In this document: positions 1 to 40,323 of the stretch, in pieces
How positions within the stretch are numbered: position 1 is the stretch's first letter
Layout: every line of letters begins with the position of its first letter
Source of the DNA: a virus
Taxonomy: Duplodnaviria; Heunggongvirae; Uroviricota; Caudoviricetes
Virus record (IMG/VR): IMGVR_UViG_650377933_000001
Location: 1-40,323 of that record
Length of the DNA: 40,323 nucleotides
Direction: 5' to 3' (one strand)
The notes under the pieces: model-generated
Told to the model about the DNA's origin: nothing
The model's database searches: none
Seen by the model: the letters and a program-made list of their open reading frames with translations, nothing else
Made by a program: the position numbers and the translations under genes

Positions 1-1074
1 TCATTTGTCGATTTCAATTTTGTCCCATTCACGCCCACGACTGTCCCTATACCGCGCCGCCATTGAATCTGATTTATGCCCGAGAAGACGTTGAGCAAAC
101 TTATCGCCAATCTGATTCCGGTATAGCCTCGCCGACAGGCTACGCAGTTCATGGAATGTTGGCGGGTCTCCATCAAATGAGAGTCCAGATACATTTCTCG
201 CCTTTGTAAAATACTTAGATACTGTTTTCGGGGAAAGCGGTTCGTGATGCGTTGATGCAATTATTGTTTCACTGCCGCTGGCCTCCCTGCATTTCTGTAG
301 TGTATCAGCCAATGAGATATTGAGCGCGTCAATCGTTAGCATCAGCGGAATGGCGAGCTTAGTACCTGTTTTACCCTGCTCAATGTGAAGATGGTTGTCG
401 TTTATGTCTGACCATTTCATTCTACATAAATCGCCTACTCTCTGCCCTGTAACGACAGCCAAATCCATTGCCAGCCTCAGCCAGATTGGGAGCGGTTCGG
501 CTGCATGGTAAATCGCGACATATTCATTAGCTGTCAGCCTTGAGCGCCTTACTTCTGACTTTGCTGTGCGGGTTGCTGTTACCGGATTCGTTTCCACATG
601 CCCCTCGGCTATTGCCTCACGAAAAACGTCAACAAGGGTTGACCTGATTAATTTTGCGGAAGCTGCTTTACCTTCTGCTACGTAGGTGTTTAGCATTGCT
701 GCCACTTCTTTCGTTGATATGTCAGTGAGCGGTTTGTCCGGCAATTTTCTTCGGATTACCCTGATTTTGCTGGCGTAGTCGAGTAGAGTTTTCGGTCTGA
801 TACCCCTCTCGCTGAGGATTGTTTCATATCGGTCAAGCCACGCATGAAGAGTGATTGCGTCAGCGCCTTTAATTCTGTCTATCAGTGACTCACGCCTGTT
901 CTCGGATAGCAACTCAATATTGGCCTGAATAGCCTCTGAAACTGCTATCCTTCTGTCTCTGCCTAATCCAAACTCTTTACCCGTCCTTGGGTCCCTGTAG
1001 CAGTAATATCCATTGTTTCTTATATAAAGGTTAGGGGGTAAATCCCGGCGCTCATGACTTCTCCTTCTTCCCAT
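1..1074 (-). CDS. int: Tyrosine integrase, lambda Int family
   Basis: 357-aa translation starting MGRRRSHERRDLPPNLYIRNNGYYCYRDPRTGKEFGLGRDRR, near-identical to my recollection of lambda Int, with C-terminal HELRSL...LLGH...Y catalytic motifs. Confidence 0.95.
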   Translation of the reverse strand: MGRRRSHERRDLPPNLYIRNNGYYCYRDPRTGKEFGLGRDRRIAVSEAIQANIELLSENRRESLIDRIKGADAITLHAWLDRYETILSERGIRPKTLLDYASKIRVIRRKLPDKPLTDISTKEVAAMLNTYVAEGKAASAKLIRSTLVDVFREAIAEGHVETNPVTATRTAKSEVRRSRLTANEYVAIYHAAEPLPIWLRLAMDLAVVTGQRVGDLCRMKWSDINDNHLHIEQGKTGTKLAIPLMLTIDALNISLADTLQKCREASGSETIIASTHHEPLSPKTVSKYFTKARNVSGLSFDGDPPTFHELRSLSARLYRNQIGDKFAQRLLGHKSDSMAARYRDSRGREWDKIEIDK

Positions 1075-1270
1075 TTCTGATCCTCTTCAAAAGGCTACCT
1101 GTTACTGGTCGATTTAAGTCAACCTTTACCGCTGATTCGTGGAACAGATACTCTCTTCCATCCTTAACCGGTGGTGGGAATATCCTGCATTCGCGCACCC
1201 ATCGACGAACTGTTTCAAGGCTTCTTGGGCGTCGCTGGCGTGCGTTCCACTCCTGAAGTGTCAAGTACAT
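1052..1270 (-). CDS. xis: Excisionase
   Basis: 72-aa translation MYLTLQEWNARQRRPRSLETVRRWVRECRIFPPPVKDGREYLFHESAVKVDL matches recalled lambda Xis; 3' end overlaps the int start as in lambda. Confidence 0.9.
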   Translation of the reverse strand: MYLTLQEWNARQRRPRSLETVRRWVRECRIFPPPVKDGREYLFHESAVKVDLNRPVTGSLLKRIRNGKKEKS

Positions 1271-1375
1271 CGCAAAGTCTCCGCAATTACACGCAAGAAA
1301 AGCCGCATTGATGCGGCAATGGTAGGTCTGGATATCTTGAGAAATGAACGGGCCTCATCGAGTGTGAGGCTGTGG

Positions 1376-1720
1376 TTAGTCCTTGCGTAGCTCGCTAATT
1401 CTTCTGTAAGTCTCTGGTGCTTTGTTTCCGTGTATCTTCATTTCAGACTTCAACAGAGCAACGAGAGAATCCCATTCGTTGAGGATGCCTTTGAATGCCG
1501 GAACGCGCTTTGCAACCTTGTCGAATGAATCCCTGATTTCTGGAATCTGCTCGACAAGCGCAACGCATCGTCGGAAATCGGCTGCGTCATGTGGAGCACC
1601 GAAGCTATGACCATAGATATTCTTTTTCAGTCCACATGCGATTGAGGCAAGAGTTGCGCTACTGATGCCAACATCGCCAGTCGATTGCCATTTCAAAACC
1701 TTCATAGCCAAATCTGACAT
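1376..1720 (-). CDS. Hypothetical protein (114 aa), ea-region accessory gene
   Basis: Intact ORF with GGAG 8 nt upstream of ATG; immediately downstream of an intrinsic terminator. No family recognised. Confidence 0.55.
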   Translation of the reverse strand: MSDLAMKVLKWQSTGDVGISSATLASIACGLKKNIYGHSFGAPHDAADFRRCVALVEQIPEIRDSFDKVAKRVPAFKGILNEWDSLVALLKSEMKIHGNKAPETYRRISELRKD

Positions 1721-1730
1721 TTCTTGTCTC

Positions 1731-1756
1731 CAATAAAAAAACCGCCATCAGGCGGC
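1731..1756 (-). terminator. Rho-independent terminator (minus strand)
   Basis: Minus strand reads GCCGCC-TGAT-GGCGG followed by TTTTTTTTATT; sits at the stop of the small ORF at 1748-1915. Confidence 0.5.
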
Positions 1757-1915
1757 TTGGTGTTCTTTCAGTTCTTCAATTCGAATATTGGTTACGTCTG
1801 CATGTGCTATCTGCGCCCACAGCATCCAGTGGTCATAGCAGTCGTTGATGTTCTCTGCTTCGATAACTCTGTTGAATGGTTCTCCATTCCATTCACCTGT
1901 GACTCGGAAGTGCAT
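1748..1915 (-). CDS. Small hypothetical protein (55 aa, MHFRVTGEWNGEPF...)
   Basis: ORF below the 60-aa track cutoff, found by manual translation; GGAG 8 nt upstream of ATG; stop codon lies in the terminator loop. Confidence 0.4.
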   Translation of the reverse strand: MHFRVTGEWNGEPFNRVIEAENINDCYDHWMLWAQIAHADVTNIRIEELKEHQAA

Positions 1916-1987
1916 TTATCATCTCCATAAAACAAAACTCGCCGTAGCGAGTTCAGATAAAAGAAATCCCCGCGAGTTCGAGGATTG

Positions 1988-2272
1988 TTATTCATTGCCG
2001 ATATTCACCTTTATCGCGAACACCTTTACCGGTTTATCACCGAAGTGCGGATGTGTGATTGTCTTGATTTCATATCCGTCATACGGGACGTCAATTCTGC
2101 GGCAGGAATCGTCGCGCTTCGGATATCCCTTTGTGATAATCAGGCGGTCATACTCCCGGAACATAATTCGCTTATTCCAGTAGTCATTACACAGGCGATA
2201 CTCTTCCGTTTTCTCGCCTGACTTCATCTGGTCGAAATATTCACCTTTGACGGCAAGTTGCAGGTTAGCCAT
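1988..2272 (-). CDS. Hypothetical protein, ASCH-like (94 aa from MANLQL start)
   Basis: ORF-track translation; start chosen at ATG with GGAGGTG RBS that overlaps the upstream stop (TAATG). ASCH-like call is from memory of similar prophage proteins. Confidence 0.5.
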   Translation of the reverse strand: MANLQLAVKGEYFDQMKSGEKTEEYRLCNDYWNKRIMFREYDRLIITKGYPKRDDSCRRIDVPYDGYEIKTITHPHFGDKPVKVFAIKVNIGNE

Positions 2273-2532
2273 TACCGCACCTCCAGTCTCCATACCGCCT
2301 GACCAATCCGGCTGGCATAGGTATCTTTGGATACTGCTCCGTCTTTAGCCAGCTCCATAAGAATTTTGCGCAAATCTGCCGAACGCCATTCTTCATCAGG
2401 AAATTCCTTCTCCATTGCCAACCGCAGATTCCAGGTTGCCATCCTGAATGGATATTCCCCGCCGAGAGCTTTATCTTGCAGGGCAGCCCGGGAACGCATC
2501 ACCTGCAAAATCTTCTCTTTGACATCCATCAT
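2272..2532 (-). CDS. Hypothetical protein (86 aa)
   Basis: ORF with GAGG RBS; start ATG overlaps the stop of the upstream gene (ATGA). Confidence 0.5.
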   Translation of the reverse strand: MMDVKEKILQVMRSRAALQDKALGGEYPFRMATWNLRLAMEKEFPDEEWRSADLRKILMELAKDGAVSKDTYASRIGQAVWRLEVR

Positions 2533-3167
2533 TTTGCCTCCTGAGGCGGTTCCGGTAGAGGCATCCAGAACAAGGCGTTCCCTAACCACGATAAAGTGCC
2601 GTCGCTCAACTCCACGTATTCCTCTTGTACCTGTCCTGCCATATACTCGCCGTGCTTTGAATAAATTAAAATCCAGTCATCTTGAGCGGGCATTCGCTCA
2701 CTACAGCTTATCCAACCATCCGGAGTTACCGGAGCGTTGCCACCGGGAATATTTTCCGGAATATTTTGTTGTGCGTTTTGTGGTTGTTCGGATTTACCCT
2801 GAAGCATGGCGGCGCGGCAGGCGTTCCAGCCAGCTGTTCGCCCAAGCGCGTAAACTTCAGATGGCTCAAGATAATCAATGTCATGCCCATCCTCATCGTC
2901 GTTCTCAGGTAATGCAGCAGGTACTACCGGTACTGGCGGAGCGGCGTAGACTTCAATAATCCCATTATCAATAGGCCATTCCCCATCCTTGATGTAGTCA
3001 CTTGTGCCGTCAACTTGCTGTTCTGCAATGTGGAATGCACCAACTGGCTCTGCCTCAAGCGAGGCCAGTGCAATTCGTGCCAGTTCCATTTGTTCGCCAC
3101 GGGTAAGCCCGTTTTCAAGCGGGGATTTAATGAACAATTCGATACGTTCTTTAGTGATAGTGCTCAT
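2529..3167 (-). CDS. Hypothetical phage protein with DUF551-like C-terminus (212 aa)
   Basis: Start taken at MSTITKERIE, 1 nt after the upstream stop; C-terminal ...DGTLSWLGNALFWMPLPEPP resembles the DUF551 region as I recall it. Confidence 0.55.
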   Translation of the reverse strand: MSTITKERIELFIKSPLENGLTRGEQMELARIALASLEAEPVGAFHIAEQQVDGTSDYIKDGEWPIDNGIIEVYAAPPVPVVPAALPENDDEDGHDIDYLEPSEVYALGRTAGWNACRAAMLQGKSEQPQNAQQNIPENIPGGNAPVTPDGWISCSERMPAQDDWILIYSKHGEYMAGQVQEEYVELSDGTLSWLGNALFWMPLPEPPQEAK

Positions 3168-3168
3168 A

Positions 3169-3771
3169 TCACTCTCCTTTGATGCGAATGCCAGCGGCGC
3201 GGATAGATTTCCATTGTTTCCACATTCGGTTGAAGTCTGTGCCTGATAAGGTTGCGTTACGGTATCCAGTTTCGGTGCGCAATCCTTCAAGCGTCGATTT
3301 GGAGATACAAATTGAATGCATTACCCATGATTCAAACAAATCACGCTCACGGGCTTCGCAACTTTGCTTACTCATCTCTTCGATACGTTCAGCCATCGCA
3401 GCACACTCTTCAAAGTTGCTTAATGCATTTCGCTCCCATTCGGCGCATTGTTTTCCAAGCTCTGCAATCAGCTTGTCTTTGCCTTCCAGCTCAACACGCA
3501 GCTTCCCTACCGTTAACGCAATATCCTCGTTCTCCTGGTCGCGGCGTTTGATGTACTGCTGGTTTCTTTCCCGTTCATCCAGTAGTGCCAGCACGGTTTC
3601 TGGTCCGGCCAGAAATTTGAAGGCGTTGAGCGCATCAATATCCACACCGTAATCTTTAAGTTCCTGTTCACTTAACAAATCATCATCAGCTGGCAACATT
3701 AACAGGCGTTCCATCGCTGGAATTGCACGTTCCGCCGCCTCACGCAGTGCCTGATAGTTAATTTGGGTCAC
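3169..3771 (-). CDS. Ead/Ea22-like coiled-coil protein (200 aa)
   Basis: ORF-track translation; GTG start overlapping the upstream stop (GTGA) with GGAGG upstream; acidic coiled-coil character typical of Ea22-like proteins. Confidence 0.55.
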   Translation of the reverse strand: MTQINYQALREAAERAIPAMERLLMLPADDDLLSEQELKDYGVDIDALNAFKFLAGPETVLALLDERERNQQYIKRRDQENEDIALTVGKLRVELEGKDKLIAELGKQCAEWERNALSNFEECAAMAERIEEMSKQSCEARERDLFESWVMHSICISKSTLEGLRTETGYRNATLSGTDFNRMWKQWKSIRAAGIRIKGE

Positions 3772-3992
3772 TCTTCATCCTCCAAGTCGGCAACGGCGTC
3801 CATCACATCAGAACCGCGAATAACCTCAAAAGCACGGCAGGCCATTTGAAATACCAGTTGCTCTTGCGGATGCGGTGATTCCCAATATTTGAATCCAGGG
3901 CGATGCGCGTACCCCATCATTGAATAAAAATCACCAGCAAGCTTAATCGCGGCATCAACAAGCTCTCTGTTAGTCATTCTTTTTCCGCTCAC
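3768..3992 (-). CDS. Hypothetical protein (about 74 aa, GTG start)
   Basis: AGGAGG RBS 6 nt upstream of a GTG that overlaps the upstream stop (GTGA). Confidence 0.45.
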
Positions 3993-4156
3993 TGGTTGCC
4001 TCCTTTGCGCCACATCGCATTCAGATATTTGTTTTGATTTACTGATGGAAAAGAATTTCTCTTAAGCAATTCCTCTCTCGATGGCATTGGCTTTACGCGT
4101 TGGCGAATAATCATTTCTGCCGGAAGAATGCCGGGATTGTATGCAAGTCCTCTCAT
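3989..4156 (-). CDS. Small hypothetical protein (55 aa, MRGLAYNPG...)
   Basis: GAGGAA RBS 7 nt upstream of ATG; stop coupled to the downstream GTG start. The longer 106-aa track ORF overlaps abc2 and is not favoured. Confidence 0.3.
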
Positions 4157-4166
4157 GGTAAATTCC

Positions 4167-4463
4167 TCAGTCATTACTGATAGCGCCATAGCGTGATCGA
4201 TAATTACGCAGGCGCGGGTCGATATATTCAGGGAAGTGGGTATATGTGGCTTTGCGGAATGGTCGGATTGATGTCTGGTAAATTCGCTCGCGCTCTTCTT
4301 TCTCTGCAAGCCATATACAGTGGCGAAATTCCTTTTCCTCTTTTGTTTCCTGCGGTAGCGACATTATCCGGTCGTAGTTTTTTCTGAATTTATCCAGCAC
4401 CTCCGATACGGAATTGCCGGAACAGCGGCGCGGGTCATCCGCACCATACAGAGGCGCTGGCAT
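4167..4463 (-). CDS. abc2: Anti-RecBCD protein Abc2
   Basis: 98-aa translation [31 protein letters not shown]... matches my recollection of P22 Abc2; located next to erf as in P22. Confidence 0.65.
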
Positions 4464-4486
4464 AATGGAATCCTTATTTTTCTAAA

Positions 4487-4870
4487 TCAGAATGGGATGG
4501 AATCGTCGTATACAGGAGTGTTCTGCTGGTTACTACTTTGCTGCTGCGGGCCATTTCCTGAAGCTGCAAATCCAATCTTTGCATTCAGTAATTCAAGAGT
4601 GATTGATTGACCATTTTGCCCCTGATAAACATCAACCCTGATGTTTTCTCCGGTAATTTCCACAATGCCACCTTCAACAAGAACACTACGGTAGTAATCC
4701 GCTTGCGCTCCCGGCTTGGCAAATACAACGGCGCTGTAGTTTGTCCATTCTTTCTTTTTTGTCTGGCGATCGTAATACTGAACTCCAGCACGGATGTTGA
4801 ATCCGATATTTTCCCCGGCCTGAAACTCTCTTGCGGGCTTGTTTAGTCTTACAGTAATCGAATGTGCCAT
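4487..4870 (-). CDS. ssb: Single-stranded DNA-binding protein (phage SSB)
   Basis: Start MAHSITVRLN overlaps the erf stop (TAATG); C-terminal acidic tail ...PVYDDSIPF is the hallmark SSB tail; Gly/Gln-rich linker. Confidence 0.75.
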   Translation of the reverse strand: MAHSITVRLNKPAREFQAGENIGFNIRAGVQYYDRQTKKKEWTNYSAVVFAKPGAQADYYRSVLVEGGIVEITGENIRVDVYQGQNGQSITLELLNAKIGFAASGNGPQQQSSNQQNTPVYDDSIPF

Positions 4871-5475
4871 TAAGCAGCCGCTCCTTCTAATTCGTCTCGT
4901 CTGATGTTGTAAACGTCCTGCGCTTTGTGCTGCTCCGGTGTGCCTTCGAGCATCTTCCACGCTTTGGCGAACGCCTGTTTAAGCTCTTCCACGGTGTTTT
5001 TCTGCAATGCTGCGTCAGTGAATGCTTTTAGAACCTGTTCAGGTGTAGGTGATGGTTTTGATTGCTTTGCTGCTGCGTTCTGCTGATGTTTATGCTCGTC
5101 GGTATCTGCATCTTTCGCATCATCAATGCCGAACAAACCATTGAGGCAATACTTGCGTGCATAAGAGCTTGTGGCTCCCGTAACTTGTGCAGAATCCATT
5201 CCTTTCTTGCTTTCTTCCTCTCGTGCAAGAGCGGTTGCCGTATGACTGTTTTCGCCATCGGTAATAGTTGCCGTGGCTTTCACGTAATACCGATCACCAA
5301 TCAACACAACTTCATCGCTGATTGATAAAAACAGGCCATTAAGCAGCGGCTTAACGCCTTCAAGAATATCTTCGCAGCTTCTGTATTTATATTTACCGAA
5401 TGAGTTGTACTGATTCTTTGGCGCGTTCAGATTCTCCTGAATAGCTGCCAGTCTTGCGTAAAATTCTTTGCTCAT
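4870..5475 (-). CDS. erf: Erf-family single-strand annealing recombinase
   Basis: Translation from MSKEFYARLAAIQENLNAPKNQYNSFGKYKYRSCEDILEGVKPLL matches recalled P22 Erf; the longer track ORF has an unsupported N-terminal extension. Confidence 0.85.
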   Translation of the reverse strand: MSKEFYARLAAIQENLNAPKNQYNSFGKYKYRSCEDILEGVKPLLNGLFLSISDEVVLIGDRYYVKATATITDGENSHTATALAREEESKKGMDSAQVTGATSSYARKYCLNGLFGIDDAKDADTDEHKHQQNAAAKQSKPSPTPEQVLKAFTDAALQKNTVEELKQAFAKAWKMLEGTPEQHKAQDVYNIRRDELEGAAA

Positions 5476-5485
5476 ATGATTGTTC

Positions 5486-5656
5486 TCAGAATGGACATGG
5501 CCCAAGGAAATAACGCTGATTTAATACTTCGACTCGGGACAAGTTAAGGAATACCCGCATTCCTTCGCGGTCACCATTATGGCGATACCAGAGAGCTTTC
5601 TGCGTGTACATGCGTCTCTGTAACTTGCTCTCCTTCACTGTGGTTGCAAGTGACAT
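5486..5656 (-). CDS. Small ORF (56 aa, MSLATTVKESK...), arf-position candidate
   Basis: Manual translation; AAGGAG RBS 7 nt upstream. Overlaps the 5577-5735 ORF in another frame, so only one is likely real. Confidence 0.3.
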   Translation of the reverse strand: MSLATTVKESKLQRRMYTQKALWYRHNGDREGMRVFLNLSRVEVLNQRYFLGPCPF

Positions 5657-5735
5657 GAATATCTCCTTCGTTATCGATTAATTCTTTCATCTGACGAATG
5701 AATTCTTCGTCTGACCAGTTATCTGTAAAACTCAT
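5577..5735 (-). CDS. Small ORF (52 aa, MSFTDNWSDEEF...), arf-position candidate
   Basis: Manual translation; ATG overlaps the kil stop (ATGA), suggesting translational coupling. Competes with the 5486-5656 ORF. Confidence 0.3.
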   Translation of the reverse strand: MSFTDNWSDEEFIRQMKELIDNEGDIHVTCNHSEGEQVTETHVHAESSLVSP

Positions 5736-5884
5736 TTCCTGCGATACCACGGAAGGTTGATAGCTGATTTCATCGCTTTATTTGCTTCAAGCCACATTTT
5801 TGAATCACCAATAAATCTGGCTATTACTGCTTTGTTCTGTGCAGCACGAAGCATCTGGTGATTGATGGCTATTTCATTGCGCAT
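5732..5884 (-). CDS. kil: Kil-like host division inhibitor (50 aa)
   Basis: Manual translation MRNEIAINHQMLRAAQNKAVIARFIGDSKMW... resembles the lambda Kil core as I recall it; lies just downstream of cIII as in lambda/P22. Confidence 0.5.
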   Translation of the reverse strand: MRNEIAINHQMLRAAQNKAVIARFIGDSKMWLEANKAMKSAINLPWYRRK

Positions 5885-6000
5885 AATAAGACCTCAACTC
5901 TTTTCCATCCGTCACGTAATTTACGGGTGATTCGTTCAAGTAAAGATTCATTTAATTGGAAGGCACCCATGCGAGCGCCTCCCGCGATTGCGTAAATCAT
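5869..6000 (-). CDS. cIII: CIII protein (FtsH inhibitor, 43 aa)
   Basis: Manual translation MIYAIAGGARMGAFQLNESLLERITRKLRDGWKRVEV...; the ESLLERITRKLRDGWKR stretch matches the lambda CIII core. Confidence 0.7.
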   Translation of the reverse strand: MIYAIAGGARMGAFQLNESLLERITRKLRDGWKRVEVLLCAMK

Positions 6001-6024
6001 GGGTGGTTCCTTATGTTGGTTTTA

Positions 6025-6993
6025 TTAGTAGGTTATTTTTGTTGCGAATACTTCGCCTTTTACGATGGCTGTTATGATATTTTTAGCAACATCTTCTGAT
6101 GCGCCAACCTTGATAAGGTCAGCAAGTATTTTGTTATTTACTTCTTTCCGGTGAGCTTTATCCTTTGCTCTACACTCTTCCTCTTCCTTGATTCTTTTTT
6201 CTTCTGCTATTCTGGCTTGCTCTTTTGCTTCAGCCTCGCGCCGGATTCGTTCAGCCTCCTCCTGTGCTTTTCGGCGTTCTGCTTCAATTGCCGCCTGCTT
6301 TTCTCTTTCAGCTCGTTCTGCTGCCTCTTTTGCTTCGCGCTGTGCTCGTTGCTCGGCTTCAATGCGTTCACGCTCTGCACGTTCCGCTGCGGCCTTAGCT
6401 TCTGCTTCTCGCCTTGCTGCTGCTTCAATTTCGTCTTTTGCCTTTGCTTCGGCTTCTGCTCTGGCTTTCTCTTCAGCTTCTCTTTTTAAGCGTTCTTCAT
6501 GCTCTCGCTTTTCCTGCTCCGCTTTGAGTCTTGCCTCTTCTCTTTGGCGGTCAAATTCGCGATCCATCAAAATAGCTATTTCATGGTCAGACTCAATTTG
6601 CTTTGCGAGAGCTTCAGCTGCTGCCTTAGCTTCTTCTTCGGCTTTAATCCGCGCCCGTTCTTCCTCATAATCAGTAAGAGGCTGGCGTGCCTTGGCTTTC
6701 AGCTCATCAAGGCGATCACGCACTGTCTTGCGGTTAGCATCAATTAGCTTTGGAATTTCCTTCAGTTCAGCAACAAGGTCTTTGCCAAGACCATCGAGAT
6801 ATGTTTTCGTCTGCGCAACTTTATACGCCAGAGAAGCGATCTCCTTTCTGCCCTTTGCCGTTGTGATATCAGGCACAAAGGACATAACTTCACGTTCAAC
6901 CTTTTGAAGGATTTCTTCAATCTGGTCGGCAGACTGAAATACAGTCATTGCATTTGCTTTTTCAATAACAACTAAATCTGTTACTTCACTCAT
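6025..6993 (-). CDS. Hypothetical E/A/K/R-rich coiled-coil protein (322 aa)
   Basis: ORF-track translation; GGAGGA RBS; structured N-terminal ~120 aa, then ~180 aa of low-complexity AEAEAKA/ERAERE repeats, then a short C-terminal domain. No family assigned. Confidence 0.6.
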   Translation of the reverse strand: MSEVTDLVVIEKANAMTVFQSADQIEEILQKVEREVMSFVPDITTAKGRKEIASLAYKVAQTKTYLDGLGKDLVAELKEIPKLIDANRKTVRDRLDELKAKARQPLTDYEEERARIKAEEEAKAAAEALAKQIESDHEIAILMDREFDRQREEARLKAEQEKREHEERLKREAEEKARAEAEAKAKDEIEAAARREAEAKAAAERAERERIEAEQRAQREAKEAAERAEREKQAAIEAERRKAQEEAERIRREAEAKEQARIAEEKRIKEEEECRAKDKAHRKEVNNKILADLIKVGASEDVAKNIITAIVKGEVFATKITY

Positions 6994-7003
6994 ATATCCT
7001 CCG

Positions 7004-7034
7004 TCAAAAAATTGCCCTCACACTGGAGGGCAAA
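7004..7034 (-). terminator. Rho-independent terminator (minus strand) upstream of the 322-aa gene
   Basis: Minus strand TTGCCCTC-CAGTGT-GAGGGCAA followed by TTTTTTG, ending a few nt before the RBS of the gene starting at 6993. Confidence 0.5.
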
Positions 7035-7165
7035 GAAGATTTCCAATAATCAGAACAAGTCGGCTCCTGTTTAGTTACGAGCGACATTGCTCCGTGTATT
7101 CACTCGTTGGAATGAATACACAGTGCAGTGTTTATTCTGTTGTTTATGCCAAAGATAAAGGCCGA

Positions 7166-7789
7166 CTATGCGGCCTCGGAAGGAAGTCCAATCATCTTAT
7201 TCAAATCTTCTACCCGTAAAGCAGGAAGTGCTGTACTTGCTTTATCTGCTTCTTTTGGTAGCAATTCTTTGCTTTCAGGCCAAACTTCAATAAGTCGCTT
7301 AACTGTTGTGACTGAGTTTAAAGCAGCCCATACATTTGATTCGATATCCTTTTTCTTGGCTTCAAGTTTTTGTTGCAATGCGCAGATTTCATCAAACCTT
7401 TTTGTTATTTCGTGCTCTGCGTCAAACATGCATTTATCTTTGGTCGGAGTAGGGAGCAATATATCTTCGCCGTTGCCGTCTTTCCCATATGAATGCCATC
7501 CAACCCTTCTGCCAGATACAGTCAGATAAATTGAAGTAGAACGAACATCGCATGAGTAAAATGAACATCCCAGTTTTTCAAGTTCTTCACTTATAGCTAC
7601 TAACTTGGAATATAAATGATCCACTTCCTCAGTTTTCTTTTTACCGCCAAACGCAATAACTCTGGCGTCAAGTGCAAGCTGGTTCTTTAACTTTGTTACT
7701 TCTTCAAGTTCAGTGAAAACCCCAGACTTAATTAAAGCGTTACGAGCGATTTCCTCTTTCATTCTCGTAGTTAAGCGGATTGATGACAT
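7166..7789 (-). CDS. Hypothetical protein (207 aa), pL-operon accessory gene
   Basis: Start chosen at MSSIRLTTRMKEE with GAGG 8 nt upstream; no recognisable catalytic motif by eye. Confidence 0.55.
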   Translation of the reverse strand: MSSIRLTTRMKEEIARNALIKSGVFTELEEVTKLKNQLALDARVIAFGGKKKTEEVDHLYSKLVAISEELEKLGCSFYSCDVRSTSIYLTVSGRRVGWHSYGKDGNGEDILLPTPTKDKCMFDAEHEITKRFDEICALQQKLEAKKKDIESNVWAALNSVTTVKRLIEVWPESKELLPKEADKASTALPALRVEDLNKMIGLPSEAA

Positions 7790-7999
7790 ATTAATTCCTC
7801 TCAAATAAGTGGTTTGCTGCCTAATTTCATTTTCTGGCGACCAACACAAGTCACACCCATTTCACTGCGTGGCTTGCGGTAGTAAAGATTGTGCCTGTCT
7901 TTTAACCACATCAGGCTCGGTGGTTCTCGTGTACCCCTACAGCGAGAAATCGGATAAACTCTATTCACCCCCTACAGAGAGAATGATGGAGATTCACCG

Positions 8000-8539
8000 A
8001 TGAGTAACTGGTGGCAGGAACTATTACGTTTCTTCCTGCGTGGTCTTACGCTACAACAGTTAATTCATATGCTTATTATTTTAATTGCCTTGATAATAAT
8101 CACCCCTGCATCAATTAAAGAGTGGGTAGATATAAGGAACCCAGAAATACTTCCAGATCACTGGATGTATTACGCAATGCTTTTGTGTATCAGTTATGTT
8201 CTGAACAGGGTGATGGAGTTTATATTTCTGGCATCTTCAGACAAATATAAAAAATATCTCAGTAAGAGAGATGAGGCTAAAGTAATTGTGGAGACTGAGC
8301 GCCTGTTCAATTCTCTGAGTATTCAGGAAAAAGAGGTTTTAGCATTTGCTGTTATGGCAAATAACAAAATCGTACTTAAGCACGGCGATCCGGTCGCTTT
8401 ATCTCTTATGAGAAAAGGCCTTCTCCATCGCTCAGGTGTGACTTACAGCGCGTCAGGTAAAGAGAAATTTGTTATACCTGACGTCTGGTTCCATGAGTGT
8501 TATATGCGCTTTGCTGGTAAAGCTGATGAGCTAATTTAG
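8000..8539 (+). CDS. sieB: SieB-like superinfection exclusion protein (179 aa)
   Basis: Plus-strand gene antisense to the pL operon immediately left of N, the position of sieB in lambda/P22; hydrophobic N-terminal segment; GGAG 9 nt upstream. Family call is from position and general resemblance, not alignment. Confidence 0.5.
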   Translation: MSNWWQELLRFFLRGLTLQQLIHMLIILIALIIITPASIKEWVDIRNPEILPDHWMYYAMLLCISYVLNRVMEFIFLASSDKYKKYLSKRDEAKVIVETERLFNSLSIQEKEVLAFAVMANNKIVLKHGDPVALSLMRKGLLHRSGVTYSASGKEKFVIPDVWFHECYMRFAGKADELI

Positions 8540-8581
8540 TTCCTCGACGGCGGGGGATCGTCACCTCGCTGTCAGTTGTTT

Positions 8582-8833
8582 TTATTTCCGGTAGCCTGCC
8601 GCGTAAATGGCTACATTTGGCAGGCAAACACTTCCACTGCATTCATCTGCCTTCTTGCAGCGAAGGGTTCCTAGTGATGCTGCTTTATCTGCTCTGACGC
8701 AACCAGAGAGCTTTAGCGCAATCTTTCGCGCCAGTCGCTGTTCTTGCATTGCCTGTTCACGTTGAGCCTGTCTGCGTGCTCTGCGGCGATTTCTGGCGTT
8801 ATCGTCAGCCAGATATGTAATGACTACTGTCAT
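8582..8833 (-). CDS. N: N-type transcription antiterminator (P22 gene 24-like)
   Basis: 83 aa with N-terminal arginine-rich motif NARNRRRARRQAQREQ and C-terminal ...LPNVAIYAAGYRK resembling recalled P22 gp24; GGAGG RBS; first gene downstream of pL/nutL. Confidence 0.7.
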   Translation of the reverse strand: MTVVITYLADDNARNRRRARRQAQREQAMQEQRLARKIALKLSGCVRADKAASLGTLRCKKADECSGSVCLPNVAIYAAGYRK

Positions 8834-9232
8834 GTTGACCTCCGATGAAACAACTTTGGAATTTTTTTATTACAAAGTGGTTTCCTTCCCCGCCAATTAG
8901 ACGGGGATGGAAGAGCATTTATGAGCCTTTATGGACTCTGCTCGATCAGTTCTATTTAATTAATCTCTCAACTGAATGTAAGTATTCACATAAATCCTCC
9001 TACCTCTTGTGCAGCTTTCTTGAATATGGTGGCGGCTGCATAACGCCTATGGAATTGACTTTGGCGATTGGATGGCCGGTGCTGAACTCCGGCTTACTGG
9101 TTAGAGCGCCCGCACTACCAGTGACGCTGTCTTGAGGCGCAGATTGGTTACTGCTTGCCATGAGCGCTGTTTATACATTGGTCGAGCATCAGCCTGCTCA
9201 TTCATCCAATCCCAAAGCCAACTACTCTTTGG

Positions 9233-9276
9233 TTCCCGCATTTCGGCGGGACAATCCCATCAATGTTAAAGAGCCT
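9233..9276 (-). promoter_or_regulatory. nutL (boxA GCTCTTTAACA plus boxB hairpin CCCGCCGAAATGCGGG)
   Basis: Minus strand reads GGCTCTTTAACATTGATGGGATTGTCCCGCCGAAATGCGGGAA; the same boxA and boxB occur at nutR on the plus strand. Confidence 0.55.
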
Positions 9277-9312
9277 GACAATCTGTTCCGTTTGGCTTCC
9301 AGCGTCCTGCTG

Positions 9313-9400
9313 ATGGCTTAAATTTAAGATCTCTTTAATTAATGGTCAAGAGTATTTTTGAAGAAAACTTAAATTTTCTTTCGTAACTTAAGTTTGGCTT
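9313..9400 (-). promoter_or_regulatory. pL promoter with P22-type oL operators
   Basis: Minus strand -35 TTGACC (plus 9344-9349), 17-nt spacer, -10 TAAATT (plus 9321-9326); operator ATTTAAGATCTCTTTAAT at 9322-9339 between -35 and -10; further AAG/CTT half-site-like repeats up to ~9400. Confidence 0.5.
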
Positions 9401-9417
9401 TGATTTTTAAAGGAAAT

Positions 9418-9445
9418 AAAAAAAAGGGGCGAATGCCCCCTTATG
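9418..9445 (-). terminator. Rho-independent terminator after the repressor gene
   Basis: Minus strand GGGGGCATTCGCCCC followed by TTTTTTTT immediately after the c2 stop. Confidence 0.5.
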
Positions 9446-10091
9446 GAAGGTTTGCTAGTTTTGCATCGACAACTACGCCGATGATTTTGCAGTTTCCGTT
9501 GATCTCGATCATCGGATATTGTGGGTTAAGTGGTTTTAGAAACTTCCTGCCTGCATCAATAACTAACTTCTTGAAAGTTGCCTCGTTTTCTCCTTCGAGC
9601 TTTGCAACTACCAGTTTCCCGTTACGCGGCTCTACTTCAGGATCGACGAGTATTATCATTCCTTCAGGGATACTGAGACCGGCCGGAGCCGTCATTGAGT
9701 CTCCCTTCACGTCCAACCAAAACGAATCTTCTGAACAGTCTACGGTTGTATCGTACCAGTTATCTATTGCACGCTTATGATATGGTTCTACAGCTTCCAT
9801 CCAGCATCCTGCGCTCACCCAGCTAATCAGAGGGTATGACCCTCTTGGATCATGCCTACTGTGATAGGCAATGTTTGAAAGACTTTCCTCTCCTTTCATC
9901 AGATAGTCAGGGGAACACTTCAACGCATTAGCCAGGGCGAGAAGATTCTCTCCATTTGGCTCTGTCTCAGAGCGTTCCCACTGAGATATGGCAACATTAG
10001 ACACGCCGACCATCTTTCCAAGTGCGGCCTGCCTGATCTTGAGTTCTTTTCTCCGAGCGCGAATGCGCTCTCCCATCAATTGAGTTTTCAT
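9441..10091 (-). CDS. c2: Prophage repressor, P22 C2 type (HTH plus S24 LexA-like autopeptidase domain)
   Basis: 216-aa translation MKTQLMGERIRARRKELKIRQAALGKMVGVSNVAISQWERSETEPNGENLL... near-identical to recalled P22 C2; start codon abuts OR3, implying a leaderless pRM transcript. Confidence 0.95.
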   Translation of the reverse strand: MKTQLMGERIRARRKELKIRQAALGKMVGVSNVAISQWERSETEPNGENLLALANALKCSPDYLMKGEESLSNIAYHSRHDPRGSYPLISWVSAGCWMEAVEPYHKRAIDNWYDTTVDCSEDSFWLDVKGDSMTAPAGLSIPEGMIILVDPEVEPRNGKLVVAKLEGENEATFKKLVIDAGRKFLKPLNPQYPMIEINGNCKIIGVVVDAKLANLP

Positions 10092-10160
10092 AGTTAAGAC
10101 ATCTTAAATAAACTTGACTTAAGATTCCTTTAGTGGATAATTTAAGTGTTCTTTAATTTC
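10092..10160. promoter_or_regulatory. oR operators with divergent pR and pRM
   Basis: OR1 ATTTAAGTGTTCTTTAAT (10140-10157) matches recalled P22 OR1; OR3-like AGTTAAGACATCTTAAAT (10092-10109); pR -35 TTGACT (10114-10119), 17-nt spacer, -10 ATAATT (10137-10142). Confidence 0.7.
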
Positions 10161-10171
10161 GGAGCGAGTCT

Positions 10172-10357
10172 ATGTACAAGAAAGATGTTATCGACCACTT
10201 CGGAACCCAGCGTGCTGTAGCTAAAGCGTTAGGCATTAGCGACGCAGCAGTCTCTCAGTGGAAGGAAGTCATCCCAGAGAAAGACGCCTATCGACTGGAA
10301 GTCGTTACAGCTGGCGCCCTGAAGTATCAAGAAAGCGCTTACCGCAAAGCGGCATAA
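10172..10357 (+). CDS. cro: Cro repressor (P22 type)
   Basis: 61-aa translation MYKKDVIDHFGTQRAVAKALGISDAAVSQWKEVIPEKDAYRLEVVTAGALKYQ... matches recalled P22 Cro; GGAG RBS. Confidence 0.9.
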   Translation: MYKKDVIDHFGTQRAVAKALGISDAAVSQWKEVIPEKDAYRLEVVTAGALKYQESAYRKAA

Positions 10358-10362
10358 GCAAA

Positions 10363-10406
10363 TTGCTCTTTAACAGTCATGGTCCTCATTCCCGCCGAAA
10401 TGCGGG
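10363..10406 (+). promoter_or_regulatory. nutR (boxA GCTCTTTAACA plus boxB hairpin), followed by a candidate tR1
   Basis: TGCTCTTTAACAGTCATGGTCCTCATTCCCGCCGAAATGCGGGAA; downstream GCGCAT-AAGTTG-ATGCGC hairpin then U-rich tract (10415-10450) as possible tR1. Confidence 0.55.
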
Positions 10407-10465
10407 AATACAACGCGCATAAGTTGATGCGCATAACTTCTTATTTGTTAAGGAAATACTTACAT

Positions 10466-10759
10466 ATGGTTCGTGCAAACAAACGCAACGAGGCTCTAAG
10501 AATCGAGAGTGCGTTGCTTAACAAAATCGCAATGCTTGGAACTGAGAAGACAGCGGAAGCTGTGGGAGTTGATAAGTCGCAGATCAGCAGGTGGAAGAGG
10601 GACTGGATTCCAAAGTTCTCAATGCTGCTTGCTGTTCTTGAATGGGGCGTCGTTGACGACGATATGGCTAGATTGGCACGACAAGTTGCTTCGATTCTCA
10701 CCAATAAAAAACGCCCGGCGGCAACCGAGCGTTCTGATCAAATACAAATGGAATTTTAA
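10466..10759 (+). CDS. cII: CII transcriptional activator
   Basis: 97-aa translation MVRANKRNEALRIESALLNKIAMLGTEKTAEAVGVDKSQISRWKRDWIPKF... matches recalled lambda CII; the track ORF has an unsupported 5' extension. Confidence 0.9.
   Translation: MVRANKRNEALRIESALLNKIAMLGTEKTAEAVGVDKSQISRWKRDWIPKFSMLLAVLEWGVVDDDMARLARQVASILTNKKRPAATERSDQIQMEF
10475..10488 (-). promoter_or_regulatory. CII-binding site of pRE (TTGC-N6-TTGC)
   Basis: Minus strand TTGCGTTTGTTTGC inside the first codons of cII, as in lambda pRE. Confidence 0.5.
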
Positions 10760-10783
10760 CAACATCCAACGAGGTAATTATAT
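10705..10783 (-). ncRNA. oop: OOP-like antisense RNA with pO promoter and intrinsic terminator
   Basis: Minus strand ...GATCAGAACGCTCGGTTGCCGCCGGGCGTTTTTTATT matches the 3' half of lambda oop RNA as I recall it; candidate -10 TATAAT (plus 10778-10783). The 5' end is approximate. Confidence 0.4.
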
Positions 10784-11054
10784 GCGAAACAAAGGCTTTA
10801 ATCCACCTGATACACACAAAGAAGCTAAGCGTTTGCGCTTCCTTCGTTCCATTGATGAAAGAACTCAAATCTCTTTTGTGAAAGTTGCCAGAACTGAGCT
10901 TCTGAAGGCTGAGGCGAGGGCGTTGCTCCCGTCTCTACCAAAAGAGGAGGGATATACGTTCATTCCAAACGCATTTCTGGAAAAGCTTCTCAAAGAAGAC
11001 ATATCCGTAAGTCAGTTTAACGATGTTCTTAAGGTCTTTCGTCAAGGCAGGTAG
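10782..11054 (+). CDS. Hypothetical protein (90 aa) between cII and the O-like gene
   Basis: Start chosen at MRNKGFNPPDTHKEAKRLRF...; the track ORF upstream of this point overlaps cII in another frame. Confidence 0.45.
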   Translation: MRNKGFNPPDTHKEAKRLRFLRSIDERTQISFVKVARTELLKAEARALLPSLPKEEGYTFIPNAFLEKLLKEDISVSQFNDVLKVFRQGR

Positions 11055-11056
11055 TT

Positions 11057-12004
11057 ATGAGCAATACAGCAAAAATCTACGATTTCAGCGCCGCACACGA
11101 GCGCAGGAGCAACAGGATGGAGAACCAGAAAACTGGTTACATTCCGTTGTACCGGAGCATTCTGAAACAGTCATGGGCGAAAGATGTTTATCTTCGCACC
11201 CTGTGGGAAAACCTTCTCCTGAATGCCGCCAGAAAGCCATACAAAGCGAATTTCAAAGGTCATGAATGGCATCTGCAACCCGGTCAACTGGTTGTGACAG
11301 CAGCTGATTTAGGTCTTCAGTTATGCGACAGACATGGCAAGCCAGCAAGCCGTGATCAGGTTGAGCGGATGCTTCAGGTTTTTGTGAAAGAGGGGATGAT
11401 CTCCATTGATGGAGAGAAGCAAAAAGGTCGTGTGATAACCATCACAAATTACCATGAATATGCTCAAAAAATGGACGATTTACCCGCACATGAAGCCGCA
11501 CAAACAACCGCACATGATGCCGCACATGATGAATCCAGCAATGGCGCGGCTTTCAGCGTACATGCCGCACATGAAAGCGCACATGAAGCCGCACAAACAA
11601 CCGCACATCATGAACAAGAAGGTATTAACAAGAATATAAATAATACCCCCCTACCCCCCAATGGGGGAGGCGATGGGCAGGTTAAACCTGAACGTCGCAA
11701 GGCAGAACGAATCGACTACGAATCCTTCCTGAACGCCTACAACACCGAAGTCGGTGACAGACTGCCACACGCTGTTGCGGTCAACGAGAAACGCAAACGC
11801 CGCCTGAAGAAAATCATCCCGCAACTGAAAACGCCAAACGTGGACGGTTTCAGAGCGTATGTCAGGGCGTTTGTGCATCAGGCCAAGCCGTTTTACTTCG
11901 GAGACAACGACACGGGCTGGACGGCCGATTTTGATTACCTGCTGAGGGAAGACTCGTTAACGGGGGTACGGGAAGGTAAGTTTGCAGACAGGGGGATTGC
12001 ATGA
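11057..12004 (+). CDS. Replication initiator, lambda O-like
   Basis: 315 aa; internal iteron array and AT-rich tract (origin inside the gene, as in lambda O); directly followed by a DnaB-type helicase. Confidence 0.75.
11483..11660. repeat. Candidate replication origin: iteron direct repeats, AT-rich tract and G/C palindrome
   Basis: Units of CCGCACATGA(A/T)G/CCGCACAAACAA in two blocks; 31-nt near-perfect direct repeat CATGAAGCCGCACAAACAACCGCACAT(G/C)ATG at 11490-11520 and 11582-11612; then AACAAGAAGGTATTAACAAGAATATAAATAATAC and CCCCCCTACCCCCCAATGGGGGAGG. Confidence 0.55.
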
Positions 12005-13377
12005 AACAGGATATCGAAGCGAGCGTTATCGGTGGCCTGCTGATTGGTGGATTAACACCAACCGCCAGCGACGTTCTGGCAACGCTGGAGCCGGAAGCGT
12101 TTTCAATTCCGCTCTACCGGAAAGCCTTCGAGGTTATCCGCAAGCAGGCGAGAAACAGAAACCTAATCGACGCGCTGATGGTTGCCGAGGCGTGCGGAGA
12201 GGAGCATTTCACGTCAATCCTGATGACCAGCAAAAACTGCCCGAGTGCCGCAAACCTGAAGGGATATGCCGGAATGGTCGCGGATAACTATCACCGCCGT
12301 CTGGTGCTGGAAATCATGGACGAAATGCGTGAACCAATTCAGAGCGGAACCATCGACGCATCGAGCCAGGCGATGGATGAGCTTGTAAAGCGTCTTTCAG
12401 CCATCAGAAAGCCCCGTGACGAGGTTAAACCTGTACGGTTAGGGGAAATCATTACTGACTACACTGACACGCTTGACAGGCGTCTGAGGAACGGAGAAGA
12501 GTCCGATACCCTGAAGACCGGAATCGAAGAACTTGACGCTATCACCGGGGGGATGAACGCGGAAGACCTGGTGATTATCGCCGCTCGTCCTGGTATGGGG
12601 AAAACCGAGCTGGCGCTGAAGATTGCCGAAGGCGTTGCAAGCCGCGTTATCCCTGGTTCTGACGTTCGGCGCGGAGTGTTGATTTTCTCGATGGAAATGA
12701 GCGCATTGCAGATTGCAGAGCGAAGCATCGCCAACGCCGGGAGGATGTCGGTTAGCGTGCTGCGAAATCCTGCATCGATGGATGACGAAGGCTGGGCGCG
12801 TGTTGCTAACGGCATGAGTCAGCTTGCAGATTTGGATGTATGGGTAGTCGATGCCTCGCGGTTATCGGTCGAAGAAATACGCTCAATCGCAGAACGGCAC
12901 AAACAGGAAAATCCAAACCTCTCACTCATCATGGCGGATTATCTTGGCCTGATTGAGAAGCCGAAAGCAGACCGCAACGACCTCGCAATTGCTCACATCT
13001 CCGGAAGCCTGAAGGCGATGGCGAAAGACCTGAAAACGCCTGTTATCTCCCTGAGTCAGCTTTCGCGCGATGTTGAGAAGCGACCAAACAAACGCCCGAC
13101 AAACGCAGATTTGCGTGATTCAGGAAGCATTGAACAGGACGCAGACTCAATCATCATGCTCTATCGGGAAGCGGTATATGACGAGAACAGTAGCGCCGCA
13201 CCATTTGCTGAAATCATTGTGACAAAAAACCGTTTTGGCTCGCTTGGTACGGTTTACCAGCGGTTCTGCAACGGACACTTTGTTGCATGTGACCAGGATG
13301 AAGCCAGACAGATTTGCACAGCATCAAATTCACCTGCTGCACGTGGCAGACGATATGCACAAGGGGCTGACGTATGA
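12001..13377 (+). CDS. Replicative DNA helicase, DnaB family
   Basis: 458 aa with Walker [10 protein letters not shown], DnaB-like motifs and C-terminal ...NRFGSLG. Confidence 0.9.
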
Positions 13378-13402
13378 CCATCTACATCACTGAGCTAATA
13401 AC

Positions 13403-13431
13403 AGGCCTGCTGGTAATCGCAGGCCTTTTTA
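13403..13431 (+). terminator. Rho-independent terminator after the helicase gene
   Basis: AGGCCTGC-TGGTAATC-GCAGGCCT (perfect 8-bp stem) followed by TTTTT. Confidence 0.5.
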
Positions 13432-13449
13432 TTTGGGGGAGAGTAAATC

Positions 13450-13656
13450 GTGGTTGAGTTGATTTTCTCTGCATTGAGGCTTCTCGGTGCTCTGTGGATG
13501 GTGGCGACGTTCATTGTGGTTGCTGGCTGTTTTGTCCGGTTGGTAGGCGAAGGTAAAGACCTGGTGGGTGTGCTTTTCGGTAGCATTTTCCTGTGGGTGA
13601 TTATCGGTGTTATGCCTGTCGCTGTAGCAAAAATGGCGTGGCGTTTTGTGAGTTGA
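13450..13656 (+). CDS. Hypothetical small membrane protein (68 aa, GTG start)
   Basis: GGGGGAGAG RBS 8 nt upstream of GTG; two hydrophobic segments. Confidence 0.4.
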   Translation: MVELIFSALRLLGALWMVATFIVVAGCFVRLVGEGKDLVGVLFGSIFLWVIIGVMPVAVAKMAWRFVS

Positions 13657-13673
13657 ACTGAGGGTAAGTATCG

Positions 13674-13982
13674 ATGGACGAATCAAGAAAGAAGTTTGAG
13701 GAATACGTTGCCAAAAAATTGAAATTACCATTCGAGATGATAACCGAGGCAAGAAATGGTGATAGGTACTTCGCATTTTCAAGCATGGATATTCGTCACT
13801 CCTTAAATGAGTGGTGGACTTTATGGCAGGCATCGCGAGCAGCTATCGAGATTGAGCTGCAAAAGCCAAAGAAAGGCCCACTTCCCGGTGATTATCACAT
13901 TGGCTATGACTCAGGTGCAGAATCGCAATACGAAAGCGATGTAGAGGCTATCCGCGCCGCTGGAATCAAAGTGAAGGAGTGA
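13674..13982 (+). CDS. Hypothetical protein (102 aa)
   Basis: ORF with GAGGG upstream; no family recognised. Confidence 0.45.
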   Translation: MDESRKKFEEYVAKKLKLPFEMITEARNGDRYFAFSSMDIRHSLNEWWTLWQASRAAIEIELQKPKKGPLPGDYHIGYDSGAESQYESDVEAIRAAGIKVKE

Positions 13983-13984
13983 GC

Positions 13985-14170
13985 ATGAGTCGACGAAGTA
14001 GCTTTTTGGGGTTTGTAATATTCCTGTCCTGCACTGGTTACATCGTAATCTGGTCAATTTCGAACATTGACCGTGGCGGGGAATATCTCATTGTAATGTT
14101 CTTTCCTTTGTTTCTTGGGTGGTACGCCGCAAGGTTGCTGGAAGAATGGGGTTACAGGCATAAAAAATAA
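13985..14170 (+). CDS. Hypothetical small membrane protein (61 aa)
   Basis: AAGGAG RBS 6 nt upstream of ATG at 13985; two hydrophobic segments. Confidence 0.4.
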   Translation: MSRRSSFLGFVIFLSCTGYIVIWSISNIDRGGEYLIVMFFPLFLGWYAARLLEEWGYRHKK

Positions 14171-14181
14171 AGGAGTGTTCA

Positions 14182-14592
14182 GTGAAGCAAACAATATTCC
14201 TCCGAACTAAGCAACAACAGCAAGCCGCAATCAACGCCATCCTCGCAACACCACTCGATAAAGACAAGCCAGTCACCATCCGCATTATTGACTACAAGCG
14301 CAACCTTGACCAGAACGCAAAATTTCACGCGATGCTGGCGGATATCGCACGTCAGGTTCAATGGTGCGGCAAATGGTTAAAACCGGAACAATGGAAGGTT
14401 TTGTTGATCAGCGGTCATGCAGTGGCTACAAAGCAGGAAGCTGATGTTTTGCCCGGCCTTGAAGGCGAATACGTCAACATTCGCGAAAGCAGCGCGCAGA
14501 TGAGCGTGAAGCGCATGGCAAGTCTGATCGAGTACACAACAGCCTGGGCTATTGGTCAGGGTGTCAGATTTACCGACAGGAGGTACGAATGA
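14182..14592 (+). CDS. ninB: NinB recombination protein
   Basis: 136 aa with ...[30 protein letters not shown]... resembling lambda NinB; AAGGAG RBS with GTG start. Confidence 0.8.
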
Positions 14593-14765
14593 GACGACAG
14601 CGACGAAGTTTCACCGACATCATCTGCGAAAACTGCAAATACCTTCCAACGAAACGCTCCAGAAATAAACGCAAGCCAATCCCAAAAGAATCTGACGTAA
14701 AAACCTTCAACTACACGGCTCACCTGTGGGATATCCGGTGGCTAAGACATCGTGCGAGGAAATGA
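14589..14765 (+). CDS. ninE: NinE-like small protein (58 aa)
   Basis: Manual translation [52 protein letters not shown]...; ATG overlaps the ninB stop (ATGA). The ninE versus ninD name is from memory and could be swapped. Confidence 0.5.
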
Positions 14766-14767
14766 CA

Positions 14768-15127
14768 ATGGATTATTCACAGTTAAGTGATTTTGAAATT
14801 AACAAGCGAGTGGCAATTTGCTGTGGATTTGCTCCCGAAGATTGCGAAATCGCAAAGTTGGGAACATCAATCGTTGGTGTTGAGTGGGATGACGAAACTG
14901 GTTATGCAATAAAAACGGTTGATTACTGTAAAAGCCCGTCAGACGCAGAGCCGATTATCGTAGAGAACAGAATTGGCATTATTCCAGCGCCAGAAAATGG
15001 ATTATGGAAGGCAGCGCATAGAAAAGTTGGCAGTGATAGTACCCCATATCATATGACTCAAGATGAAAACCCACTCCGCGCTGCCATGATTGTCTTTCTC
15101 ATGATGCAGGACGCCAATAATGCTTAG
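14768..15127 (+). CDS. Hypothetical nin-region protein (NinX-like, ~119 aa)
   Basis: Start chosen at MDYSQLSDFEINKRV with AGGA 7 nt upstream; an alternative ATG lies at 14762. Confidence 0.45.
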   Translation: MDYSQLSDFEINKRVAICCGFAPEDCEIAKLGTSIVGVEWDDETGYAIKTVDYCKSPSDAEPIIVENRIGIIPAPENGLWKAAHRKVGSDSTPYHMTQDENPLRAAMIVFLMMQDANNA

Positions 15128-15296
15128 CCCATCCCAATCCCTTCAATACCAGAAAGAAAGCGTCGAGCGGGCTTTAACGTGCGCTAATTGCGGTCAGAAG
15201 CTGCATGTGCTGGAAGTTCACGTGTGTGAGCACTGCTGCGCAGAACTGATGAGCGATCCGAATAGCTCAATGTACGAGGAAGAAGACGATGAATGA
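15120..15296 (+). CDS. ninF: NinF-like small zinc-ribbon protein (58 aa)
   Basis: Manual translation MLSPSQSLQYQKESVERALTCANCGQKLHVLEVHVCEHCCAELM... with CxxC...CxxCC motif; matches recalled lambda NinF. Confidence 0.5.
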   Translation: MLSPSQSLQYQKESVERALTCANCGQKLHVLEVHVCEHCCAELMSDPNSSMYEEEDDE

Positions 15297-16014
15297 GTTA
15301 ATAAATGGCAATGCCATCAAAATGACAAGCATTGAAATCGCTGAGTTGGTAGAAAGCCGCCATAGCAATGTAAAAGTATCCATAGATAGATTGGTGAAAC
15401 GTGGCGTTATCAAGCCTCCTGCATTGCAGCACACTAACATAATCAATGATTTAGGTGTTATTACCGGGAAGCGTGATTTCTACGTCTTCGAGGGCGAACA
15501 AGGTAAGCGCGACAGCATTATTGTCGTCGCTCAGTTGTCGCCGGAATTCACCGCTCGTCTTGTTGACCGTTGGCGAGAGCTTGAAGACGCTGCGGTTAAT
15601 ATCCCCAAAACGCTACCAGAAGCGTTGCGCCTTGCTGCTGATCTTGCTGAGCAGAAAATGCAACTGGAAAACCAGCTCGCAATTGCCGCACCTAAAGTTG
15701 AGTTTGCCGATCGCGTTGGCGAGGCCAGCGGAATTTTGATTGGAAACTTTGCAAAGGTTGTTGGAATTGGTCCAAACAAACTGTTTGCGTGGATGCGCGA
15801 TCACAAAATCCTTATTGCTTCAGGTTCCCGTCGCAATGTGCCAATGCAGGAATATATGGATCGCGGCTATTTCACAGTGAAAGAAACAGCGGTCAACACA
15901 AATCACGGAATACAGATATCGTTCACCACAAAAATCACCGGGCGTGGTCAACAGTGGCTGACCAGAAAGCTGCTCGATAACGGAATGCTGAAAGTAACAG
16001 GGGAGGCTGCTTAA
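15289..16014 (+). CDS. Rha/antirepressor-like regulatory protein (241 aa)
   Basis: N-terminal region resembles Rha-type phage regulators and the C-terminal half resembles antirepressor (ANT/KilAC-like) domains, as I recall these families; start overlaps the ninF stop. Confidence 0.6.
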   Translation: MNELINGNAIKMTSIEIAELVESRHSNVKVSIDRLVKRGVIKPPALQHTNIINDLGVITGKRDFYVFEGEQGKRDSIIVVAQLSPEFTARLVDRWRELEDAAVNIPKTLPEALRLAADLAEQKMQLENQLAIAAPKVEFADRVGEASGILIGNFAKVVGIGPNKLFAWMRDHKILIASGSRRNVPMQEYMDRGYFTVKETAVNTNHGIQISFTTKITGRGQQWLTRKLLDNGMLKVTGEAA

Positions 16015-16304
16015 TGGCTAACCTACGCAAAGAAGCACGCGGCAGAGAATGCCAGGTACGTATTTACGGCGTATGCAATGGTAATCCTGAAACTACAGTT
16101 CTGGCACATTGCCGGATGGCTGGAATTTGCGGAACGGGAATGAAGCCTGACGACCTGATCGGCGCATGGGCTTGTAGCGCGTGTCACGATGAAATCGACC
16201 GACGCACCCATAATCTCGACAACAAAGACGCCAGACTTTACCACCTCGAAGGCGTGATCAGGACGCAGGCGATACTGCTGAAGGAGGGGAAGATTAAGCC
16301 ATGA
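16014..16304 (+). CDS. DUF1364-family nin-region protein (YbcO-like, 96 aa)
   Basis: MANLRKEARGRECQVRIYGVCNGNPETTVLAH...CSACHDEIDRR with Cys/His cluster, resembling E. coli YbcO as I recall it. Confidence 0.6.
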   Translation: MANLRKEARGRECQVRIYGVCNGNPETTVLAHCRMAGICGTGMKPDDLIGAWACSACHDEIDRRTHNLDNKDARLYHLEGVIRTQAILLKEGKIKP

Positions 16305-16663
16305 ACGAATATCAGTTTGTGCTTCCATACCCGCCGTCGGTGAACACCTACTGGCGAAGACGGGGAAGCCAATACTACATCAGCGATAAAGGCCAGAAAT
16401 ACCGAAAAGACGTTCAGCAAATCATCCGCCAACTTAAGTTAGATATTTTCACCAAATCACGACTCCGCATCAAAGTCATCGCAGACGTTCCAGACTCCCG
16501 CCGCCGCGACCTCGACAACATCCTGAAAGGTTTACTCGACTCCCTTATCCACGCCGGATTTGCGGAAGACGACGAGCAATTCGATGACATTCGCGTAATT
16601 CGTGGTGTGAAAGTACCAGGCGGAAGGCTTGGAATAAAAATCACCGAACTGGAGAACGTATGA
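16301..16663 (+). CDS. rusA: RusA Holliday-junction resolvase
   Basis: 120 aa MNEYQFVLPYPPSVNTYWRRRGSQYYISDKGQKYRKDV... with acidic catalytic region ...RRRDLDNILKGLLDSL... Confidence 0.85.
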   Translation: MNEYQFVLPYPPSVNTYWRRRGSQYYISDKGQKYRKDVQQIIRQLKLDIFTKSRLRIKVIADVPDSRRRDLDNILKGLLDSLIHAGFAEDDEQFDDIRVIRGVKVPGGRLGIKITELENV

Positions 16664-16848
16664 ACGCCACAATTCAAACGATACCAGAGCTTCTTATCCA
16701 GACACGAGGCAATCAGACCGAAGTGGCGAGGATGCTTTCCTGCGCAAGAGGAACAGTGCTCAAGTACAACCGAGACAGCAAAGGCGAGCGTCACGTAATA
16801 GTTAACGGCGTCCTGATGGTCACGCCAGGCAAAAAGGGAAGACGATGA
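16660..16848 (+). CDS. ninH: NinH-like protein
   Basis: 62 aa ...IPELLIQTRGNQTEVARMLSCARGTVLKYNRD... resembling lambda NinH; start overlaps the rusA stop. Confidence 0.65.
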   Translation: MNATIQTIPELLIQTRGNQTEVARMLSCARGTVLKYNRDSKGERHVIVNGVLMVTPGKKGRR

Positions 16849-17468
16849 GACTCGAAAGCGTAGCTAAATTTCATTCGCCAAAAAGCCCGATGATGAGCGA
16901 CTCACCACGGGCTACGGCTTCTGACTCTCTTTCCGGTACTGATGTGATGGCTGCTATGGGGATGGCGCAATCACAAGCCGGATTCGGTATGGCTGCATTC
17001 TGCGGCAAGCATGAACTCAGCCAGAACGACAAACAAAAGGCTATCAACTATCTGATGCAATTTGCACACAAGGTATCGGGGAAATACCGTGGCGTTGCAA
17101 AGCTTGAAGGAAATACTAAGGCAAAGGTACTGCAAGTGCTCGCAACATTCGCTTATGCGGATTATTGCCGTAGTGCCGCGACGCCGGGCGCAAGATGCAG
17201 AGATTGCCACGGTACAGGCCGTGCGGTTGATATAGCCAAAACAGAGCAGTGGGGGAGAGTTGTTGAGAAAGAGTGCGGAAGATGCAAAGGTGTCGGCTAT
17301 TCAAGAATGCCAGCAAGCGCCGCATATCGCGCTGTAACGATGCTAATCCCAAACCTTACTCAACCCACCTGGTCACGCACTGTTAAGCCGCTGTATGACG
17401 CTCTGGTGGTGCAATGCCACAAAGAAGAGTCAATCGCAGACAACATTTTGAATGCGGTCACACGTTAA
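16845..17468 (+). CDS. Q: Late-gene antiterminator Q (lambda type)
   Basis: 207 aa, matching recalled lambda Q throughout, including the zinc-binding CRDCHGTG...CGRCKG; directly upstream of pR'. Confidence 0.85.
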   Translation: MRLESVAKFHSPKSPMMSDSPRATASDSLSGTDVMAAMGMAQSQAGFGMAAFCGKHELSQNDKQKAINYLMQFAHKVSGKYRGVAKLEGNTKAKVLQVLATFAYADYCRSAATPGARCRDCHGTGRAVDIAKTEQWGRVVEKECGRCKGVGYSRMPASAAYRAVTMLIPNLTQPTWSRTVKPLYDALVVQCHKEESIADNILNAVTR

Positions 17469-17510
17469 CAGCATGATTGCCACGGATGGCAACATATTAA
17501 CGGCATGATA

Positions 17511-17539
17511 TTGACTTTTTGAATAAAGTTGGGTAAATT
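17511..17539 (+). promoter_or_regulatory. Late promoter pR'
   Basis: -35 TTGACT (17511-17516), 17-nt spacer, -10 TAAATT (17534-17539); context matches recalled lambda pR'/qut. Confidence 0.6.
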
Positions 17540-17574
17540 TGACCAAACGATGGATAAATGCACTCGTTAAATAA

Positions 17575-17604
17575 AGCCCTGAGTTAATAGCTCGGGGCTT
17601 TTTG
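17575..17604 (+). terminator. tR' terminator (Q-antiterminated; end of the 6S-like leader RNA)
   Basis: AGCCCTGAG-loop-CTCGGGGCT (one G-U pair) followed by TTTTT, ~40-50 nt downstream of pR'. Confidence 0.6.
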
Positions 17605-17901
17605 CGTTTTAATCACGACCTTTCTGAAAGCACATCAACCCAAATACCAGACAGACAAAAATAATCACCTTATCCGCTGTGGCTACGGTGCGGTGTGCTT
17701 TGCATAAAAGAAAACCAGCGTAATGGCTGGCTTCGTGAAAGCGGGTGGCGTGAGGTTGCGCTAACAACCTCCTGCCGTTTTGCCCGTGCATATCGGTCAC
17801 GAACAAATCTGATTACTAAACACAGTAGCCTGGATTTGTTCTATCAGTAATCGACCTTATTCCTAATTAAATAGAGCAAATCCCCTTATTGGGGGTAAGA
17901 C

Positions 17902-18225
17902 ATGAAGATGCCAGAAAAACATGACCTGTTAGCCGCCATTCTCGCGGCAAAGGAACAAGGCATCGGGGCAATACTTGCGTTTGCAATGGCGTACCTTCGC
18001 GGCAGATATAATGGCGGTGCGTTTACAAAAACAGTAATCGACGCAACGATGTGCGCCATTATCGCCTGGTTCATTCGTGACCTTCTCGACTTCGCCGGAC
18101 TAAGTAGCAATCTCGCTTATATAACGAGCGTGTTCATCGGCTACATCGGTACTGACTCGATTGGTTCGCTTATCAAACGCTTCGCTGCTAAAAAAGCCGG
18201 AGTAGAAGATGGTGGAAATCAATAA
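17902..18225 (+). CDS. S: Holin S (lambda type, dual-start)
   Basis: 107-aa translation [39 protein letters not shown]... matches recalled lambda S, with Met1 and Met3 dual start. Confidence 0.9.
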
Positions 18226-18685
18226 TCAACGTAAGGCGTTCCTCGATATGCTGGCGTGGTCAGAGGGAACTGATAACGGACGTCAGAAAACCAGAAATCA
18301 TGGTTATGACGTCATTGTAGGCGGAGAGCTATTTACCGATTACTCCGATCACCCTCGCAAACTTGTCACGCTAAACCCAAAACTCAAATCAACAGCAGCA
18401 GGACGTTACCAGCTTCTTTCCCGTTGGTGGGATGCATACCGTAAGCAGCTTGGGCTGAAAGACTTCTCTCCGAAAAGCCAGGACGCTGTTGCACTACAGC
18501 AGATTAAAGAGCGTGGCGCTTTACCGATGATTGATCGCGGTGATATTCGTCAGGCTATCGACCGTTGCAGCAATATCTGGGCTTCACTGCCGGGCGCTGG
18601 TTATGGTCAGTTCGAGCATAAGGCTGACAGCCTGATTGTAAAATTCAAAGAAGCAGGCGGAACGGTCAGAGAGATTGAGGTATGA
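18209..18685 (+). CDS. R: Endolysin R (lytic transglycosylase)
   Basis: 158-aa translation [42 protein letters not shown]... matches recalled lambda R. Confidence 0.9.
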
Positions 18686-19149
18686 GCAGAGTAACCGCGA
18701 TTATCTCCGCTCTGGTTATCTGCATCATCGTCTGCCTGTCATGGGCTGTTAATCATTACCGTGATAACGCCATCGCCTACAAAGAACAGCGAGATAAAAA
18801 AGTCAGTGAGCTGAAGCAGGCGACCGCCACCATTACTGACATGCAGCAGCGCCAGCGTTCTGCTGATGCACTCGATGCTAAATACACGAAGGAGTTAGCT
18901 GATGCGAAAGCTGAAAATGATGCTCTTCGGCGCAAGCTTGATAATGGTGGTCGGGTGTTCGTCAAAGGAAAATGCCCTGTGCCATCCTCAGCCGAAACCT
19001 CCAGCACCTCCGGCATGGGCAATGATGCCACCGTCGAACTCTCTCCAGTTGCTGGACGAAACGTTCTCGGTATCCGGGACGGAATCATCAGCGACCAAAC
19101 AGCACTGAGAACGCTTCAGGAATACATCAGGACGCAATGCCTTCGATGA
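18682..19149 (+). CDS. Rz: Rz inner-membrane spanin
   Basis: 155 aa with N-terminal TM segment and coiled-coil periplasmic domain; follows R as in lambda. Confidence 0.85.
18902..19108 (+). CDS. Rz1: Rz1 outer-membrane lipoprotein spanin (embedded in Rz, +1 frame)
   Basis: ORF inside Rz in another frame; signal peptide with lipobox ...MVVGCSS, Pro-rich mature part ([11 protein letters not shown]). Confidence 0.7.
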
Positions 19150-19304
19150 TAGCGATAATTTTACTCATCATCCTTCACATCTGGCTCTGTAGACAGGGTG
19201 GTGATCGCTTCTGGAGTGAATCCAGATTAAACATCTCATTGCTGATGCTTGATATTGAGCATCTGGCGCGCGGTAAGGGGCTGCGTTGAGATAAGAGCCA
19301 GTTC

Positions 19305-19339
19305 ATTACAAAGCCTATCTACGGGTGGGCTTGATAATG
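19305..19339. repeat. Copy 1 of a ~37-bp stem-loop motif upstream of the 19528-19908 gene
   Basis: ATTACAAAGCCTATCTACGGGTGGGCTTGATAATG; AAGCC...GGCTT can pair. Confidence 0.5.
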
Positions 19340-19527
19340 AAACCGGAATTTATTCTGGGTAACCAGTTACGGCAGTACAGCGAAACAACCCAAGCCAGTA
19401 AGTGGGGAAATAACACTGGCAGCCACTGAAAGATGAACCTCCTGCCTTATGGCAAAAAAGATTCTTTGTGGTGGCGGACTGATGGAAAGACATCCTAATC
19501 AAGCAACCACTCTACAGGGTCATAATT

Positions 19528-19908
19528 ATGAACGACCAGCAAATCGAAAAAGAAATCGTTGAGAAAGGCAAAACCGCTCCGCGAGTTACCCCGCAGCACA
19601 TCGAAGACGTGATTAAAAGCGAGCATTACTTTACTGCTTATGATGGACGAAATGGTGCCATTTCCAGCAACGAATATTGTGGCAGGGAAAAACCAGAAGA
19701 AGGCGATCGTGATTTATCACCATTGAAGCTGCTCACTTTCTGCGTACTGGTGCTGAAGAATGGCTTCACCGTCACCGGAGAGAGTGCCTGTGCAAGCCCG
19801 GAAAACTTTGATGCAGAAATTGGTCGGAAGATTGCCCGGCAAAATGCTGTAAACAAAATCTGGATGCTCGAAGGTTACTTGCTGAAGCAGAAGCTAAGCG
19901 AACAGTAG
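19528..19908 (+). CDS. Hypothetical protein (126 aa)
   Basis: Intact ORF between the lysis cassette and small terminase, flanked by the two motif copies. Possible resemblance to Gp49-type phage proteins is from memory only. Confidence 0.45.
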   Translation: MNDQQIEKEIVEKGKTAPRVTPQHIEDVIKSEHYFTAYDGRNGAISSNEYCGREKPEEGDRDLSPLKLLTFCVLVLKNGFTVTGESACASPENFDAEIGRKIARQNAVNKIWMLEGYLLKQKLSEQ

Positions 19909-19910
19909 TT

Positions 19911-19949
19911 ATTACAAAAGCCATTCCCTACAGAGTGGCTTTGATAATG
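19911..19949. repeat. Copy 2 of the same motif, immediately downstream of the 19528-19908 gene
   Basis: ATTACAAAAGCCATTCCCTACAGAGTGGCTTTGATAATG; 7-bp stem AAAGCCA/TGGCTTT; shares ATTACAAA..GCC..CTAC.G.GTGGCTT.GATAATG with copy 1. Confidence 0.5.
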
Positions 19950-19999
19950 GCTTATACCCTACACGGGATAACTTAACTGATATCCCTTTTAACGGATAA

Positions 20000-20254
20000 A
20001 TGGAGCCAACAATGGCAGAGATTATTCCCATGACTGAAGAACAGAAATTCCAGTTAGAGATTTACAAGCTGGTCATGAACCAGAACGCAGCCGCAGAGGA
20101 AGCATTTCAATTTATTGGCACTGACGAGCTGAAGCTTGAGCTATTCAAAATTCACTTCCAGTCAGGCGGCGCTAATTCAGATATCACGACCCGCACTATC
20201 GAAGCGGTGCGTAAATCGAAGGAAGCGTTAGACCTGTTCACCACCGGAGCATGA
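20000..20254 (+). CDS. Hypothetical protein (84 aa)
   Basis: Intact ORF upstream of small terminase; start may be the internal MAEIIPM. Confidence 0.4.
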   Translation: MEPTMAEIIPMTEEQKFQLEIYKLVMNQNAAAEEAFQFIGTDELKLELFKIHFQSGGANSDITTRTIEAVRKSKEALDLFTTGA

Positions 20255-20283
20255 TGCTCAACCTGAAATAACAACTAAGTGAG

Positions 20284-20778
20284 ATGAATATGGCAGCACC
20301 AAAGGGCAACCGATTTTGGGAGGCCCGCAGTAGTCATGGGCGAAATCCTAAATTCGAATCGCCTGAGGCGCTGTGGGCTGCTTGTTGTGAATACTTCGAG
20401 TGGGCTGATGATAACCCGCTATGGGAGGGTAAGGTATTTTCATATCAGGGAGAAATAATTAAGGCTAATGTCCCTAAGATGCGAGCCATGACTATTTCAG
20501 GATTGTGTACCTTCCTTGATATCACCAGGCAAACATGGGGAACCTTCCGGTCAATGGAAGGTTTTTCTGACGTCACATCACGAGCGGAAGACATCATCTA
20601 CGACCAGAAATTCTCTGGCGCAGCCGCTGACCTTCTCAACGCTAACATCATCGCCCGTGATTTGGGCCTCAAAGAGCAGTCGCAAGTTGAAGACGTGACA
20701 CCTGATAAGGGAGATCGCGATAAGCGGCGCTCTCGTATCAAGGAGCTATTCAACCGTGGAACTGGACGCGATTCTTGA
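20284..20778 (+). CDS. Terminase small subunit
   Basis: 164 aa beginning M(N)[22 protein letters not shown]..., immediately upstream of and overlapping the large terminase; basic/acidic C-terminus. Confidence 0.65.
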
Positions 20779-22255
20779 TAACCTGAGCGACGAAGAGCAA
20801 ATCGAATTGCTCGAGCTACTCGAAGAAGAAGAGAACTACCGTAACACACATCTGCTATATGAATTTACGCCATACAGCAAACAGCGTGAGTTCATCGACG
20901 CCGGGCATGACTATCCAGAGCGATGTTTTATGGCTGGTAACCAGCTTGGTAAGTCATTTACTGGTGCTGCTGAAGTCGCGTTTCACCTTACCGGGCGTTA
21001 CCCGGGCACAAAAGGCTATCCTGCTGATGGTAAATATGGCGGTGAGTGGAAAGGTAAGCGTTTCTATGAGCCTGTTGTCTTCTGGATTGGCGGCGAGACA
21101 AACGAGACGGTAACCAAAACGACTCAACGCATCCTGTGCGGTCGTATCGAAGAGAATGATGAGCCTGGCTACGGTTCCATACCGAAAGAAGACATCATTA
21201 GCTGGAAGAAGTCTCCTTTCTTTCCGAACCTTGTTGATCATCTTCTGGTTAAGCATCACACGGCTGATGGCGTTGAAGATGGAATTTCAATCTGCTACTT
21301 CAAACCATACTCGCAAGGCCGTGCTCGCTGGCAGGGTGACACAATCCACGGCGTGTGGTTTGACGAAGAACCACCATACAGCATTTATGGTGAAGGCCTT
21401 ACCCGTACCAACAAATACGGGCAATTCTCAATTCTGACGTTTACCCCGCTGATGGGGATGTCTGACGTTGTTACCAAGTTCCTGAAGAATCCCAGCAAGT
21501 CGCAGAAAGTGGTCAACATGACCATCTATGACGCTGAGCACTACACAGACGAACAGAAAGAGCAAATCATCGCATCCTATCCCGAGCATGAGAGAGAGGC
21601 GCGTGCTCGCGGTATTCCTACGATGGGTAGTGGTCGAATCTTCCAGATACCGGAAGAGACGATTAAGTGTCAGCCGTTCGAGTGTCCTGATCACTTCTAC
21701 GTAATTGGCGGGATGGATTTCGGATGGGATCACCCGCAGGCGCAGGTTCAGCTTTGGTGGGATAAGGACGCAGACACAATCTACGTTTCACGCGTGTGGA
21801 AGGCGAAAGAAAAAACAGCGGTTCAGGCATGGGGAGCTGTTAAATCATGGGCGCATAAAGTGCCAACCGCATGGCCTCATGACGGAAACCAGCATGAGAA
21901 GGGCGGCGGTGAGCAGCTCAAAGGGCAGTATGCAGACGCTGGATTTATGATGTTACAGGAGCATGCAACATGGCCTGATGGAGGTAATGCTGTTGAGCCT
22001 GGCATCACTGAATTGCGCGACATGATGCTCGATGGTCGCTTCAAAGTATTCAACACCTGTGAGCCATTCTTTGAGGAGTTCCGCCTCTATCACCGTGATG
22101 AAAACGGGAAAATCGTCAAGCTTAACGACGACGTTCTCTCAGCCGTTCGCTATGCATACATGATGCGCCGCTTTGCCAAAATGATGCGCGATATCAAAAA
22201 ACCAAAAGAGAAAAAGATACCAGCCCCAATCAGGCCCATCGCACGGAGAACTTAA
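20756..22255 (+). CDS. Terminase large subunit
   Basis: 499 aa with ATPase Walker A-like GNQLGKS and a C-terminal nuclease domain; follows the small subunit and precedes portal. Confidence 0.9.
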
Positions 22256-24421
22256 ATGGCCGACGAAAACAGACTCAATTCCATTCTGTGCAAGTTTGAC
22301 GCGGACTGGATGGCGAGCGATGAAGCCAGAACCGAGGCGACAAATGACCTGTATTTTAGCCGAGTGTCGCAATGGGATGACTGGCTATCAAACTACACCA
22401 CCCTGCAATATCGCGGACAATTCGATGTTGTTCGCCCGGTGGTCAGGAAACTGGTCGCAGAGATGCGTCGGAACCCTATCGACGTTCTATTCAGACCCAA
22501 AGACGGCGCTAATCCTGATGCAGCCGATGTGTTGATGGGGATGTATCGTACTGATATGCGCCATAACACGGCAAAGATTGCCGTTAACGTTGGCGTTCGT
22601 GAGCAGATAGAGTCCGGCGTTGGTGCATGGCGCCTGGTCACACAGTACGAAGACAACGACCCAACAAGCAACAATCAGGTAATTCGACGCCTGCCAATTC
22701 ATGAAGCCTGCTCACACGTCATATGGGACGCCAACAGCAAGCAGATGGATAAGAGCGACGCTAAGCACTGCACGGTGATTAACGCCTTGTCGCGCAATGG
22801 CTGGAAAGAGTTCGCAGAGGATTACGGTATTGATCCTGACACCCTGCCATCTTTCCAGAATCCGAACGACACATGGCTGTTTCCGTGGGTATCGAATGAT
22901 GTCGTCTACGTCGCTGAGTATTACGAGGTAGAAGAGAAGAAGGAGAAAGTCTTCATCTACCGCGACCCGTTGACAGGTGAGCCAGTCAGCTATTACCAGC
23001 AGGATATTAAAGACGTTATCGACGACCTGGCTAATCGTGGATTCATTAAGGTAGCAGAGCGCAAGGTGAAGCGTCGTCGTGTGTATAAGTCGATCATCAC
23101 CTGCACGCAGATACTGAAGGACCGAGAAAAGATAGCCGGAGAGCATATCCCAATCGTTCCAGTGTATGGAGAATGGTCATTCGCTGGTGACAAGGAGTGC
23201 TACGAGGGAGTGGTAAGGCTGACGAAAGACGGTCAACGCCTTCGTAACATGATCATGTCGTTCAACGCCGATATTGTTGCTCGTTCACCGAAGAAGAAAC
23301 CGACCTTCTTCCCTGAGCAAATCGAAGGCTACGAATACATGTACGGTGGAAATGATGACTATCCGTACTATCTGCAGAACAGGACCGATGAAAACGGTAA
23401 CGACCTGCCGATTGGTCCAATCTCCTACATGGAAAACCCTGAAGTGCCGCAAGCCAACGCTTACATGCTTGAGGCTGCCACCAACGCAGTGAAAGAGGTG
23501 GCTAGTCTTGGTGTGGATGCGCAGGCAGCAAACTCTCAGGTCGCTTTCGATACCGTCAATCAACTGAACATGCGGGCAGACCTTGAGACATACGTGTTTC
23601 AGGATAACCTGGCTACCGCAATGCGACGTGATGGCGAGATTTATGCCTCAATGGTCAACGATATTTATGACGTTCCTCGTCATGTAACGCTGACACTTGA
23701 AGATGGTAGCGAGAAAGACGTTCAACTCTACGCGCAAGTTGTAGATTACCAGTCCGGTAATGTGGTCACACTCAACGACATTCGCGGTCGCTATGAGTGC
23801 TATACAGACGTTGGACCATCCTTCCAGAGTATGAAGGAACAGAACCGCGCAGAGATTCAGGAGTTACTCACCAAGGTTCCGCAAGGTACTCCAGAGTTCC
23901 AGATGCTGATGCTGCAATACTTCACGCTGCTTGACGGTAAAGGCGTTGAGATGATGCGAGAGTACGCGAACAAGCAACTGGTGATGATGGGGCTGAAGAA
24001 ACCAGAAACACCTGAAGAGATGGAGATGGTACAGCAGGCACAACAACAGCCGCAGCAGCCATCAGCAGAGCAAATTCAGGCGCAGGGTATCCTTCTGCAA
24101 GGTCAGGCTGAATTGCTCAAGGCAGAGAACCAACAGGCGCAGATTCAGGTTGAAGCTGCCAAGGTTGAAGCCCAAAACCAACTCAACGCCGCGAAGATTG
24201 CAGAAATCTTCAACAATATGGACCTCGACAAGCAGGCAGAGCTGCGTGAGTACCTCAAGCTCGTAGGTCAATTCCAGCAACAGCGCAGCAAAGATGCTCG
24301 TGCTAACGCTGAGCTGCTTCTTAAAGATGCAGACCAGACTCATTCACAACGCATGGATTTCGCGAATCTTATGCGTCAAGTTCAAATCCCCTCCGGCGGA
24401 GTAGCCGAGACACCTCAATAA
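22256..24421 (+). CDS. Portal protein (P22 gp1 type)
   Basis: 721-aa translation [43 protein letters not shown]... closely matches recalled P22 portal along its length, including the Gln-rich C-terminal barrel. Confidence 0.95.
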
Positions 24422-24434
24422 GAGAGAGTTAATC

Positions 24435-25355
24435 ATGGAACAAACCACCGACATTCAGGCTTCTGAAGAATTAACCCTGCCCGGCAATCATGCAGCGGCA
24501 TCTGCTGATGGCTTAGTTGTCGATAATGCCAACGACAACGCAGGTCAGGAAGAAGGCTTCGAGATTGTCCTGAAAGACGATGAGAAACCAAAACAAGACC
24601 CGGCAACTAATGCTGAATTTGCCCGTCGCCGCATCGAACGCAAACGCCAGCGTGAGCTTGAGCAGCAGATGGAAGCGGTTAAGCGAGGGGAGTTGCCGGA
24701 ACACCTGCGGGTGAACCCTGAGTTACCAAAACAACCAGACCCTAACGATTATCTTTCCGAAGATGCACTGGCTAAGTACGACTATGACCAGAGCCGCGCA
24801 CTGGCTGCCTTCCAGCAGGCAAACAGTGAATGGCAGATCAAGGCTATGGACGCACGAAGCCAGGCTGTCGCCGAGCAGGGTCGCAAAACTCAGGAGTTCA
24901 CCCAGCAATCAGCGCAATACGTCGAGGCAGCCCGTAAGCACTACGACGCAGCGGAAAAGCTCAATATCCCTGACTATCAGGAGAAAGAGGATGCATTCAT
25001 GCAACTGGTGCCGCCAGCAGTCGGTGCCGACATCATGCGCCTCTTCCCGGAGAAATCCGCTGCTCTCATGTATCACCTTGGTGCTAATCCTGAGAAAACA
25101 CGCCAGTTGCTGGCGATGGACGGGCAATCCGCGCTGATTGAACTCACTCGACTGTCAGAACGTTTAACTCTCAAGCCTCGAGCCAAGCCTGTTTCAGAAG
25201 CCCCGTTACCTGATGAACCCATTCAGGGGCACGCTGTTGCTGCAAATATCTCTGCGATTGAAAAGCAGATGGAAGCGGCAGCAAACAAAGGGGATGTAGA
25301 GACGTACCGCAAGCTTAAGGCGCAACTGAATAAAGGAATTCGACAATGGCATTAA
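24435..25355 (+). CDS. Scaffolding protein (P22 gp8 type)
   Basis: 306-aa translation [50 protein letters not shown]... matches recalled P22 gp8. Confidence 0.9.
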
Positions 25356-26641
25356 ATGAAGGTCAACTGGTCACGTATGCTCTGGATGAAATCATCGAAA
25401 CCGTCCAGAACCTGACGCCAATGGCGTCCAAAGTGACAAAATACACCCCTCCGGCAGAATCCATGCAGCGTTCAAGCAACACCGTGTGGATGCCTGTTGA
25501 GCAGGAAGCGCCAACCCAGACTGGCTGGGATTTAACTGGCAACGCAACCGGGATTCTGGAACTCTCCGTGAAATGCAACATGGGCGATCCGGATAACGAT
25601 TTCTTCGAGCTTCGTGCAGATGACCTGCGTGATGAGCGTTCTTACCGTCGCCGCATCCAGGCATCCGCCAAAAAACTGGCGAATAACATTGAGTCAGCAA
25701 TTGCCAAACAGGCAACTGAAATGGGCTCACTTGTTGTTCACGATACCCGCGCAATTGGTCCATCTACTGGCCTGTCTGGCTGGGATTTTGTGTCTGATGC
25801 AGAGCGCCTGATGTTCTCCCGCGAGCTAAACCGCGATATGGGCATCAGTTACTTCCTGAACCCTGACGATTACCGCAAAGCAGGCCGCAACCTGGTAGAT
25901 GGTGACATCTTCGGGCGCGTTCCTGAAGAAGCATATCGCAACGGTACTATTCAGCGTCAGATTGCTGGCTTTGATGAAATTCTTCGCTCACCGAAACTTC
26001 CGGCAGTTACCAAGTCAACCGCTACTGGTGTAACTGTTTCTGGTGCGCAGAAGTTTAAGCCGCAGGCATACACCCTTGATACCGATGGTAACAAAGAGAA
26101 CGTCGACAACCGTGTTGCAACGGTGACCGTATCCTCCACCACCGGATTTAAGCGCGGCGACAAAATCAGTTTCACTGGTGTGAAATTCCTGTCTCAGATG
26201 GCGAAGAACGTGCTGACTGATGATGCGACTTTCTCAATCACCCGTGTGATCGATGGTACTCACATCGAAATCACGCCGAAACCGATTGCACTGGATGACG
26301 CGTCACTGACAAAAGAAGAGAAGGCTTACGCTAACGTAAACACCTCTCTTGCTGATACCACTCCGGTAAACGTTCTGAACGTGGCAACAACCACCGCTAA
26401 CGTGTTCTGGGCTGATGACTCAATCCGTCTGCTGTCTCAGCCGATCCCGGTAACCCATGAACTGTTTGCTGGCATGAAAACGTCTTCCTTCAGCATTCCT
26501 GGTATTGGTGTTAACGGCATCTTCGCAACGCAGGGTGATATCAACACTCTGTCTGGTAAGTGCCGTATTGCTGTGTGGTATTCAGCATGTGCTGTACGAC
26601 CAGAGGCAATTGGTGTTGGTCTGCCTAACCAGACTGCGTGA
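25346..26641 (+). CDS. Major coat protein (P22 gp5 type)
   Basis: 431-aa translation [54 protein letters not shown]... matches recalled P22 coat protein. Confidence 0.95.
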
Positions 26642-26648
26642 TAACCAG

Positions 26649-26672
26649 AGGGAGCTTCGGCTCCCTTTTTTA
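26649..26672 (+). terminator. Rho-independent terminator after the coat gene
   Basis: AGGGAGC-TTCG-GCTCCCT followed by TTTTTTAT, 8 nt after the coat stop. Confidence 0.55.
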
Positions 26673-26685
26673 TCTGGAGACAAGC

Positions 26686-26941
<256 letters not shown>

Positions 26942-26964
<23 letters not shown>

Positions 26965-27442
26965 TTTAGTTCTTGCGGCATTACGTAAGCTCGGTGTGGC
27001 ATCAAATGCCACGTTAACCGATGTCGAACCGCAGTCTATGGAAGACGGCGTCAACGACCTTGAAATGATGATGGCTGAATGGCTTGGCGGTGATGCGTCA
27101 CCTGGTATCAACGTTGGCTACATTTTTGCTGATGCAGATGTTGCTCCGGATCCGGGCGATGAGCACGGTTTATCAAATAACGCTATAAATGCCGTCATTT
27201 TCAACCTTGCCTGCCGCATTGCTCCGGATTATGCGCTGGAAGCGTCAGCAAAACTTATAACCACTGCCAGATACGGGAAAGAGCGACTCGTCAAACTGTC
27301 TGCAATGGACAGAGCAAAAGCCGCTAAATGTAAGTCCGGTTATCCAAACCGTATGCCTGTTGGTAGCGGTAACCAGTTGGCGAAGTGGAACGGTTGGAAT
27401 TACTTCCACCGGAAGGAACCTTGCGATAACGGGAGCGAATAA
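26942..27442 (+). CDS. Head-completion/tail-adaptor protein (P22 gp4 type)
   Basis: 166 aa from [47 protein letters not shown]..., matching recalled P22 gp4; the track ORF upstream of this is the antisense-frame artefact of the GAGCCA repeat. Confidence 0.85.
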
Positions 27443-28860
27443 TGCCGATTCAGCAACTTCCGCTTATGAAAGGTGTCGGCAAAGACTTTCGAAACGCCGA
27501 CTATATCGACTATCTGCCAGTTAATATGCTGGCTACACCCAAAGAAATCCTCAACAGCAGCGGATATCTTCGCTCATTCCCGGGCATTGCCAAACGTTCT
27601 GATGTGAACGGTGTATCTCGAGGCGTCGAGTACAACATGGCGCAGAATGCTGTTTATCGCGTGTGTGGTGGCAAACTGTATAAGGGCGAAAGTGAGGTCG
27701 GTGATGTTGCCGGAAGTGGTCGCGTATCAATGGCGCATGGTCGAACATCACAGGCGGTAGGCGTTAATGGTCAACTGGTCGAATACCGCTATGATGGCAC
27801 GGTTAAAACCGTCTCAAACTGGCCTACAGACAGCGGATTCACGCAGTATGAGTTAGGTTCTGTTCGTGACATTACGCGCTTACGTGGGCGTTATGCGTGG
27901 TCAAAAGACGGCACTGATTCATGGTTTATCACTGACCTTGAAGACGAATCGCATCCTGACCGTTACAGCGCACAATATCGTGCCGAGTCTCAGCCGGACG
28001 GCATCATCGGTATCGGGACATGGCGAGACTTCATCGTCTGCTTTGGTTCATCGACGATTGAATATTTCTCCCTGACGGGGGCAACCACCGTTGGTGCCGC
28101 TTTGTATGTCGCCCAGCCATCGCTGATGGTGCAGAAAGGCATTGCCGGGACTTACTGCAAAACGCCATTCTCTGATTCATATGCGTTCATCAGCAATCCG
28201 GCAACAGGTGCGCCGTCTGTGTACATCATCGGCTCCGGTCAGGTATCACCAATCGCCAGCGCGAGCATTGAGAAAATACTACGCTCCTACACTGCTGATG
28301 AACTGGGTGATGGCGTGATGGAGTCTCTGCGATTTGATGCGCATGAGTTGCTGATTATCCACCTGCCGCGCCACGTCCTCGTGTACGACGCATCTTCAAG
28401 CGCCAATGGTCCGCAATGGTGTGTGTTGAAAACTGGCTTGTATGATGATGTGTACCGCGCTATCGACTTCATTTACGAAGGAAATCAGATAACGTGCGGC
28501 GATAAGCTGGAATCGGTGACCGGGAAATTGCAATTCGATATCAGCAGTCAGTACGACAAGCAACAGGAACACCTGCTGTTTACTCCGTTGTTCAAAGCGG
28601 ATAACGCCAGGGTGTTTGACTTTGAGGTTGAATCGTCAACTGGCGTTGCGCAGTACGCCGACCGCCTTTTTCTCTCTGCAACCACTGACGGCATCAATTA
28701 CGGACGTGAGCAGATGATTGAGCAGAATGAACCGTTCGTTTACGACAAACGCGTTTTGTGGAAGCGAGTCGGGCGCATCAGGAAAAATGTCGGATTCAAA
28801 TTGCGTGTTATCACGAAGTCACCTGTCACTCTGTCTGGCTGCCAGATAAGGATTGAGTAA
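27442..28860 (+). CDS. Tail hub protein (P22 gp10 type)
   Basis: 472 aa in the gp4 to gp10 to gp26 order of P22. Confidence 0.8.
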
Positions 28861-29561
28861 TGGTTGATTCATCACTGAATGATCCTGTTGTGGTTCAGGC
28901 TACGCGCCTTGATGCTTCAATTTTGCCACGCAATATATTCAGCCAGTCTTACCTACTATATGTCATAAATCAGGGAGCTGATGTCGGTGCAATTGCCGGG
29001 AAGGCAAATCAGGCCGGTCAGGGCGCTTACGATGCCCAGGTAAAAAACGATGAACAGGATGTCGAACTGGCTGATCACGACGCAAGAATCACCGCAAACA
29101 CAAAAGCGATAAATCTACTTGAGGTCAGGTTAACAACTGCCGAAGGGAAGATAGTCGTACTGCGTAGCGATGTTGATTACTTGCTGGATGAGGTTATCGA
29201 TATTCAGGCGCATCTGGTCACTGTTGACCAAAGACTGGATGACGTAGAAAACGATGTCTCTGGCATTAAGAGTGATTACGTATCGAAAACCGTAACCGAA
29301 TTGCAGTCTCTTGAGTCACCGCTGGATGTAAAAACATCATATTCAGTTGATGGAATTCAGGTTGTTGGAGCAAGAAATACCGGATGGACTGCAGCCACAG
29401 GTACGCCACTTCTTGGCTCATTCAACGCTAACCAGTCATACACGGTCGGCACTACGTACACACAATCAGAAGTCGCAGCTCTCGCTACAGGTTTGCAGCA
29501 GGCGCGGCAGCGTATTCTGGCGCTTGAAACAGCACTTAGATTACATGGGCTGATTGACTGA
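28860..29561 (+). CDS. Tail needle protein (P22 gp26 type)
   Basis: 233 aa; N-terminus ...[30 protein letters not shown]... and C-terminus ...[36 protein letters not shown] match recalled P22 gp26. Confidence 0.85.
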
Positions 29562-30016
29562 TGATTACATTCAAACCAACGCGAAACATCGACCTGATCG
29601 AAGCAGTAGGAAATCACCCTGACATTATTGCCGGAAGCAACAACGGTGATGGATACGACTACAAGCCTGAATGCCGTTACTTTGAGGTTAACGTGCACGG
29701 TCAGTTTGGCGGCATTGTTTACTATCAGGAGATTCAGCCGCTGACATTCGATTGCCACGCCATGTACCTGCCAGAGGTTCGCGGATTCAGCAAGGAAATC
29801 GGTCTGGCGTTCTGGCGATACATTCTGACTAACACCACCGTTCAGTGCGTCACATCGTTCGCTGCACGCAAATTCCGCCACGGTCAGATGTACTGCGCAA
29901 TGATTGGCCTTAAGCGTGTAGGAACCATCAAGAAATACTTCAAAGGCGTGGATGACGTGACGTTTTACAGCGCCACACGCGAAGAACTAATCGACTTCCT
30001 GAATCACGGGAGATAG
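29561..30016 (+). CDS. Head-completion/ejection-associated protein (P22 gp14 position)
   Basis: 151-aa ORF in the gp14 slot; assignment by position rather than recognised sequence. Confidence 0.6.
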   Translation: MITFKPTRNIDLIEAVGNHPDIIAGSNNGDGYDYKPECRYFEVNVHGQFGGIVYYQEIQPLTFDCHAMYLPEVRGFSKEIGLAFWRYILTNTTVQCVTSFAARKFRHGQMYCAMIGLKRVGTIKKYFKGVDDVTFYSATREELIDFLNHGR

Positions 30017-30018
30017 CC

Positions 30019-30711
30019 ATGTTATATGCATTTAAGCTGGGCAGAAAACTGCGTGGCGAGGAACCTTATTGCCCTGAAAAAGGCGGGAAAGGTGGCAGTT
30101 CTGATAAAAGCGCAAAGTATGCAGCAGAAGCTCAGAAGTATGCCGCAGACCTGCAAAATCAGCAGTTCAACACCATCATGAACAACCTGAAGCCGTTTAC
30201 TCCTCTGGCTGATAAGTATCTCGGCAGCCTCGAGAACTTATCGTCTCTGGAGGGGCAAGGTCAGGCGCTAAACCAGTATTACAACTCTCAGCAGTACAAA
30301 GATCTTGCTGGTCAGGCTCGCTATCAGAGTCTGGCTGCAGCGGAAGCAACAGGTGGATTGGGTTCCACCGCAACCAGTAATCAGTTAGCAACAATCGCAC
30401 CAACGCTTGGTCAGCAATGGCTATCTGGACAAATGAACAATTACAACAACCTGGCAAATATCGGTCTTGGCGCTCTTCAGGGGCAGGCAAACGCCGGGCA
30501 AACATATGCCAACAACATGAGTCAGATTTCACAGCAAAGCGCGGCGCTGGCGGCGGCAAACGCCAACCGACCGTCAGCATTGCAGCAGGGTGTTAGTGGT
30601 GCTGCATCCGGTGCGCTTTTGGGTGGTGGCATAGCCAGTGCTCTCGAGCTATCAACTCCGTGGGGTGCTGGTATCGGTGCTGGTCTTGGTCTGCTTGGCT
30701 CGTTGTTTTAA
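30019..30711 (+). CDS. Ejection protein (P22 gp7 type)
   Basis: 230 aa, Gln/Ala/Gly-rich with a Gly-rich hydrophobic C-terminus, in the gp7 slot. Confidence 0.75.
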   Translation: MLYAFKLGRKLRGEEPYCPEKGGKGGSSDKSAKYAAEAQKYAADLQNQQFNTIMNNLKPFTPLADKYLGSLENLSSLEGQGQALNQYYNSQQYKDLAGQARYQSLAAAEATGGLGSTATSNQLATIAPTLGQQWLSGQMNNYNNLANIGLGALQGQANAGQTYANNMSQISQQSAALAAANANRPSALQQGVSGAASGALLGGGIASALELSTPWGAGIGAGLGLLGSLF

Positions 30712-30721
30712 GGGGTAATCA

Positions 30722-32071
30722 ATGGCTACGTGGCAACAGGGTATTAATTCTGGTGGTTTTCTGGCTGGAATTGGTGCGCAAAATGAGAATGCGCCAAAGG
30801 CAAGCGACATTAACGCAACGCTTGGTCTGATTCGCGAAAACAATGAACTGGCTCGCTCAGGTGCAAATAACGTTGGTCTGACCGCGTTACGTGGTCTGGC
30901 TGGAGTTGCTGATATTTACAATCAGGAACAGCAACAGAAAGCTATTAGTGCGTTCAATAAGGTTCACGCTGATGCATGGGCTTCTGGTGATCCATCTGGA
31001 CTATTTAAGTTTGCCCAGGAAAATCCAGCGTTTGTTGCACAGGCACAACAGGCGTTTTCCGGTCTTAATGAGCAGCAACGCAACGATATGGGCGATTTAG
31101 CCATGAGGGCTAACGTCGCTCTTTCCCAGGGACCGGAAGCCTACAGTAAATTCATTACTGACAACAAGGACAGGTTAAATCGCGTGGGGGCGAATGCTGA
31201 CTGGATGATTCAGACAGGTATCCAGAATCCAGAGCAGCTATCACACATGCTGACTACTATGTCTCTCGGTGCACTTGGGCCAGAAAAGGCTTTTGCTGTT
31301 CAGGATAAGATGGTTGGTCGCCAGCAGGAGCAGCAAAGAATTAACGAAACCATTCGCAATAATGACATGACGAATGCGAGGGCTATTAGGGGGCAGGATC
31401 TTTCCTATAAGGCTCAAATGGCAAGACTGAATCACGACAAGTATGTGTTTAAGCAGTCACAGGCGGCCCTTGAAAGAGCAGGACAACTTCAGGATATGGA
31501 TGTTTTGTCTCTTAACTCACAGATAGCAGCGACGGGAATTGATCCTCTAACCGGTAAAGCTGCAACGTCAGCCAGAATGTCTCAGGCTAAGAGATGGCTT
31601 GATGGCAACAATAATTACAACAATGCGTTGATTACTGGTGAGCGAGGGATAGAGAAAATTGATTCTTTGCTTGGTAAGAAGGAGCTTGAAGGTATCGGTC
31701 GCTTCGAAGGAAGAAATATAGATGGCTTCACAAGTGCTGAAGGGCTTGCAAACCGTAATGCGATAGAAGAATTAAAGTCGGGTGCGTTTGTCCAGAACGT
31801 GCAGACTATGCGAGGTATGGGTAGCCTCTCCAATGCTGAAGGCCAAAAACTGGAAAACCTGATCGCGAAACTCGATATAACACAGCCTGAAGAGGTCGTC
31901 AGAAAACAGTTATCTGAAATCCGATCGCAATATTCTGTATTTCAAAAGGTTGCAGCAAGGGAGGCTGAATCAATGGGATATAGTTCATCAGGTTATGACA
32001 CATATGTTAGTGAGCGAAAATCAGGAAGCGACAGCAATAAGTCCGGTTTCTCGTCTTTATGGGGTGATTAA
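30722..32071 (+). CDS. Ejection protein (P22 gp20 type)
   Basis: 449 aa in the gp20 slot. Confidence 0.7.
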
Positions 32072-34239
32072 TGGCTAAAGCATGGAAAGATGTTATCGCT
32101 TCTCCACAGTATCAGGCGTTAACTGAAGAACAGAAAGCACAGGCTCAAGCGCAATATTTTGATGAGGTTGTTGCCCCTAAGGCTGGTGACAAATGGGCTG
32201 AAGCAAGAGATCAGTTTTATGCAGCATACCCTCCGCATCAGCAGAAGAAAGAAGAACCATCATTGATGCAACAAGCTGGCGATTGGCTCACAGGTGGTCA
32301 AAGTGCAGGGCAAATTGCAGAACAGGCTGGTCGTGGTCTGGTAAACATACCATTTGACGTATTGCAGGGTGGCGCAAGTCTGATTAATGCAATCAGCCAG
32401 GGGCTTGGTGGCCCCAAGGTTTTGGATGATGTTTATCGTCCTGTCGATCGACCTACAGACCCTTACGCGCAAGCCGGTGAAACAATTGGTGGGTATCTCC
32501 TGCCAATTGGCACAGCGGCAAAAGCTGCTGGAGCGCCAGCAAAGCTCGCTGGAGATATCGGTTCCGCAGGAAACATGATTGCAGGTTCTCTTGCTGATGC
32601 TGCAAATCAGGAGGGCGACTTTGCACAAAATGCTGCCATTAACGGTGGTATCAATATTGGTGCTCAGGGGATACTTTCTGGGGCTGGAAGGATCTTAACC
32701 TCTAAATCACCTCAAGTTCTTGGTGGCGGGGCAATAAATTCCGCTGCTGATGTTTCGAAAATGGCAAAGTCTGGTACAGGAAGAGAGATTATTGCCAGAC
32801 AGTCAGCTAATGTGTCAGACGAAATAGCAAAAGCAGCAGATACTGCTGGAATAGATATCAACGCATTAACTCCTGGCATGAGATCAGGTAGTCGTGGTCT
32901 TGCTCAGGCGGAGGGGATTCTGGCGTCAAAGCCCGGAATTACACAGGATGCACACACCAAAGCATTCAGTGAAATAGAGTCGAAATTTAACTCAGCATTG
33001 GATGAGTTTGGGGCTGAAGCAGGAACTGCATCAGAAAAAAGTGCAGCCATAAAACAAAGGGTTTTGGCAAGTATTGATAAAATGAAAAATTCAGAAAAGG
33101 CCGCATGGGATAGCGTCCGCTCCACGATGCCTGACGCAAAGGCCAGAATGTCAAACCTGAACGCTACAATTCAGGGTGATATTTTGGCTGGCATGCCGCT
33201 AACTCCTGAGATGAAACAATTCGCATCTGCTTATGCTAAAACTGGTAAAAAAGGAATCACGTTTGATGCCATGAAGGCATGGCGAAGTAAACTTGCTGAC
33301 GCAGAGCAGAAGTATATAAGGTCTGGTGAGGCAAATACGGCAAGGCGCATGGCTGAGCTTCGTGATGCAGCAACGGAAGATATGCGCATAATGGCTCAAA
33401 ATGGCGGTTTTCTTGATGACTGGCAAAAAGCTAATGATCTGTCAAAGGCAAGATTTACAGCACAAGAACAGGCTGAAGCAGCGTTTGGTAGAGACCTTGC
33501 AACTGATCAGTTGGTAACTAATGGATCTAAGGCGTTGCAGGGTTCAGCAAAAAGTGGAACAGGTCAGTTCCATAAAATAATAAGCGCCCTACCTGAGTCG
33601 GAACGCGCGCCAGCAATTGCATCAATATTACAAGATGCGGTATCGCAAGGGGTACGCGGAGGTAAGTCTGAAGAGGCTGGAATTAAGCATATCGCGACTA
33701 TTCTTACCCCACAAAACGTGAAGGCAATTAGTCGATATTCTCCAGAGCTTGGTAGGATTGCTAGGGGGTTTGGAGAACTTGCAAGAGCAGCAACAAAGCC
33801 ACTTCGATATGTTGAACAAACAGGGCGCTCTATGCCAGCCATTAGCACTCTTGAGAATGGCCTTCATCCAGTTTTAGAGAGCGTATTGTCTGGCGCTTTT
33901 CCAACCGCTGGCGCTATCGCAGGGTTCTCTGGAGGAGGTGTTATTGGAGCAATAGTGGGTGGCGCTGCAGGTGGAGCAATTGATGCAATAGCAAAAGGAT
34001 CGATAGCGAAATTATCCGCAACCAGAAGTGGTCGTTACGCTATTGAAAAGGCTGTTCAAGAGGCGACAAAGGCAGTTAAAGTTGGGGCAAGTGATGGCGC
34101 ATTAGCGGCGGCGGAACGCAGATTTATGGCAAATAAGGCCGCCGTAAAAGCAATTCGCGATGCACTAGGAAACGAAGAGTTCCAGCGTTTGTCGAGGGCT
34201 GGGATTGTGGCATCGCTAAGCGGAATGACACAGGAGTAA
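32071..34239 (+). CDS. Ejection protein (P22 gp16 type, 722 aa)
   Basis: Largest ejection-module ORF in the gp16 slot; Ala/Gly-rich segments; I recall P22 gp16 as shorter, so this may carry an extension. Confidence 0.65.
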
Positions 34240-34334
34240 TTAGTCGTCCACGGATGGATTGATCTTATCTCGTGCTTCACATTTGAATGGTTTGTCATTA
34301 GGATGTTTCCGGTTTTTTAGATATGGAAATTGAT

Positions 34335-34754
34335 ATGAAGAGGATTATTAGCGTCGTTGCTGGCGCTATCATGTTATCTGGGTGCGCAACTATTGTTGGT
34401 GATGAAACGCAACTTGTGCAAGTGAACAGCAACCCTTCCGGTGCGAGCTTTAAGGTAAAAGATGAATCAGGCGTGATTGTTGCGCAAGGCAAGACTCCAC
34501 AAGGAGTAACTCTTGCCAAGTCAGATGGTAGTTATTTTGGCAAAAAGAGCTACCAGATCACTATGGAAAAGGATGGGTACGAACCAGTTACCCTGCCAAT
34601 CAAAGCCAATGCTAATGGTTGGTATATTGGTGGAAACCTTGTGTTTGGTGGGTTAATTGGTTGGCTTGCTGTAGATCCTTTTAATGGTGGGATGTATACA
34701 TTGAAGCCAAAAGAGGCAAATGCATCTCTTATACCTTCTACGAAGCAAGATTAA
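34335..34754 (+). CDS. Putative lipoprotein (139 aa), lysogenic-conversion or exclusion candidate
   Basis: Signal peptide with lipobox MKRIISVVAGAIMLSGC; followed by a strong intrinsic terminator, so probably expressed as its own unit. Confidence 0.6.
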   Translation: MKRIISVVAGAIMLSGCATIVGDETQLVQVNSNPSGASFKVKDESGVIVAQGKTPQGVTLAKSDGSYFGKKSYQITMEKDGYEPVTLPIKANANGWYIGGNLVFGGLIGWLAVDPFNGGMYTLKPKEANASLIPSTKQD

Positions 34755-34761
34755 GAAATGA

Positions 34762-34787
34762 AACCCACCGTCAGGTGGGTTTTTTAT
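34762..34787 (+). terminator. Rho-independent terminator after the lipoprotein gene
   Basis: AACCCACC-GTCA-GGTGGGTT followed by TTTTTAT. Confidence 0.6.
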
Positions 34788-34798
34788 AAGGAGAAATC

Positions 34799-34984
34799 AT
34801 GACCATAGAAGAACGCCTGAACAACATTGAGTTGAACCAAACCCTGCTTGACCAGCGACTTTCAGATCTTGAGCTTAAAGATCTTGATGCGCAAATATCA
34901 GAAGCAGAAGCCAAGCTCTCCAGCTTAAACCACCGCAAGAAGCAAATCCGCAACAGAATTACTCAGGGACGCGGAAGCTGTTGA
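34799..34984 (+). CDS. Small hypothetical coiled-coil protein (61 aa)
   Basis: AAGGAG RBS 5 nt upstream of ATG; 3' end overlaps the convergent 34959-35168 ORF by 26 nt. Confidence 0.35.
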   Translation: MTIEERLNNIELNQTLLDQRLSDLELKDLDAQISEAEAKLSSLNHRKKQIRNRITQGRGSC

Positions 34985-35168
34985 GGTGGGATGCTAGGTC
35001 TCTATCGTTAAAATCAAGGCTGCTAATCATTTCATTGTAAATGGCGTTTTTATCTTCCATTGGCAGTCTTGAGTAAACCAGACACAGAGCATATTTCAGG
35101 GAGTTTAGCTCTTTCTCTAGCTCTTCCTTGCTTGACGTTGTTGACTTAATAAACTGTTTTTTATTCAT
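34959..35168 (-). CDS. Small hypothetical protein (69 aa) translationally coupled to mnt
   Basis: ATG overlaps the mnt stop (ATGA); no family recognised. Confidence 0.4.
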   Translation of the reverse strand: MNKKQFIKSTTSSKEELEKELNSLKYALCLVYSRLPMEDKNAIYNEMISSLDFNDRDLASHLNSFRVPE

Positions 35169-35416
35169 TTTGCATCCTTACCATACATGGTCTTTAGCGT
35201 CTCAACATCGTGTTCAAGATCTATCAATCGTGATGCTATAGTTGCAAGGTCTAGTGCTTGAATGTGTTTATTTTTTTCGGTCCACGCTTCAAGTGCCGCG
35301 ACCATCTCAGCATTTAATGAACGAGAATTAGCCTCAGCCAGTTCAATAAGACGTTCCTTTATCTCTACAGGAAGCCTCAGATTCACTTGAGGGTTTTTGT
35401 ACTTACGATCAGACAT
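35165..35416 (-). CDS. mnt: Mnt-like ribbon-helix-helix repressor (83 aa)
   Basis: N-terminal ...NPQVNLRLPVEIKERLIELAEANSRSLNAEMVAAL fits the Arc/MetJ/Mnt RHH pattern; same length as P22 Mnt; divergent from arc/ant as in P22 immI. Confidence 0.7.
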   Translation of the reverse strand: MSDRKYKNPQVNLRLPVEIKERLIELAEANSRSLNAEMVAALEAWTEKNKHIQALDLATIASRLIDLEHDVETLKTMYGKDAK

Positions 35417-35419
35417 CGG

Positions 35420-35520
35420 CGCATCCTGAATAATTTTTTACCACAGGATATGTAGGTATCTATTGACTATCAATGCGTACCTAAATACTATGTATGCGTA
35501 CCACATACAACGGAGGATGC
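35420..35520. promoter_or_regulatory. immI-like control region: candidate Pant promoter and Arc/Mnt operator repeats
   Basis: -35 TTGACT (35463-35468), 17-nt spacer, -10 TACTAT (35486-35491); palindrome ATTGACTATCAAT; direct repeat ATGCGTACC x2; inverted GTATG...CATAC. Confidence 0.5.
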
Positions 35521-35521
35521 A

Positions 35522-35662
35522 ATGAAGGTAAAAACACTGCGTATGCCAGAGAAGCTAGAAAAAATTCTTGAAGAAAAAGCAAAGGAAGAGTGTCGCTCAT
35601 TCAGCGCAGAAGTAATTAAACGGGTGCTGGACAGCCTGAGGAGAGAGGGGATAACGGTGTGA
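35522..35662 (+). CDS. arc: Arc-like ribbon-helix-helix repressor (46 aa)
   Basis: Manual translation MKVKTLRMPEKLEKILEEKAKEECRSFSAEVIKRVLDSLRREGITV; GGAGGA RBS; beta-strand then two helices typical of RHH; precedes ant. Confidence 0.55.
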   Translation: MKVKTLRMPEKLEKILEEKAKEECRSFSAEVIKRVLDSLRREGITV

Positions 35663-35760
35663 TTCGCTTGGATGCGGCAAAGAAATCAAAACAGTGAAGC
35701 CCCAACTGCGGGAACAGTCAGGGCTTCGGTATCGTAAAACCACGCATAGGAATTAACGAC

Positions 35761-36684
35761 ATGACGAGTGTAGCAATTGCAGAACATACAATCAACGTTC
35801 CATTCCACGGAACAAATCTCTTTTTGGTCAGCATTAACAATGAACCTTACGTTCCTATGAAACCCGTTGTAGAAGGCATGGGTATGGTTTGGGCTGCTCA
35901 ATTTGTTAAATTAAAACAGAGATTTGTCAAAGGTATTTCGGAAATCGAAATACCTTCTGCTGGCGGTAAACAGTTAATGATATGCCTTGCCTTTCGTAAG
36001 TTTGCGGCTTGGCTTTCAAGCATTCAGCCTAACAAAGTCCGCCCTGAAATCCGCGACAAGGTAATCCGGTATCAGGAAGAGTGTGACGATGTGCTCTACG
36101 AGTACTGGACTAAAGGTCATGTAGTTAACCCACGCAAAGCTAAAAAGGCGTTGCCGGGTAAAATCACCACTGAACAGCAGGAAGCCATTAAACAACTCGT
36201 CATGAGTCGCGGTCAGTCTCTGCCAAAGGAAAAACAGGCTAAGGCGATGATCACCATGTGGTCGTCACTGAAATCCCATTTTGGATGTTCATACAAAGAA
36301 ATCAGTGAGGAGCAGTTTACCGAAGCACTGTCACTTGCAGCTCGAGTTCCGCTTGAAGGTGAGTTCATTGGCAAACAAGAGAAGAAAACCAACGAGCTTT
36401 CTGCAAAAGAAGCAAACAGCCTTGTATGGTTATGGGATTATGCCAACCGCTCACAGGCATTATTCCGCGAACTGTATCCGGCATTAAAACAAATTCAATC
36501 GAACTATTCCGGCAGATGCTACGACTACGGTCATGAATTCTCGTATGTTATCGGAATGGCGAGAGACGTTTTAATCAATCACACACGAGATGTTGATATC
36601 AATGAGCCAGACGGACCAACGAATCTTTCCGCATGGATGAGACTTAAGAATAAAGAATTACCTCCTTCAGTACATAACTACTGA
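35761..36684 (+). CDS. ant: Antirepressor Ant (307 aa)
   Basis: Large ORF downstream of arc in the P22 immI arrangement; followed by an intrinsic terminator. Call rests mainly on synteny and size. Confidence 0.7.
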
Positions 36685-36702
36685 CAGATAACCAACGCAA
36701 CG

Positions 36703-36727
36703 ACCCAGCTTCGGCTGGGTTTTTTTA
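36703..36727 (+). terminator. Rho-independent terminator after ant
   Basis: ACCCAGC-TTCG-GCTGGGT followed by TTTTTTTT. Confidence 0.6.
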
Positions 36728-36794
36728 TGCTCAAAATTCACCGTAGCCATGCTGCGGCGATTCCTTGTATCTGGAGCAAATTAAATGACAGACA

Positions 36795-37304
36795 TTACCT
36801 ACCATGATTCTCATGATAACCATAGGTCTTTTCAGCCTCACGCCTTACAGCAATTGCATCATCGAGACTCTTAAAGTATCCGAGATTAATGCGCTTCCCT
36901 GCGTCGCTAATATATGCCACCCACTTTTTATGGGTCTTATGCCATGAAACCCCAGCGCACCCAGATGTATTGTTTGTGTATTTAGATTTGTTTTTTAGGT
37001 TTTCACCGAGACTAACTAGACGCAGGTTGTCTATTGAATTATTTAACCCGTTACCATCTTTATGGTCAATTTGCATTCCGGAAGGGATTTCACCATAAAA
37101 CATTTCCCATATTATCCTATGGGCGGCGTATATTTTATCTTGATACCTAATAATTATATAAGAGGTTTTCCTGTTCTTGTCCTTGAATATATGTCCTGCA
37201 GGCTTTTCTTTAGAGATATTAAACATTTTGGGTCTTGAAAGATATTGGTCACTCCAGTACAGGAGTCCATCGTCTTTTAATACGAATACTTCGTTCCAGT
37301 TCAT
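36795..37304 (-). CDS. HNH homing endonuclease with C-terminal AP2-like DNA-binding domain (169 aa)
   Basis: Start at MNWNEVFVLK with AAAGGTGG RBS; HNH motif ...QIDHKDGNGLNNSIDNLRLV...; C-terminal ...SGCAGVSWHKTHKKWVAYI...GYF...AIAVRREAEKTYGY resembles AP2 domains. The longer track ORF runs antisense into the tailspike start. Confidence 0.75.
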   Translation of the reverse strand: MNWNEVFVLKDDGLLYWSDQYLSRPKMFNISKEKPAGHIFKDKNRKTSYIIIRYQDKIYAAHRIIWEMFYGEIPSGMQIDHKDGNGLNNSIDNLRLVSLGENLKNKSKYTNNTSGCAGVSWHKTHKKWVAYISDAGKRINLGYFKSLDDAIAVRREAEKTYGYHENHGR

Positions 37305-37392
37305 GTTAACCACCTTTAAATAAAGTGCACTCATTATACAAAAAAACATGCTAGCAATGAATATTGCTGGCTTAACATATAGAGAAATTAAA

Positions 37393-39795
37393 ATGACAGA
37401 TTCAATAAATGCCAATGTTGTAGTGAGTATGCCTTCGCAACTCTTCACTATGGCGCGTTCTTTTAAAGCGGTTGCCAATGGCAAAATTTATATCGGTAAA
37501 ATTGACACTGACCCGGTAAATCCAGAAAACCAGATTCAGGTTTATGTAGAGAATGAAGATGGCTCTCACGTTCCTGTTGCACAGCCAATCATCATTAACG
37601 CTGGCGGGTATCCGGTATATAACGGACAGATTGCCAAATTCGTAACTGTACAGGGCCATTCTATGGCTGTTTATGATGCGTATGGTGCGCAGCAGTTCTA
37701 TTTTCCTAATGTGCTGAAGTATGACCCTGATCAGTTACGGCAGCAATTAGAAGACCCGGATGGTTCTAAAAAATATCCAGAATTGCAGATTGCACGATGG
37801 CGTGATGACAAAGACGTTCGCGGTTGGGGGGCTATCAGTGATGGAATAACTGACGCTACTGAGGCATTCTCTAACGCAGGCTATAGAATGTTTGTTCCTG
37901 ATGGCGATTTTGCAGTAAATACTCTCGAAGTTGATGTATCTTCTGCTCGAGGTATTGGGAGGATTGTTGCAGATAATGGCTCTCTTATTTCAGTTTCTCG
38001 TCTGCTTGAAACTGACAAACTTGCGCAGAGAAAAATGATGGAACCTTTTTTTGGTTTTCAGGGAGAAACAAACACAGAAATTTACCCTAATGCCAGAAAT
38101 GCGTTACAGGGGATCGCATATTGCCGTGTTAATGGCATTGAAAAACTATTTGTCACACAACGGCCTGTTGGGCCGACCTGGTCAGATAAAGAAAGAGTTC
38201 GTATTGTTGAGTTTAATCTTTATGATGATGGAAGGGTAGTAAACCATGTTGCGTATTCTCCAGAATTAAACCTTGGGCACGGTTTTGATCTTTCTGCCAT
38301 GGTGGAGAATGGTCAAGTATATTTATATACATCAAGTGTAACCAATTCAGGTGAAGATGGGGAGTCTGCAGGCAAAGGGTTTAGTAAAATAACTTGGCGA
38401 GGGGCAGGAACAACTCAGTCTGACGTAAAAAGTTATAATGTATGGGGGATTACTGGTAGCGGTCACCCATTTCAAGATTACAATCGTGCAGGAATTGCCA
38501 TTTCTTCTGACGGTCGTCTTTTAATAATGGTTAATACACCAAAGAGTGATGCCGCTAAACGAACTGTATTTATATACGATAAAATATCAATTGATAAACT
38601 TGAAGATAAAACATTAGCAAACCCCATGTTTGTTTGGGAAATGAGCGACTCACCTTCTGAAGGCGCTTACTCTGTACAAGGTATTGCGTCTGATGGAAGA
38701 TATATACATATACTTAAGGGAGGGGCTAACGCTTTTGGAAAGCATCATATCTTTACATATGATTTAACAGGTAATTTACTAAGAAAATTAGATATCGATG
38801 ATGCAAGGTCGCAATATGGGCGCGATGGGTTGCTTAACCATCCAACTCTTGGGAATCCAGCCAGATTTGAGCCGGAAGGTCTAACTATTCGTGGTGAAGA
38901 AATAATTATAAGCTGCATAGAAACATGGAGGGCAGGAGCTAATATTGTAAACTGGCGTGGAAGAAGATGGGCTGCATCATCCATTGAGACTTCTGGAATA
39001 ATTGGTGTCCCTCCATCAAATGGCTCTTATTGGGTAGAAACAACCAAGGATGCAAATTCTGGAGATTGGAGTCCTGAAATAGATTATGGATGGGGAAGTA
39101 GCTATTCTCTTGAGAAAAAGACAATTTACTCTATACGACCAGCGACTGGTAACAACGATGATCAGAACCTTAATTCTGGCATAACCAATGCTTCAAGTAA
39201 TGCAGGTGTAGATGCCGGAGAAAGCGGGCGAAATATATCATTTAGATGGCGCAATGCTTTTAATATTGTTGCATTTAGCGAACGTCTTGGTGAATACTTC
39301 AACGCTATTATGTATGATAATAGCTCAAGACTAAGAATATACGATCAGCAAAACGGTAGTGATAACACTGTTTATGGCTCAATCCAGGCACTATTTACGT
39401 CATCATTTAAGGGATTGATTTTAAGGGGTAGGGGGGTATCAGCATCAAATAGTTCCTATATTAGGTTACATTCATCTGATGATCCAAACTACCCAAATTC
39501 GATCATTGAAGGAACAAGAACAGATGGAAGTTTTTCCAGGGAAACAGATTCAAACGGAACCACTACATTCGCATCGGACTCAGAGCACGAACCGTTGCGT
39601 ATCAGAAGGGCTTCAGATGGTTTGTTGTTTGCATACGAGAAAGTAAGAGGTACAACTCTCTTTGGAATTTATAGAGGCTCCGGTTCACCTGAGGGTGTTG
39701 TGACCGCACCTCAGGGGTCAATGTATATTGATTATAATGGTGATTGGTATCAAAAGAAAACAGGAACAGGAAACACAGGATGGGTGTTAAAATAG
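37393..39795 (+). CDS. Tailspike protein: P22 gp9-like N-terminal head-binding domain fused to a divergent receptor-binding domain (800 aa)
   Basis: From [60 protein letters not shown]... the first ~115 aa match recalled P22 gp9; the remainder does not resemble the P22 endorhamnosidase as I recall it. Confidence 0.8.
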
Positions 39796-39824
39796 ACTAT
39801 TCTATTTTAATTGTTATCACTAAA

Positions 39825-39850
39825 CCACCTCCATTGGAGGTGGTATTTTA
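39825..39850 (+). terminator. Rho-independent terminator after the tailspike gene
   Basis: CCACCTCC-ATTG-GAGGTGG followed by TATTTTATT. Confidence 0.55.
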
Positions 39851-40035
39851 TTGTTTATATTTAAGATAACTAAGTGATTAGTAATAGAATATTATATCTT
39901 TATATCTATAGATTTTTATCACACTTACTCAGTTCATTTGTCATGTCAATAAGTTTATTTAAAAAGTTGATTAAGTTGAGTAATGGTTAAAGTTTTTATA
40001 CGTTTCCATAGGCCATATTTGACAAAGGAGTAGTA

Positions 40036-40323
40036 ATGGATATAACAGCTTTTCTTCACGCACTTTGCGCTGTTGTCGCACAGGCTCTGGTTGGTCTTTT
40101 TACCGGAAACTGGGCTTACGGTGCGATAGCAGGTTGTACGTTCTTCATTGCGCGTGAACACACCCAGGCAGAATATCGCTGGATAGAAAAGTTTGGGAAA
40201 GGGAAACGTATCAACATGCCATGGTGTGGAGGTTTTGATCCACGCGTGTGGGATGTGGGAAGTCTGTTGGATTTTTCTTTCCCAATTATCGGATGCTTAT
40301 TGGTATGGATTCTTGCATCGTAG
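40036..40323 (+). CDS. Hypothetical small membrane protein (95 aa), moron-like gene at the prophage end
   Basis: AAGGAG RBS 5 nt upstream of ATG; two to three hydrophobic segments; preceded by ~185 bp of very AT-rich DNA; stop codon is the last triplet of the window. Confidence 0.4.
   Translation: MDITAFLHALCAVVAQALVGLFTGNWAYGAIAGCTFFIAREHTQAEYRWIEKFGKGKRINMPWCGGFDPRVWDVGSLLDFSFPIIGCLLVWILAS

What the first reader, a model, noticed from the sequence alone, without database searches (positions are those of the whole stretch)
1376..4160. ea-region cassette of translationally coupled accessory genes
Between xis and abc2 lie at least eight small genes, several joined by overlapping stop/start codons (TAATG, ATGA, GTGA) and each preceded by a Shine-Dalgarno sequence. 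They include an ASCH-like protein, a DUF551-like protein and an Ea22-like coiled-coil protein. This is the classic variable region of lambdoid phages, and several members have no assigned function. An internal intrinsic terminator (1731-1756) splits the cassette.
Basis: partly seen in the sequence, partly recalled or inferred. Interest (0 to 1): 0.45.

Follow-up and report, generated by a model that had tools for sequence, protein, structure and literature searches.

The report
Lambdoid prophage exo–xis accessory gene cassette
This is the ordinary, well-known "spare parts" stretch of a lambda/P22-type prophage: eight small early genes of mostly unknown function, tightly packed, shuffled between phages and punctuated by transcription terminators that are also found in phage lambda.

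Summary
Between xis (1052-1270) and abc2 (4167-4463) lie eight conserved minus-strand genes. Four junctions overlap (TAATG, ATGA and two GTGA) and a fifth has a 1-nt gap. Every gene has a GGAG/GAGG Shine-Dalgarno core. A strong terminator sits at 1739-1758.

It is the exo-xis (lambda) or ea (P22) segment of the pL early-left operon, here in a P22-like E. coli prophage.
- g2 is lambda orf55 (98% aa identity).
- g6 is an Ea22/EaD-type protein with a different C-terminal domain.
- g5 is an EaA-type DUF551 protein.
- g8 is P22 orf56 (DUF2737).

Three are near-identical to lambda's published predicted t3, t4 and t5. HK022's record labels the first one tL4.

g1 plus its own two hairpins is an insertion relative to lambda. 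It lies exactly between the t5 T-tract and the CII box of pI.

Across the 83 g1-holding loci there are 60 different gene-content patterns. Similarity breakpoints across all 85 loci cluster at gene and domain boundaries.

g1 and g7 give confident all-alpha models with no informative solved relative. The ASCH assignment of g3 is weak.

Verdict: real, ordinary, low interest.

The parts
3989..4156 (-). g8: 55-aa DUF2737 protein, the homologue of P22 orf56. Its start is 10 nt after the abc2 stop.
   Evidence: Pfam PF10930 at 109 bits, above the cut-off of 25. It is 77% identical to P22 orf56. It co-occurs with abc2 in all 38 loci that hold abc2, and is about 14 nt away in 27 of them.
3768..3992 (-). 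g7: 74-aa acidic-tailed protein (phrog_4132, C-terminal part). GTG start overlaps the g8 stop (GTGA); an alternative ATG lies at 3977.
3169..3771 (-). g6: 200-aa Ead/Ea22-family protein. The N-terminal and central part is shared with lambda Ea22 and P22 EaD. The C-terminal domain (about residues 126-200) is different and rare.
   Evidence: Pfam PF13935 at 100.6 bits, cut-off 27, residues 3-139. 56% identity to lambda Ea22 over residues 1-101. 72% identity to P22 EaD over residues 62-104. No PDB sequence match, which includes the solved lambda Ea22 CTD. DNA of the C-terminal domain is shared by only 3-4 of 85 loci.
2529..3167 (-). g5: 212-aa EaA-type chimera. It has a shared N-terminal module, a rare middle part and a C-terminal DUF551 domain (residues 151-209).
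   Evidence: Pfam PF04448 at 41.1 bits, cut-off 22. 59% identity to the P22 EaA N-terminus and 38% to its C-terminus. It is a singleton cluster at 90% identity. Breakpoints fall inside the gene at domain borders.
2272..2532 (-). g4: 86-aa protein that NCBI names 'eaa protein' (phrog_2814). ATGA overlap with g5.
   Evidence: PHROG E 7e-52. Names. Found in 102 phage records, including P1-like phages.
1988..2272 (-). g3: 94-aa protein that NCBI annotates as ASCH domain-containing (phrog_625). TAATG overlap with g4.
   Evidence: PHROG E 1e-50. Pfam ASCH scores only 14.3 bits against a cut-off of 21.2. 15 of 33 homologues give weak ASCH hits. G19-x-K21-x-x-E24-x-R26 is invariant in 33 homologues.
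1935..1986 (-). Tandem intrinsic-terminator hairpins between g3 and g2 (1986-1965 and 1954-1935). They correspond to lambda t3 and t4; HK022's record labels the first one tL4.
   Evidence: fold z-score -4.2. Near-identical to lambda. They match the t3 and t4 predictions of PMC4195576. The HK022 record annotates tL4 at this hairpin. In other loci the first site holds unrelated hairpin sequences followed by the same T-tract.
1748..1915 (-). g2: 55-aa homologue of lambda orf55 (lambdap35).
   Evidence: 98% aa identity to lambda. PHROG E 3.7e-40. Present in some g1-holding loci and absent from others as an indel module.
1729..1758 (-). Strong intrinsic terminator that overlaps the g2 stop codon. 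It equals lambda t5, and in P22 the same hairpin is annotated as the terminator of the rightward aI RNA.
   Evidence: 8-bp stem plus T7. Identical in lambda and P22. Listed as t5 in PMC4195576. P22 annotation.
1376..1720 (-). g1: 114-aa all-alpha protein (phrog_1229). It is an insertion relative to lambda, lying between t5 and the pI promoter.
1298..1370 (-). Two hairpins after g1: 1370-1352 and 1317-1302, the second followed by a T-run. They close the g1 cassette directly upstream of pI.
   Evidence: The first hairpin is kept in nearly all loci. The second is kept wherever an HK022/lambda-type xis follows.
1283..1296 (-). CII box TTGCGTGTAATTGC of the pI-type promoter, just upstream of the xis start. 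It lies outside the finding and is given as context for the terminators.
   Evidence: One search finds the motif. One search shows identity with the lambda sequence upstream of xis. That this sequence is the pI CII site comes from established lambda knowledge.
9321..9349 (-). Candidate pL promoter (TTGACC, 17-nt spacer, TAAATT) that would drive the whole leftward operon. Context only.
   Evidence: It lies between the cI-type repressor (9441-10091) and the N-like gene (8582-8833).

Best explanation
The interval is the distal, non-essential accessory part of the pL (early-left) operon of a P22-like, HK022/lambda-integrating E. coli prophage. [quoted passage not shown]

Proposed mechanism:
1. After infection or induction, RNA polymerase starts at pL (about 9321-9349).
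2. It is modified by the N-like antiterminator (8582-8833).
3. It then reads leftward through kil, arf, erf, ssb and abc2, through the eight accessory genes, and on into xis and int, passing at least seven intrinsic terminators.
4. Genes g8 to g3 are translated as one coupled unit, because their stops and starts overlap and each has its own Shine-Dalgarno sequence.
5. g2 (lambda orf55) and g1 are separate single-gene units, each bounded by terminators.
6. Polymerase that is not antiterminated stops at these terminators. This keeps stray transcription away from the CII-dependent pI promoter, xis and int.

The same gene-boundary and terminator sequences serve as recombination junctions. Single genes and protein domains are swapped there between lambdoid phages, and even into P1-like phages.

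The products are small host-modulating proteins. Ea22-type proteins favour lysogeny in lambda and Stx phages. The others have no tested function.

Shown here: gene structure, homologies, terminator hairpins and their conservation, and mosaicism. Inferred: the transcription route, antitermination, translational coupling and the protein roles.
For: Gene order pL, N-like, sieB, kil, arf, erf, ssb, abc2, eight genes, xis, int parallels the annotated P22 early-left operon.

Homologies: lambda orf55, Ea22 and xis; P22 orf56, EaA and EaD.

Pfam Ead_Ea22, DUF551, DUF2737 and Anti-RecBCD_p2 all score above their cut-offs.

Overlapping stop/start codons and SD enrichment with P about 1e-7.

Terminator-like sites in 1-7000 number 16, against 7.0 +/- 2.5 in shuffles. 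Five of them cluster on the coding strand at 1302-1986.

The same hairpins occur in lambda and HK022, are predicted in PMC4195576, and the first is labelled tL4 in the HK022 record.

Unrelated hairpin sequences occupy the same site before the same T-tract in other loci.

No sigma-70-like promoter was found on the coding strand within 1300-4200.

There are 60 gene-content patterns in 83 loci, and breakpoints fall at gene and domain borders.

Literature: the exo-xis region is transcribed from pL and its genes affect the lysis-lysogeny decision (PMC4195576, PMC7093339, PMC10834534). ATGA overlaps and intra-operon terminators are typical of lambdoid phages (PMC8022706).
Against: No transcript data exist for this prophage.

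nutL is only a candidate: a boxA-like CGCTCTAA at 9101-9108 followed by a hairpin, read by eye.

In lambda and phi24B, expression within the exo-xis region is not uniform, and an internal promoter has been predicted upstream of orf73. Internal promoters too weak for the consensus scan therefore cannot be excluded.

Six of the eight proteins have no experimentally supported function.

The coiled coil in g6 was not demonstrated here.
Confidence: 0.85

Rival explanations
1. g1 and g2 are 'morons': independent cargo genes with their own promoters, expressed from the repressed prophage for the benefit of the lysogen, for example in defence or fitness.
For: Each is a single gene bounded by terminators, and each is present or absent as a discrete indel among related prophages. 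Relative to lambda, g1 is an insertion that carries its own downstream terminators.
Against: Only 13-27 nt separate the upstream terminator from the start codon, and that space is filled by the SD sequence. No sigma-70-like promoter was found on this strand. There are no PADLOC defence hits. lambda orf55 lies in the same pL-transcribed context.
Confidence: 0.1
2. The cassette is mainly a counter-defence island. On this reading, one or more of the small early proteins inhibit host anti-phage systems, as the neighbouring Abc2 inhibits RecBCD. g8 (DUF2737 / P22 orf56) would be a partner of Abc2. This overlaps with the best explanation rather than excluding it.
For: The cassette lies directly next to abc2. 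g8 co-occurs with abc2 in 38 of 38 loci, usually about 14 nt away, and also in P22. Related prophages carry a Lar-family restriction-alleviation gene at the same position, and dATP/dGTP pyrophosphohydrolase genes recombine with g1 and g5. The proteins are early-expressed, small and hypervariable.
Against: No protein here matches a known anti-defence family. The only experimentally studied relatives (Ea22) affect the lysis-lysogeny decision, not defence (PMC7093339). The g8-abc2 linkage could simply reflect close physical proximity.
Confidence: 0.2
3. Some of the ORFs are not genes, and the coding information lies on the other strand. The candidate is the 157-aa plus-strand ORF at 3179-3652, which matches phrog_31165.
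For: That antisense ORF hits phrog_31165 at E 1e-62.
Against: The minus-strand frame matches Pfam Ead_Ea22 and lambda Ea22, which is a purified protein whose C-terminal domain has a solved structure. Variable sites favour the third codon position of the minus-strand frame, 2/2/11. The antisense product is a Ser/Arg/Leu-rich, low-complexity sequence, as expected for the complement of a Glu/Lys/Leu-rich gene. PHROGs are built from deposited gene calls, so they can contain shadow ORFs.
Confidence: 0.02

Closest known systems
Phage lambda exo-xis region (orf60a, orf63, orf61, orf73, ea22, ea8.5, orf55) with predicted terminators t1-t5
   Same: It occupies the same position at the distal end of the pL operon, upstream of xis. 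orf55 is 98% identical. The three hairpins t3, t4 and t5 are near-identical. The Ea22 N-terminal and central part is 56% identical. xis is 97% identical, and the pI CII box is the same.
   Different: orf60a, orf63, orf61, orf73 and ea8.5 are absent. In their place are DUF2737, phrog_4132, an EaA-type DUF551 protein, the 'eaa' protein and an ASCH-like protein. The Ea22 C-terminal domain is unrelated to lambda's solved CTD. g1 and its two hairpins are inserted between t5 and pI. The recombination module is erf/ssb/abc2 rather than exo/bet/gam.
Phage P22 ea region (orf56, eaE, orf45, eaF, eaD, eaI, eaA, eaG, eaC) between abc2 and xis
   Same: The flanks are the same (abc2 upstream, xis downstream). 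An orf56 homologue lies directly after abc2. EaA-type and EaD-type proteins are present. Genes overlap tightly. The 56-nt remnant of the orf55 3' end plus the t5 hairpin and the ATTGGAGACAA linker is 100% identical.
   Different: eaC, eaG, eaI, eaF and eaE have no counterpart here, and abc1 is also absent. P22 has no g1, g3, g4 or g7. The P22 paI promoter of the antisense aI RNA lies in eaC, which is missing from this window.
Phage HK022 int-xis-proximal region (record X51962 / NC_002166)
   Same: About 95% DNA identity from xis through g1, g2 and the tL4 hairpin into g3. int, xis and abc2 are of the same types.
   Different: HK022 shares only 46% of the interval. The central genes (g4, g7, and most of g5 and g6) differ.
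nin region of lambdoid phages (functional analogue in the pR operon)
   Same: It is also a string of small non-essential genes joined by ATGA-type stop/start overlaps, and it is highly mosaic (PMC8022706).
   Different: It belongs to a different operon (early-right) and holds different gene families.

Membership tests
Lambdoid exo-xis / ea accessory region | Located in the leftward early operon, between the recombination genes (exo or abc2/erf) and xis-int, on the same strand | tested here: met
   The order is erf, ssb, abc2, eight genes, xis, int, all on the minus strand and downstream of the pL candidate and the N-like gene. This parallels the P22 annotation.
Lambdoid exo-xis / ea accessory region | Contains homologues of named exo-xis or ea genes | tested here: met
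   lambda orf55 98% and Ea22 56%. P22 orf56 77%, EaA 59% and 38%, EaD 72%.
Lambdoid exo-xis / ea accessory region | Gene content is variable and mosaic among related phages | tested here: met
   60 patterns among 83 loci. Breakpoints lie at gene and domain boundaries. No record in the two collections searched holds 80% or more of the interval.
Lambdoid exo-xis / ea accessory region | Dispensable for lytic growth; transcribed from pL under N antitermination | not testable with these tools
   This needs deletion mutants and transcript mapping. It is inferred from lambda and P22 literature (PMC4195576, PMC8022706).
Ead/Ea22 family (PF13935) | Pfam profile match above the gathering score | tested here: met
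   100.6 bits against a cut-off of 27, E 1.4e-28, residues 3-139.
Ead/Ea22 family (PF13935) | Central coiled coil and tetrameric assembly, as shown for lambda Ea22 | tested here: inconclusive
   A crude heptad-periodicity test was not better than shuffles (367 of 500). Oligomeric state cannot be tested here. The homology covers the region that PMC10834534 describes as coiled coil.
Ead/Ea22 family (PF13935) | lambda-type C-terminal domain (solved NMR fold) | tested here: not met
   phmmer against PDB sequences found no match at E <= 1. Similarity to lambda stops at residue 101. Variable CTDs are a described feature of the family.
DUF551 (PF04448) | Pfam profile match above the gathering score | tested here: met
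   41.1 bits against a cut-off of 22, residues 151-209 covering the whole 68-position profile.
DUF2737 (PF10930) | Pfam profile match above the gathering score | tested here: met
   109.2 bits against a cut-off of 25.
ASCH domain (PF04266) | Pfam profile match above the gathering score | tested here: not met
   14.3 bits against a cut-off of 21.2, covering only profile positions 1-23. Among 33 homologues, 15 give weak hits; the best E is 0.029 and none passes.
ASCH domain (PF04266) | N-terminal GxKxxExR signature (the motif is recalled from the ASCH literature, not checked against a paper here) | tested here: met
   G19, K21, E24 and R26 are invariant in 33 homologues of 74-94% identity.
ASCH domain (PF04266) | PUA-like beta-barrel fold | not tested
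A profile search against PDB sequences found no ASCH chain. NCBI names the cluster 'ASCH domain-containing protein'.
Intrinsic (rho-independent) terminators t3/t4/t5 of lambda | GC-rich hairpin followed by a T-run on the transcribed strand, homologous to the lambda sites | tested here: met
   Near-identity with lambda. The sequences appear in Table 4 of PMC4195576.
Intrinsic (rho-independent) terminators t3/t4/t5 of lambda | Demonstrated termination activity | not testable with these tools
   PMC4195576 gives predictions only. The basis of the tL4 label in HK022 record X51962 was not seen.
isrK Hfq-binding sRNA (RF01394) | Covariance-model score at or above the gathering score | tested here: not met
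   18.3 bits against a gathering score of 50. The match rests on the terminator hairpin and U-run.

The most novel reading that the evidence does not exclude
At least one of the uncharacterised products has a specific and new host-directed activity. Three candidates stand out. g1 is a confident all-alpha fold with no solved relative, found from Enterobacterales phages to a Clavibacter phage. g7 is a three-helix protein. g8 (DUF2737 / P22 orf56) always travels with abc2. Such an activity could be a counter-defence inhibitor or, for g8, a third component of the Abc anti-RecBCD module.

A second possibility concerns the 56-70-nt unit made of the orf55 3' end, the t5 hairpin and the SD linker. It is identical in lambda, P22 and this phage. 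It may be a functional portable element, such as a bidirectional terminator or a recombination linker, rather than a passive remnant.
Probability: 0.2. Interest if true: 0.4.

Novelty: new member of a known kind. Interest (0 to 1): 0.15.

Why it matters
It matters little beyond annotation. The result identifies the interval as a standard exo-xis/ea cassette.

Three modest points are of use:
- The map of this cassette is a clear example of single genes and domains being exchanged at terminator and SD junctions. g1 is inserted exactly between a terminator T-tract and the pI CII box.
- g1 and g7 are widespread, confidently folded phage proteins without solved relatives. They are reasonable targets for counter-defence or host-takeover screens.
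- The strict g8-abc2 linkage suggests a testable partnership.

Tried and rejected
Known defence systems: PADLOC gave no hits for any of the nine proteins. NCBIfam also gave none.

Solved relatives by sequence: phmmer of g1, g3, g5 and g6, and a profile of g3 homologues, found nothing credible in the PDB.

Fold searches:
- g1 against BFVD found only uncharacterised phage proteins.
- The afdb50 library was unavailable.

Apparent g1 homology to dATP/dGTP pyrophosphohydrolase (PF04447): P0155, P0107 and P0145 turned out to be recombinant chimeras that share only one end with g1. This is not true homology.

sRNA reading of the g2 3' end plus terminator: isrK and STnc420 scored 18 bits against gathering scores of 50-70, and the matches were driven by the terminator. 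Rejected. At gathering threshold Rfam finds only sar RNA in the whole window.

Own promoters for g1 and g2: the consensus scan found none on the coding strand.

Coiled-coil test of g6 by heptad periodicity: not significant.

tRNA next to g1 in other prophages: a GGTTCGATTCC-like motif lies downstream of g1 in many loci, but ARAGORN found no tRNA. Not pursued.

Literature searches for 'HK022 tL4' and 'DUF2737' gave nothing useful.


Full report
**Context.** The 40.3-kb window is a complete P22-like temperate phage genome in prophage order.
- int lies at 1-1074 and xis at 1052-1270, both on the minus strand.
- A sar antisense RNA lies at 35693-35759, with virion genes in between.
- The closest phage records are HZ41, Gally, CUS-3 and IME10.
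- Several proteins of the finding are identical to proteins of E. coli O83:H1 NRG 857C.
- Leftward from the immunity region the order is: cI-type repressor (9441-10091), candidate pL promoter (9349-9321; TTGACC, 17-nt spacer, TAAATT), N-like antiterminator (8582-8833), sieB on the other strand, two genes of unknown function, kil, arf, erf, ssb, abc2 (4167-4463), the eight genes of the finding, xis and int.
- This order parallels the annotated early-left operon of P22.

**The observation.** All eight genes are real.
- Each matches a PHROG family at E <= 4e-37.
- Where homologous DNA was available, variable sites were most frequent at third codon positions.
- PHROG profile coordinates support the shorter starts of g3, g4 and g8.
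- Four junctions overlap: TAATG at 2270-2274, ATGA at 2529-2532, and GTGA at 3768-3771 and 3989-3992. g6 and g5 are 1 nt apart.
- Every gene has a GGAG or GAGG core 8-13 nt before its start. The background rate in this stretch is 10.5%, giving P of about 1e-7.
- The terminator reported at 1731-1756 is an 8-bp GC-rich hairpin followed by seven T's, at 1758-1739 on the coding strand.
- First, only g8 to g3 form a translationally coupled block.
- Second, there are five terminator-like hairpins on the coding strand, not one: 1986-1965, 1954-1935, 1758-1739, 1370-1352 and 1317-1302.
- In 1-7000 the scan found 16 terminator-like sites, against 7.0 +/- 2.5 in shuffled sequence.

**What the genes are.**

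| Gene | Identity | Key evidence |
|---|---|---|
| g8 | DUF2737 | 77% identical to P22 orf56; likewise starts 10 nt after abc2 |
| g7 | three-helix protein (pLDDT 91.7) | no informative structural neighbour; absent from all 85 compared loci |
| g6 | Ead/Ea22 family | Pfam 100.6 bits; 56% to lambda Ea22 over residues 1-101; 72% to P22 EaD over 62-104 |
| g5 | EaA-type chimera | N-terminus 59% to P22 EaA, rare middle part, C-terminal DUF551 at 41 bits |
| g4 | small 'eaa protein' | names; 102 phage records |
| g3 | ASCH-like, weakly supported | see below |
| g2 | lambda orf55 | 98% identical |

- The C-terminal third of g6 matches neither lambda nor any PDB chain. This fits the published picture of Ea22 proteins with interchangeable C-terminal domains (PMC10834534).
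- NCBI annotates g3 as ASCH, but Pfam ASCH scores 14.3 bits against a cut-off of 21.2.
- Only 15 of 33 g3 homologues give weak ASCH hits, though G19, K21, E24 and R26 are invariant. 'ASCH-like' is therefore plausible but not established.
- BFVD relatives of g1 are uncharacterised. They include a protein of a Clavibacter phage.
- Apparent links between g1 and dATP/dGTP pyrophosphohydrolase come from recombinant chimeras, not from homology.
- No protein matched a known defence family or an NCBIfam model.

**The terminators are lambda's.**
- Aligned with lambda and HK022, the tandem hairpins before g2, g2 itself, and the hairpin that overlaps its stop codon are nearly identical in all three phages.
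- Bloch et al. 2014 (PMC4195576) list these same sequences as predicted lambda terminators t3, t4 and t5.
- The HK022 record X51962 labels the first hairpin tL4.
- The P22 record annotates the t5 hairpin, read in the opposite direction, as the terminator of the aI RNA.
- In other prophages the first hairpin site holds unrelated hairpin sequences followed by the same T-tract. This argues that the structure is what is kept.

**g1 is a cassette inserted at a terminator.**
- In lambda, the t5 T-run is followed directly by CTTGCGTGTAATTGC, which is the CII box of pI just before xis.
- Here and in HK022 the t5 T-run is followed by ATTGGAGACAAGAA-ATG and then g1.
- After g1 come the two hairpins, whose T-run is in turn followed by the same CTTGCGTGTAATTGC.
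- The insertion therefore rebuilds the arrangement 'terminator, then pI'.
- g2 behaves as an indel in the same way. It is bounded by the near-repeat TTTTAT(T)GGAGA.
- P22 and some prophages keep only the last roughly 56 nt of orf55, plus t5 and the ATTGGAGACAA linker, behind a different gene. In P22 this unit is 100% identical.

**Mosaicism.**
- The 83 loci holding g1 show 60 different presence/absence patterns of the other genes.
- The ends of similarity blocks cluster at gene boundaries: 1741-1743, 1913-1918, 1990-1994, 2271-2275, 2524-2541, 3160-3168, 3770-3772, about 3967-4008 and 4153-4168.
- They also cluster at domain borders inside g5 and g6.
- No phage record and no complete E. coli genome in the collections searched holds 80% or more of the interval in one place.
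- P1-like phages (RCS47 and some P1 records) carry an ASCH, eaa, DUF551 and Ea22 block with the same gene overlaps.

**How it most likely works.**
- Antiterminated transcription from pL reads through the cassette into xis and int.
- The coupled block g8 to g3 is translated together.
- The terminators stop any polymerase that is not N-modified before it reaches pI, xis and int.
- Intra-operon terminators of this kind are noted for P22-like phages, with the same suggested role (PMC8022706).
- No promoter-like site was found on the coding strand in 1300-4200. The idea that g1 and g2 are lysogen-expressed morons therefore has little support.
- A counter-defence role for some of the products is compatible with the data but untested. 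g8 is the best candidate, because it accompanies abc2 in 38 of 38 loci.

**Verdict.** It is an ordinary, already described kind of region, and its terminators are already in the literature. This particular gene combination is a new mosaic member of that kind. Interest is low.

Noticed in passing
window 1729-1800 (minus strand); L088 1085-1160; L086 1380-1450: A roughly 56-70-nt unit is 100% identical in this window, lambda and P22, although the genes on either side differ. It consists of the last 15 codons of orf55, the t5 hairpin and the linker ATTGGAGACAA. In P22 it follows eaG and precedes eaC. In some prophages it follows other genes.
   Followed up: partly
window 3179-3652 (+): A 157-aa ORF antisense to the Ea22-type gene matches phrog_31165 at E 1e-62. 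It is most likely a shadow ORF that was called as a gene in some deposited phage genomes, so that PHROG family is probably spurious.
   Followed up: partly
L084 (phage RCS47, NC_042128) 2488-5314; P1 records MH445380 and MH445381: P1-like phage-plasmids carry an ASCH, eaa, DUF551 and Ea22 block about 94-95% identical to g3-g6, with the same stop/start overlaps. The lambdoid accessory cassette has therefore moved into an unrelated phage type.
   Followed up: partly
window 1283-1296, 10475-10488, 17132-17145 (all minus strand): There are exactly three TTGC-N6-TTGC CII boxes in the window. By position they fit pI (before xis), pRE (TTGCGTTTGTTTGC, as I recall for lambda) and a paQ-like site inside the Q-region gene. 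The count itself is not above chance (3 found, 3.7 expected).
   Followed up: partly
window 3989-4463; 38 loci; P22 26449-26923: g8 (DUF2737 / P22 orf56) is present in all 38 loci that hold abc2. It is about 14 nt away in 27 of them and about 300 nt away in 11. The two may form a functional pair.
   Followed up: partly
proteins P0107, P0145, P0155, P0121, P0127, P0144: Many database 'homologues' of g1 are in-frame chimeras between g1 and neighbouring early-left genes (dATP/dGTP pyrophosphohydrolase, Ea22, Kil, Erf). They look like products of recombination at short shared sequences.
   Followed up: partly
loci L004, L016, L020, L050 and others, about 80-115 nt downstream of g1: In many prophages g1 is followed not by xis but by ...GCGGTTTTTTATTGCCTGATTTGCAGGTTCGATTCCC. 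This resembles a tRNA T-arm or an att-site remnant, but ARAGORN finds no tRNA there.
   Followed up: partly
window 7012-7033 and 7158-7177 (minus strand): Two more strong terminator-like hairpins lie inside the pL operon, upstream of the recombination genes. A polymerase from pL must therefore pass at least seven terminators to reach int.
   Followed up: no
window 9075-9108 (minus strand): A boxA-like CGCTCTAA is followed 7 nt later by the hairpin GCCGG-AGTTCAGCA-CCGGC, about 200 nt downstream of the pL candidate and upstream of the N-like gene. It is a candidate nutL, read by eye only.
   Followed up: no
window 2689-2744: A 55-bp stretch at the start of the DUF551 domain (aa 141-160, ...GWISCSERMP...) is shared at 88% or more DNA identity by 59 of 85 loci, although the flanking parts of the gene differ. 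It is a likely hotspot for domain shuffling.
   Followed up: no

Follow-up and report, generated by a model that had tools for sequence, protein, structure and literature searches.

A charged-rod protein family annotated as TolA: a candidate accessory of phage recombination modules with ties to RecBCD and defence sensing

The window analysed here (40,323 nt; positions 1 to 40,323 of IMG/VR record IMGVR_UViG_650377933_000001) carries, in the early leftward region between N and cIII, an ORF whose 322-aa product is dominated by charged residues and was left without a family by an earlier note made from the sequence alone. The locus raises the question of whether this gene is one of the variable exclusion or host-takeover genes of lambdoid phages, as that note supposed, or belongs functionally with the recombination genes transcribed behind it, and of what its product may do.

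The ORF, its signals and its predicted architecture

The ORF and its ATG start, an RBS of its own, an intrinsic terminator directly upstream and the placement in the pL operon between cIII and N were all found, the ORF exactly as the earlier note had it (Table 1). The terminator-like hairpin identified by scanning (7033–7012) is followed by six T (7011–7006), and a scan of the interval between terminator and ORF detected no sigma-70-like promoter. The RBS stretch (GGAGGATAT) is kept in all close copies of the gene (80 loci, described below), even those with a different upstream gene. Pfam and PHROGs place sieB on the strand opposite to the ORF, which itself heads a co-oriented block, ORF-cIII-kil-gp33-erf-ssb-abc2, with no Gam or GamL gene found downstream of the ORF in this block. 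HK75 Gp33, a homologue of which is encoded here, is a reported trigger of OLD; Gp33 was also considered as a relative of the ORF product and rejected, being the product of a 56-aa neighbour gene.

Table 1 Features of the ORF and its surroundings in the window, in order of transcription.
Feature	Position	Strand	Basis or remark
N	8582..8833	(-)	PF25694
Nmad5-domain protein	7166..7849	(-)	Pfam/PHROGs; between N and the ORF
Intrinsic terminator	7006..7033	(-)	Terminator scan; homologous Sf6 site annotated tL2A
RBS GGAGG	6998..7002	(-)	4 nt 5′ of ATG; from sequence
322-aa ORF	6025..6993	(-)	ATG start; Agt/Mog - D3 gp53 - Sf6 gp33 family (PHROG 1376)
Conserved N-terminal domain, residues about 1–112	6658..6993	(-)	Short N-terminal strand and three helices; many invariant Lys/Arg
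Charged Glu/Ala/Arg/Lys rod, residues about 113–280	6154..6657	(-)	Composition and AF2
Conserved C-terminal module, residues about 281–322	6028..6153	(-)	HRk.vNn...G..e.Ak.ii.AI.kG.v....I.Y; terminal Tyr near-invariant
cIII	5869..6000	(-)	PF02061, E 4e-15; downstream of the ORF
kil	5732..5884	(-)	PF06301, E 2e-20
57-aa homologue of HK75 Gp33	5577..5750	(-)	90% identity; in Rec block
Erf single-strand annealing protein	4870..5505	(-)	PF04404, E 2.5e-44
SSB-like protein, DDSIPF tail	4487..4960	(-)	Translation; no Pfam SSB match; true start probably internal
Abc2 anti-RecBCD protein	4167..4463	(-)	PF11043, E 4e-62

Modelling suggests that the product is an elongated, all-helical protein with a Lys/Arg-rich head, a charged rod of 170 residues and a small C-terminal module. 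The window protein conforms to the family consensus of the N-domain (PD.sT.KGR...S.AyKva.sKt.lD..GK...K..pk.iDa.RK...PLt.wE), in which the invariant residues are mostly basic (R49, K63, K78 and R88; also G70, D85 and E110). Structure prediction, which the earlier note had suggested for the terminal segments, gave a helical N-domain (AF2 helices at residues 12–20, 22–38, 46–76 and from 81 onwards) and a long-helix rod, and the AF2 model suggests that the N- and C-terminal parts form one head on a helical stalk. The C-terminal module of the window protein (DKAHRKEVNNKILADLIKVGASEDVAKNIITAIVKGEVFATKITY) agrees with that of its relatives (HRxxxN...G...A...AI..G.....I.Y). The protein as a whole is acidic, with a net charge of -9.

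Glu, Ala, Arg and Lys make up 79% of residues 111–290, in line with the low-complexity centre described in the earlier note. At the nucleotide level the bias takes the form of a coding strand rich in purines, with no tandem-repeat array and a single weak repeat (48 nt x2). AF2 models the rod as two long helices (pLDDT 93–97 in each arm) with a low-confidence turn at residues 179–188. Bulky hydrophobic residues are scarce (1–3 per 28 residues over 151–262), opposite-charge pairs at i/i+3 and i/i+4 are in excess (z = 5.2), a pattern of ER/K-type charged helices, and no 3.5-residue periodicity peak was seen. A coiled coil, as the protein had been described, is thus not established, and the rod may be one charged helix or may fold back as an Ala-based antiparallel hairpin.

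Family membership and genomic company

Profile searches, another check suggested in the earlier note, gave no Pfam or NCBIfam match for the window protein and no real family among 60 relatives either. The ORF nonetheless has a family: it matches phrog_1376 (E 8e-109), which also includes Sf6 gp33, Agt/Mog of phi80 and D3 gp53. The closest copies (~98–99% nt identity) are Sf6 gene 33 and genes of HK544, mEp043, mEp213 (as ‘TolA’), IME10 (Orf53), CUS-3, Sf101, several BASEL phages and Stx1a phages; those of Sf6, HK544, mEp043, mEp213, IME10 and the Stx1a phages are essentially the same gene behind tL2A, with no difference of substance. Among complete E. coli genomes, 529/5426 carry the ORF at 95–99% identity, usually under the label ‘cell envelope biogenesis protein TolA’. 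PDB searches, run both with the sequence alone and with a profile, gave low-complexity matches only (e.g. Zuotin, ensconsin and major vault protein), and PADLOC-DB 2.0 assigned no defence family to the ORF, D3 Orf53 or phi80 Agt.

Searched exhaustively with HMMER, the first 125 aa matched 4994 clusters (at 50% identity) with E <= 1e-3 and 3520 with E <= 1e-10. The three-part architecture is common to the family: the conserved domain stands at the N-terminus in every case, a charged middle of varying length follows (0.6–0.85 EAKRQ in relatives), and the C-terminal module (family form HRk.iN...Gl.ee.Ak.vv.AIakG.Ip.V.InY) is present in nearly all members. Identity in the N-domain is 40–60% from E. 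coli to phages of Pseudomonas, Vibrio and Sinorhizobium. The gene is split in CUS-3 and absent from lambda and from HK75, which keeps the cIII-kil-gp33-erf-ssb-abc2 block, and it is therefore non-essential. The earlier note had named two observations that would count against a role in host interaction. Homology to a housekeeping or structural family was not seen in these searches, and presence in all related phages does not hold, given HK75 and lambda.

In 80 viral contigs with a near-identical ORF (E. coli/Shigella), cIII follows the ORF without exception, homology running at least 123 nt beyond the ORF stop codon in 80/80, and kil comes next in 68. Further downstream the recombinase differs, with ERF plus an SSB-like protein in 41/80, a Rad52/22-type protein plus canonical SSB in 28/80, and AAA_24 (Sak4-type) and RecT in 4/80 each; Abc2 is present in 73. 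Upstream genes are highly variable, the Nmad5 gene of the window recurring in 13/80. The terminator and a leader of 100–180 nt are kept in about 66/80 and absent in 14, where homology stops at the RBS and another gene, such as an ea10 homologue, adjoins it; lambda ea10 homologues, where found, lie upstream of the ORF and not in its place. The Sf6 annotation likewise marks a mosaic boundary beside tL2A. Since cIII is always downstream and the upstream genes vary, the ORF and cIII form a constant unit, with variable cargo upstream of the terminator. Comparison across related prophages, which the earlier note had proposed, thus contradicts its placing of the gene in a variable exclusion or ‘moron’ slot: the ORF stays constant across the 80 loci and variation lies upstream.

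More distant homologues also lie among recombination genes. Pseudomonas phages JBD44 and D3, like Sinorhizobium phiLM21, have the homologue directly adjoining erf and an exonuclease gene; in Serratia Eta it is followed by exoVIII and bet, in phi80 by gamL-recT-exo, and in Vibrio Seahorse it lies beside an ATPase gene. A species-level sample of 80 loci, mainly gammaproteobacterial, was obtained by scanning one-genome-per-species contigs with a 12-sequence alignment and ranking by similarity to D3 gp53; same-strand neighbours were clustered, representatives confirmed by Pfam (YqaJ, SSB, ERF, DUF3799, RecT, AAA_24) and the loci re-searched with cluster HMMs. In 60/71 loci (those with at least 3 kb downstream) the 3.5 kb that follow the homologue contain a co-oriented SSAP, exonuclease or SSB gene, and in 50/71 a recognised SSAP (31 ERF, 15 RecT, 4 AAA_24). 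The gap from homologue to SSAP has a median of 323 nt, 13 loci falling within 50 nt, and an SSAP upstream of the homologue was seen in just 5/69. Several loci scored as ‘none’ contain a YqaJ exonuclease gene 600–860 nt downstream, with another ORF between. The conserved partners are thus recombination genes and not the exclusion genes implied by the earlier note; a common operon ancestry could by itself account for such synteny. The family is also found in phages of Sinorhizobium, Devosia, Sphingobium and Brevundimonas, alphaproteobacterial hosts that have AddAB in place of RecBCD.

Relatives with phenotypes and possible functional analogues

The agt product of phi80 (NC_021190, gp39), recovered by permissive tblastn, aligns with the ORF product over its full length at 50% identity (E 5e-63), with the same length of 322 aa and the same three-part architecture, and its gene likewise lies in the pL operon upstream of Rec genes. 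GenBank annotates agt as ‘anti-toxin for Gam; Mog (modifier of Gam)’ and the next gene, gamL, as ‘toxic without Mog’. The two operons differ in that agt is followed directly by gamL-recT-exo, the ORF of the window by cIII-kil-gp33-erf-ssb-abc2.

D3 Orf53, to which the Sf6 annotation points, is 55% identical to the N-domain of the ORF product (E 1e-37) and shares the charged rod and the C-terminal motif; its gene is directly upstream of erf-exo. Unlike the ORF product it is 354 aa long, has an extra segment after the N-domain and belongs to a Pseudomonas phage. It is the sole family member with published genetics, and was described as a ‘licensing factor’ for Gabija that is independent of Exo-Erf (orf51-52) and of orf66 (PMC12407980; bioRxiv 10.1101/2025.08.30.673261). 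Expression of orf53 re-sensitises escape phages, cross-complements an escaper of the unrelated phage JBD30 and sensitises transduced plasmids, while D3 deletions lacking orf53 are well tolerated in the laboratory and escape mutants without the orf53 region circularise earlier (PMC12407980). In the model of those authors, licensing factors keep RecBCD off DNA ends, and Mu Gam likewise licenses Gabija in their study (PMC12407980). Relief of GamL toxicity is thus drawn from the annotation of one homologue, and Gabija licensing from the literature on the other.

Known RecBCD antagonists offer a comparison of position. Set beside lambda Gam, GamL of phi80, Abc2 of P22 and Mu Gam, the ORF holds the same place on the promoter-proximal side of an SSAP-exonuclease block (compare gam-bet-exo in lambda), but its product is much larger. 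Pfam, PDB and structure searches found no sequence or fold similarity between it and Gam (PF06064), Abc2 (PF11043), Mu Gam (PF07352), Ku or solved structures.

A second comparison is with DUF1351 (PF07083), whose genes stand upstream of erf, sak4 or recT in phages of Firmicutes (PMC8093625); in Oenococcus phage phi9805 the order is DUF1351, AAA_24, DUF669. DUF1351 proteins are similar in size to the ORF family, about 300 aa, and their genes likewise immediately precede sak4, erf or recT, together with ssb. The AF2 model of DUF1351 (pLDDT 76) has a 16-residue helix, a loop, a 31-residue helix, a 4-residue loop and a long helix, an N-terminal pattern resembling that of the ORF product, without the long charged rod. 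PF07083 matched 0/60 family members; hhalign of the family against a single DUF1351 sequence and a small, shallow profile gave weak colinear alignments, neither of them significant (P 0.03 and 0.12, probability <2%); and the DUF1351 model searched against BFVD weakly matched an ORF-family member (E 0.046, probability 0.82), the two also sharing weak BFVD matches. Homology between the two is possible but unproven, and DUF1351 is treated here as a positional analogue.

A probable role on the DNA-end/RecBCD axis and its rivals

The ORF is, on balance, probably an overlooked accessory of phage recombination modules, most likely acting on the DNA-end/RecBCD axis. Its transcription would start at pL, in most cases pass a tL2-type terminator with the help of N, and take in cIII, kil, erf, ssb and abc2 as well. 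The product would act where the ends of injected or replicating phage DNA meet RecBCD (AddAB in other hosts) and, perhaps by way of its basic head, might occupy or shield those ends or else modulate inhibitors of RecBCD, leaving the ends to the annealing and exonuclease machinery of the phage and not to RecBCD. As four SSAP superfamilies occur downstream of near-identical copies, the target is likely to be invariant, that is DNA ends or a host factor and not one recombinase. Conservation of the N-domain across hosts, taken with two phenotypes that both fall on the RecBCD axis, points in the same direction, to DNA ends or host end-processing, and occurrence of the family in phages of AddAB hosts makes DNA ends a likelier target than the surface of one particular nuclease. 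Other observations weigh against the proposed role. A net charge of -9 is atypical of a DNA binder and makes simple binding to DNA less likely; the window already encodes Abc2 and a homologue of Gp33, so a further anti-RecBCD function would be redundant; and the gene can evidently be dispensed with, as judged from laboratory loss of D3 orf53, the split copy in CUS-3 and its absence from HK75.

The phi80 annotation suggests a narrower function, that of a dedicated antitoxin or modifier that binds small RecBCD inhibitors (Gam-, Abc2- or Gp33-like proteins) and tempers or localises them. The Gam or GamL gene directly downstream in 9 species-level loci, the Abc2 and Gp33 homologues in the operon of the window and the frequency of Abc2 among the close copies would all fit. 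However, Gam, GamL or Abc2 was BLAST-detectable in just 10/76 species-level loci, neighbour clustering among these loci revealed no recurrent Mu-Gam-like partner, the gene adjoins erf or recT directly in the Pseudomonas, Achromobacter and Sinorhizobium types, and D3 gp53 licenses Gabija alone, in an unrelated phage and on plasmids. A ‘Gam antitoxin’ is therefore not a general description, and we consider this function unlikely for the ORF. A recombination mediator or scaffold, whose rod tethers ends or recruits annealing protein, exonuclease or SSB (e.g. for circularisation) with no direct relation to RecBCD, also has a rather low probability. The tight linkage to SSAP-exonuclease-SSB genes (gaps of 8–11 nt in many species-level loci), the position shared with DUF1351, the predicted head on a stalk and the earlier circularisation of D3 escape mutants are what such a protein might be expected to show, but copies that are 98% identical already differ in their partner SSAP, which can belong to any of four superfamilies with no or very distant relationship; this argues against a scaffold binding a specific SSAP, and both known phenotypes concern Gam toxicity and Gabija/RecBCD.

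The earlier note had favoured a free-standing defence, anti-defence or host-takeover moron with no tie to recombination. Part of that interpretation stands: the gene does lie in the pL operon behind a terminator, in an early region with sieB, ral-type and other accessory genes nearby, it is non-essential and patchily distributed, and relatives touch Gam toxicity (phi80) and Gabija sensitivity (D3), one of them altering the outcome of a defence system. A family could be assigned, however, and slot and partners proved to be different: PADLOC gave no match, the gene is 95–99% conserved while its neighbours upstream of the terminator vary, and directional synteny with recombination genes is strong across phyla-level host diversity. 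A moron of this kind is accordingly improbable. The database label, a TolA-like cell-envelope protein, is effectively refuted. TIGR02794 (tolA_full) is matched by 11/60 relatives, matches that the shared Glu/Ala/Lys-rich charged helix accounts for, but no NCBIfam or Pfam model matches the window protein, its N-terminus (MSEVTDLVVIEKANAMTVFQ) is non-hydrophobic with no membrane anchor, and the TolA C-terminal domain (domain III) is missing, so that identity with TolA (TIGR02794/PRK09510) was rejected.

More speculatively, and in our view doubtful, the family, possibly with DUF1351 as a remote relative, might be a general fifth component of phage single-strand-annealing modules: a rod-shaped DNA-end factor, Gam/Ku-like in function and structurally unrelated to either, that shields ends from RecBCD or AddAB and is sensed indirectly by Gabija, perhaps also by OLD and retrons. 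The most detailed recent survey, published in 2025 and covering 325 lambdoid Rec modules, distinguished four functions (SSB, nuclease, annealing protein and anti-RecBCD), the ORF family not being among them, and gave mEp234 and EhrS_49 as prototypes with ‘no anti-RecBCD’. Both of these phages carry the ORF gene, whose activity, once established, could fill that gap. Recombineering is built on Rec modules, which are also increasingly seen as the trigger point for Gabija, OLD and retrons. A family of ~5000 clusters at their head, from Enterobacterales to Alphaproteobacteria and with two independent genetic links to RecBCD biology, is best called a Rec-module accessory with links to RecBCD and to defence sensing, and neither TolA nor a variable exclusion gene; knowledge of its activity could account for one of the routes to Gabija licensing, put right thousands of ‘TolA’ labels and perhaps improve recombineering cassettes.

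Homologues of the 322-aa gene in other genomes

The phi80 Agt and window proteins are more alike in the charged rod (~70% identity) than in the N-terminal domain (~40%), a difference that could stem from low complexity or from intragenic recombination. In CUS-3 the annotation splits the homologue into an ORF of 116 aa and one of 214 aa, within a match 1 nt longer than the window gene; the cause is a frameshift that is natural or else was introduced by sequencing error. This split accounts for the separate PHROGs families of the N-terminal part (17211) and the C-terminal part (21365). Further homologues, with 33–63% identity to the Pseudomonas protein, were found on genome contigs (L092, L120, L152 and L144) from MAGs labelled Coriobacteriia, Actinomycetes, Woesearchaeota or Chryseobacterium, labels that are probably due to binning contamination and not indicative of true host range.

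D3 orf66 and early-left genes of the window

The third Gabija licensing factor of D3, orf66, is toxic in combination with Gabija. It has no Pfam match, and BLAST detected no homologue at any of the 160 loci examined. HK75 Gp33, represented in the window by a 57-aa homologue, is alone enough to trigger the OLD abortive system according to a 2026 preprint, whose hypothesis is that Gp33 inhibits or manipulates RecBCD and is new in this role; the family containing both proteins (phrog_2123) carries the PHROGs label ‘recombinase’. The SSB-like protein has a typical C-terminal tail and no SSB match in Pfam, and is present wherever the Erf is of the 211-aa type, which is the case in 41 of the 80 loci with near-identical copies of the 322-aa gene. 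With the integrase and the genes farther down the early-left operon, the window has the appearance of an entire prophage of the P22/Sf6 kind.

Coordinates of the features discussed
Feature	Sequence	Position	Strand	Remarks
Integrase	window	1-1074		
DUF551 protein	window	2529-3290	(-)	farther down early-left operon
Ead/Ea22-like protein	window	3169-3771	(-)	farther down early-left operon
SSB-like protein	window	4487-4960	(-)	acidic tail ...DDSIPF
HK75 Gp33 homologue	window	5577-5750	(-)	90% identity
322-aa gene	window	6025-6993	(-)	
Nmad5 protein	window	7166-7849	(-)	PF18757, ‘nucleotide modification associated domain 5’
phi80 Agt	phi80 (L169)	4501-5469		
CUS-3 homologue	CUS-3 (L183)	301-1270		
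orf66	D3 (L087)	18961-19386		

The Nmad5 gene and the pL cargo slot

The Nmad5 gene, flanked by sieB/N on one side and a tL2-type terminator on the other, was found in only 13 of the 80 otherwise near-identical loci. It is therefore here that the pL operon has its truly variable slot for cargo genes.

Follow-up and report, generated by a model that had tools for sequence, protein, structure and literature searches.

The window analysed here comprises positions 1 to 40,323 of the IMG/VR record IMGVR_UViG_650377933_000001 of a Caudoviricetes virus. Its leftward early operon carries a gene, nmad5, and the features that surround this gene are listed in Table 1. The sequence-only reading had placed a 207-aa minus-strand gene here, and it is a real ORF that starts with an ATG behind a good RBS. 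A start at an upstream TTG (7849, 227 aa) finds no support, as the homologues all begin with M-S/T-S-I/V-R-L-T, the RefSeq CDS has exactly the length of the shorter ORF and the homology in 11 related loci ends at 7809, downstream of the TTG. The RBS lies inside every homology block of the related loci, including the blocks that end at 7809. The encoded protein has a calculated mass of 23 kDa and a pI of 6.4.

Table 1. Features of the window around nmad5 (positions in the window).
Feature	Position	Strand	Basis and remarks
322-aa protein gene, Glu/Arg/Ala/Lys-rich	6025..6993	-	phrog_1376; next gene downstream, outside the cassette
Predicted intrinsic terminator UUGCCCUC-CAGUGU-GAGGGCAA, then UUUUUU	7006..7033	-	downstream end of the cassette
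Long hairpin, stem of ~20 bp	7084..7131	-	22-nt arms 82% complementary; -24.9 kcal/mol, z -6.3
G+C-rich 7-bp hairpin, stop codon in the loop	7158..7177	-	terminator-like in scan; -11 kcal/mol, z -2.9
nmad5 CDS, 207 aa + stop	7166..7789	-	ORF list; 624 nt; ATG 7789-7787, stop TAG 7166-7168
RBS GAGAGGA, 6-nt spacer to nmad5 ATG	7796..7802	-	direct sequence reading
Remnant 3' end (33 codons, ending ...RKPRSEMGVTCVGRQKMKLGSKPLI*) from another N allele	7804..7902	-	now the nmad5 leader
sieB-family gene	8000..8539	+	PF14163, E 3.7e-20; phrog_1301; antisense to the operon
N antiterminator gene, 83 aa	8582..8833	-	PF25694, E 7.4e-12; phrog_271; upstream, same operon
nutL-like boxA GGCTCTTTA, then boxB-like hairpin	9275-9267	-	sequence; putative role by analogy with lambda
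pL-like promoter TTGACC-17-TAAATT	9349-9321	-	promoter scan; presumed source of nmad5 transcription

The 207-aa product matches the Pfam family PF18757 (Nmad5) over its full length with an E value of 8.6e-71 and 238.7 bits against a cut-off of 27; residues 4-203 align with profile positions 1-206 of 206 as a single domain. The protein also belongs to phrog_1965. RefSeq names the 624-nt CDS "Nmad5 family putative nucleotide modification protein", a product present in 210 of 5426 complete E. coli genomes (3.9%), and the UniRef product names likewise read Nmad5. Hundreds of records from phages and E. coli contain copies 95-99% identical to that of the window. Judged by its sequence, the gene is already known: it is a member of the Nmad5 family and is so named in public annotation. 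It had previously been described as unassigned and as having no motif that could be named. The profile match and the RefSeq name contradict the former and the end-to-end Pfam alignment the latter, and the sequence-only reading had itself named a profile match to a known family as an outcome that would refute it.

At 50% identity the family falls into 2311 clusters. Almost all are single-domain proteins of ~200 aa, and nearly all of the best 150 representatives measure 190-220 aa, as does the window protein. Only six plasmid records contain Nmad5, all non-mobilizable, which suggests a phage-specific family essentially absent from plasmids. When genome contigs were searched with a narrower Nmad5 alignment, eight loci were found, mostly in Xenorhabdus and Photorhabdus. 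With the window protein as query, NCBIfam gave no match, PADLOC gave no defence family at E values up to 1, and a PDB sequence search gave no match even with a 60-member profile. The family name reportedly originates from Iyer et al. 2013.

The nmad5 reading frame is open in all 81 related lambdoid loci, and pN/pS among 42 alleles is 0.36, with most of the variation at third codon positions. At the sequence level this shows an intact, functional gene under purifying selection. The possibility that the ORF arose by chance or is a non-functional remnant in decay has a negligible probability and is already refuted by the curated-family match, the conservation of the open frame under purifying selection, the RBS and the confidently predicted fold (see below); the degraded remnant that the sequence-only reading had allowed for does not describe this gene.

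The homology block around nmad5 ends sharply on both sides when 80 related IMG/VR loci are compared. Its downstream end lies at 7006-7008 in 36 loci, just beyond the terminator, and at 7118-7136, within the long hairpin, in 18; its upstream end lies at 7809, 7853 or 7881-7886. The neighbours change from locus to locus, with N directly, a Nun-like gene or sieB on the upstream side and cIII, the 322-aa gene or others on the downstream side. In these lambdoid and P22-like relatives the block measures 0.65-0.9 kb and always lies between N and cIII, a setting also supported by the annotated maps of mEp235 and Kapi1. The comparison shows a self-contained cassette in which a leader precedes nmad5 and a structured 3' end with an intrinsic terminator follows it. 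The proposal that the locus is an accessory cargo slot is thus borne out by the tight homology boundaries, the differing neighbours and the N-cIII location, and the synteny comparison that had been recommended does place the cassette in a variable segment. In lambda and P22 the N-cIII variable segment of the pL operon carries the early anti-restriction gene ral. Ral occupies the same slot as Nmad5 of the window, but it has ~66 aa (PF11058) and is related to Nmad5 neither in sequence nor in structure, so that the likeness is positional only.

The gene had been described as lying directly after N and divergent from a sieB-like gene. It is indeed the first sense-strand gene after N, but the two are ~790 bp apart and the antisense gene, a member of the SieB family, lies in between. 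The N stop codon precedes the nmad5 ATG by 11 nt in 28 relatives and by 61 nt in another 14, together most of the relatives. The history of the longer spacing in the window can be read from the 99-aa N of one relative (L072), whose residues 1-64 match the window N (8833-8642) at 95% and whose residues 67-99 match window positions 7902-7804 at 79%; this type of N is the one that stops 11 nt before nmad5 in the 28 loci. A sieB segment of ~740 bp now stands between the window N on one side and its former 3' end and nmad5 on the other. A functional tie between nmad5 and sieB is unsupported, the adjacency being confined to this window and a few relatives. On the other side, the 322-aa gene has no Pfam family and is the next gene after nmad5 in just 18 of the 81 loci. 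An N4-like phage has a 328-aa gene behind its Nmad5, with which the 322-aa gene was also compared; an equivalence was rejected, as the two are without similarity and the 328-aa one encodes a PD-(D/E)XK nuclease.

The claim that nmad5 is an early gene of the leftward operon is supported by its sense orientation and by the pL-like site as the only promoter-like sequence. A consensus scan and inspection by eye revealed no convincing sigma-70-like site on the minus strand of the 210-bp divergent spacer (7790-7999). It is very probable that nmad5 has no promoter of its own, that pL drives its transcription along with that of N early in infection or induction and that it is silent in the prophage, although silence in the lysogen is not proven by a scan limited to consensus promoters. 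The 9-bp inverted repeat reported downstream of the stop codon was found as described (GTGTATTCA and TGAATACAC at 7094-7102 and 7113-7121). Since the window has 10 such repeats against ~3 in shuffled sequences, the repeat alone is weak evidence, yet it forms the core of the long hairpin, for which none of 200 shuffles was equally stable. This hairpin has no U tract and is therefore not a classical terminator. The hairpin of the predicted terminator (7033-7012) has eight pairs, five of them G-C, and is followed by a T6 run (-13.2 kcal/mol). A search of positions 6900-9400 against Rfam gave no family.

The predicted structure of the window protein is of high confidence (pLDDT 93, pTM 0.84). In a Foldseek search against the PDB nothing scored better than an E value of 0.6 and a TM of 0.3, and the structural matches in BFVD were solely other Nmad5 proteins (probability 1.00). 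Of the remote-homology and structure checks recommended earlier, the former led to a known family by profile, but the latter gave a model without a solved-fold match. Conservation was mapped over 149 diverse members, 25-35% identical to the window protein. The residues conserved in at least 80% of them, and most in at least 90%, are R5, R43, G48-G49, G93, T162, L166, W170-P-E172, P178, L196-N197 and G201-L-P203, all of which are present in the window protein. The conserved residue types are R, G, T, W, P, E, L and N, and a conserved Asp, His or Cys catalytic set was not found across the 149 members. The protein may be an elongated helical bundle with a variable beta sub-domain at one pole. The other pole, which we deduce from the order of secondary-structure elements rather than from coordinates, would be highly conserved and would consist of the N-terminal strand (R5), the turn that joins helix 2 to helix 3 (R43, G48, G49) and a C-terminal mini-domain (T162, L166, W170-P171-E172, E175, P178, L196-N197 and G201-L-P203). 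Its make-up of two Arg, a Gly-Gly turn, Trp, Asn, Glu and Thr would suit a nucleotide or small-molecule pocket equally well, so a catalytic or ligand-sequestering role is conceivable.

The genes within four positions of Nmad5 were examined with Pfam in 25 diverse groups. The most frequent neighbours were a DUF2800 nuclease, DNA polymerase A and CI-type repressors (five groups each), followed by an Enc34-type ssDNA-binding protein, a helicase and PD-(D/E)XK proteins (four each) and AAA_24 (three). No aGPT-Pplase, kinase, glycosyltransferase or methyltransferase was detected by Pfam near Nmad5 in the 25 groups, and a single Thy1 was. In individual phages, nmad5 lies between the ThyX and exonuclease-primase genes (an N4-like phage), just before the O replication protein (Vibrio phage Athena1) or after the helicase-primase (phage eiAU), and in the window Erf, SSB and Abc2 follow it in the same operon. 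Yuavirus (M6-like) phages and Bordetella phage LK3 have nmad5 between aGPT-Pplase1 and thymidylate synthase/hydroxymethylase, in a thymidine hypermodification cluster, and in the N4-like Ithacavirus it adjoins ThyX. In Dhillonvirus and Vibrio phage VchM-138 it forms an isolated island on the opposite strand within structural modules. These arrangements suggest that replication and recombination genes surround most members, with base-modification neighbours in only one or two clades. The replication and recombination neighbours may just mirror the status of nmad5 as an early gene, since genes of these two kinds abound in early regions.

Base-modification genes were also sought directly by tblastn with aGPT-Pplase, 5-hmdU kinase, the radical-SAM enzyme, thymidylate synthases, deoxynucleotidase and ThyX as queries. 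Nothing was found in the window, and among 169 fetched loci the hypermodification set was present in two (Yuavirus-type) and ThyX in three (N4-like). A Pfam scan of ten window ORFs from the left arm and the nin region gave ordinary lambdoid genes only. By these searches the base-modification association behind the Nmad5 name does not extend to the window, a result that bears on the name and not on homology.

Two groups of distant relatives are informative. Nmad5 of Yuavirus SN1 and PAC5 and of Bordetella LK3 is ~27-31% identical to the window protein over the full length and is also encoded in an early or replication region, but there it clusters with aGPT-Pplase1, a kinase, a radical-SAM enzyme, a PLP enzyme and a hydroxymethylase, which tblastn did not find in the window. 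Nmad5 of the Dhillonvirus phages SM_S22 and SM_A8 shares with the window protein the PF18757 domain, the N-terminal RLT...I..N motif and the C-terminal region T-x-K-K/R-L-I-x-x-W-P-E ... L-N-x-x-x-G-x-P. It differs in having ~30% identity, 254 aa and an insertion of ~47 aa in the variable beta sub-domain, and its gene is located in the head module of a virulent siphovirus, whereas that of the window is in the early operon of a temperate phage. Tmn-escape mutants of Dhillonvirus are the only source of functional data on Nmad5 members (Yamashita et al. 2025, PMC11846954); the authors read the K-to-E escape as a gain of function and call Nmad5 "a DNA modification enzyme". The mutated K216 of SM_A8 (K296 of SM_S22) aligns with R165 of the window protein, which places the escape site between the invariant T162 and L166/W170-P-E, in the proposed conserved pole. 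As RIIB is the Tmn trigger in T2, T4 RIIB was considered as a distant relative of Nmad5 and rejected (hhalign probability 0.3%). Gp41 of N4 (202 aa) agrees in size and position with the Nmad5 gene of the N4-like phage UTK0001, lying after the DNA polymerase and gp40 and directly before the gp42 exonuclease and primase; profile comparison gave a probability of 0.3%, and gp41 is at most a positional analogue.

The explanation that we prefer, tentatively and at somewhat below even confidence, is that Nmad5 is a non-catalytic early binding protein and not a base-modifying enzyme. Its conserved pole would bind a conserved partner or ligand during replication and recombination of the phage DNA, and in lambdoid phages the protein would be a dispensable accessory to this phase. 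As an abundant early protein it may also be touched by host immune sensors, compare the Tmn-escape mutation of Dhillonvirus. That it would be a true modification factor, either an enzyme, an obligatory subunit or a specificity factor, is suggested by the Pfam and RefSeq name, the hypermodification cluster of Yuavirus and LK3, the ThyX gene next to nmad5 in Ithacavirus and a conserved pole that could be a nucleotide pocket. This appears improbable given the lack of partner genes in the window by tblastn and their rarity among the 169 loci, the 25 diverse groups devoid of such Pfam families bar the one Thy1, the ordinary lambdoid character of the ten scanned ORFs and a protein with neither a catalytic residue set nor an enzyme-like fold. 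Protection of the lysogen by a prophage-expressed exclusion or defence moron like sieB, at which the sequence-only reading had hinted, is far less probable still. The gene does adjoin sieB in the window, the cassette ends with its own terminator as morons do, and the slot carries an exclusion gene in relatives (the Nun-like gene of mEp235 and Kapi1). Such a moron should have a promoter, however, and the consensus scan found no promoter-like site upstream; nmad5 is oriented in the pL sense and follows N by 11 nt in relatives, PADLOC gave no match, and the family is well represented among strictly virulent phages.

A counter-defence or host-takeover factor, carried as a portable module in the lambda Ral slot and neutralising or evading host immunity, is the rival that we take most seriously, though on balance we consider it rather unlikely. 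In the accessory-region analysis of Silas et al. (bioRxiv 10.1101/2023.04.06.535777) the N-cIII interval, home of ral, scores highly as a variable segment, and the sharp homology boundaries and changing neighbours of nmad5 are those of a hypervariable segment between conserved anchors. The opposite-strand islands of Dhillonvirus and VchM-138 are of a kind often seen for accessory genes. One K-to-E substitution lets Dhillonvirus escape Tmn and a deletion does not, and the authors could not clone the gene owing to apparent toxicity (PMC11846954). Presence in only 3.9% of complete E. coli genomes marks nmad5 as dispensable for lambdoid phages in general, so that an accessory or counter-defence role fits at least equally well. 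However, the gene is conserved in core replication regions of virulent genera (N4-like and M6-like phages), the family is very widespread for an anti-defence gene, these being typically patchy, and plasmids are essentially without it. Searches by sequence and fold found no match to known inhibitors, and the pI does not suit a DNA mimic. The 200 accessory genes in the screen of Silas et al. (bioRxiv 10.1101/2023.04.06.535777) do not include nmad5, and their gene table contains no Nmad5 peptides; their orf184 from the Ral region was considered and rejected, its model having ~110 residues.

For the window itself these results are of small importance, the cassette being common and already annotated. 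Their weight lies at the level of the family, which has more than 2300 clusters and a confidently predicted fold without a solved relative and is the site of the only known Dhillonvirus escape mutations against Tmn. The neighbourhood data suggest that annotators are misled by a family name that goes back to a single gene neighbourhood. A bolder form of the binding-protein explanation, which we regard as unlikely, is that "Nmad5" is a misnomer for a non-enzymatic early protein of tailed phages, of new fold, whose conserved pole docks onto the replication and recombination machinery, or onto a sensor such as the Tmn-type NTPases that watch this machinery. If this were true, lambdoid phages would have turned Nmad5 into a portable module directly behind N, and the contact equivalent to R165 would decide whether the host senses the phage. 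The lambdoid phages that carry the cassette (mEp235, HK542 and Kapi1) offer an easy genetic system for the function of Nmad5.

The protein encoded by nmad5 (minus strand, 7789 to 7166) is a full-length match to the Pfam family PF18757 (Nmad5, "nucleotide modification associated domain 5"), with an E value of 8.6e-71 and a score of 238.7 bits where the gathering score is 27. The sequence-only reading had called the gene unknown and devoid of any motif that could be named, but the profile search assigned it to this family and it already bears the public product name "Nmad5 family putative nucleotide modification protein"; it also matched phrog_1965, a family listed without known function. We are confident that nmad5 is a genuine Nmad5-family gene. 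It belongs to an annotated family and is usual content for such phages, the window as a whole being a P22-like E. coli phage related to CUS-3, IME10, HZ41, and Kapi1. Of 5426 complete E. coli genomes, 210 carry the same coding sequence under the Nmad5 name (RefSeq), and 383 phage records, including mEp235, HK542, Kapi1, and many Stx1a-converting phages, carry nmad5 DNA that is 96-98% identical. The reading frame is intact in all 81 related loci, and the 42 alleles vary most at third codon positions, with a pN/pS of 0.36. Judged by these patterns of variation, nmad5 is clearly a functional gene and not the degraded remnant that had been considered.

The nmad5 ORF ends at 7166 and encodes 207 aa from the ATG at 7789, which is preceded by GAGAGGA with a spacer of 6 nt. 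The longest mechanical ORF starts at a TTG (7849) and encodes 227 aa, the form annotated in one public record (Kapi1). Three lines of evidence favour the ATG over this start: homologues in other genera all begin with M-S/T-S-I/V-R-L-T, the RefSeq CDS is exactly 624 nt long, i.e., the ATG form, and 11 related loci resemble the window only as far as 7809, so that the TTG lies outside their homology. An antisense ORF of 133 aa (7128-7529, plus strand) overlaps the gene and is open in 81/81 related loci; since the DNA of these loci is 95-99% identical, its openness is most simply a by-product of the conservation of the sense gene. The match to a group of Stx2a-converting phages was limited to residues 34-207 (94%), with two matching places per record, which suggests that the N-terminus of Nmad5 was replaced or disrupted in that lineage.

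The AlphaFold model of the protein, with 149 diverse homologues in the alignment, is a confident one, with a pLDDT of 93 and a pTM of 0.84 (see table). The residues kept in at least 80% (most in at least 90%) of the members 25-35% identical to the window protein are R5, I14, A18, G23, R43, G48, G49, and G93 in the first half, T162, L166, W170, P171, E172, E175, L176, P178, L188, and P189 in the second half, and L196, N197, G201, L202, and P203 at the C-terminal end. No acidic, histidine, or cysteine set of an enzyme type is conserved in this diverse alignment. The up-and-down order of the helices should bring the N-terminus, the 47-49 turn, and the whole chain beyond residue 158 together at one conserved pole of the predicted bundle, an argument from topology and not from coordinates. 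The opposite pole would then be occupied by the beta sub-domain, whose length is variable (about 47 aa are inserted in Dhillonvirus).

Features of the nmad5 region of the window and of the predicted Nmad5 protein (protein features in residues)
Feature	Position	Strand	Basis or remark
SieB-family gene, sieB	8000-8539	+	PF14163
N gene	8582-8833	-	PF25694
CI-type repressor gene	9441-10091	-	ORF; cro and cII also lie beyond N
pL-like promoter	9349-9321	-	upstream of N
nutL-like boxA and hairpin	9275-9242	-	upstream of N
Hairpin with nmad5 stop codon in loop	7177-7158	-	folding of 3' region
Long hairpin	7131-7084	-	folding of 3' region
Classical intrinsic terminator, then U6	7033-7012	-	terminator scan
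Short strand	N-terminus		AlphaFold model
Three helices	8-22, 24-46, 50-72		AlphaFold model
Small beta sub-domain	83-122		AlphaFold model
32-residue helix	127-158		AlphaFold model
C-terminal mini-domain, short helices	163-200		AlphaFold model

The borders of nmad5 were determined by comparison with 80 IMG/VR loci that harbor a near-identical copy. The homology block has tight ends on both sides. On the downstream side 36 loci lose homology at 7006-7008, just beyond the terminator; on the upstream side 11 loci do so at 7809, 16 at about 7853, and 41 at 7881-7886. The gene upstream is N itself, a Nun-like gene, or sieB depending on the locus, and the gene downstream is cIII, a 322-aa gene, or others. 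These tight borders and changing neighbours support the earlier proposal of an accessory cargo slot, and we are confident that nmad5 belongs to the N-cIII slot as a mobile cassette. The same segment is occupied by ral in lambda and received one of the highest variability scores for accessory regions in enterobacterial phages (Silas et al., bioRxiv 10.1101/2023.04.06.535777).

Both neighbours named by the sequence-only reading, N and an antisense sieB-like gene, were found, and its placement of nmad5 immediately downstream of N describes the usual layout of the cassette, with 11 nt from the N stop to the nmad5 ATG in 28 relatives and 61 nt in 14. It is only loosely true in the window, whose sequence reveals the origin of its own layout. 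In one related locus (L072), residues 1-64 of the 99-aa N match the window N at 8833-8642 (minus strand, 95%) and residues 67-99 match 7902-7804 (minus strand, 79%), so the stretch directly upstream of nmad5 is a relic of 33 codons from the 3' end of an L072-type N allele. The segment of about 740 bp in between holds an alternative N 3' end and sieB, and the window N gene looks as if it had been split by recombination. The reading was thus largely right in what it observed and half right in its interpretation, the cargo slot standing and the claim that the gene could not be assigned falling.

The 9-bp inverted repeat reported after the nmad5 stop is present (GTGTATTCA at 7094-7102 and TGAATACAC at 7113-7121). 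By itself it is unremarkable, since 10 perfect 9-bp repeats (spacer 3-20 nt) occur in the window, compared with about 3 after shuffling, but it forms the core of a 20-bp hairpin (7084-7131; -24.9 kcal/mol, z -6.3). This is one of three hairpins in the 3' region (7185-6995; overall z -6.3), and an Rfam search of 6900-9400 matched no family. In 18 related loci homology to the window breaks at 7118-7136, within the long hairpin, which may mark a favoured site of recombination between modules or just an alternative cassette end. No promoter was found between sieB and nmad5 by consensus scan or by eye. Transcription of nmad5 from pL together with N is very likely in view of its orientation, the 11 nt that separate it from N in relatives, and the terminator that closes it; the gene would then be expressed early and be silent in the lysogen.

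The interest lies in the Nmad5 family rather than in the window copy. The name derives from gene neighbourhoods. Such a neighbourhood was confirmed for M6-like Yuavirus and Bordetella phage LK3, in which Nmad5 lies between aGPT-Pplase1 and thymidylate synthase/hydroxymethylase; other phages show different settings. The order in N4-like Ithacavirus is DNA polymerase, DUF6378, ThyX, Nmad5, PD-(D/E)XK nuclease, and primase. Nmad5 is directly ahead of the O replication protein in Vibrio phage Athena1, behind the helicase-primase in phage eiAU, and an isolated opposite-strand island within structural modules in Dhillonvirus and VchM-138. Among genes up to four positions from Nmad5 in 25 diverse IMG/VR groups, Pfam identified DUF2800 nuclease, DNA polymerase A, and S24 repressors (5 each), Enc34-type ssDNA-binding protein, helicase, and PD-(D/E)XK (4 each), AAA_24 (3), DUF3799 (2), and Thy1 (1), and no aGPT-Pplase, kinase, glycosyltransferase, or methyltransferase. 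Phage N4 itself encodes gp41 (202 aa, 5739-6347 of the N4 locus) between gp40 and the gp42 exonuclease; it equals Ithacavirus Nmad5 in size and place but has no detectable homology to the family.

The sole experimental handle on Nmad5 is the escape of Dhillonvirus phages from the host defence system Tmn by K216E (SM_A8) or K296E (SM_S22) in Nmad5, whose deletion gave no escape and which resisted cloning (Yamashita et al., PMC11846954). Comparison of both genomes showed that SM_A8 Nmad5 has 254 aa and that the CDS annotated in SM_S22 has 80 extra codons, which makes K296 and K216 the same position. This lysine, the second K in NTDKKLIKAWPE, corresponds in the alignment to R165 of the window protein, flanked by the invariant T162 on one side and L166/W170-P-E on the other, which would place the escape mutation within the predicted conserved pole. 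The over-extended SM_S22 CDS (PP627283, 361-1365), which is also longer than that of BF9, overlaps an opposite-strand scaffold gene. In phage T2 the Tmn trigger is reported to be RIIB, called a replisome-associated early protein by the authors (2026 preprint); Nmad5 was rejected as a RIIB relative, no relationship being found.

We tentatively favour, at somewhat less than even chances, a non-catalytic early protein that would engage a conserved partner or ligand via its conserved pole while the phage replicates and recombines its DNA, and that lambdoid phages would be able to do without. Its main rival is a dedicated counter-defence protein. In favour of this are the N-cIII slot, the way the gene behaves as a cassette, its isolated, island-like position in two phage groups, and the fact that Tmn escape is a gain of function; we consider it doubtful, given the conservation of Nmad5 in core replication regions of entire virulent genera and its near absence from plasmids (six records with the family, every one non-mobilizable). 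The two readings overlap, since a replication accessory can also be the target of an immune sensor. A true role in base modification, as the name implies, is unlikely in this phage, as no partner enzyme was detected by tblastn: hypermodification proteins matched in only 2/169 loci, both Yuavirus-type, ThyX in only 3/169, all N4-like, and neither in the window. Ten window ORFs from the left arm and nin region had ordinary lambdoid functions in Pfam (Abc2, DUF2737, Ea22, DUF551, NinB, NinX, and antirepressor among them). Poorly supported or refuted are a prophage exclusion gene, which we regard as very improbable, and a non-gene, to which we give practically no credence.

Leftward of nmad5 the operon runs on with the 322-aa gene, cIII, kil, erf, ssb, and abc2. 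The 322-aa gene (6025-6993, minus strand) follows nmad5 in 18/81 lambdoid loci. Its product is rich in Glu, Arg, Ala, and Lys, matched phrog_1376 (listed without known function) and no Pfam family, and is probably a coiled-coil; in another locus (L155), a homologue of 313 aa is encoded three genes downstream from a divergent Nmad5. A G+C-rich hairpin (8546-8573) that separates sieB from N where their 3' ends converge has a T run behind it on the plus strand only and is probably the sieB terminator. The N leader, from the nutL-like site to the start codon (8834-9266), is unusually long (about 400 nt) and contains small ORFs on both strands, e.g., one of 96 aa at 8845-9135 (plus strand).

Follow-up and report, generated by a model that had tools for sequence, protein, structure and literature searches.

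A probable replication origin of 12-bp direct repeats within the O-like initiator gene of a P22-like lambdoid phage

The region spanning positions 11484-11670 of the window, the whole 40,323-nt stretch of DNA that was analysed, is very probably a vegetative (theta-type) replication origin, located in the linker-coding middle of the gene for its own initiator (Table 1). This assignment is supported by the features expected, at the sequence level, of a lambda-type origin lying within an initiator gene, which the region presents with the exception of the dyad symmetry and length of the iterons. The window corresponds to a P22-like lambdoid phage of E. coli, and the locus is 98-99% identical to CUS-3 (genus Lederbergvirus) and to many Stx2a-converting phages. 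The initiator gene lies downstream of cI, cro and cII, and a gene for a DnaB-type helicase comes next. Residues 20-132 of the initiator match the Pfam family Phage_rep_O (PF04492; E = 3.2e-15; bit score 56.8, cut-off 28.7), a model with which lambda O also scores, and the initiator is 98.9% identical to CUS-3 gene O. The 458-aa protein encoded next matches DnaB_C (E = 9.5e-78) and the DnaB N-terminal domain (E = 4e-13), and the annotation of this gene in CUS-3 is replicative DNA helicase. These matches place the repeats in the middle of a lambda-O-family gene, within a P22-type (gene 18/gene 12) replication module, in agreement with a preliminary description of the locus that had read the gene as coding for an O-like initiator. 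The start codon at 11057 yields an N-terminus resembling that of lambda O (MTNTAKILNF). In the JEP4 and Gally records the start of the initiator is placed instead at Met21 (11117).

Table 1. Features of the putative origin and of the surrounding replication module (window coordinates)
Feature	Position	Strand	Sequence	Remarks
cI-type repressor gene	9441-10091	-		
cro	10172-10357			
cII	10379-10759			
Small ORF	10782-11054			
O-like replication initiator gene, 315 aa	11057-12004	+		ORF and Pfam Phage_rep_O match
Coding region of N-terminal, predicted winged-helix origin-binding domain (aa 20-141)	11114-11479	+		AF2 model, Foldseek
Ala82 codon	11300-11302	+		
Asp100 codon	11354-11356	+		
Iteron block 1, four 12-bp direct units	11484-11531	+		Core CCGCACA(T/A)
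u1	11484		CCGCACATGAAG	
u2	11496		CCGCACAAACAA	
u3	11508		CCGCACATGATG	
u4	11520		CCGCACATGATG	
Inter-block spacer, 33 bp	11532-11564	+		Encodes 11 aa; constant length in 30/30 genome loci, sequence moderately conserved
Iteron block 2, four 12-bp direct units	11565-11612	+		u6 has G first
u5	11565		CCGCACATGAAA	
u6	11577		GCGCACATGAAG	
u7	11589		CCGCACAAACAA	
u8	11601		CCGCACATCATG	
Invariant element directly 3' of last core	11609-11617	+	CATGAACAA	Invariant in 159 distinct related loci; left edge of AT tract
AT-rich tract, proposed DNA-unwinding element	11613-11645	+		By composition; mosaic junction (~11630-11640) inside
C-run/G-run imperfect inverted repeat	11646-11670	+		Encodes PLPPNGGG; part of right-hand (P22 gp18/HK97 gp54-type) module
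Coding region of C-terminal domain of initiator (P22 gp18/HK97 gp54 type)	11671-12001	+		~95% DNA identity to HK97 O/ST104 gene 18
DnaB-type replicative helicase gene, 458 aa (P22 gene 12 analogue)	12001-13377	+		Overlaps initiator stop codon

The repeat array comprises eight 12-bp units conforming to [C/G]CGCACAwnnnn, set in register in two blocks of four, as expected from the two blocks of CCGCACA-based repeats reported in the preliminary description. The 31-nt direct repeat that had been described there as near-perfect is present and turns out to be perfect, with positions 11485-11515 recurring 93 bp downstream at 11578-11608. The CCGCACA heptamer occurs seven times in the 129-bp array, against only three occurrences in the remainder of the 40.3-kb window, both strands counted; shuffled sequences contain 5.3 instances per whole window, which amounts to an expectation of about 0.02 in a stretch the size of the array. 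The search for inverted repeats within or between units returned none, leaving a pattern of direct repeats with a 12-bp period. At the protein level, the array codes for residues 143-186, a repetitive x-A-H-x peptide situated between the end of the N-terminal domain (around residue 141) and the C-terminal module (from around residue 197), and this linker, noted as repetitive in the preliminary description, falls within a stretch of very low-confidence structure prediction. One of the outlying heptamers, close to the start of the gene (11091-11097), was considered as an autoregulatory site and rejected, given that L010, one of the related loci, carries GCTGCACAT at this position and most loci carry no counterpart; its lack of conservation in relatives indicates that it probably arose by chance.

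Immediately downstream of the array, the AT-rich tract previously put at some 35 bp measures 33 nt, with 82% A+T and 73% purine on the top strand, and equally AT-rich 33-mers make up only 0.3% of those in the window. The G/C-rich palindrome proposed to follow it is also present, at 11650-11670, in the form of an imperfect inverted repeat (CCT-A-CCCCC / CAAT / GGGGGAGG) that reaches ten nucleotides beyond the 11660 limit first given for the origin. Its predicted fold (-7.5 kcal/mol) is no better than those of dinucleotide shuffles (z = -0.3), and it was hence discarded as an independent signal, only its C-run/G-run composition being notable. The inverted repeat is conserved in HK97 and ST104. 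A similar CCCCC-N3-GGGGG arrangement was observed in a related locus (L029) encoding a different C-terminal domain.

The comparative analysis of the locus encompassed 28 diverged prophage loci from many Enterobacterales genera, with N-terminal domains 65-79% identical, and two phages, for a total of 30 loci. A first scan of viral contigs returned only copies with 99-100% identity, which were uninformative for co-variation, and two further scans seeded with sequences of the His type described below contributed 133 more distinct loci. The layout was the same in all 30 loci, with n units, a 33-bp spacer, n units (n being three or four), and then CAT GAA CAA (CATGAACAA) and the AT-rich tract, and it is shared by about 160 distinct related loci. 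The inter-block spacer was examined as a second conserved DNA element and rejected, since its positions are 50-90% conserved and the S-N-G peptide it encodes explains any fixed motif.

The AF2 model of residues 20-143 of the initiator, of moderate confidence (pLDDT 72), contains helices at 82-88 and 99-111 and a beta hairpin at 115-129. This predicted fold is that of a winged helix-turn-helix, with residues 99-111 as the predicted recognition helix and residue 100 as the second residue in that helix; residue 82 starts the helix (82-88) that precedes it. Foldseek searches of this model against the PDB returned winged-helix DNA binders as all of the best matches, these being weak (E ~0.05, none reaching E = 0.001), and a PDB sequence search with the whole initiator gave no match even at E = 10. 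The full-length AF2 model was poor (pLDDT 51) and was used only for secondary structure and for delimiting the low-confidence linker, residues 139-217 scoring below 50 and being predicted as disordered.

The units occur in two core forms that differ at a synonymous site, CCGCACA in 12 of the 30 loci and CCG(C/A)GCA in the other 18. A single form is used across all units of a locus, save for one deviant unit each in L003 and L022. In every one of the 30 genome loci, residue 100 of the initiator matches the core form, with Asp accompanying A and His accompanying G, and the same match was found without exception in the 133 further viral loci (163/163 in total, counts that ignore phylogeny). Position 82 also segregates fully with the form in the 30 loci, with Ala in one type and Ser or Thr in the other. 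The Asp and His types are interspersed on the tree of the N-terminal domain, and similarity between types is only slightly below that within types (0.67 vs 0.72 for residues 101-141; 0.76 vs 0.82 for residues 40-99), so the association does not appear to reflect simply two deep clades. Residue 100 and the base-5 sites nevertheless lie only some 130-250 bp apart, and linkage hence contributes to the association.

We infer that the pairing of Asp with an A:T position and of His with a G:C position would fit general recognition tendencies. A direct reading of core position 5 by residue 100, with Asp100 recognizing A and His100 recognizing G, has on this evidence a chance approaching one in two. 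The broader interpretation, in which winged-helix domains would line up head to tail along two clusters of 12-bp direct repeats, unlike the dimer-on-palindrome arrangement of lambda, with residue 100 reading one base (Asp100 for CCGCACA, His100 for CCGCGCA), position 82 (Ala vs Ser/Thr) coupled to it and two incompatible origin specificities as the outcome, is put forward tentatively. If it holds, the two forms would let co-resident related prophages or recombinant phages avoid cross-initiation, and they would provide a natural one-residue/one-base switch with which to study the evolution of initiator-origin specificity. The pairing of Asp/His with A/G gives, for a lambda-O-family initiator, a specificity rule that is simple and open to falsification, and is the most testable result of the analysis.

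The distribution of sequence similarity along the initiator gene points to a modular inheritance of these elements. Sensitive BLASTN searches split the gene at window positions ~11630-11640, within the AT-rich tract, and the alignments confirm both boundaries. Klebsiella and Yersinia phages match only positions 48-584 of the query, which run from the N-terminal domain through the repeats into the left part of the AT-rich tract, whereas HK97, ST104, Nil2 and many others match only positions 574-948, from the right part of the tract through the C/G repeat to the C-terminal domain; along the latter segment, HK97 O and ST104 gene 18 are about 95% identical to the window at the DNA level. To the left of ~11630, BLASTN detected no DNA similarity of the P22/HK97/ST104 type, and the N-termini of the proteins and the repeats also differ. 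To the right of the AT-rich tract, the Klebsiella and Yersinia phages are homologous to the right arm of the lambda ori and to the C-terminus of lambda O, and lambda P comes next. In both cases of a P22-type C-terminus (the window and L010), the gene that comes after it is a DnaB-type helicase, whereas the lambda-type C-terminus precedes lambda P.

These boundaries define, as unit of inheritance, an N-terminal domain paired with its own repeats. The C-terminal domain to which it is joined, within the AT-rich tract, comes with a helicase or loader of its own. As judged by the alignments, this is the classic lambdoid arrangement. The mosaic boundaries, the identity of the downstream gene and the match between residue 100 and core form in all 163 loci concur in that the origin-specificity half travels with the iterons and the C-terminal domain with the helicase or loader. 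From the P22 gene 18/gene 12 module, the window retains the gp18-type C-terminal domain and the downstream DnaB-type helicase; the P22-type N-terminal domain and iterons are absent, which marks the window as a hybrid whose recognition half is not of the P22 type. On the evidence of the alignments, the right half of this hybrid is of the P22/HK97 type, and its recognition half belongs to a different O subfamily, elsewhere joined to lambda-type right halves.

From the sequence, we infer binding, its stoichiometry, unwinding, helicase loading and origin activity, in a process that would unfold as follows. After derepression, rightward early transcription through cro, cII and O would produce the initiator and also cross the origin, as in lambda. 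The N-terminal winged-helix domain would bind the eight units (core CCGCACAT), probably as one domain per unit, in two clusters of four with 33 bp between them; a head-to-tail occupation is probable because the units present no dyad symmetry and repeat with a 12-bp period. Asp100, at the start of the recognition helix, would read the A at core position 5. The resulting nucleoprotein array would stress the adjoining 33-bp AT-rich tract and lead to its melting. The C-terminal domain (P22 gp18 type), presumed to be the helicase-recruiting part of the initiator, would then recruit the phage's own DnaB-type helicase, with no need for host DnaB/DnaC or for a loader of the lambda P type, and the host primase and Pol III would take over.

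This interpretation follows the organization of lambdoid origins, with an initiator of the Phage_rep_O family, an array located inside the ORF between its two domains and an AT-rich tract directly 3' of the last iteron. It departs from the lambda and P22 types in the iterons, which in those types span ~18-20 bp and have internal dyad symmetry, whereas here they are 12 bp long and lack inverted repeats. The preliminary description had equated the region with the architecture of the lambda ori. That proposal is upheld by the placement of the repeats between the two domains, the adjoining AT-rich tract, the constraint detailed below and the co-variation, and it requires correction in the repeats themselves, which are 12-bp direct units instead of 18-19-bp palindromic iterons. 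Without the dyad symmetry of the lambda and P22 units, the binding mode is not simply transferable from those systems.

The co-variation bears on recognition of the units by the initiator and not on initiation as such, and the units could be true initiator sites that serve in titration, handcuffing, autoregulation or as a roadblock to transcription through O, without defining the start of replication. Plasmid iterons have dual roles of this kind, in origin function and in regulation. In addition, lambda iterons carried on a plasmid inhibit rep-lambda phages (PMC3349717), which counts in favour of a regulatory role. We nonetheless consider a purely regulatory function very unlikely. The units are joined directly to an extreme AT-rich tract whose left edge is invariant in 159 loci, their position is equivalent to that of the lambda and P22 origins, and the replication module (9-13.5 kb) showed no other combination of repeats and AT-rich tract. 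Any regulatory role would in all likelihood come on top of origin function instead of replacing it.

The repeats might otherwise be slippage- or recombination-prone DNA of low complexity that encodes a flexible Ala/His-rich linker, with no function of its own and with the origin elsewhere. The disorder predicted for residues 139-217 would suit such a linker, and the array bears several marks of recombination. Blocks 1 and 2 are homogenised within each phage, being alike even at non-core positions, which indicates that gene conversion or duplication contributes to homogeneity and that some of the apparent concerted pattern may be neutral. Near-identical genes also differ in their number of units through in-frame deletions or duplications, the alleles having three units (P0054), 12 units (P0001) and four or five units (others); in E. 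coli and Salmonella, what distinguishes such genes is precisely the 31-aa segment lying between the 31-nt repeats. These comparisons indicate that recombination among the repeats is clearly active and adds to their homogeneity. The existence of 3-unit and 12-unit variants would imply either that copy number is not critical or that some prophage origins are defective.

The pattern of substitutions within the units, on the other hand, is difficult to reconcile with a mere coding role. The first eight positions of the unit carry nearly all of its information and the last four vary freely, contrary to what simple homogenisation would produce. Three synonymous positions per unit are essentially fixed across some 160 diverged loci. 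Of 206 units, 205 have C at position 2, the third base of a four-fold degenerate codon. Position 5, the third base of the Ala codon, is almost always A or G (GCA 80, GCG 83, GCC 1; GCA/GCG in 163 of 164), whereas Ala codons elsewhere in the same genes are 34% GCC, 26% GCT, 23% GCA and 16% GCG. Position 8 makes the His codon CAT, and not CAC, in 179 of 182 cases. By comparison, invariant residues of the N-terminal domain in the same loci provided 13 four-fold degenerate control sites, which are close to saturation and where the commonest base averages only 51%. Furthermore, Ala is often replaced by Glu (GCG to GAG) in His-type loci with the neighbouring bases fixed, revealing that nucleotides are here better conserved than amino acids and that the DNA is more constrained than the peptide. 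Together with a core variant that tracks a residue of the DNA-binding domain, this comparison supports a function at the DNA level over a mere repetitive linker, which we regard as a very unlikely explanation for the array.

It is highly improbable that the constraint stems from another reader, whether a host factor, some other protein of the phage, or a feature acting in the O mRNA at the RNA or translational level. In favour of such a reader, the inter-block spacer and CATGAACAA are also conserved with no reader assigned to them. Against it, an Rfam search and a promoter/terminator scan of the origin region yielded no Rfam match, no promoter-like site in the array and only a weak 5-bp stem as terminator-like match, and one would not expect the site of a host factor to alternate between A and G according to the residue present in the recognition helix of the initiator.

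The putative origin can thus be set against known replication systems. Lambda, too, has its origin within the gene for the initiator, where it separates the coding regions of the N-terminal DNA-binding and the C-terminal partner-binding domains, the lambda record annotating the ori iterons at the equivalent place in the O gene. In both cases, multiple iterons precede an AT-rich tract whose top strand is rich in purines, the initiators belong to the same Pfam family (Phage_rep_O), and close relatives of the N-terminal domain and repeats of the window are found fused to the right-hand part of a lambda-type ori, the C-terminus of O and lambda P. The lambda origin differs in having four 18-bp iterons with dyad symmetry in one cluster, as opposed to eight 12-bp direct units in two clusters 33 bp apart, and in relying on a P-type loader of host DnaB, whereas the partner in the window is a DnaB-type helicase. 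The two initiators are, moreover, barely alignable (BLASTP E = 0.004 over 65 aa).

The resemblance to the P22 gene 18/gene 12 module, present also in HK97 (gp54/gp55), in ST104 and as 'Eru2' in Stx phages, extends over the C-terminal third of the initiator from ~11630, the C/G repeat and the helicase gene, which has the same Pfam type and annotation in HK97 and ST104. In P22, iterons and an AT-rich tract inside gene 18 are likewise combined with a DnaB analogue of the phage's own (PMC8022706; PMC8044961), and iterons are placed by the literature within lambda O as well as within gene 18 of both P22 and phage L (PMC8022706). In sequence, however, the N-terminal domain of the P22/HK97 type is unrelated to that of the window, and the iterons of the HK97/ST104/P22 type are four ~18-bp repeats (ATTAGCCAAGTCGGCTAA) with dyad symmetry and a spacing of 20-24 bp. 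The ATTAGCCAAGTCGGCTAA repeats of HK97 and ST104 correspond to the "four ~20 bp repeats" reported in P22 gene 18 (PMC8022706).

The closest published precedent for short units unlike those of lambda is, by its published description, gene 18 of phage L, where six imprecise copies of an 11-bp repeat (TGTCCAACGGA) led to the proposal, from sequence alone, of a putative origin (PMC8022706). Iterons of 18-20 bp with dyad symmetry may hence not define the wider family. Going by that description, the phage L array differs in its repeat sequence (TGTCCAACGGA), and neither a two-block arrangement nor a co-variation between residue and base is reported for it. Iteron origins of plasmids (pSC101, R6K, P1, F and RK2 type) also combine tandem direct repeats, initiators with winged-helix domains and an AT-rich unwinding element. 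Their iterons, however, span 17-22 bp and lie outside the rep gene, whereas the units in the window are 12 bp long and inside the initiator ORF; they usually involve DnaA boxes and host DnaB, and their initiators belong to a different family.

The public records of CUS-3, JEP4 and Gally carry no origin annotation at this locus. Literature searches on the iterons of P22-like, HK620, Sf6, CUS-3 and Stx phages returned general statements only, with no description of this 12-bp repeat type, and the motif string CCGCACATGA retrieved only unrelated primer matches. The repeat type appears new to description, and the element itself, fitting the logic of the lambda and P22 origins, is of an expected kind. 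As it fits the textbook lambdoid pattern, the general picture is unchanged. The parts that merit experimental work are the rule linking Asp/His to A/G and the natural copy-number alleles. Variants in which the segment between the perfect 31-nt repeats is deleted or duplicated illustrate how origins of this type change their copy number.

In Stx2a phages, a link between the type of replication module and the level of toxin production has been described (PMC4645166), and this link to toxin yield makes it practically useful to establish where and how these phages start replication. The module analysed here is common, being present in more than 50 deposited Stx2a-converting phages, as well as in CUS-3-like phages of the P22 type, and 271 of 5,426 complete E. 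coli genomes contain, with high identity, at least 80% of the 301-bp origin region.

Downstream of the N-terminal domain and repeat module of the lambda-O-family initiator, the C-terminal part takes at least five or six distinct forms, seen in related initiator proteins (P0036, P0040, P0047 and P0098) and in related prophage loci (L014 and L029). All of these C-terminal parts join directly after the peptide HHEQEG(I/N)NKNINN, that is, within the AT tract immediately 3' of the repeat array. This common junction for varied C-termini marks the AT tract as a recombination hotspot. The O C-termini encoded in L029 and L014 are non-lambda-like, yet lambda P-family genes lie next downstream.

The array itself was also variable, with in-frame differences in unit number (3, 4, 5, 8 or 12) among near-identical Escherichia coli and Salmonella initiator genes. 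Two of the copy-number alleles correspond exactly to the 31-aa deletion or duplication that the perfect pair of 31-nt repeats would yield by recombining with each other. A ninth CCGCACA, located within the initiator gene's 5' end some 390 bp before the array begins, was not conserved in the related loci checked and is probably a chance occurrence.

Public records differ on the start of the initiator, which is Met1 (315 aa) in CUS-3 and Met21 (295 aa) in phages JEP4 and Gally. Because the first ten residues of the 315-aa product resemble the lambda O N-terminus (MTNTAKILNF), the sequence comparison favours Met1 as the true start. The 90-aa ORF preceding the initiator gene had no match in Pfam, and is hypothetical in JEP4 and Gally and unannotated in CUS-3; its position is equivalent to that of P22 orf48 and HK97 gp53. 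A strong intrinsic-terminator-like hairpin was observed antisense to the cII 3' end, and the sequence of this region (CCGAGCGTTCTGAxCAAAT...) matched the lambda oop/cII 3' region. The element probably encodes an oop-like antisense RNA.

Features in and around the initiator gene, and other repeats in the window
Feature	Window position	Strand	Detail
Terminator-like hairpin	10708-10735, extending to about 10790	minus	12-bp stem, then TTTTTTATT
90-aa ORF	10782-11054	+	between cII/oop and initiator gene
Candidate initiator starts	11057 (Met1) vs 11117 (Met21)		public annotations
Ninth CCGCACA	11091-11097	+	
Unit copy-number variation	11485-11608		proteins P0001, P0052, P0054, P0067
Imperfect tandem repeat	6392-6486		48-bp period x 2
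Hexanucleotide microsatellite	26831-26894		(CAGAGC) x 10.7

Elsewhere in the window, the microsatellite is perfect (100% identity), and the imperfect tandem repeat contains internal GCTTCT-like 6-mers.

Follow-up and report, generated by a model that had tools for sequence, protein, structure and literature searches.

The Roi protein of phage HK022 is reportedly a helix-turn-helix DNA-binding protein, with a binding site that lies within its own gene beside a site for IHF. IHF is said to stabilise the binding of Roi at this in-gene site, single amino acid changes in Roi are said to relieve the IHF requirement of the phage, and the C-terminal half of the protein reportedly resembles the Ant1 and KilA proteins of phage P1. 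The sole experimental study of Roi deals with DNA binding and IHF-linked growth inhibition, and antirepression lies outside its subject. According to the title of that study (Clerget & Boccard 1996) and to passages in two later papers (PMC3430580, PMC4587872), HK022 Roi inhibits lytic growth of the phage in E. coli IHF mutants. The gene is known yet little studied, with just two open-access papers found to cite Clerget & Boccard 1996. IS629 insertions have been described in the roi gene of O157 Stx2a phages, and interruption of roi by IS629 in Stx phages has been suggested to alter how much toxin is made (PMC4587872). Since such insertions are tolerated, roi is non-essential in these phages.

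The window analysed here, the whole stretch of 40,323 nucleotides, represents an E. coli podophage or prophage that resembles P22 and has an early region of lambdoid type, and contains genes for an integrase, an S24 repressor, SieB, O and P, terminase, portal and coat proteins and a head-binding tailspike. The gene order from int (1-1074, minus strand) through the tailspike gene (37348-39795) corresponds to a P22-like genome in its prophage permutation, and no host flank is included in the window. An earlier note, made from the letters of this DNA, had pointed to an ORF at 15289-16014 as a Rha/antirepressor-like gene in the nin region, present in addition to an immI-type ant gene. The coordinates given there were exact: the ORF lies on the plus strand, starts with ATG and codes for 241 amino acids followed by a stop codon. 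The separate ant gene was also found. It occupies positions 35761-36684 (plus strand), has the Pfam domains P22_AR_N (135.9 bits) and P22_AR_C (103.6 bits) and belongs to a sequence family unrelated to the gene at 15289-16014. Between this P22-type ant and the tailspike gene there is a 229-aa ORF on the minus strand (36795-37484) with an HNH_3 match of 72 bits and a weak AP2 match, which overlaps the start (37348) of the longest possible tailspike ORF and looks like an insertion of the homing-endonuclease type.

The ORF at 15289-16014 has 98.9 % DNA identity with the roi gene of HK022 over 726 nt. The predicted proteins agree at 240 of 241 positions with no gaps, the lone difference, a conservative one, being D100 in the window, where HK022 has E. 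Judged by these alignments, the ORF is roi, a common and already described gene of lambdoid phages, in its usual place. The gene is also annotated in HK97, HK620, mEpX1/2 and Stx phages of the H19B/933W type. Of 5,426 complete E. coli genomes, 987 (approximately 18 %) contain a close DNA relative, as do 219 phage records; with full length taken as at least 80 % coverage, 942 of these genomes and 200 of the phage records have a full-length version. Among the genome matches listed, roi adjoins ninF. A large protein collection contained 7,774 relatives of Roi at E ≤ 1e-5. The occurrence of roi in the window itself adds nothing new, and functional insight into a gene present in this share of E. 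coli genomes, Stx phages included, would reach widely. The tolerance of IS629 insertions in some Stx phages might be taken to mean that the ORF is a chance or decaying frame without function, and the conservation just described refutes this; together with the strong domain match and the tight packing of the operon, it leaves that reading with a probability close to nil. An identical roi was found in none of the complete E. coli genomes searched, the best match being 98.9 %, and the right end of the window (39700-40323), which consists of the 3′ end of the tailspike gene and a 95-aa ORF reaching the edge, is 100 % identical to the chromosome of E. coli LF82, so that the element is mosaic relative to sequenced strains.

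The surroundings of roi are those of a canonical nin region, between the replication gene P and the antiterminator gene Q. Genes with Pfam matches to NinB (14182-14592), NinE (14589-14765), NinX (14726-15127) and NinF (15120-15296, plus strand, 58 aa; PF05810, 47.3 bits) precede it, and genes for YbcO (16014-16304, plus strand; 145.8 bits), RusA (16301-16663), NinH (16660-16848) and Q (16845-17468) follow. The location in the nin region claimed earlier thus held, with neighbours named by Pfam on both sides. Start and stop codons overlap at nearly all junctions in this gene order, and the neighbourhood is syntenic with those of HK022, HK97 and HK620. The stop codon of roi and the ATG of the ybcO-like gene share one base (TAATG). 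At the 5′ end, the putative translation-initiation region of roi (15276-15296, plus strand) consists of a Shine-Dalgarno-like GAGGA (15276-15280), situated 9-10 nt before the roi ATG (15289-15291), and a start/stop overlap in which the TGA of ninF (15294-15296) lies inside ATGAATGA (15289-15296). The overlap with the ninF frame, noted earlier and here read directly from the sequence, amounts to 8 nt, and the identical 8-nt overlap of ninF and roi is annotated in HK022, HK97 and HK620. The statement that roi is co-translated with delayed-early genes was correct in that the genes are predicted to be co-transcribed and ninF and roi are probably translationally coupled, although the word itself should be replaced. 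The description of roi as frequently exchanged cargo was fair: the nin region of P22 lacks roi, its ninF abutting ninG by the same 8-nt overlap, and the neighbours of roi are different in the Stx phage PA30.

A tR2-like intrinsic terminator was predicted at 13403-13426 (plus strand), between the DnaB-like gene P and the nin genes, and tR2 is annotated at the equivalent position in HK620. With this terminator upstream of the nin genes, roi would belong to that part of the pR operon whose transcription depends on antitermination (delayed-early). From the terminator to Q, no promoter-like site was detected on the plus strand, and downstream of Q a pR′-like promoter and a tR′-like terminator were predicted, all of these promoter and terminator calls coming from consensus scans. 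A terminator-like hairpin (15714-15730) and short direct and inverted repeats within roi are at chance level. Between gene P and ninB there is also a 102-aa ORF (13674-13982, plus strand) that had no Pfam match, with a small hydrophobic-looking ORF on either side (13450-13656 and 13979-14170).

Two domains were recognised in Roi. The C-terminal half contains an ANT/KilAC domain (aa 127-229, positions 15667-15975, plus strand; PF03374), which scored 113.2 bits (cut-off 25.3) over profile positions 1-106 of 108, and 115.9 bits when the half was searched in isolation. The N-terminal domain (aa 12-99, positions 15322-15585, plus strand) is of the Rha type, a winged-helix domain. Here the Phage_pRha profile (PF09669) covered positions 1-90 of 91 and gave 24.7 bits with whole Roi and 27.1-27.9 bits with the isolated N-terminal half, both under the curated cut-off of 29.9, and weak matches to the winged-helix families HTH_24 and MarR were found at aa 11-42. 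The assignment was confirmed through full-length homologues that are above both cut-offs, namely the protein NVP1231O_60 of a Vibrio phage (pRha 56.1 bits, ANT 43.6 bits), which has 33 % identity with Roi across both domains (E 1e-32), and a 223-aa ORF of the Salmonella phage LPSE1, a Jerseyvirus (pRha 59.2 bits, ANT 41.2 bits). Most close database relatives of Roi carry a precomputed PF09669 match, and the BLASTP alignment with P22 Rha, though in register, is weak (E 0.012). The domain content predicted in the earlier note was therefore borne out by a strong KilAC match, a full-length pRha match below cut-off and the intermediate sequences.

No NCBIfam entry matched Roi, no PADLOC defence or anti-defence model was hit, and PDB sequence and profile searches returned nothing even at E ≤ 10. 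An AlphaFold2 model from 22 close relatives (83-98 % identity) had a mean pLDDT of 36 and a pTM of 0.27 and was unusable, the alignment being too shallow. The LPSE1 ORF mentioned above runs uninterrupted from 1201 to 1872 in KY379853.1, and the record annotates the 3′ fragment alone (1528-1872, 'putative DNA-binding protein') together with a hypothetical CDS on the opposite strand, so the region is likely mis-annotated. A few of the database relatives (P0004, P0005 and P0116) are fusions of greater length, seen as 304 aa with an additional PF25212 match at the N-terminus and as 331 aa with a YbcO domain beside pRha and ANT; they may be due to read-through or to errors of gene calling where the nin genes overlap so tightly.

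The KilAC domain takes its name from P1 Ant1 and KilA, and Roi matches PHROG 63, 'anti-repressor Ant' (E 3.3e-93); PHROG and RefSeq both label the family 'anti-repressor'. Roi might accordingly be a true antirepressor, whose KilAC half would bind and inactivate repressors of the CI or C2 type, either its own or those of heteroimmune prophages in the same cell, and so reinforce commitment to lysis or cross-induce neighbouring prophages. In Salmonella, antirepressors are known that act in trans and cross-induce prophages (PMC3121763). The label of roi, however, is one of domain similarity only, and the exact function of such domains is called unclear in the paper on the Listeria phage protein AriS (PMC9043618). 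No experimental report of antirepression by Roi was found in the literature. The position of the gene also speaks against this role. Situated in the repressor-controlled pR operon behind the tR2-like terminator, with no promoter-like site in between, roi would be made only after derepression, and could then not trigger the induction of its own prophage. The consensus scan gave no sign for roi of the repressor-independent expression control that is a trait of antirepressors, and the window already has a dedicated antirepressor in its P22-type Ant.

A comparison with immunity types bears on the same question. The repressor of the window (9441-10091, minus strand) is of the imm21/P22-C2 type and is 100 % identical to the repressors of JEP4, CUS-3, IME10 and N7. 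The roi allele of the window (at least 97.5 % DNA identity) occurs in HK022, HK97, HK542 and mEpX1/2, none of which is among the repressor matches of at least 80 %, and in JEP4 it is found together with an imm21/C2-type repressor. CUS-3, N7, Kapi1 and Gally, on the other hand, have the repressor of the window but an HK620-type roi allele (approximately 90.5 %). One roi allele thus occurs with unrelated repressors and one repressor with different roi alleles, and as far as these alignments can tell, the allele of roi in a sequenced phage is independent of its immunity type. Association with immunity does not strictly define antirepressors, since broad-range ones exist, and those of broad specificity like P22 Ant need not co-vary with it (PMC3064807).

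In its KilAC half, Roi hardly varies between close relatives or between three allele types from heteroimmune phages, and the same holds for the DNA of this half. A Jerseyvirus moreover encodes the complete pRha and KilAC architecture, and ICP1 has a pRha homologue that is annotated as 'Roi'. The genus Jerseyvirus and ICP1 are known as strictly lytic. Independent assortment, the near-invariant KilAC half, the Jerseyvirus homologue and the place in the pR operon all argue against a cognate antirepressor, and we consider antirepression by Roi to be quite unlikely. The functional label in the earlier note was not supported, as the gene is roi, has a KilAC half shared by heteroimmune phages and shows no promoter-like site of its own. 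The 'Ant' of phi24B, encoded in the nin region of an Stx phage, was considered as a precedent and rejected, being of the P22-Ant type without KilAC, and its knockout left superinfection immunity unaffected. Rem of prophage Qin is likewise unrelated to the Roi family. The value of the analysis is chiefly one of annotation correction, as databases propagate 'antirepressor' for a gene whose record is of DNA binding and IHF-linked growth inhibition.

Variation within roi is concentrated in the other half of the gene. DNA and protein alignments delimit a hypervariable allelic segment at 15350-15483 (plus strand; gene nt ~62-195, aa ~21-65), covering the recognition helix and the wing of the N-terminal domain. 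In the aligned roi genes of the window, HK022, HK97, HK620 and PA30, near-identical DNA stands on both sides of the segment, which is cassette-like; strong variation is confined to this stretch of the gene. Among 76 distinct roi-like genes from viral contigs, 27 wing variants were counted. These are of two classes, I-N-x-L-G wings, which go with an IHF consensus in the DNA, and other wings (such as EEKPTAGRP and ENKQTISPNKF), which do not.

In the window, a perfect IHF consensus, WATCAANNNNTTR (AATCAATGATTTA), is located at 15441-15453 (plus strand), on the codons for I52-N53-D54-L55; the 40-kb window has five matches in all, against 2.6 expected. All alleles with an I-N-x-L-G wing, which comprise five or more allele groups and some 60 distinct genes, keep the consensus at gene nt 153-165, and in the 76 genes examined this wing is always spelled with an A followed by ATC AAT nnn TT(A/G). 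None of the other-wing alleles in this set has the consensus anywhere in the gene. From codon usage in the window, the consensus would be predicted, given the peptide, with a frequency of about 0.047 per independent allele, the alleles not being fully independent of each other.

A similar arrangement is seen in rha of P22, the other gene reported to stop phage from growing in hosts deficient in IHF (PMC4936722). One of the four consensus matches in the P22 genome (39835-39847) falls on the homologous wing codons of rha. The P22 gene and the HK620 roi (positions ~1640-1670 of its locus) have in common a patch, GTTTCCGAAA(A/G)AATCAATAACTTAGGG, with identity at 29 of 30 nt in otherwise unrelated DNA. 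The patch comprises an A-tract and the IHF core and is found in several roi alleles, although the Rha and Roi proteins are only approximately 18 % identical. As a general feature of the Rha family the consensus was rejected: six other Rha genes of E. coli phages have neither the motif nor the consensus, and the consensus is also lacking in LPSE1, in gp112 of ICP1 and in the Vibrio homologue. IHF involvement cannot be general for roi either, since some of its alleles are without the consensus. Where it is present, the consensus fits the published connection with IHF and hints at a cis-element that lies within the coding sequence. Constraint at the protein level or recombination of short patches could contribute to its conservation, as the site in the window is one consensus match that doubles as the code for a peptide motif. 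The wing-allele classes, the patch in common with P22 rha and the independence of roi allele and immunity are mildly new side points.

Taken with the published record, we favour, with moderate confidence, a reading in which Roi, a delayed-early and translationally coupled product, is a regulator with site-specific DNA binding. It would act together with IHF at a site within roi itself, and its deregulation where IHF is missing would block lytic growth. After loss of repressor and with antitermination, Roi would be made along with the nin proteins. Its N-terminal domain would bind DNA within roi, next to a site bent by IHF, and the resulting complex would limit the amount or activity of Roi, either through autoregulation or through an effect on rightward transcription in the direction of Q. 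In the absence of IHF, Roi would become inhibitory to lytic development. For the KilAC half, a conserved component of the host or of the phage is a likelier partner than the immunity repressor, because this half is nearly invariant across phages with different repressors.

The near-invariance of the KilAC half across heteroimmune phages, and its occurrence in a Jerseyvirus, would also be expected of a host-directed domain. By analogy with AriS, Roi could be a dual regulator, with an N-terminal domain acting on phage genes and a KilAC domain acting on a host function, for example by damping RecA/SOS or by inhibiting growth or division. The isolated ANT/KilAC domain of AriS inhibits SOS, and pRha-KilAC is among the AriS-like architectures (PMC9043618); in phi11 Gp07, a KilA-type C-terminal domain leads to growth inhibition and filamentation in E. 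coli (PMC5944126). AriS and Gp07, however, are distant proteins from Firmicute phages, the published phenotype of Roi is linked to IHF rather than to SOS, and no defence or anti-defence model matched Roi, so that this role is possible but doubtful. It is compatible with the favoured IHF model and not exclusive of it. A combination of the two may be put forward tentatively, as something of low probability: Roi would then be no antirepressor but a DNA-anchored host modulator, whose winged-helix half, the variable one, docks on an IHF-bent site in its own wing codons, with the invariant KilAC half acting on a conserved host target, e.g. RecA/SOS as for AriS. If this were true, the specificity of the protein and its cis-site would travel as one recombination cassette, and the 30-nt patch of P22 rha and some roi alleles would be a cis-regulatory element that is mobile and makes any Rha-type gene with this patch dependent on IHF.

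Roi can be compared with several known systems. Roi and P22 Ant are both annotated 'antirepressor' and both types are encoded in the window, but P22 Ant is composed of P22_AR_N and P22_AR_C, whereas Roi is composed of pRha and KilAC, and P22 ant has its own promoter and is controlled by Mnt, Arc and sar, whereas no such control was detectable for roi in the consensus scan. The Rha proteins of P22 and phi80, the founders of PF09669, have an N-terminal domain of the same family as that of Roi, as judged by profile and intermediate sequences, and share with Roi the reported inhibition of growth in IHF-deficient hosts (PMC4936722). P22 Rha differs in having ~18-21 % identity with Roi and a pRha domain (79.8 bits) that is followed by an ORF11CD3 C-terminal domain instead of KilAC, and its gene is located in the late operon. 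The C-terminal KilAC domain is shared with Ant1 and KilA of P1, AriS of Listeria phage and Gp07 of phi11, and among these other KilAC proteins, P1 Ant is known as an antirepressor, AriS as an inhibitor of SOS and Gp07 as an inhibitor of growth. AriS-like proteins consist of two domains with a swappable N-terminal regulatory domain, for which AntA/B, Bro-N and pRha are listed (PMC9043618); the layout of Roi fits this description, although the N-terminal domain of AriS-like proteins is mostly AntA/B or Bro-N. The closest system remains HK022, a siphophage, whose Roi has the same length and the same place, with ninF on one side and the ybcO-like gene, rusA, ninH and Q on the other, whereas in the window the gene stands in a P22-like podophage background with an imm21/C2-type repressor.

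What the first reader, a model, noticed from the sequence alone, without database searches (positions are those of the whole stretch)
19305..19949. Duplicated ~37-bp stem-loop motif bracketing a 126-aa gene downstream of the lysis cassette
Two copies (19305-19339 and 19911-19949) share ATTACAAA..GCC..CTAC.G.GTGGCTT.GATAATG. Each can form a hairpin (AAGCC/GGCTT; AAAGCCA/TGGCTTT) whose loop differs in length while stem pairing is preserved, suggesting a selected structure rather than chance. They flank the 19528-19908 ORF, the pattern expected for boundary sequences of an inserted moron, or for a repeated regulatory RNA element or protein-binding site.
Basis: seen in the sequence. Interest (0 to 1): 0.55.

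Follow-up and report, generated by a model that had tools for sequence, protein, structure and literature searches.

The report
Conserved hairpin after phage accessory genes
The two look-alike sequences are real copies of a widespread folded RNA hairpin that sits right after accessory genes in the late operon of lambda-like phages and marks where those genes get swapped between phages; its molecular job is still unknown.

Summary
Copies at 19304-19339 and 19910-19949 of this Sf6/P22-like phage are the only two members in the window of one hairpin family (65.6 and 62.6 bits; next best 12.7).

All members share one architecture:
- a 5-8 bp AU-rich foot (AUUA/UAAU);
- an invariant 2x2 internal loop (CA opposite GA);
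- a 9-10 bp upper stem with a conserved U.G wobble;
- a variable loop.

Across Escherichia, Salmonella, Klebsiella, Citrobacter, Yersinia, Pantoea, Providencia, Tatumella and Symbiopectobacterium phages, 94% of cells stay paired and 13 of 16 pairs show compensatory changes. The sense strand folds better in 29 of 34 variants.

The hairpin follows stop codons of at least six unrelated accessory-gene families by 2-3 nt, has no U-tract, and matches no Rfam family. Homology breakpoints between phages pile up at its feet.

It is not an insertion scar of the 126-aa gene. Genomes lacking that gene still carry both hairpins, 195 nt apart, and the gene's left boundary is at 19494/19495.

Best reading: an intercistronic late-mRNA structure, probably a processing or stability element read through its internal loop, that also serves as the homology patch for cassette exchange. 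The function is inferred, not shown.

The parts
19304..19339 (+). Hairpin copy 1 (type A). Foot C19304-A19308 pairs with U19335-G19339. Internal loop C19309 A19310 opposite G19333 A19334. Upper stem 19311-19319 pairs with 19324-19332. Loop UACG 19320-19323. Weaker pairing extends the stem to about 19298-19346.
   Evidence: Sequence. Fold -22.6 kcal/mol, z -4.73. Model hit 65.6 bits. Covariation.
19907..19952 (+). Hairpin copy 2 (type B). Foot 19907-19914 pairs with 19945-19952, and its first two bases are the AG of the gp66 UAG stop codon. Internal loop C19915 A19916 opposite G19943 A19944. Upper stem 19917-19926 pairs with 19933-19942. Loop CCUACA 19927-19932.
   Evidence: Sequence. Fold -20.6 kcal/mol, z -4.99. 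Model hit 62.6 bits. Allelic to type C at the same position in HK620, epsilon34, HK97 and ST64T, with compensatory changes.
19137..19289 (+). 50-aa ORF (Sf6 gene 65 homologue) overlapping the end of Rz. Its stop codon lies 15 nt before the ATTA of copy 1.
   Evidence: ORF list. Sf6 annotation. PHROG 11822, function unknown. Census of upstream genes.
19362..19494 (+). Highly conserved non-coding block between copy 1 and the gp66 cassette. It is present whether or not gp66 is present, and in 'empty' genomes it runs straight into hairpin C.
   Evidence: 94-100% identical in 44 variants, with single-base indels. HSP breakpoints at 19362-19369 and 19494. ST64T annotates it as the start of orf118, reading through hairpin C.
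19495..19908 (+). The gp66 cassette: a 33-nt leader plus the 126-aa ORF 19528-19908 (Pfam PF13876, N4 Gp49 / Sf6 gene 66 family). It is inserted exactly at the 5' foot of the downstream hairpin.
   Evidence: Pfam E 6e-35. In loci without the gene, similarity stops at 19494 and resumes at 19908/19911. Alignment of 'empty' and filled sites.
19950..20011 (+). Conserved 3' flank of hairpins B and C, up to the start of DUF2560. It also travels with the hairpin in Stx2 phages that lack DUF2560. It holds a 9-codon mini-ORF (19947-19976) and a weak hairpin plus U4 (19965-19990).
   Evidence: Alignment. Mini-ORF census. The weak hairpin is not in the minimum-energy fold.
20012..20254 (+). DUF2560 gene (Sf6 gene 67 / HK620 hkbM), followed by the small terminase gene at 20284.
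   Evidence: Pfam PF10834 E 1e-43 and PF16677 for gp3. Sf6 and HK620 annotation.

Best explanation
The two sequences are members of a conserved family of stem-loops that form in the sense-strand RNA of the late operon of lambdoid phages of Enterobacterales.

Each hairpin begins at or within a few bases of the stop codon of an accessory ('moron-like') gene, and is followed by the leader or ribosome-binding site of the next gene. The stems may change freely as long as they pair. The 2x2 CA/GA internal loop, the AU-rich foot and a U.G wobble near the apex are held constant.

This pattern points to a specific factor, most likely a host ribonuclease or RNA-binding protein, that reads the hairpin. 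I take it to be an intercistronic mRNA processing or 3'-end-protecting element that sets the stability of the accessory-gene segment within the long antiterminated late transcript.

The hairpin is the only sequence shared by otherwise unrelated cassettes. It therefore also acts as the patch of homology at which gene-plus-hairpin cassettes are exchanged, deleted and inserted.

Shown here: the existence of the family, its structure, covariation, strand, position and coincidence with junctions. Inferred: action at the RNA level, and the processing or stability role.
For: Structure and selection:
- 32 local variants are 92% paired, against 31-48% when partners are slid.
- 18 representatives from 9 genera are 94% paired, with 13 of 16 pairs changed on both sides. 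No shuffle out of 500 reached the observed value on any of the five measures. Slid controls gave 35-47%.
- Alleles B and C at the same locus differ by three or four compensatory pairs.

Strand:
- The U.G wobble at one stem position is kept in 27/32 and 16/18 sequences.
- The + strand folds better in 29 of 34 unique variants (-15.5 versus -11.7 kcal/mol).
- Every strong model hit is co-directional with the late genes.

Position:
- Stop codons of at least six unrelated protein families end 2-3 nt before ATTA.
- In Pantoea, Providencia and Yersinia the hairpin is followed by a Shine-Dalgarno sequence and the start of the next gene.

Not a terminator: there is no U-tract and the terminator scan is silent at both sites.

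Same niche as terminators: the alternative allele at the copy-1 site is a canonical terminator. gp49 homologues outside Enterobacterales are often followed by canonical terminators.

Junctions:
- Breakpoints pile up at the hairpin feet.
- Hybrid hairpins exist with a type A stem and a type C right flank, in an Stx2 phage and L044.

Spread: 146 and 31 phage records carry the two types, and 1239 of 5426 complete E. coli genomes carry the region.
Against: - No transcript, cleavage or binding data were available, so RNA-level action rests on G.U pairs, strand and position only. G.T wobbles also form in single-stranded DNA.
- With the short foot seen in many copies, the helix is only 14-16 bp plus the internal loop, which is short for a classical RNase III substrate.
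- The hairpin is melted whenever a ribosome terminates at the adjacent stop codon. That complicates a simple 3'-protection model.
- Some natural variants weaken the foot (ATTCCA, ATCACA).
- No candidate binding protein is consistently encoded nearby.
Confidence: 0.5

Rival explanations
1. DNA-level cassette-exchange signal. The hairpin folds in single-stranded DNA and is cut and joined by a phage or host recombinase at its conserved foot, in the manner of integron attC sites or IS200/IS605 and REP/RAYT hairpins.
For: - Junctions fall at the 5' foot or inside the 5' arm (19304, 19312, 19908).
- Inserts at the copy-1 site are flanked by CATTACAAA on the left and a full hairpin on the right.
- A/C hybrid hairpins exist.
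- The unit that moves is a gene plus a 3' hairpin: 27 of 27 for gp66, also in mEpX1, Ss-VASD and a Klebsiella phage.
- The foot and internal-loop sequence is invariant while the stems vary.
Against: - No recombinase gene is consistently linked.
- Other junctions nearby do not use the hairpin (19362-19369, 19494, and the epsilon34 right junction).
- G.U pairs are conserved, and the element always lies on the mRNA sense strand.
- No attC-type core sequences are present.
- General homologous recombination (Red/Erf-type) on 35-100 bp of shared sequence explains the junctions without a dedicated enzyme. That last point is inference.
Confidence: 0.12
2. A degenerate or specialised transcription terminator that ends accessory-gene transcripts in the lysogen and is read through by Q-modified polymerase during lytic growth.
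For: - It occupies the place where relatives have canonical terminators.
- The record for phage Ayreon annotates it as 'terminator'.
- It is a stable GC-rich upper stem.
Against: - The stem is followed by GAUAAUGAAAC or GAUAAUGGCUUAU, not a U-run, and the scan finds no terminator there.
- An AU-rich foot and an internal loop separate the GC stem from downstream sequence.
- In L007, L046 and L051 a canonical terminator lies immediately upstream of the hairpin, which would make the hairpin redundant.
Confidence: 0.1
3. A translational-coupling device. The 3' arm hides a purine-rich Shine-Dalgarno-like stretch and the AUG of GAUAAUG, and ribosomes terminating at the adjacent stop codon open the hairpin and start a downstream reading frame.
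For: - The stop codon abuts the 5' foot.
- An AUG lies in the 3' foot, with GRGUGG or GAGGGG about 8 nt upstream.
Against: - Reading frames from that AUG are 3, 4, 9, 20, 21 or 30 codons long and are frameshifted between close relatives.
- Providencia and Tatumella copies have no AUG there (AAUU, UUGUGA).
- In Pantoea, Providencia and Yersinia the next gene has its own Shine-Dalgarno sequence and start codon after the hairpin.
Confidence: 0.04
4. Chance similarity, or a neutral palindromic remnant with no function.
For: No function has been demonstrated. Some copies are weakened (the HK97 type A copy has two broken pairs).
Against: - Zero matches in shuffled sequence.
- Model E-values near 1e-13.
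- Compensatory changes in 13 of 16 pairs across nine genera.
- Persistence in about 23% of complete E. coli genomes.
Confidence: 0.02

Closest known systems
Intercistronic mRNA hairpins of lytic phages: T7 RNase III processing sites and the C(UUCG)G hairpins between T4 genes (from my own knowledge of the literature)
   Same: - Stable stem-loops lie between co-directional genes of a long phage transcript and occur several times per genome.
- The upper stem, internal loop and lower stem geometry resembles T7 sites.
- Copy 1 has a C(UACG)G tetraloop of the UNCG class.
   Different: - No cleavage has been shown.
- The helix is shorter than typical RNase III substrates.
- There is no sequence resemblance.
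- These hairpins sit at the ends of exchangeable accessory genes in temperate lambdoid phages.
Moron terminators (a promoter-gene-terminator unit; defined for HK97/HK022; review PMC3594210)
   Same: - A stem-loop lies at the 3' end of accessory genes added to a lambdoid late operon.
- The hairpin marks cassette ends.
- Relatives have true terminators in the same slot.
   Different: - There is no U-tract.
- It has a conserved internal loop and foot sequence.
- It is found even where no gene precedes it (type C in 'empty' sites).
REP/BIME elements of E. coli
   Same: - Imperfect palindromes of about 35-40 nt lie in transcribed intergenic DNA just after stop codons.
- REPs are thought to stabilise upstream mRNA.
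- REPs are hot spots for rearrangement.
   Different: - The sequence is unrelated.
- There are only 1-3 places per genome, and all copies inspected in context lie in prophage late regions.
- No associated RAYT transposase is present.
Integron attC sites
   Same: - One structured imperfect palindrome follows each cassette gene.
- Structure is conserved more than sequence, and the centre varies in length.
- Insertion occurs at one foot.
   Different: - There are no R/L core sites and no integron integrase or attI.
- The functional strand is the sense strand and has G.U pairs.
- Exchange is probably by general homologous recombination.
'Boundary sequences' (bsq) of lambdoid phages, annotated in the Sf6 GenBank record
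   Same: Short sequences conserved between otherwise different lambdoid genomes, lying at module junctions.
   Different: - The Sf6 record marks bsq7 inside gene 63, but marks neither hairpin.
- A bsq is defined by sequence, whereas these are defined by a covarying structure.

Membership tests
Intrinsic (Rho-independent) terminator | GC-rich stem-loop | tested here: met
   The upper stem has 9-10 bp. The whole hairpins fold at -20.6 to -22.6 kcal/mol.
Intrinsic (Rho-independent) terminator | Run of U immediately 3' of the stem | tested here: not met
   The 3' flanks are GAUAAUGAAACCGG and GAUAAUGGCUUAUACC. The scan reports no terminator-like site at either copy.
Integron attC | Conserved inverse core sites (GTTRRRY and its complement) at the two feet | tested here: not met
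   The feet are YATTACA and GAYAATG in all types.
Integron attC | Adjacent integron integrase and attI | not tested
   The ORFs listed over 17000-22500 are lysis, gp65, gp66, DUF2560, terminase and portal genes. No dedicated search for an integron integrase was run.
REP/BIME | Hundreds of copies dispersed in host intergenic regions, with the REP consensus | tested here: not met
   There are 1-3 places per E. coli genome (median 1). Every copy inspected in context lies in a prophage late region (for example). The sequence is unrelated to the REP consensus (from memory).
RNase III processing site | About two turns of coaxial double-stranded RNA, often with an internal loop at the cleavage site | tested here: inconclusive
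   The window copies have 8+10 or 7+9 bp around a 2x2 loop. Many relatives have only a 5-bp foot.
RNase III processing site | Cleavage by RNase III in vivo or in vitro | not testable with these tools
   No transcript-end data were available. The published in-vivo motif is in a figure that is not held.
Any curated RNA family (Rfam 15) | Match to a covariance model | tested here: not met
   No hit at either hairpin at E up to 10. The only hit in 19285-20015 is a chance-level Proteo-phage-1 match at 19389-19424 (16.8 bits against a gathering score of 42).
Lambdoid boundary sequence | Short conserved sequence at junctions between non-homologous modules | tested here: met
   Similarity breakpoints lie at 19303/19304, 19312, 19352 and 19908/19911 across 90 loci. 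The same hairpin follows unrelated genes.
Conserved structured RNA motif | Base pairs maintained by compensatory substitutions beyond controls | tested here: met
   13 of 16 pairs changed on both sides and 94% of cells paired. No shuffle out of 500 matched on any measure. Slid controls gave 35-47%.

The most novel reading that the evidence does not exclude
The hairpin is the recognition signal of a so-far unrecognised gene-cassette system in lambdoid phages. In this reading a gene-plus-hairpin unit is inserted at the 5' foot of a resident hairpin by a dedicated factor that reads the invariant CA/GA loop and AU foot. The factor could be a nuclease, a recombinase acting on folded single strands, or an RNA-guided step. 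This would be an integron-like cassette mechanism without an integron integrase. Alternatively, the hairpin could be the operator of an unknown RNA-binding regulator that controls all accessory genes of the late operon together.
Probability: 0.1. Interest if true: 0.85.

Novelty: new member of a known kind. Interest (0 to 1): 0.45.

Why it matters
The region between the lysis and packaging genes of lambdoid phages is a hot spot for accessory genes, including Rha and KilA-N proteins, nucleases, Gp49-like proteins and candidate anti-defence genes. It occurs in about a quarter of complete E. coli genomes.

A covarying hairpin with an invariant internal loop at the end of these cassettes offers three things:
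- a concrete, testable handle on how such genes are expressed within the late transcript;
- a handle on how they are shuffled between phages with different packaging modules (P22-like, HK97-like and Stx phages);
- a practical annotation marker for cassette ends, and a correction for mis-called 'terminators' and over-extended ORFs such as ST64T orf118.

Tried and rejected
- **Other copies in the window.** The full covariance-model scan found only the two. The 12.7-bit hit at 4165-4213 lies inside early-region ORFs and is taken as chance.
- **Rfam.** Two searches found nothing relevant.
- **Promoter.** There is no sigma-70-like site at or between the hairpins. By eye, the GATAAT in the foot has no -35 partner at a workable spacing.
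- **Coding or uORF role for the foot AUG.** Rejected, because the frames are short and shift between relatives.
- **Attenuator made of the mini-ORF plus the GGGAUA..UAUCCC-U4 hairpin at 19965-19990.** That hairpin is not in the minimum-energy fold, so the idea is unsupported.
- **Read-through of the gp66 UAG into the hairpin ending at UGAUAA.** The frame works for type B only, not for type A, so this was dropped (checked by hand).
- **Known prophage sRNAs.** Pas, AgvB and AsxR lie elsewhere (between Q and the holin gene, or near stx) and have Rfam models that did not match.
- **Structure in the conserved block 19362-19494.** There was no covariation to judge, because the block is nearly invariant.
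- **Literature.** Searches for boundary sequences, P22-like intergenic stem-loops, RNase III in lambdoid late operons and moron terminators found no description of this hairpin.
- **Scoring against the published RNase III in-vivo motif.** Not possible, because the motif is in a figure.

Full report
**Setting.** The window is an Sf6/P22-like (Lederbergvirus) phage genome. The relevant genes, from the ORF list and family searches and the GenBank records of Sf6, HK620, epsilon34 and Huey, are:

| Coordinates | Gene |
|---|---|
| 17902-18225 | holin |
| 18209-18685 | endolysin |
| 18682-19149 | Rz, with embedded Rz1 |
| 19137-19289 | 50-aa ORF (Sf6 gene 65) |
| 19528-19908 | 126-aa ORF (Pfam PF13876, N4 Gp49 / Sf6 gene 66 family) |
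| 20012-20254 | DUF2560 gene |
| 20284-20778 | small terminase gp3 |
| 20756-22255 | large terminase |
| from 22256 | portal |

All lie on the + strand, in the late operon.

- The gapped motif never occurs in shuffled copies of the window.
- Each site folds on the + strand into a two-part hairpin, at -22.6 and -20.6 kcal/mol with z-scores near -5. The reverse strand folds worse.
- The anatomy is a foot helix (AUUA/UAAU plus flanking pairs), a 2x2 internal loop with CA facing GA, an upper stem of 9 or 10 bp, and a loop of UACG or CCUACA.
- In copy 2 the foot includes the last two bases of the UAG stop codon of the 126-aa gene.
- A covariance model built from relatives finds these two sites at 65.6 and 62.6 bits and nothing else in the 40 kb above 12.7 bits.

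**It is a family under selection for structure.** I fetched 80 viral contigs through the DUF2560 gene and regions from GenBank phages. The hairpin occurs there in four sequence types:

| Type | Upper stem 5' arm / loop / 3' arm | Where |
|---|---|---|
| A | AAGCCYAUC / UACG / GGUGGGCUU | copy 1 in the window |
| B | AAAGCCAUUC / CCUACA / GAGUGGCUUU | copy 2 in the window |
| C | GAGRCCAUUC / AAU / GAGUGGUCUC | same position as B, upstream of DUF2560 |
| D | GGAGCUCUUC / AAU / GAGGGGCUUC | L032 |

- Types B and C are alleles of one site and differ by three compensatory pairs in the upper stem and one in the foot.
- On 32 distinct local variants, 92% of cells pair, against 31-48% when partners are slid.
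- I then fetched Gp49/66 homologues from one genome per bacterial species. The model found diverged hairpins only in Enterobacterales prophages: Providencia, Pantoea (two copies), Yersinia, Citrobacter, Symbiopectobacterium and Tatumella.
- On an 18-sequence alignment spanning nine genera, 94% of cells pair and 13 of 16 pairs show changes on both sides. No shuffle out of 500 reached the observed value on any of the five measures. Slid controls gave 35-47%.
- The CA/GA internal loop is invariant in that alignment, apart from a foot-adjacent A-to-C change in the Rha-type, Klebsiella and Symbiopectobacterium copies that enlarges the loop. A U.G wobble three pairs from the apex is kept in 16 of 18 sequences.

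**Strand.**
- G.U pairs make up about 13% of pairs.
- The + strand folds better in 29 of 34 unique variants (mean -15.5 versus -11.7 kcal/mol).
- Every strong hit is co-directional with the surrounding late genes.
- This favours an RNA structure in the late mRNA. G.T wobbles in single-stranded DNA cannot be excluded.

**Where it sits.**
- The hairpin follows the stop codon of the upstream gene by 2-3 nt in at least six unrelated protein families: Gp66 (27 of 27), a Rha-like protein (14 of 14), hkbL-like proteins, and proteins of 95, 62 and 94 aa. Other families stop 10-65 nt upstream.
- In the other genera it starts 0-4 nt after the stop codon. In Pantoea, Providencia and Yersinia it is followed within about 10-15 nt by a Shine-Dalgarno sequence and the next start codon.
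- It is therefore an intercistronic element.
- In one Pantoea prophage a copy lies between the Q gene and the holin gene, so the element belongs to the late operon rather than to the lysis-terminase gap as such.

**Distribution.**
- Type A is in 146 GenBank phage records and type B in 31. These include P22-like phages, HK97, HK022, ES18, the mEp phages, Stx1 and Stx2 phages, and Klebsiella and Enterobacter phages.
- The copy-1 region is in 1239 of 5426 complete E. coli genomes, at 1-3 places each. NCBI annotates no RNA there.
- One phage record calls it a terminator.
- Rfam has nothing.
- My literature searches found no description.

**Relation to the 126-aa gene.**
- Aligned against 90 related loci, similarity to the window starts at 19303/19304 (41 alignments) and 19908/19911 (56). 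It ends at 19312 (36), 19352 (24) and 19494/19495 (54).
- Loci that lack the gene break at 19494 and resume at 19908. The cassette is therefore 19495-19908: a 33-nt leader plus the ORF. It is inserted exactly at the 5' foot of the downstream hairpin.
- Its left edge is 155 nt from copy 1.
- 'Empty' genomes (L037, L078), and also HK97, HK022 and ST64T, still have a type A and a type C hairpin 195 nt apart. The same conserved non-coding block lies between them.
- The pair is therefore part of the backbone and not a duplication made by the insertion.
- The hairpins are nevertheless real mosaic junctions:
  - Different cargo (Rha, KilA-N, GIY-YIG nuclease and others) lies immediately 5' of hairpin A.
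  - In many genomes the copy-1 site is broken after CATTACAAA and continues into a canonical terminator and foreign cargo.
  - An Stx2 phage and contig L044 carry a hybrid with a type A stem and a type C right flank. That is the product expected from recombination between the two copies.

**What it is not.**
- It is not an intrinsic terminator. There is no U-run, the scan is silent, and in some relatives a canonical terminator sits directly upstream of the hairpin.
- It is not a promoter.
- It is not the start of a gene. Frames opening at the AUG in the 3' foot are 3-30 codons long and frameshift between close relatives, and two genera lack that AUG.
- It is not a dispersed host repeat.

**How it most likely works.**
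- Free variation of both stems, with an invariant internal loop, foot and wobble, is the signature of a hairpin that is read by a specific factor.
- No phage gene is consistently adjacent across P22-like, HK97-like, Stx and other prophages. I therefore favour a host factor.
- Three lines of evidence make an intercistronic mRNA processing or 3'-end-protecting role the best-supported mechanism, at about 0.4-0.5 confidence:
  - its position at the 3' end of accessory cistrons in a long antiterminated transcript;
  - its interchangeability with true terminators at the same slot;
  - the canonical terminators that follow roughly 18 of the 80 Gp49 homologues fetched from other taxa.
- RNase III is the obvious candidate, given the geometry of upper stem, internal loop and lower stem. 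However, many copies have only 14-16 bp, and I could not score them against the published in-vivo motif.
- Its role as an exchange point follows from its being the only conserved sequence among variable cassettes. General recombination on 35-100 bp of homology is enough to explain this (inference).
- The main rival is a dedicated DNA-level cassette signal. It fits the precision of the junctions, but it lacks a recombinase and does not explain the sense-strand G.U bias.

**Verdict.** This is a real, conserved, covariation-supported hairpin family that appears to be undescribed. It marks the 3' ends of accessory-gene cassettes in lambdoid late operons. It is a new member of a known kind (intercistronic phage mRNA hairpins and moron-end stem-loops), with an unusually well-defined conserved internal loop. 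Its biochemical function remains to be shown.

Noticed in passing
window 19362-19494 (most conserved part 19405-19494): A non-coding block between hairpin A and the gp66 cassette is 94-100% identical in 44 variants and nearly invariant in its 3' two-thirds. Single-base indels (an A6/A7 run, an extra G) argue against coding. It can form a long hairpin (GCCACUGAAAGAU...AUUCUUUGUGGUGGC) with CCUCCU in the apical part. It is present in HK97, HK022, ST64T and P22-like phages whatever their neighbouring genes. Its function is unknown.
   Followed up: partly
L089 (ST64T) 1747-2103: ST64T orf118 is annotated as starting in that non-coding block and reading through hairpin C. A start at the later ATGGCAGAG, preceded by GGAG as for DUF2560, looks more likely, so the annotated N-terminus is probably not protein. 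The epsilon34 record repeats the 'N-terminus of orf118' label.
   Followed up: partly
L002 1676-1860, L003 1676-1862 and many IMG/VR loci (the site equivalent to window 19304): The alternative allele at the copy-1 site is CATTACAAA, then a canonical terminator (AGCCTCGCATTYGCGGGGCTTTTTT), then a conserved leader of about 150 nt with inverted repeats. This leader precedes quite different cargo genes (Rha-like, KilA-N, GIY-YIG nuclease, and proteins of 162 and 176 aa). The terminator stem resembles the type A upper stem (AGCC..11 nt..GGGCTT).
   Followed up: partly
window 19947-19990: A 9-codon mini-ORF (MAYTLHGIT) opens at the AUG in the foot of hairpins B and C and stops in the loop of a weak hairpin (GGGAUA...UAUCCC) followed by UUUU, upstream of DUF2560. 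The block is conserved, and it also travels with the hairpin in Stx2 phages that lack DUF2560. The weak hairpin is not in the minimum-energy fold.
   Followed up: partly
window 17573-17601: A strong terminator-like hairpin (13 pairs plus a U-run) lies upstream of the holin gene, with chance-level Rfam hits (NsiR1, isrJ). It is probably the tR' terminator of the short late leader transcript.
   Followed up: no
L004 (phage Huey) 1742-2242 and 2477-2857: The Huey record labels both the 166-aa cargo gene and the Gp66 homologue 'anti-CRISPR protein'. PHROGs and Pfam give no function for the window's Gp66 (phrog_322, PF13876). The basis of that label is unclear.
   Followed up: partly
L092 (Pantoea MAG) 1840-5340: In this prophage the Gp49-like gene and its hairpin lie between the Q antiterminator gene and the holin gene, not after Rz. 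A second hairpin follows a 173-aa gene downstream of a DUF2560-like gene.
   Followed up: partly
window 4165-4213: A weak covariance-model hit (12.7 bits, E 0.76; CATTACTGA...TCGATAAT) lies inside overlapping early-region ORFs. It is most likely chance.
   Followed up: partly
L085 (HK97) and L086 (HK022) about 1850-1960: After hairpin C, HK97 and HK022 carry a truncated DUF2560 start (ATGGCAGAGATTATTCT...) that then diverges. It looks like the remnant of a cassette exchange upstream of the HK97 gp74 gene.
   Followed up: no

Follow-up and report, generated by a model that had tools for sequence, protein, structure and literature searches.

A candidate envelope-lipoprotein moron in the gene 16-to-mnt interval of a P22-like phage

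Introduction

Does a small lipoprotein gene carried between the ejection genes and the immI region of a P22-like phage change the envelope of the lysogen, and does it act together with the two small ORFs beside it? Envelope-lipoprotein morons, among them Cor, Llp and Bor, provide classic examples of lysogenic conversion and of the exclusion of phages. The interval from gene 16 to mnt is known as the 'ant moron' of P22-like phages (PMC2629481), and in P22, as the original prediction had it, this equivalent interval is occupied by sieA. The sieA gene is present in only 22 of 66 P22-like phages (PMC10883804), and the window analyzed here, a stretch of 40,323 nucleotides, contains none. Its interval (34335–35168) comprises three ORFs between the ejection genes and mnt, for which a single exclusion or conversion module had been proposed. 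Here, we describe the three genes, their relatives and the readings of their function that the data favor.

Results

The interval is bounded upstream by the last ejection (DNA transfer) protein gene (32071–34239, plus strand), which takes the place of P22 gene 16. Pfam gave no match for this ejection protein itself; RefSeq homologs of the product bear the name 'DNA transfer protein', and the gene 5' of it carries an Inj_translocase domain (gp20-like, E = 1.9e-109). The downstream boundary is mnt, an Arc/Mnt-family repressor gene (35165–35416, minus strand; Pfam Arc, E = 3.2e-10). It belongs to a canonical immI region of the P22 type, with divergent mnt and arc-ant and a sar antisense RNA: a consensus scan placed divergent promoter-like sites beside mnt (35445–35491), and arc (35522–35662, Arc-family match), sar (35693–35759, Rfam score of 76.6 bits, above the threshold of 43) and ant (35761–36684, P22_AR_N/C matches) were all recognized. 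The sar RNA, outside the three ORFs, was the sole Rfam match, the scan finding nothing inside the interval, whose base composition shows a mild GC dip only (40–44% versus 46–50%). The ORF list, motif analysis and hairpin folding confirmed the predicted positions of the three ORFs and the presence of a lipobox and an own terminator in the lipoprotein gene; purifying selection acts on all three. In related phages, the other genes that occupy this slot belong without exception to PHROGs of unassigned function, and the gene at the sieA position of Gally, a prophage of Escherichia coli LF82, has no similarity to SieA.

The first ORF (34335–34754, plus strand) encodes a lipoprotein of 139 amino acids that belongs to phrog_6823, a PHROG without assigned function. 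Its signal peptide and lipobox (34335–34385) begin with the n-region MKR, continue with a hydrophobic core and end in L-S-G-C, the lipobox, at residues 14–17. Consistent with the pattern [LVI][ASTVI][GAS]C, MKRIISVVAGAIMLSG directly precedes the cysteine, and Cys17 (codon 34383–34385) is kept in 40 of 40 homologs. The residues that follow (C-A-T-I) agree with the Lol +2 rule, having no Asp at this position, where Ala is near-invariant across the family; by this rule the protein is predicted to be sorted to the outer membrane. An in-frame upstream ATG at 34323 was ruled out as the start, a stop codon standing there in the Gally copy.

Signals for autonomous transcription flank the gene. A candidate sigma-70 promoter (TTCACA-17 nt-TAGGAT, 34276–34304, plus strand) matches the consensus at 9 of 12 positions, and in an alignment of the window, Salmonella phage epsilon34 and Gally its −35 and −10 blocks are conserved while the rest of the upstream region has diverged. 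Downstream lies an intrinsic terminator (34760–34789, plus strand), composed of a hairpin (34760–34783) and a U run. The hairpin has a folding energy of −16.2 kcal/mol (z = −4.2), which none of 200 shuffled sequences equaled, and the terminator carries a rho-independent annotation in epsilon34 and Emek. On the minus strand, the same hairpin could serve as terminator for the mnt-ORF69 transcript too. The terminator is also a recombination joint common to the window and otherwise unrelated phages.

The lipoprotein is near-invariant between Salmonella and E. coli phages. It is 99% identical in amino acid sequence to the product of epsilon34 gene 15 (ACF16641), itself listed as unknown, and shares 137 of 139 residues with GALLYPH_14 of Gally; Escherichia phage vB_EcoP-720R6 carries the same gene as epsilon34 gene 15. 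Comparison with the epsilon34 copy gave a pS of 0.23 and a pN of 0.00, a sign of strong purifying selection, and dN/dS of the lipoprotein was 0.01–0.13. In these phages, the gene likewise occupies the 'ant moron', from gene 16 to mnt, with the same terminator after it, but mnt stands directly 3' of it there, whereas in the window ORF61 and ORF69 are intercalated. A literature search found no mention of the protein accessions of the lipoprotein interval, and the SieA paper does not discuss the lipoprotein gene (PMC10883804).

Close relatives also occupy other phage slots, and others lie outside phages. In E. coli and Proteus prophages, a member lies between the gene for gpT (tail chaperone) and the tape measure gene, the copies whose sequence was examined having a terminator of their own, and in another lambdoid prophage a member lies between gpI and gpJ. 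Compared with these relatives, synonymous sites are saturated and amino acid identity is 64–78%. The gene is polymorphic at the P22-type slot, being present in epsilon34 and Gally and absent from P22, Emek and Kapi1. As is characteristic of a moron, it is thus found in some phages between two genes that adjoin each other in others, and it occupies three slots across phage types. Its P22-type form occurs in ~2% of complete E. coli genomes (125/5426). The whole family comprises 5415 clusters (50% identity, E ≤ 1e-3) and includes thousands of non-phage relatives, some of them longer by extra domains; a scan of the longer relatives for informative domains returned one only, an OmpA-type barrel. 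Non-phage chromosomal loci were seen in Enterobacter and on a metagenome contig. TehB-like genes adjoin the relatives at two non-phage loci, a recurrence that is probably coincidence and was not taken as a meaningful link.

The AF2 monomer model shows a confident beta-sandwich (residues 25–93), with block-mean pLDDT of 79–95 over residues 21–90, and a C-terminal hairpin (residues 121–131). Between them lies a conserved Gly-rich hydrophobic segment (residues 94–118, 34614–34688; family pattern NGWYIGGNxxFGGLIGWLxVDPFNGGMY), for which pLDDT falls below 50 at residues 96–115 and hydropathy is merely moderate. According to the model, the mature lipoprotein is a small transthyretin/PEGA-like beta-sandwich. 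Both PEGA and the carboxypeptidase-regulatory/transthyretin-like sandwich are compatible with this fold. However, the lipoprotein scored 17.6 bits against PEGA (PF08308), under the Pfam cut-off of 20.8; 5 of 40 relatives matched at E < 0.01 and none of the 40 above threshold, and PEGA lacks the Gly-rich C-terminal segment that the lipoprotein conserves. Searches of PDB sequences with single sequences and a family profile found no match, and Foldseek found none in the PDB at E < 1e-3 for the model. A search of the same type in BFVD retrieved one phage protein (E = 1.6e-9) and otherwise generic sandwiches. The beta-sandwich fold carries no functional information, and our literature search found no PEGA or transthyretin-like lipoprotein tied to prophage exclusion.

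Homology searches with all three proteins in Pfam, NCBIfam, PHROGs and PADLOC returned only PHROGs of unassigned function and sub-threshold noise, with nothing matching known exclusion lipoproteins or defense proteins; the exclusion function first suggested for the interval thereby stays a hypothesis. The lipoprotein reached 13.3 bits against NCBIfam Cor (NF047972; cut-off 31) in a match confined to the signal peptide (residues 1–30), and PHROGs Cor (phrog_1119) matched at E = 7e-4 over residues 1–20 only. Pfam gave no match to Bor, TraT or Llp, Lambda_Bor being absent at E ≤ 0.1. The BLASTP match to SieA was a 31-residue chance alignment of hydrophobic segments (E = 0.039), and the sieA PHROG was unmatched. 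Neither sequence nor fold revealed a link between the lipoprotein and Cor, Llp, Bor, TraT or SieA. PADLOC-DB gave nothing for the lipoprotein or ORF69 and only coiled-coil noise for ORF61 (PbeC and JetC, 12–16 bits).

Expression data are available for the orthologous Gally prophage, whose upstream region agrees with the window in the −35 and −10 blocks only. RNA-seq of E. coli LF82 (PMC9928086 S1 Table) gave the Gally copy log2(FPKM+5) values of 9.4–11.0 in DMEM and macrophages; under the same conditions, the adjacent ejection gene had 3.6–4.2 and the c2 repressor 10.5–12. This places the Gally transcript ~100-fold over the silent late genes in DMEM and macrophages. In LB, its values were 4.8–6.2 (PMC9928086 S1 Table). 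Further in accordance with a moron, the gene has both a promoter-like site and a terminator and, judging from the Gally copy, is expressed from a repressed prophage. The authors of the Gally study did not score it as one, its LB signal being 3.3× background against a cut-off of 5× (PMC9928086); the gene was overlooked in LF82 because its expression in LB is weak. All five rightmost genes of Gally rise together in DMEM and macrophages (PMC9928086), and the induction could be regional, not specific to the lipoprotein promoter. Curing of the whole Gally prophage left macrophage survival unchanged (PMC9928086).

The two remaining ORFs are genuine genes. ORF61 (34799–34984, plus strand; phrog_7586) reads in the late-operon direction and encodes a small coiled-coil protein of 61 amino acids, in which neither a signal peptide nor a transmembrane segment was found. 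Its predicted strong RBS was verified as AAGGAG at 34788–34793, 5 nt 5' of the ATG. The 42 clusters of its homologs all come from P22-like prophages of Escherichia, Salmonella or Serratia; an N-terminal extension annotated for the Kapi1 homolog is not conserved. ORF69 (34959–35168, minus strand; phrog_16466; homologs in 46 clusters) encodes a small cytoplasmic protein of 69 amino acids, modeled by AF2 as three helices (pLDDT 76). Its start codon and the mnt stop codon share an ATGA, and at its 3' end the gene runs 26 nt into ORF61. Between lineages 70–79% identical in DNA, in-frame dN/dS is 0.06–0.16 for the pair (0.06–0.15 for ORF61 and 0.06–0.16 for ORF69, which upholds the opposite-strand ORF as real) versus 0.7–3.5 in the other two frames. 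Because their own frame alone shows low dN/dS, ORF61 and ORF69 are not chance ORFs. The same selection on the ORF61 frame rules out that ORF61 is a mere antisense 3' UTR of the mnt transcript. Some homologs of ORF61 are labeled XhlA hemolysin (PF10779), which we rejected: the score is 14.1 bits against a gathering threshold of 34.7, and the 61-aa protein has no hydrophobic segment corresponding to the C-terminal membrane segment of XhlA.

Its ATGA overlap and its constant place mark ORF69 as the distal gene of the mnt operon; it stands 3' of mnt-family genes of differing alleles in Kapi1, Emek and the loci L014 and L015. Its positional counterpart in P22 is orf59a, which is encoded on the same strand immediately beyond mnt and belongs to the mnt transcript, but the two have no sequence similarity (BLASTP E = 0.53). 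ORF69 would be co-transcribed with mnt in the lysogen and ORF61 read oppositely, in the late-operon direction. If the mnt-ORF69 transcript reaches the shared hairpin, it would be antisense to the whole of ORF61.

Discussion

On balance, we favor the view that the lipoprotein gene is a moron, expressed by the prophage and changing the envelope, at the late-operon end of a P22-like prophage, with ORF61 and ORF69 as separate units. A self-contained cassette of promoter, gene and terminator would have entered at this point. Its product would be made as a prolipoprotein and, going by sequence rules, lipidated at Cys17; because residue +2 is Ala, Lol may be expected to sort it to the inner leaflet of the outer membrane. 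There, as the same rules and the monomer model suggest, it could lie flat on the membrane, held by two anchors, the N-terminal lipid and the Gly-rich hydrophobic hairpin. Transcription from the prophage would be independent of the late genes and condition-dependent, weak in LB and strong in DMEM and macrophages, which argues that the gene changes the lysogen envelope and does not serve virion assembly or lysis. The near-invariance of the protein across phages with differing receptors and DNA-delivery machines, together with its many non-phage relatives, suggests that its partner is most likely a conserved host envelope component, as opposed to one of the proteins of an incoming phage. The phenotype conferred might be envelope protection under host-like conditions or phage exclusion at the outer membrane or periplasm; transcription of a near-identical copy while late genes are silent fits either a conversion or an exclusion role. 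The lipoprotein is a good candidate for lysogenic conversion. Lambda Bor, which provides a precedent in kind as a prophage-expressed envelope lipoprotein moron, is an outer-membrane protein said to benefit the lysogen through serum resistance. DMEM also induces Bor in LF82 (PMC9928086).

It is possible, though doubtful, that the protein is dedicated to superinfection exclusion, blocking a receptor or trans-envelope DNA delivery at the outer membrane, on its periplasmic side, by the logic of Cor/Llp (acting on FhuA) or of HK97 gp15/SieA, with an unrelated protein. The family does occupy slots of known exclusion genes, namely that of P22 sieA and that between gpT and the tape measure, and in all three phage architectures it adjoins the gene of an envelope-crossing protein (gp16, the tape measure or gpJ). 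The second of these slots is the one in which, as Cumby et al. are said to have described in 2012, the HK97 gp15 moron sits. Expression in the lysogen, as seen for the Gally copy, and the absence of sieA from the window also agree with exclusion. However, tail-region morons include non-exclusion genes (lom, porins), so position alone is not discriminating. The lipoprotein resembles neither Cor, Llp and SieA nor any PADLOC model, its relatives outside phages number in the thousands and its expression in LB is weak. It is nearly identical despite differing tailspikes and hosts, and the podophage and siphophage copies retain 64–78% identity; this sameness argues that it is not matched to the neighboring delivery protein.

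Similar to Cor (phi80, N15, HK022) and Llp (T5), which are FhuA-inactivating outer-membrane lipoproteins, the window protein is small, phage-encoded and predicted to reside in the outer membrane, and like that of Cor its cassette lies within the late/tail region of a temperate phage. However, Cor models span 78 positions, whereas the window protein is about twice as long, has a beta-sandwich and a Gly-rich segment, and belongs to a huge non-phage family with no sequence relationship to Cor or Llp. P22 SieA and HK97 gp15, exclusion proteins whose genes adjoin those for DNA delivery, are independently expressed morons too, at the same genomic slots as the lipoprotein family, but both lack a lipobox and are integral to the inner membrane, and sieA lies on the opposite strand to the lipoprotein gene. 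SieA diversifies into types ~25% identical (PMC10883804), unlike the near-invariant lipoprotein. It is an unlikely prospect that the lipoproteins of the epsilon34-gp15 family form a new, broadly acting superinfection-exclusion or envelope-gating family, which would target, on the periplasmic side of the outer membrane, a conserved host component needed by podophage ejection proteins and by siphophage tape-measure and tail-tip proteins alike. If true, this would explain the repeated capture of the gene by unrelated temperate phages beside their DNA-delivery genes.

We regard it as very improbable that the lipoprotein is an accessory of the lytic cycle (in lysis, in release or in guarding progeny from re-adsorption to debris), expressed mainly late by antitermination and transcribed in the prophage incidentally. 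Wherever it was seen in a phage, the gene points in the late-operon direction, and it lies directly 3' of the late genes, so that late read-through would cover it; against this stand its conserved promoter-like site and own terminator, a lysogen transcript about two orders of magnitude above the silent late genes, and family members at non-phage loci. Additionally, the gene was found in just 3 phages (4 records) among 50,697 phage records, and is therefore dispensable for the lytic cycle.

That the three genes form one functional exclusion or conversion module, as originally proposed, is scarcely credible and already contradicted by gene distribution: they are adjacent in the window, in a few E. 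coli prophages and in 3 of 80 IMG/VR loci, and ORF61 and ORF69 do travel as a convergent pair across lineages 70–79% identical in DNA, but the lipoprotein gene occurs without them in epsilon34, Gally and most IMG/VR loci (mnt following directly in most of the 80, ORF61 in 9), the pair occurs without the lipoprotein gene in Emek, Kapi1, L014 and L015, ORF61 has a different partner in L004 and two copies in L017, a terminator stands between the lipoprotein gene and ORF61, and ORF69 lies on the other strand, inside the mnt operon.

For the present, the lipoprotein gene is ordinary variable-region cargo. It belongs to no known envelope-moron family and turns up at two further slots in lambdoid prophages; in LF82, a strain associated with Crohn's disease, it ranks with the most highly transcribed genes of its prophage in cell-culture medium and macrophages. 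A phenotype screen of the gene would therefore be cheap and well defined and, if positive, would put a name to a large family of uncharacterized bacterial lipoproteins.

The interval between gene 16 and mnt

The window comes from a P22-like Lederbergvirus, either a phage or a prophage, with E. coli or Salmonella as host. A gp20-like ejection protein gene with an Inj_translocase domain lies upstream of the gene at the gene-16 position, which encodes a 722-aa ejection protein (32071-34239). On the other side of the interval, the immI region looks canonical and complete, with mnt (35165-35416, minus strand), arc (35522-35662, plus strand), the sar antisense RNA between arc and ant (35693-35759, minus strand; Rfam RF00262, 76.6 bits vs a threshold of 43) and ant (35761-36684, plus strand). 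A minus-strand HNH endonuclease gene (36795-37484; PF13392, E 2e-20, plus a weak AP2 match) separates ant from the tailspike gene, and the related phage Kapi1 has an HNH gene (Kapi1_066) at the same place. The longest tailspike ORF starts at 37348 and the P22-like N-terminus at 37393, so the tailspike gene and the HNH ORF probably overlap less than the ORF list implies.

All three ORFs of the original prediction were found exactly where it had placed them: a 139-aa lipoprotein gene (34335-34754, plus strand), ORF61 (34799-34984, plus strand) and ORF69 (34959-35168, minus strand). The interval is indeed the place of sieA, as P22 carries sieA and orf59a between gene 16 and mnt. All three are real genes. 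In lineages with 70-79% DNA identity, ORF61 and ORF69 showed in-frame dN/dS of 0.06-0.16, compared with 0.7-3.5 in the other two frames; the lipoprotein gene, with dN/dS of 0.01-0.13, is under strong purifying selection.

For the region from gene 16 to gene 9 as a whole, the authors of the epsilon34 genome coined the name 'ant moron' and documented rapid flux (PMC2629481). In a Salmonella prophage (L017 4500-8100, GCA_032301735.1), the gene-16-to-mnt interval spans ~3.5 kb and seven ORFs, including two ORF61 paralogues (5001-5177 and 6983-7168) and a SocA_Panacea-domain gene (6056-6499); the slot can thus hold toxin-antitoxin or defence-like cargo. At the sieA position, many P22-like prophages carry a 153-171 aa phrog_6067 gene without relationship to SieA, as in the bacterial loci L025 (4391-4906, minus strand; GALLYPH_13 of Gally, the P22-like prophage of E. 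coli LF82) and L014 (4512-4973, minus strand). GALLYPH_13 reached log2 values of 7.9-10.3 in DMEM and macrophages vs 6.0-6.3 in LB.

The lipoprotein gene is an independently terminated cassette

The N-terminus of the lipoprotein reads MKRIISVVAGAIMLSG up to, and CATIVG from, the lipobox cysteine. This residue, Cys17, is invariant in 40/40 homologues, bearing out the predicted lipobox. With Ala at position +2, the protein is predicted by the E. coli sorting rule to reside in the outer membrane. An upstream in-frame ATG (34323) was rejected as the start because it is not conserved, a stop codon taking its place in the Gally copy. The gene also has the terminator of its own that had been proposed: positions 34760-34783 form a hairpin that leads into a U run (dG -16.2 kcal/mol, z -4.2), a textbook intrinsic terminator, and in two related phages, epsilon34 and Emek, the matching feature carries that annotation. 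Upstream, a promoter-like site (TTCACA-17-TAGGAT, 34276-34304) provides the sole blocks that stay conserved when the window, epsilon34 and Gally are compared; the remainder of their upstream regions has diverged. With candidate promoter, gene and terminator together, the unit is a moron. The ~46 nt of terminator hairpin and ORF61 RBS (34757-34800) are ~96% identical to the otherwise unrelated phages phiv205-1, E212 and EC.P3, which suggests from sequence comparison that this stretch may act as a recombination joint in module exchange.

RNA-seq values for each Gally gene are available in S1 Table of the LF82 prophage paper (PMC9928086). The Gally copy, GALLYPH_14, is identical to the window lipoprotein at 137/139 residues. 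Its log2(FPKM+5) was 6.2 and 4.8 in LB, 9.8-10.5 in B1/B6 and 9.4-11.0 in MB1/MB6; we took B1/B6 as DMEM and MB1/MB6 as macrophage, a mapping of our own since the caption names just LB, DMEM and macrophage. The ejection gene immediately upstream stayed at 3.6-4.2 in all samples, and the c2 repressor reached 8.9-12 (PMC9928086). Transcription of GALLYPH_14 from the prophage is thus independent of the late operon, exceeds it ~100-fold and varies with conditions. As caveats, the five rightmost Gally genes rise together (PMC9928086), and the window matches the Gally upstream region in the promoter blocks only. Gally was described as 'devoid of morons' at a cut-off of 5x background (PMC9928086) because that test used LB only, where GALLYPH_14 stands at 3.3x background.

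The lipoprotein family spans phages and chromosomes

The lipoprotein is 99% identical to epsilon34 gp15 and GALLYPH_14. GenBank has listed the gene since 2008 as epsilon34 gene 15, with no more than a remark on matches to bacterial genes of unknown function (PMC2629481), and every copy is annotated as hypothetical (phrog_6823). A search of 50,697 phage records placed it only in epsilon34, Gally and phage 720R6; it is present in 125/5426 complete E. coli genomes, and the exact window protein occurs on ~1000 contigs of the protein collection. The wider family comprises 715 matches at 90% clustering, and a profile search recovered 5415 clusters (50% identity) with E <= 1e-3, 2016 of them with E <= 1e-10. 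Many family members exceed this protein in length and have Pro/Ala-rich tails; an OmpA-type barrel in one of them was the only additional domain found by Pfam.

Close relatives (61-81% identity) occupy the slot between the gpT tail chaperone and tape measure genes in lambdoid prophages of E. coli (ED1a type) and Proteus, with their own terminator in both copies whose flanks were read. Others lie between gpI and gpJ of another lambdoid prophage, beside a prophage remnant, and at chromosomal sites in Enterobacter and elsewhere that are clearly not of phage type. These contexts show that temperate phages of differing architecture have captured the cassette. In three ED1a-type prophages with the lipoprotein gene at this slot before the tape measure gene (L006, L008 and L009, ~10260-11420), an OmpC/NmpC-like porin gene lies between tail genes M and L, so that one tail gene cluster contains two outer-membrane morons. 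At two unrelated non-phage loci (L021 6870-7478 and L023 6499-6861), the relative is followed directly by an opposite-strand TehB or TehB-like (YeaR) gene, probably by coincidence.

An AlphaFold2 model built from 40 sequences predicted a confident beta-sandwich at residues 25-93 (block-mean pLDDT 79-95 over 21-90), onto which a C-terminal hairpin packs. Residues 96-115 form a Gly-rich hydrophobic stretch of low confidence; nowhere is the family more conserved than in this stretch (NGWYIGGNxxFGGLIGWLxVDPFNGGMY). Since its hydropathy is only moderate, we read the stretch not as a transmembrane helix but as a putative hairpin that dips into the membrane or serves oligomerisation. The Pfam PEGA score was under threshold, and PDB sequence searches found no solved structure of any relative.

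ORF61 and ORF69 belong to other units

The start of ORF69 overlaps the mnt stop codon (ATGA), and ORF69 follows quite different mnt-family alleles in Kapi1, Emek (after an extra orf77), the Serratia locus L014 and locus L015; it is therefore the distal gene of the mnt operon. P22 orf59a has the same position, but the proteins are unrelated. ORF69 is modelled as a three-helix soluble protein, and PHROGs, homologue clusters and a PDB sequence search gave no informative homologue.

ORF61 encodes the anticipated coiled coil of 61 aa and has a strong RBS. The gap between the base of the terminator hairpin (34783) and its start codon (34799) measures only 15 nt, too little for its own promoter, and elsewhere it follows minus-strand genes with gaps of ~27 nt; it is thus probably transcribed by read-through in the late-operon direction. 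The XhlA label of some homologues was rejected, as the coiled-coil match is below threshold (14.1 vs 34.7 bits). ORF61 and ORF69 are convergent with a 26-nt overlap and are kept together in three diverged lineages; ORF61 has a different partner in bacterial locus L004 and two copies in L017. Read on the minus strand, the terminator hairpin of the lipoprotein gene has dG -14.2 and a weak T tract. If the mnt-ORF69 transcript ended there, it would be antisense to the whole of ORF61, an arrangement that would recall sar/ant.

The proposal that the three ORFs form one module did not hold. We classified gene order in the 80 best IMG/VR loci, 74 of them P22-like. Among them, mnt directly follows the lipoprotein gene in most, ORF61 follows it in 9 and ORF61 plus ORF69 in 3; ~30 have a further minus-strand gene (Gally-13-like or epsilon34-gp14-like) ahead of it. 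Conversely, Emek and Kapi1 have the terminator, ORF61 and ORF69 without the lipoprotein gene. The exact combination of the window was absent from the 80 loci, and neither the phage nor the E. coli genome collection contained it as one full-length match. The window is therefore a new mosaic of known parts.

Exclusion or conversion as possible roles

The suggested exclusion or conversion role stands in part: a real cassette, expressed in its Gally copy, occupies the sieA slot, but it is not one module with its neighbours and matches no known exclusion family. The lipoprotein falls outside the Cor, Llp, Bor, TraT and SieA families (Pfam, PHROGs, NCBIfam and BLASTP vs SieA), and PADLOC defence models gave no match.

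The lipoprotein would act on a conserved host envelope component, because phages using different receptors and delivery proteins share it almost unchanged and its non-phage relatives number in the thousands; in mode of working it would resemble moron-encoded envelope lipoproteins. Family breadth, invariance and weak expression in LB but strong expression in DMEM fit a conversion factor, for example one protecting the envelope in host-like conditions, at least as well as selection for excluding other phages, which we consider rather unlikely. The positions beside gp16, the tape measure gene or gpJ do mirror the slots of sieA and HK97 gp15, which speaks for exclusion as a candidate role; tail-region morons also include lom and porins. 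Curing of Gally left macrophage survival unchanged (PMC9928086).

Our analysis newly provides the lipoprotein diagnosis, the cassette boundaries, the family size, the link to existing expression data, and the recurrence at three phage slots and chromosomal loci; it also proves ORF61 and ORF69 coding and assigns the latter to the mnt operon. As an uncharacterised but ordinary piece of cargo in a slot known to be hypervariable, the lipoprotein gene makes a reasonable subject for phenotype work.
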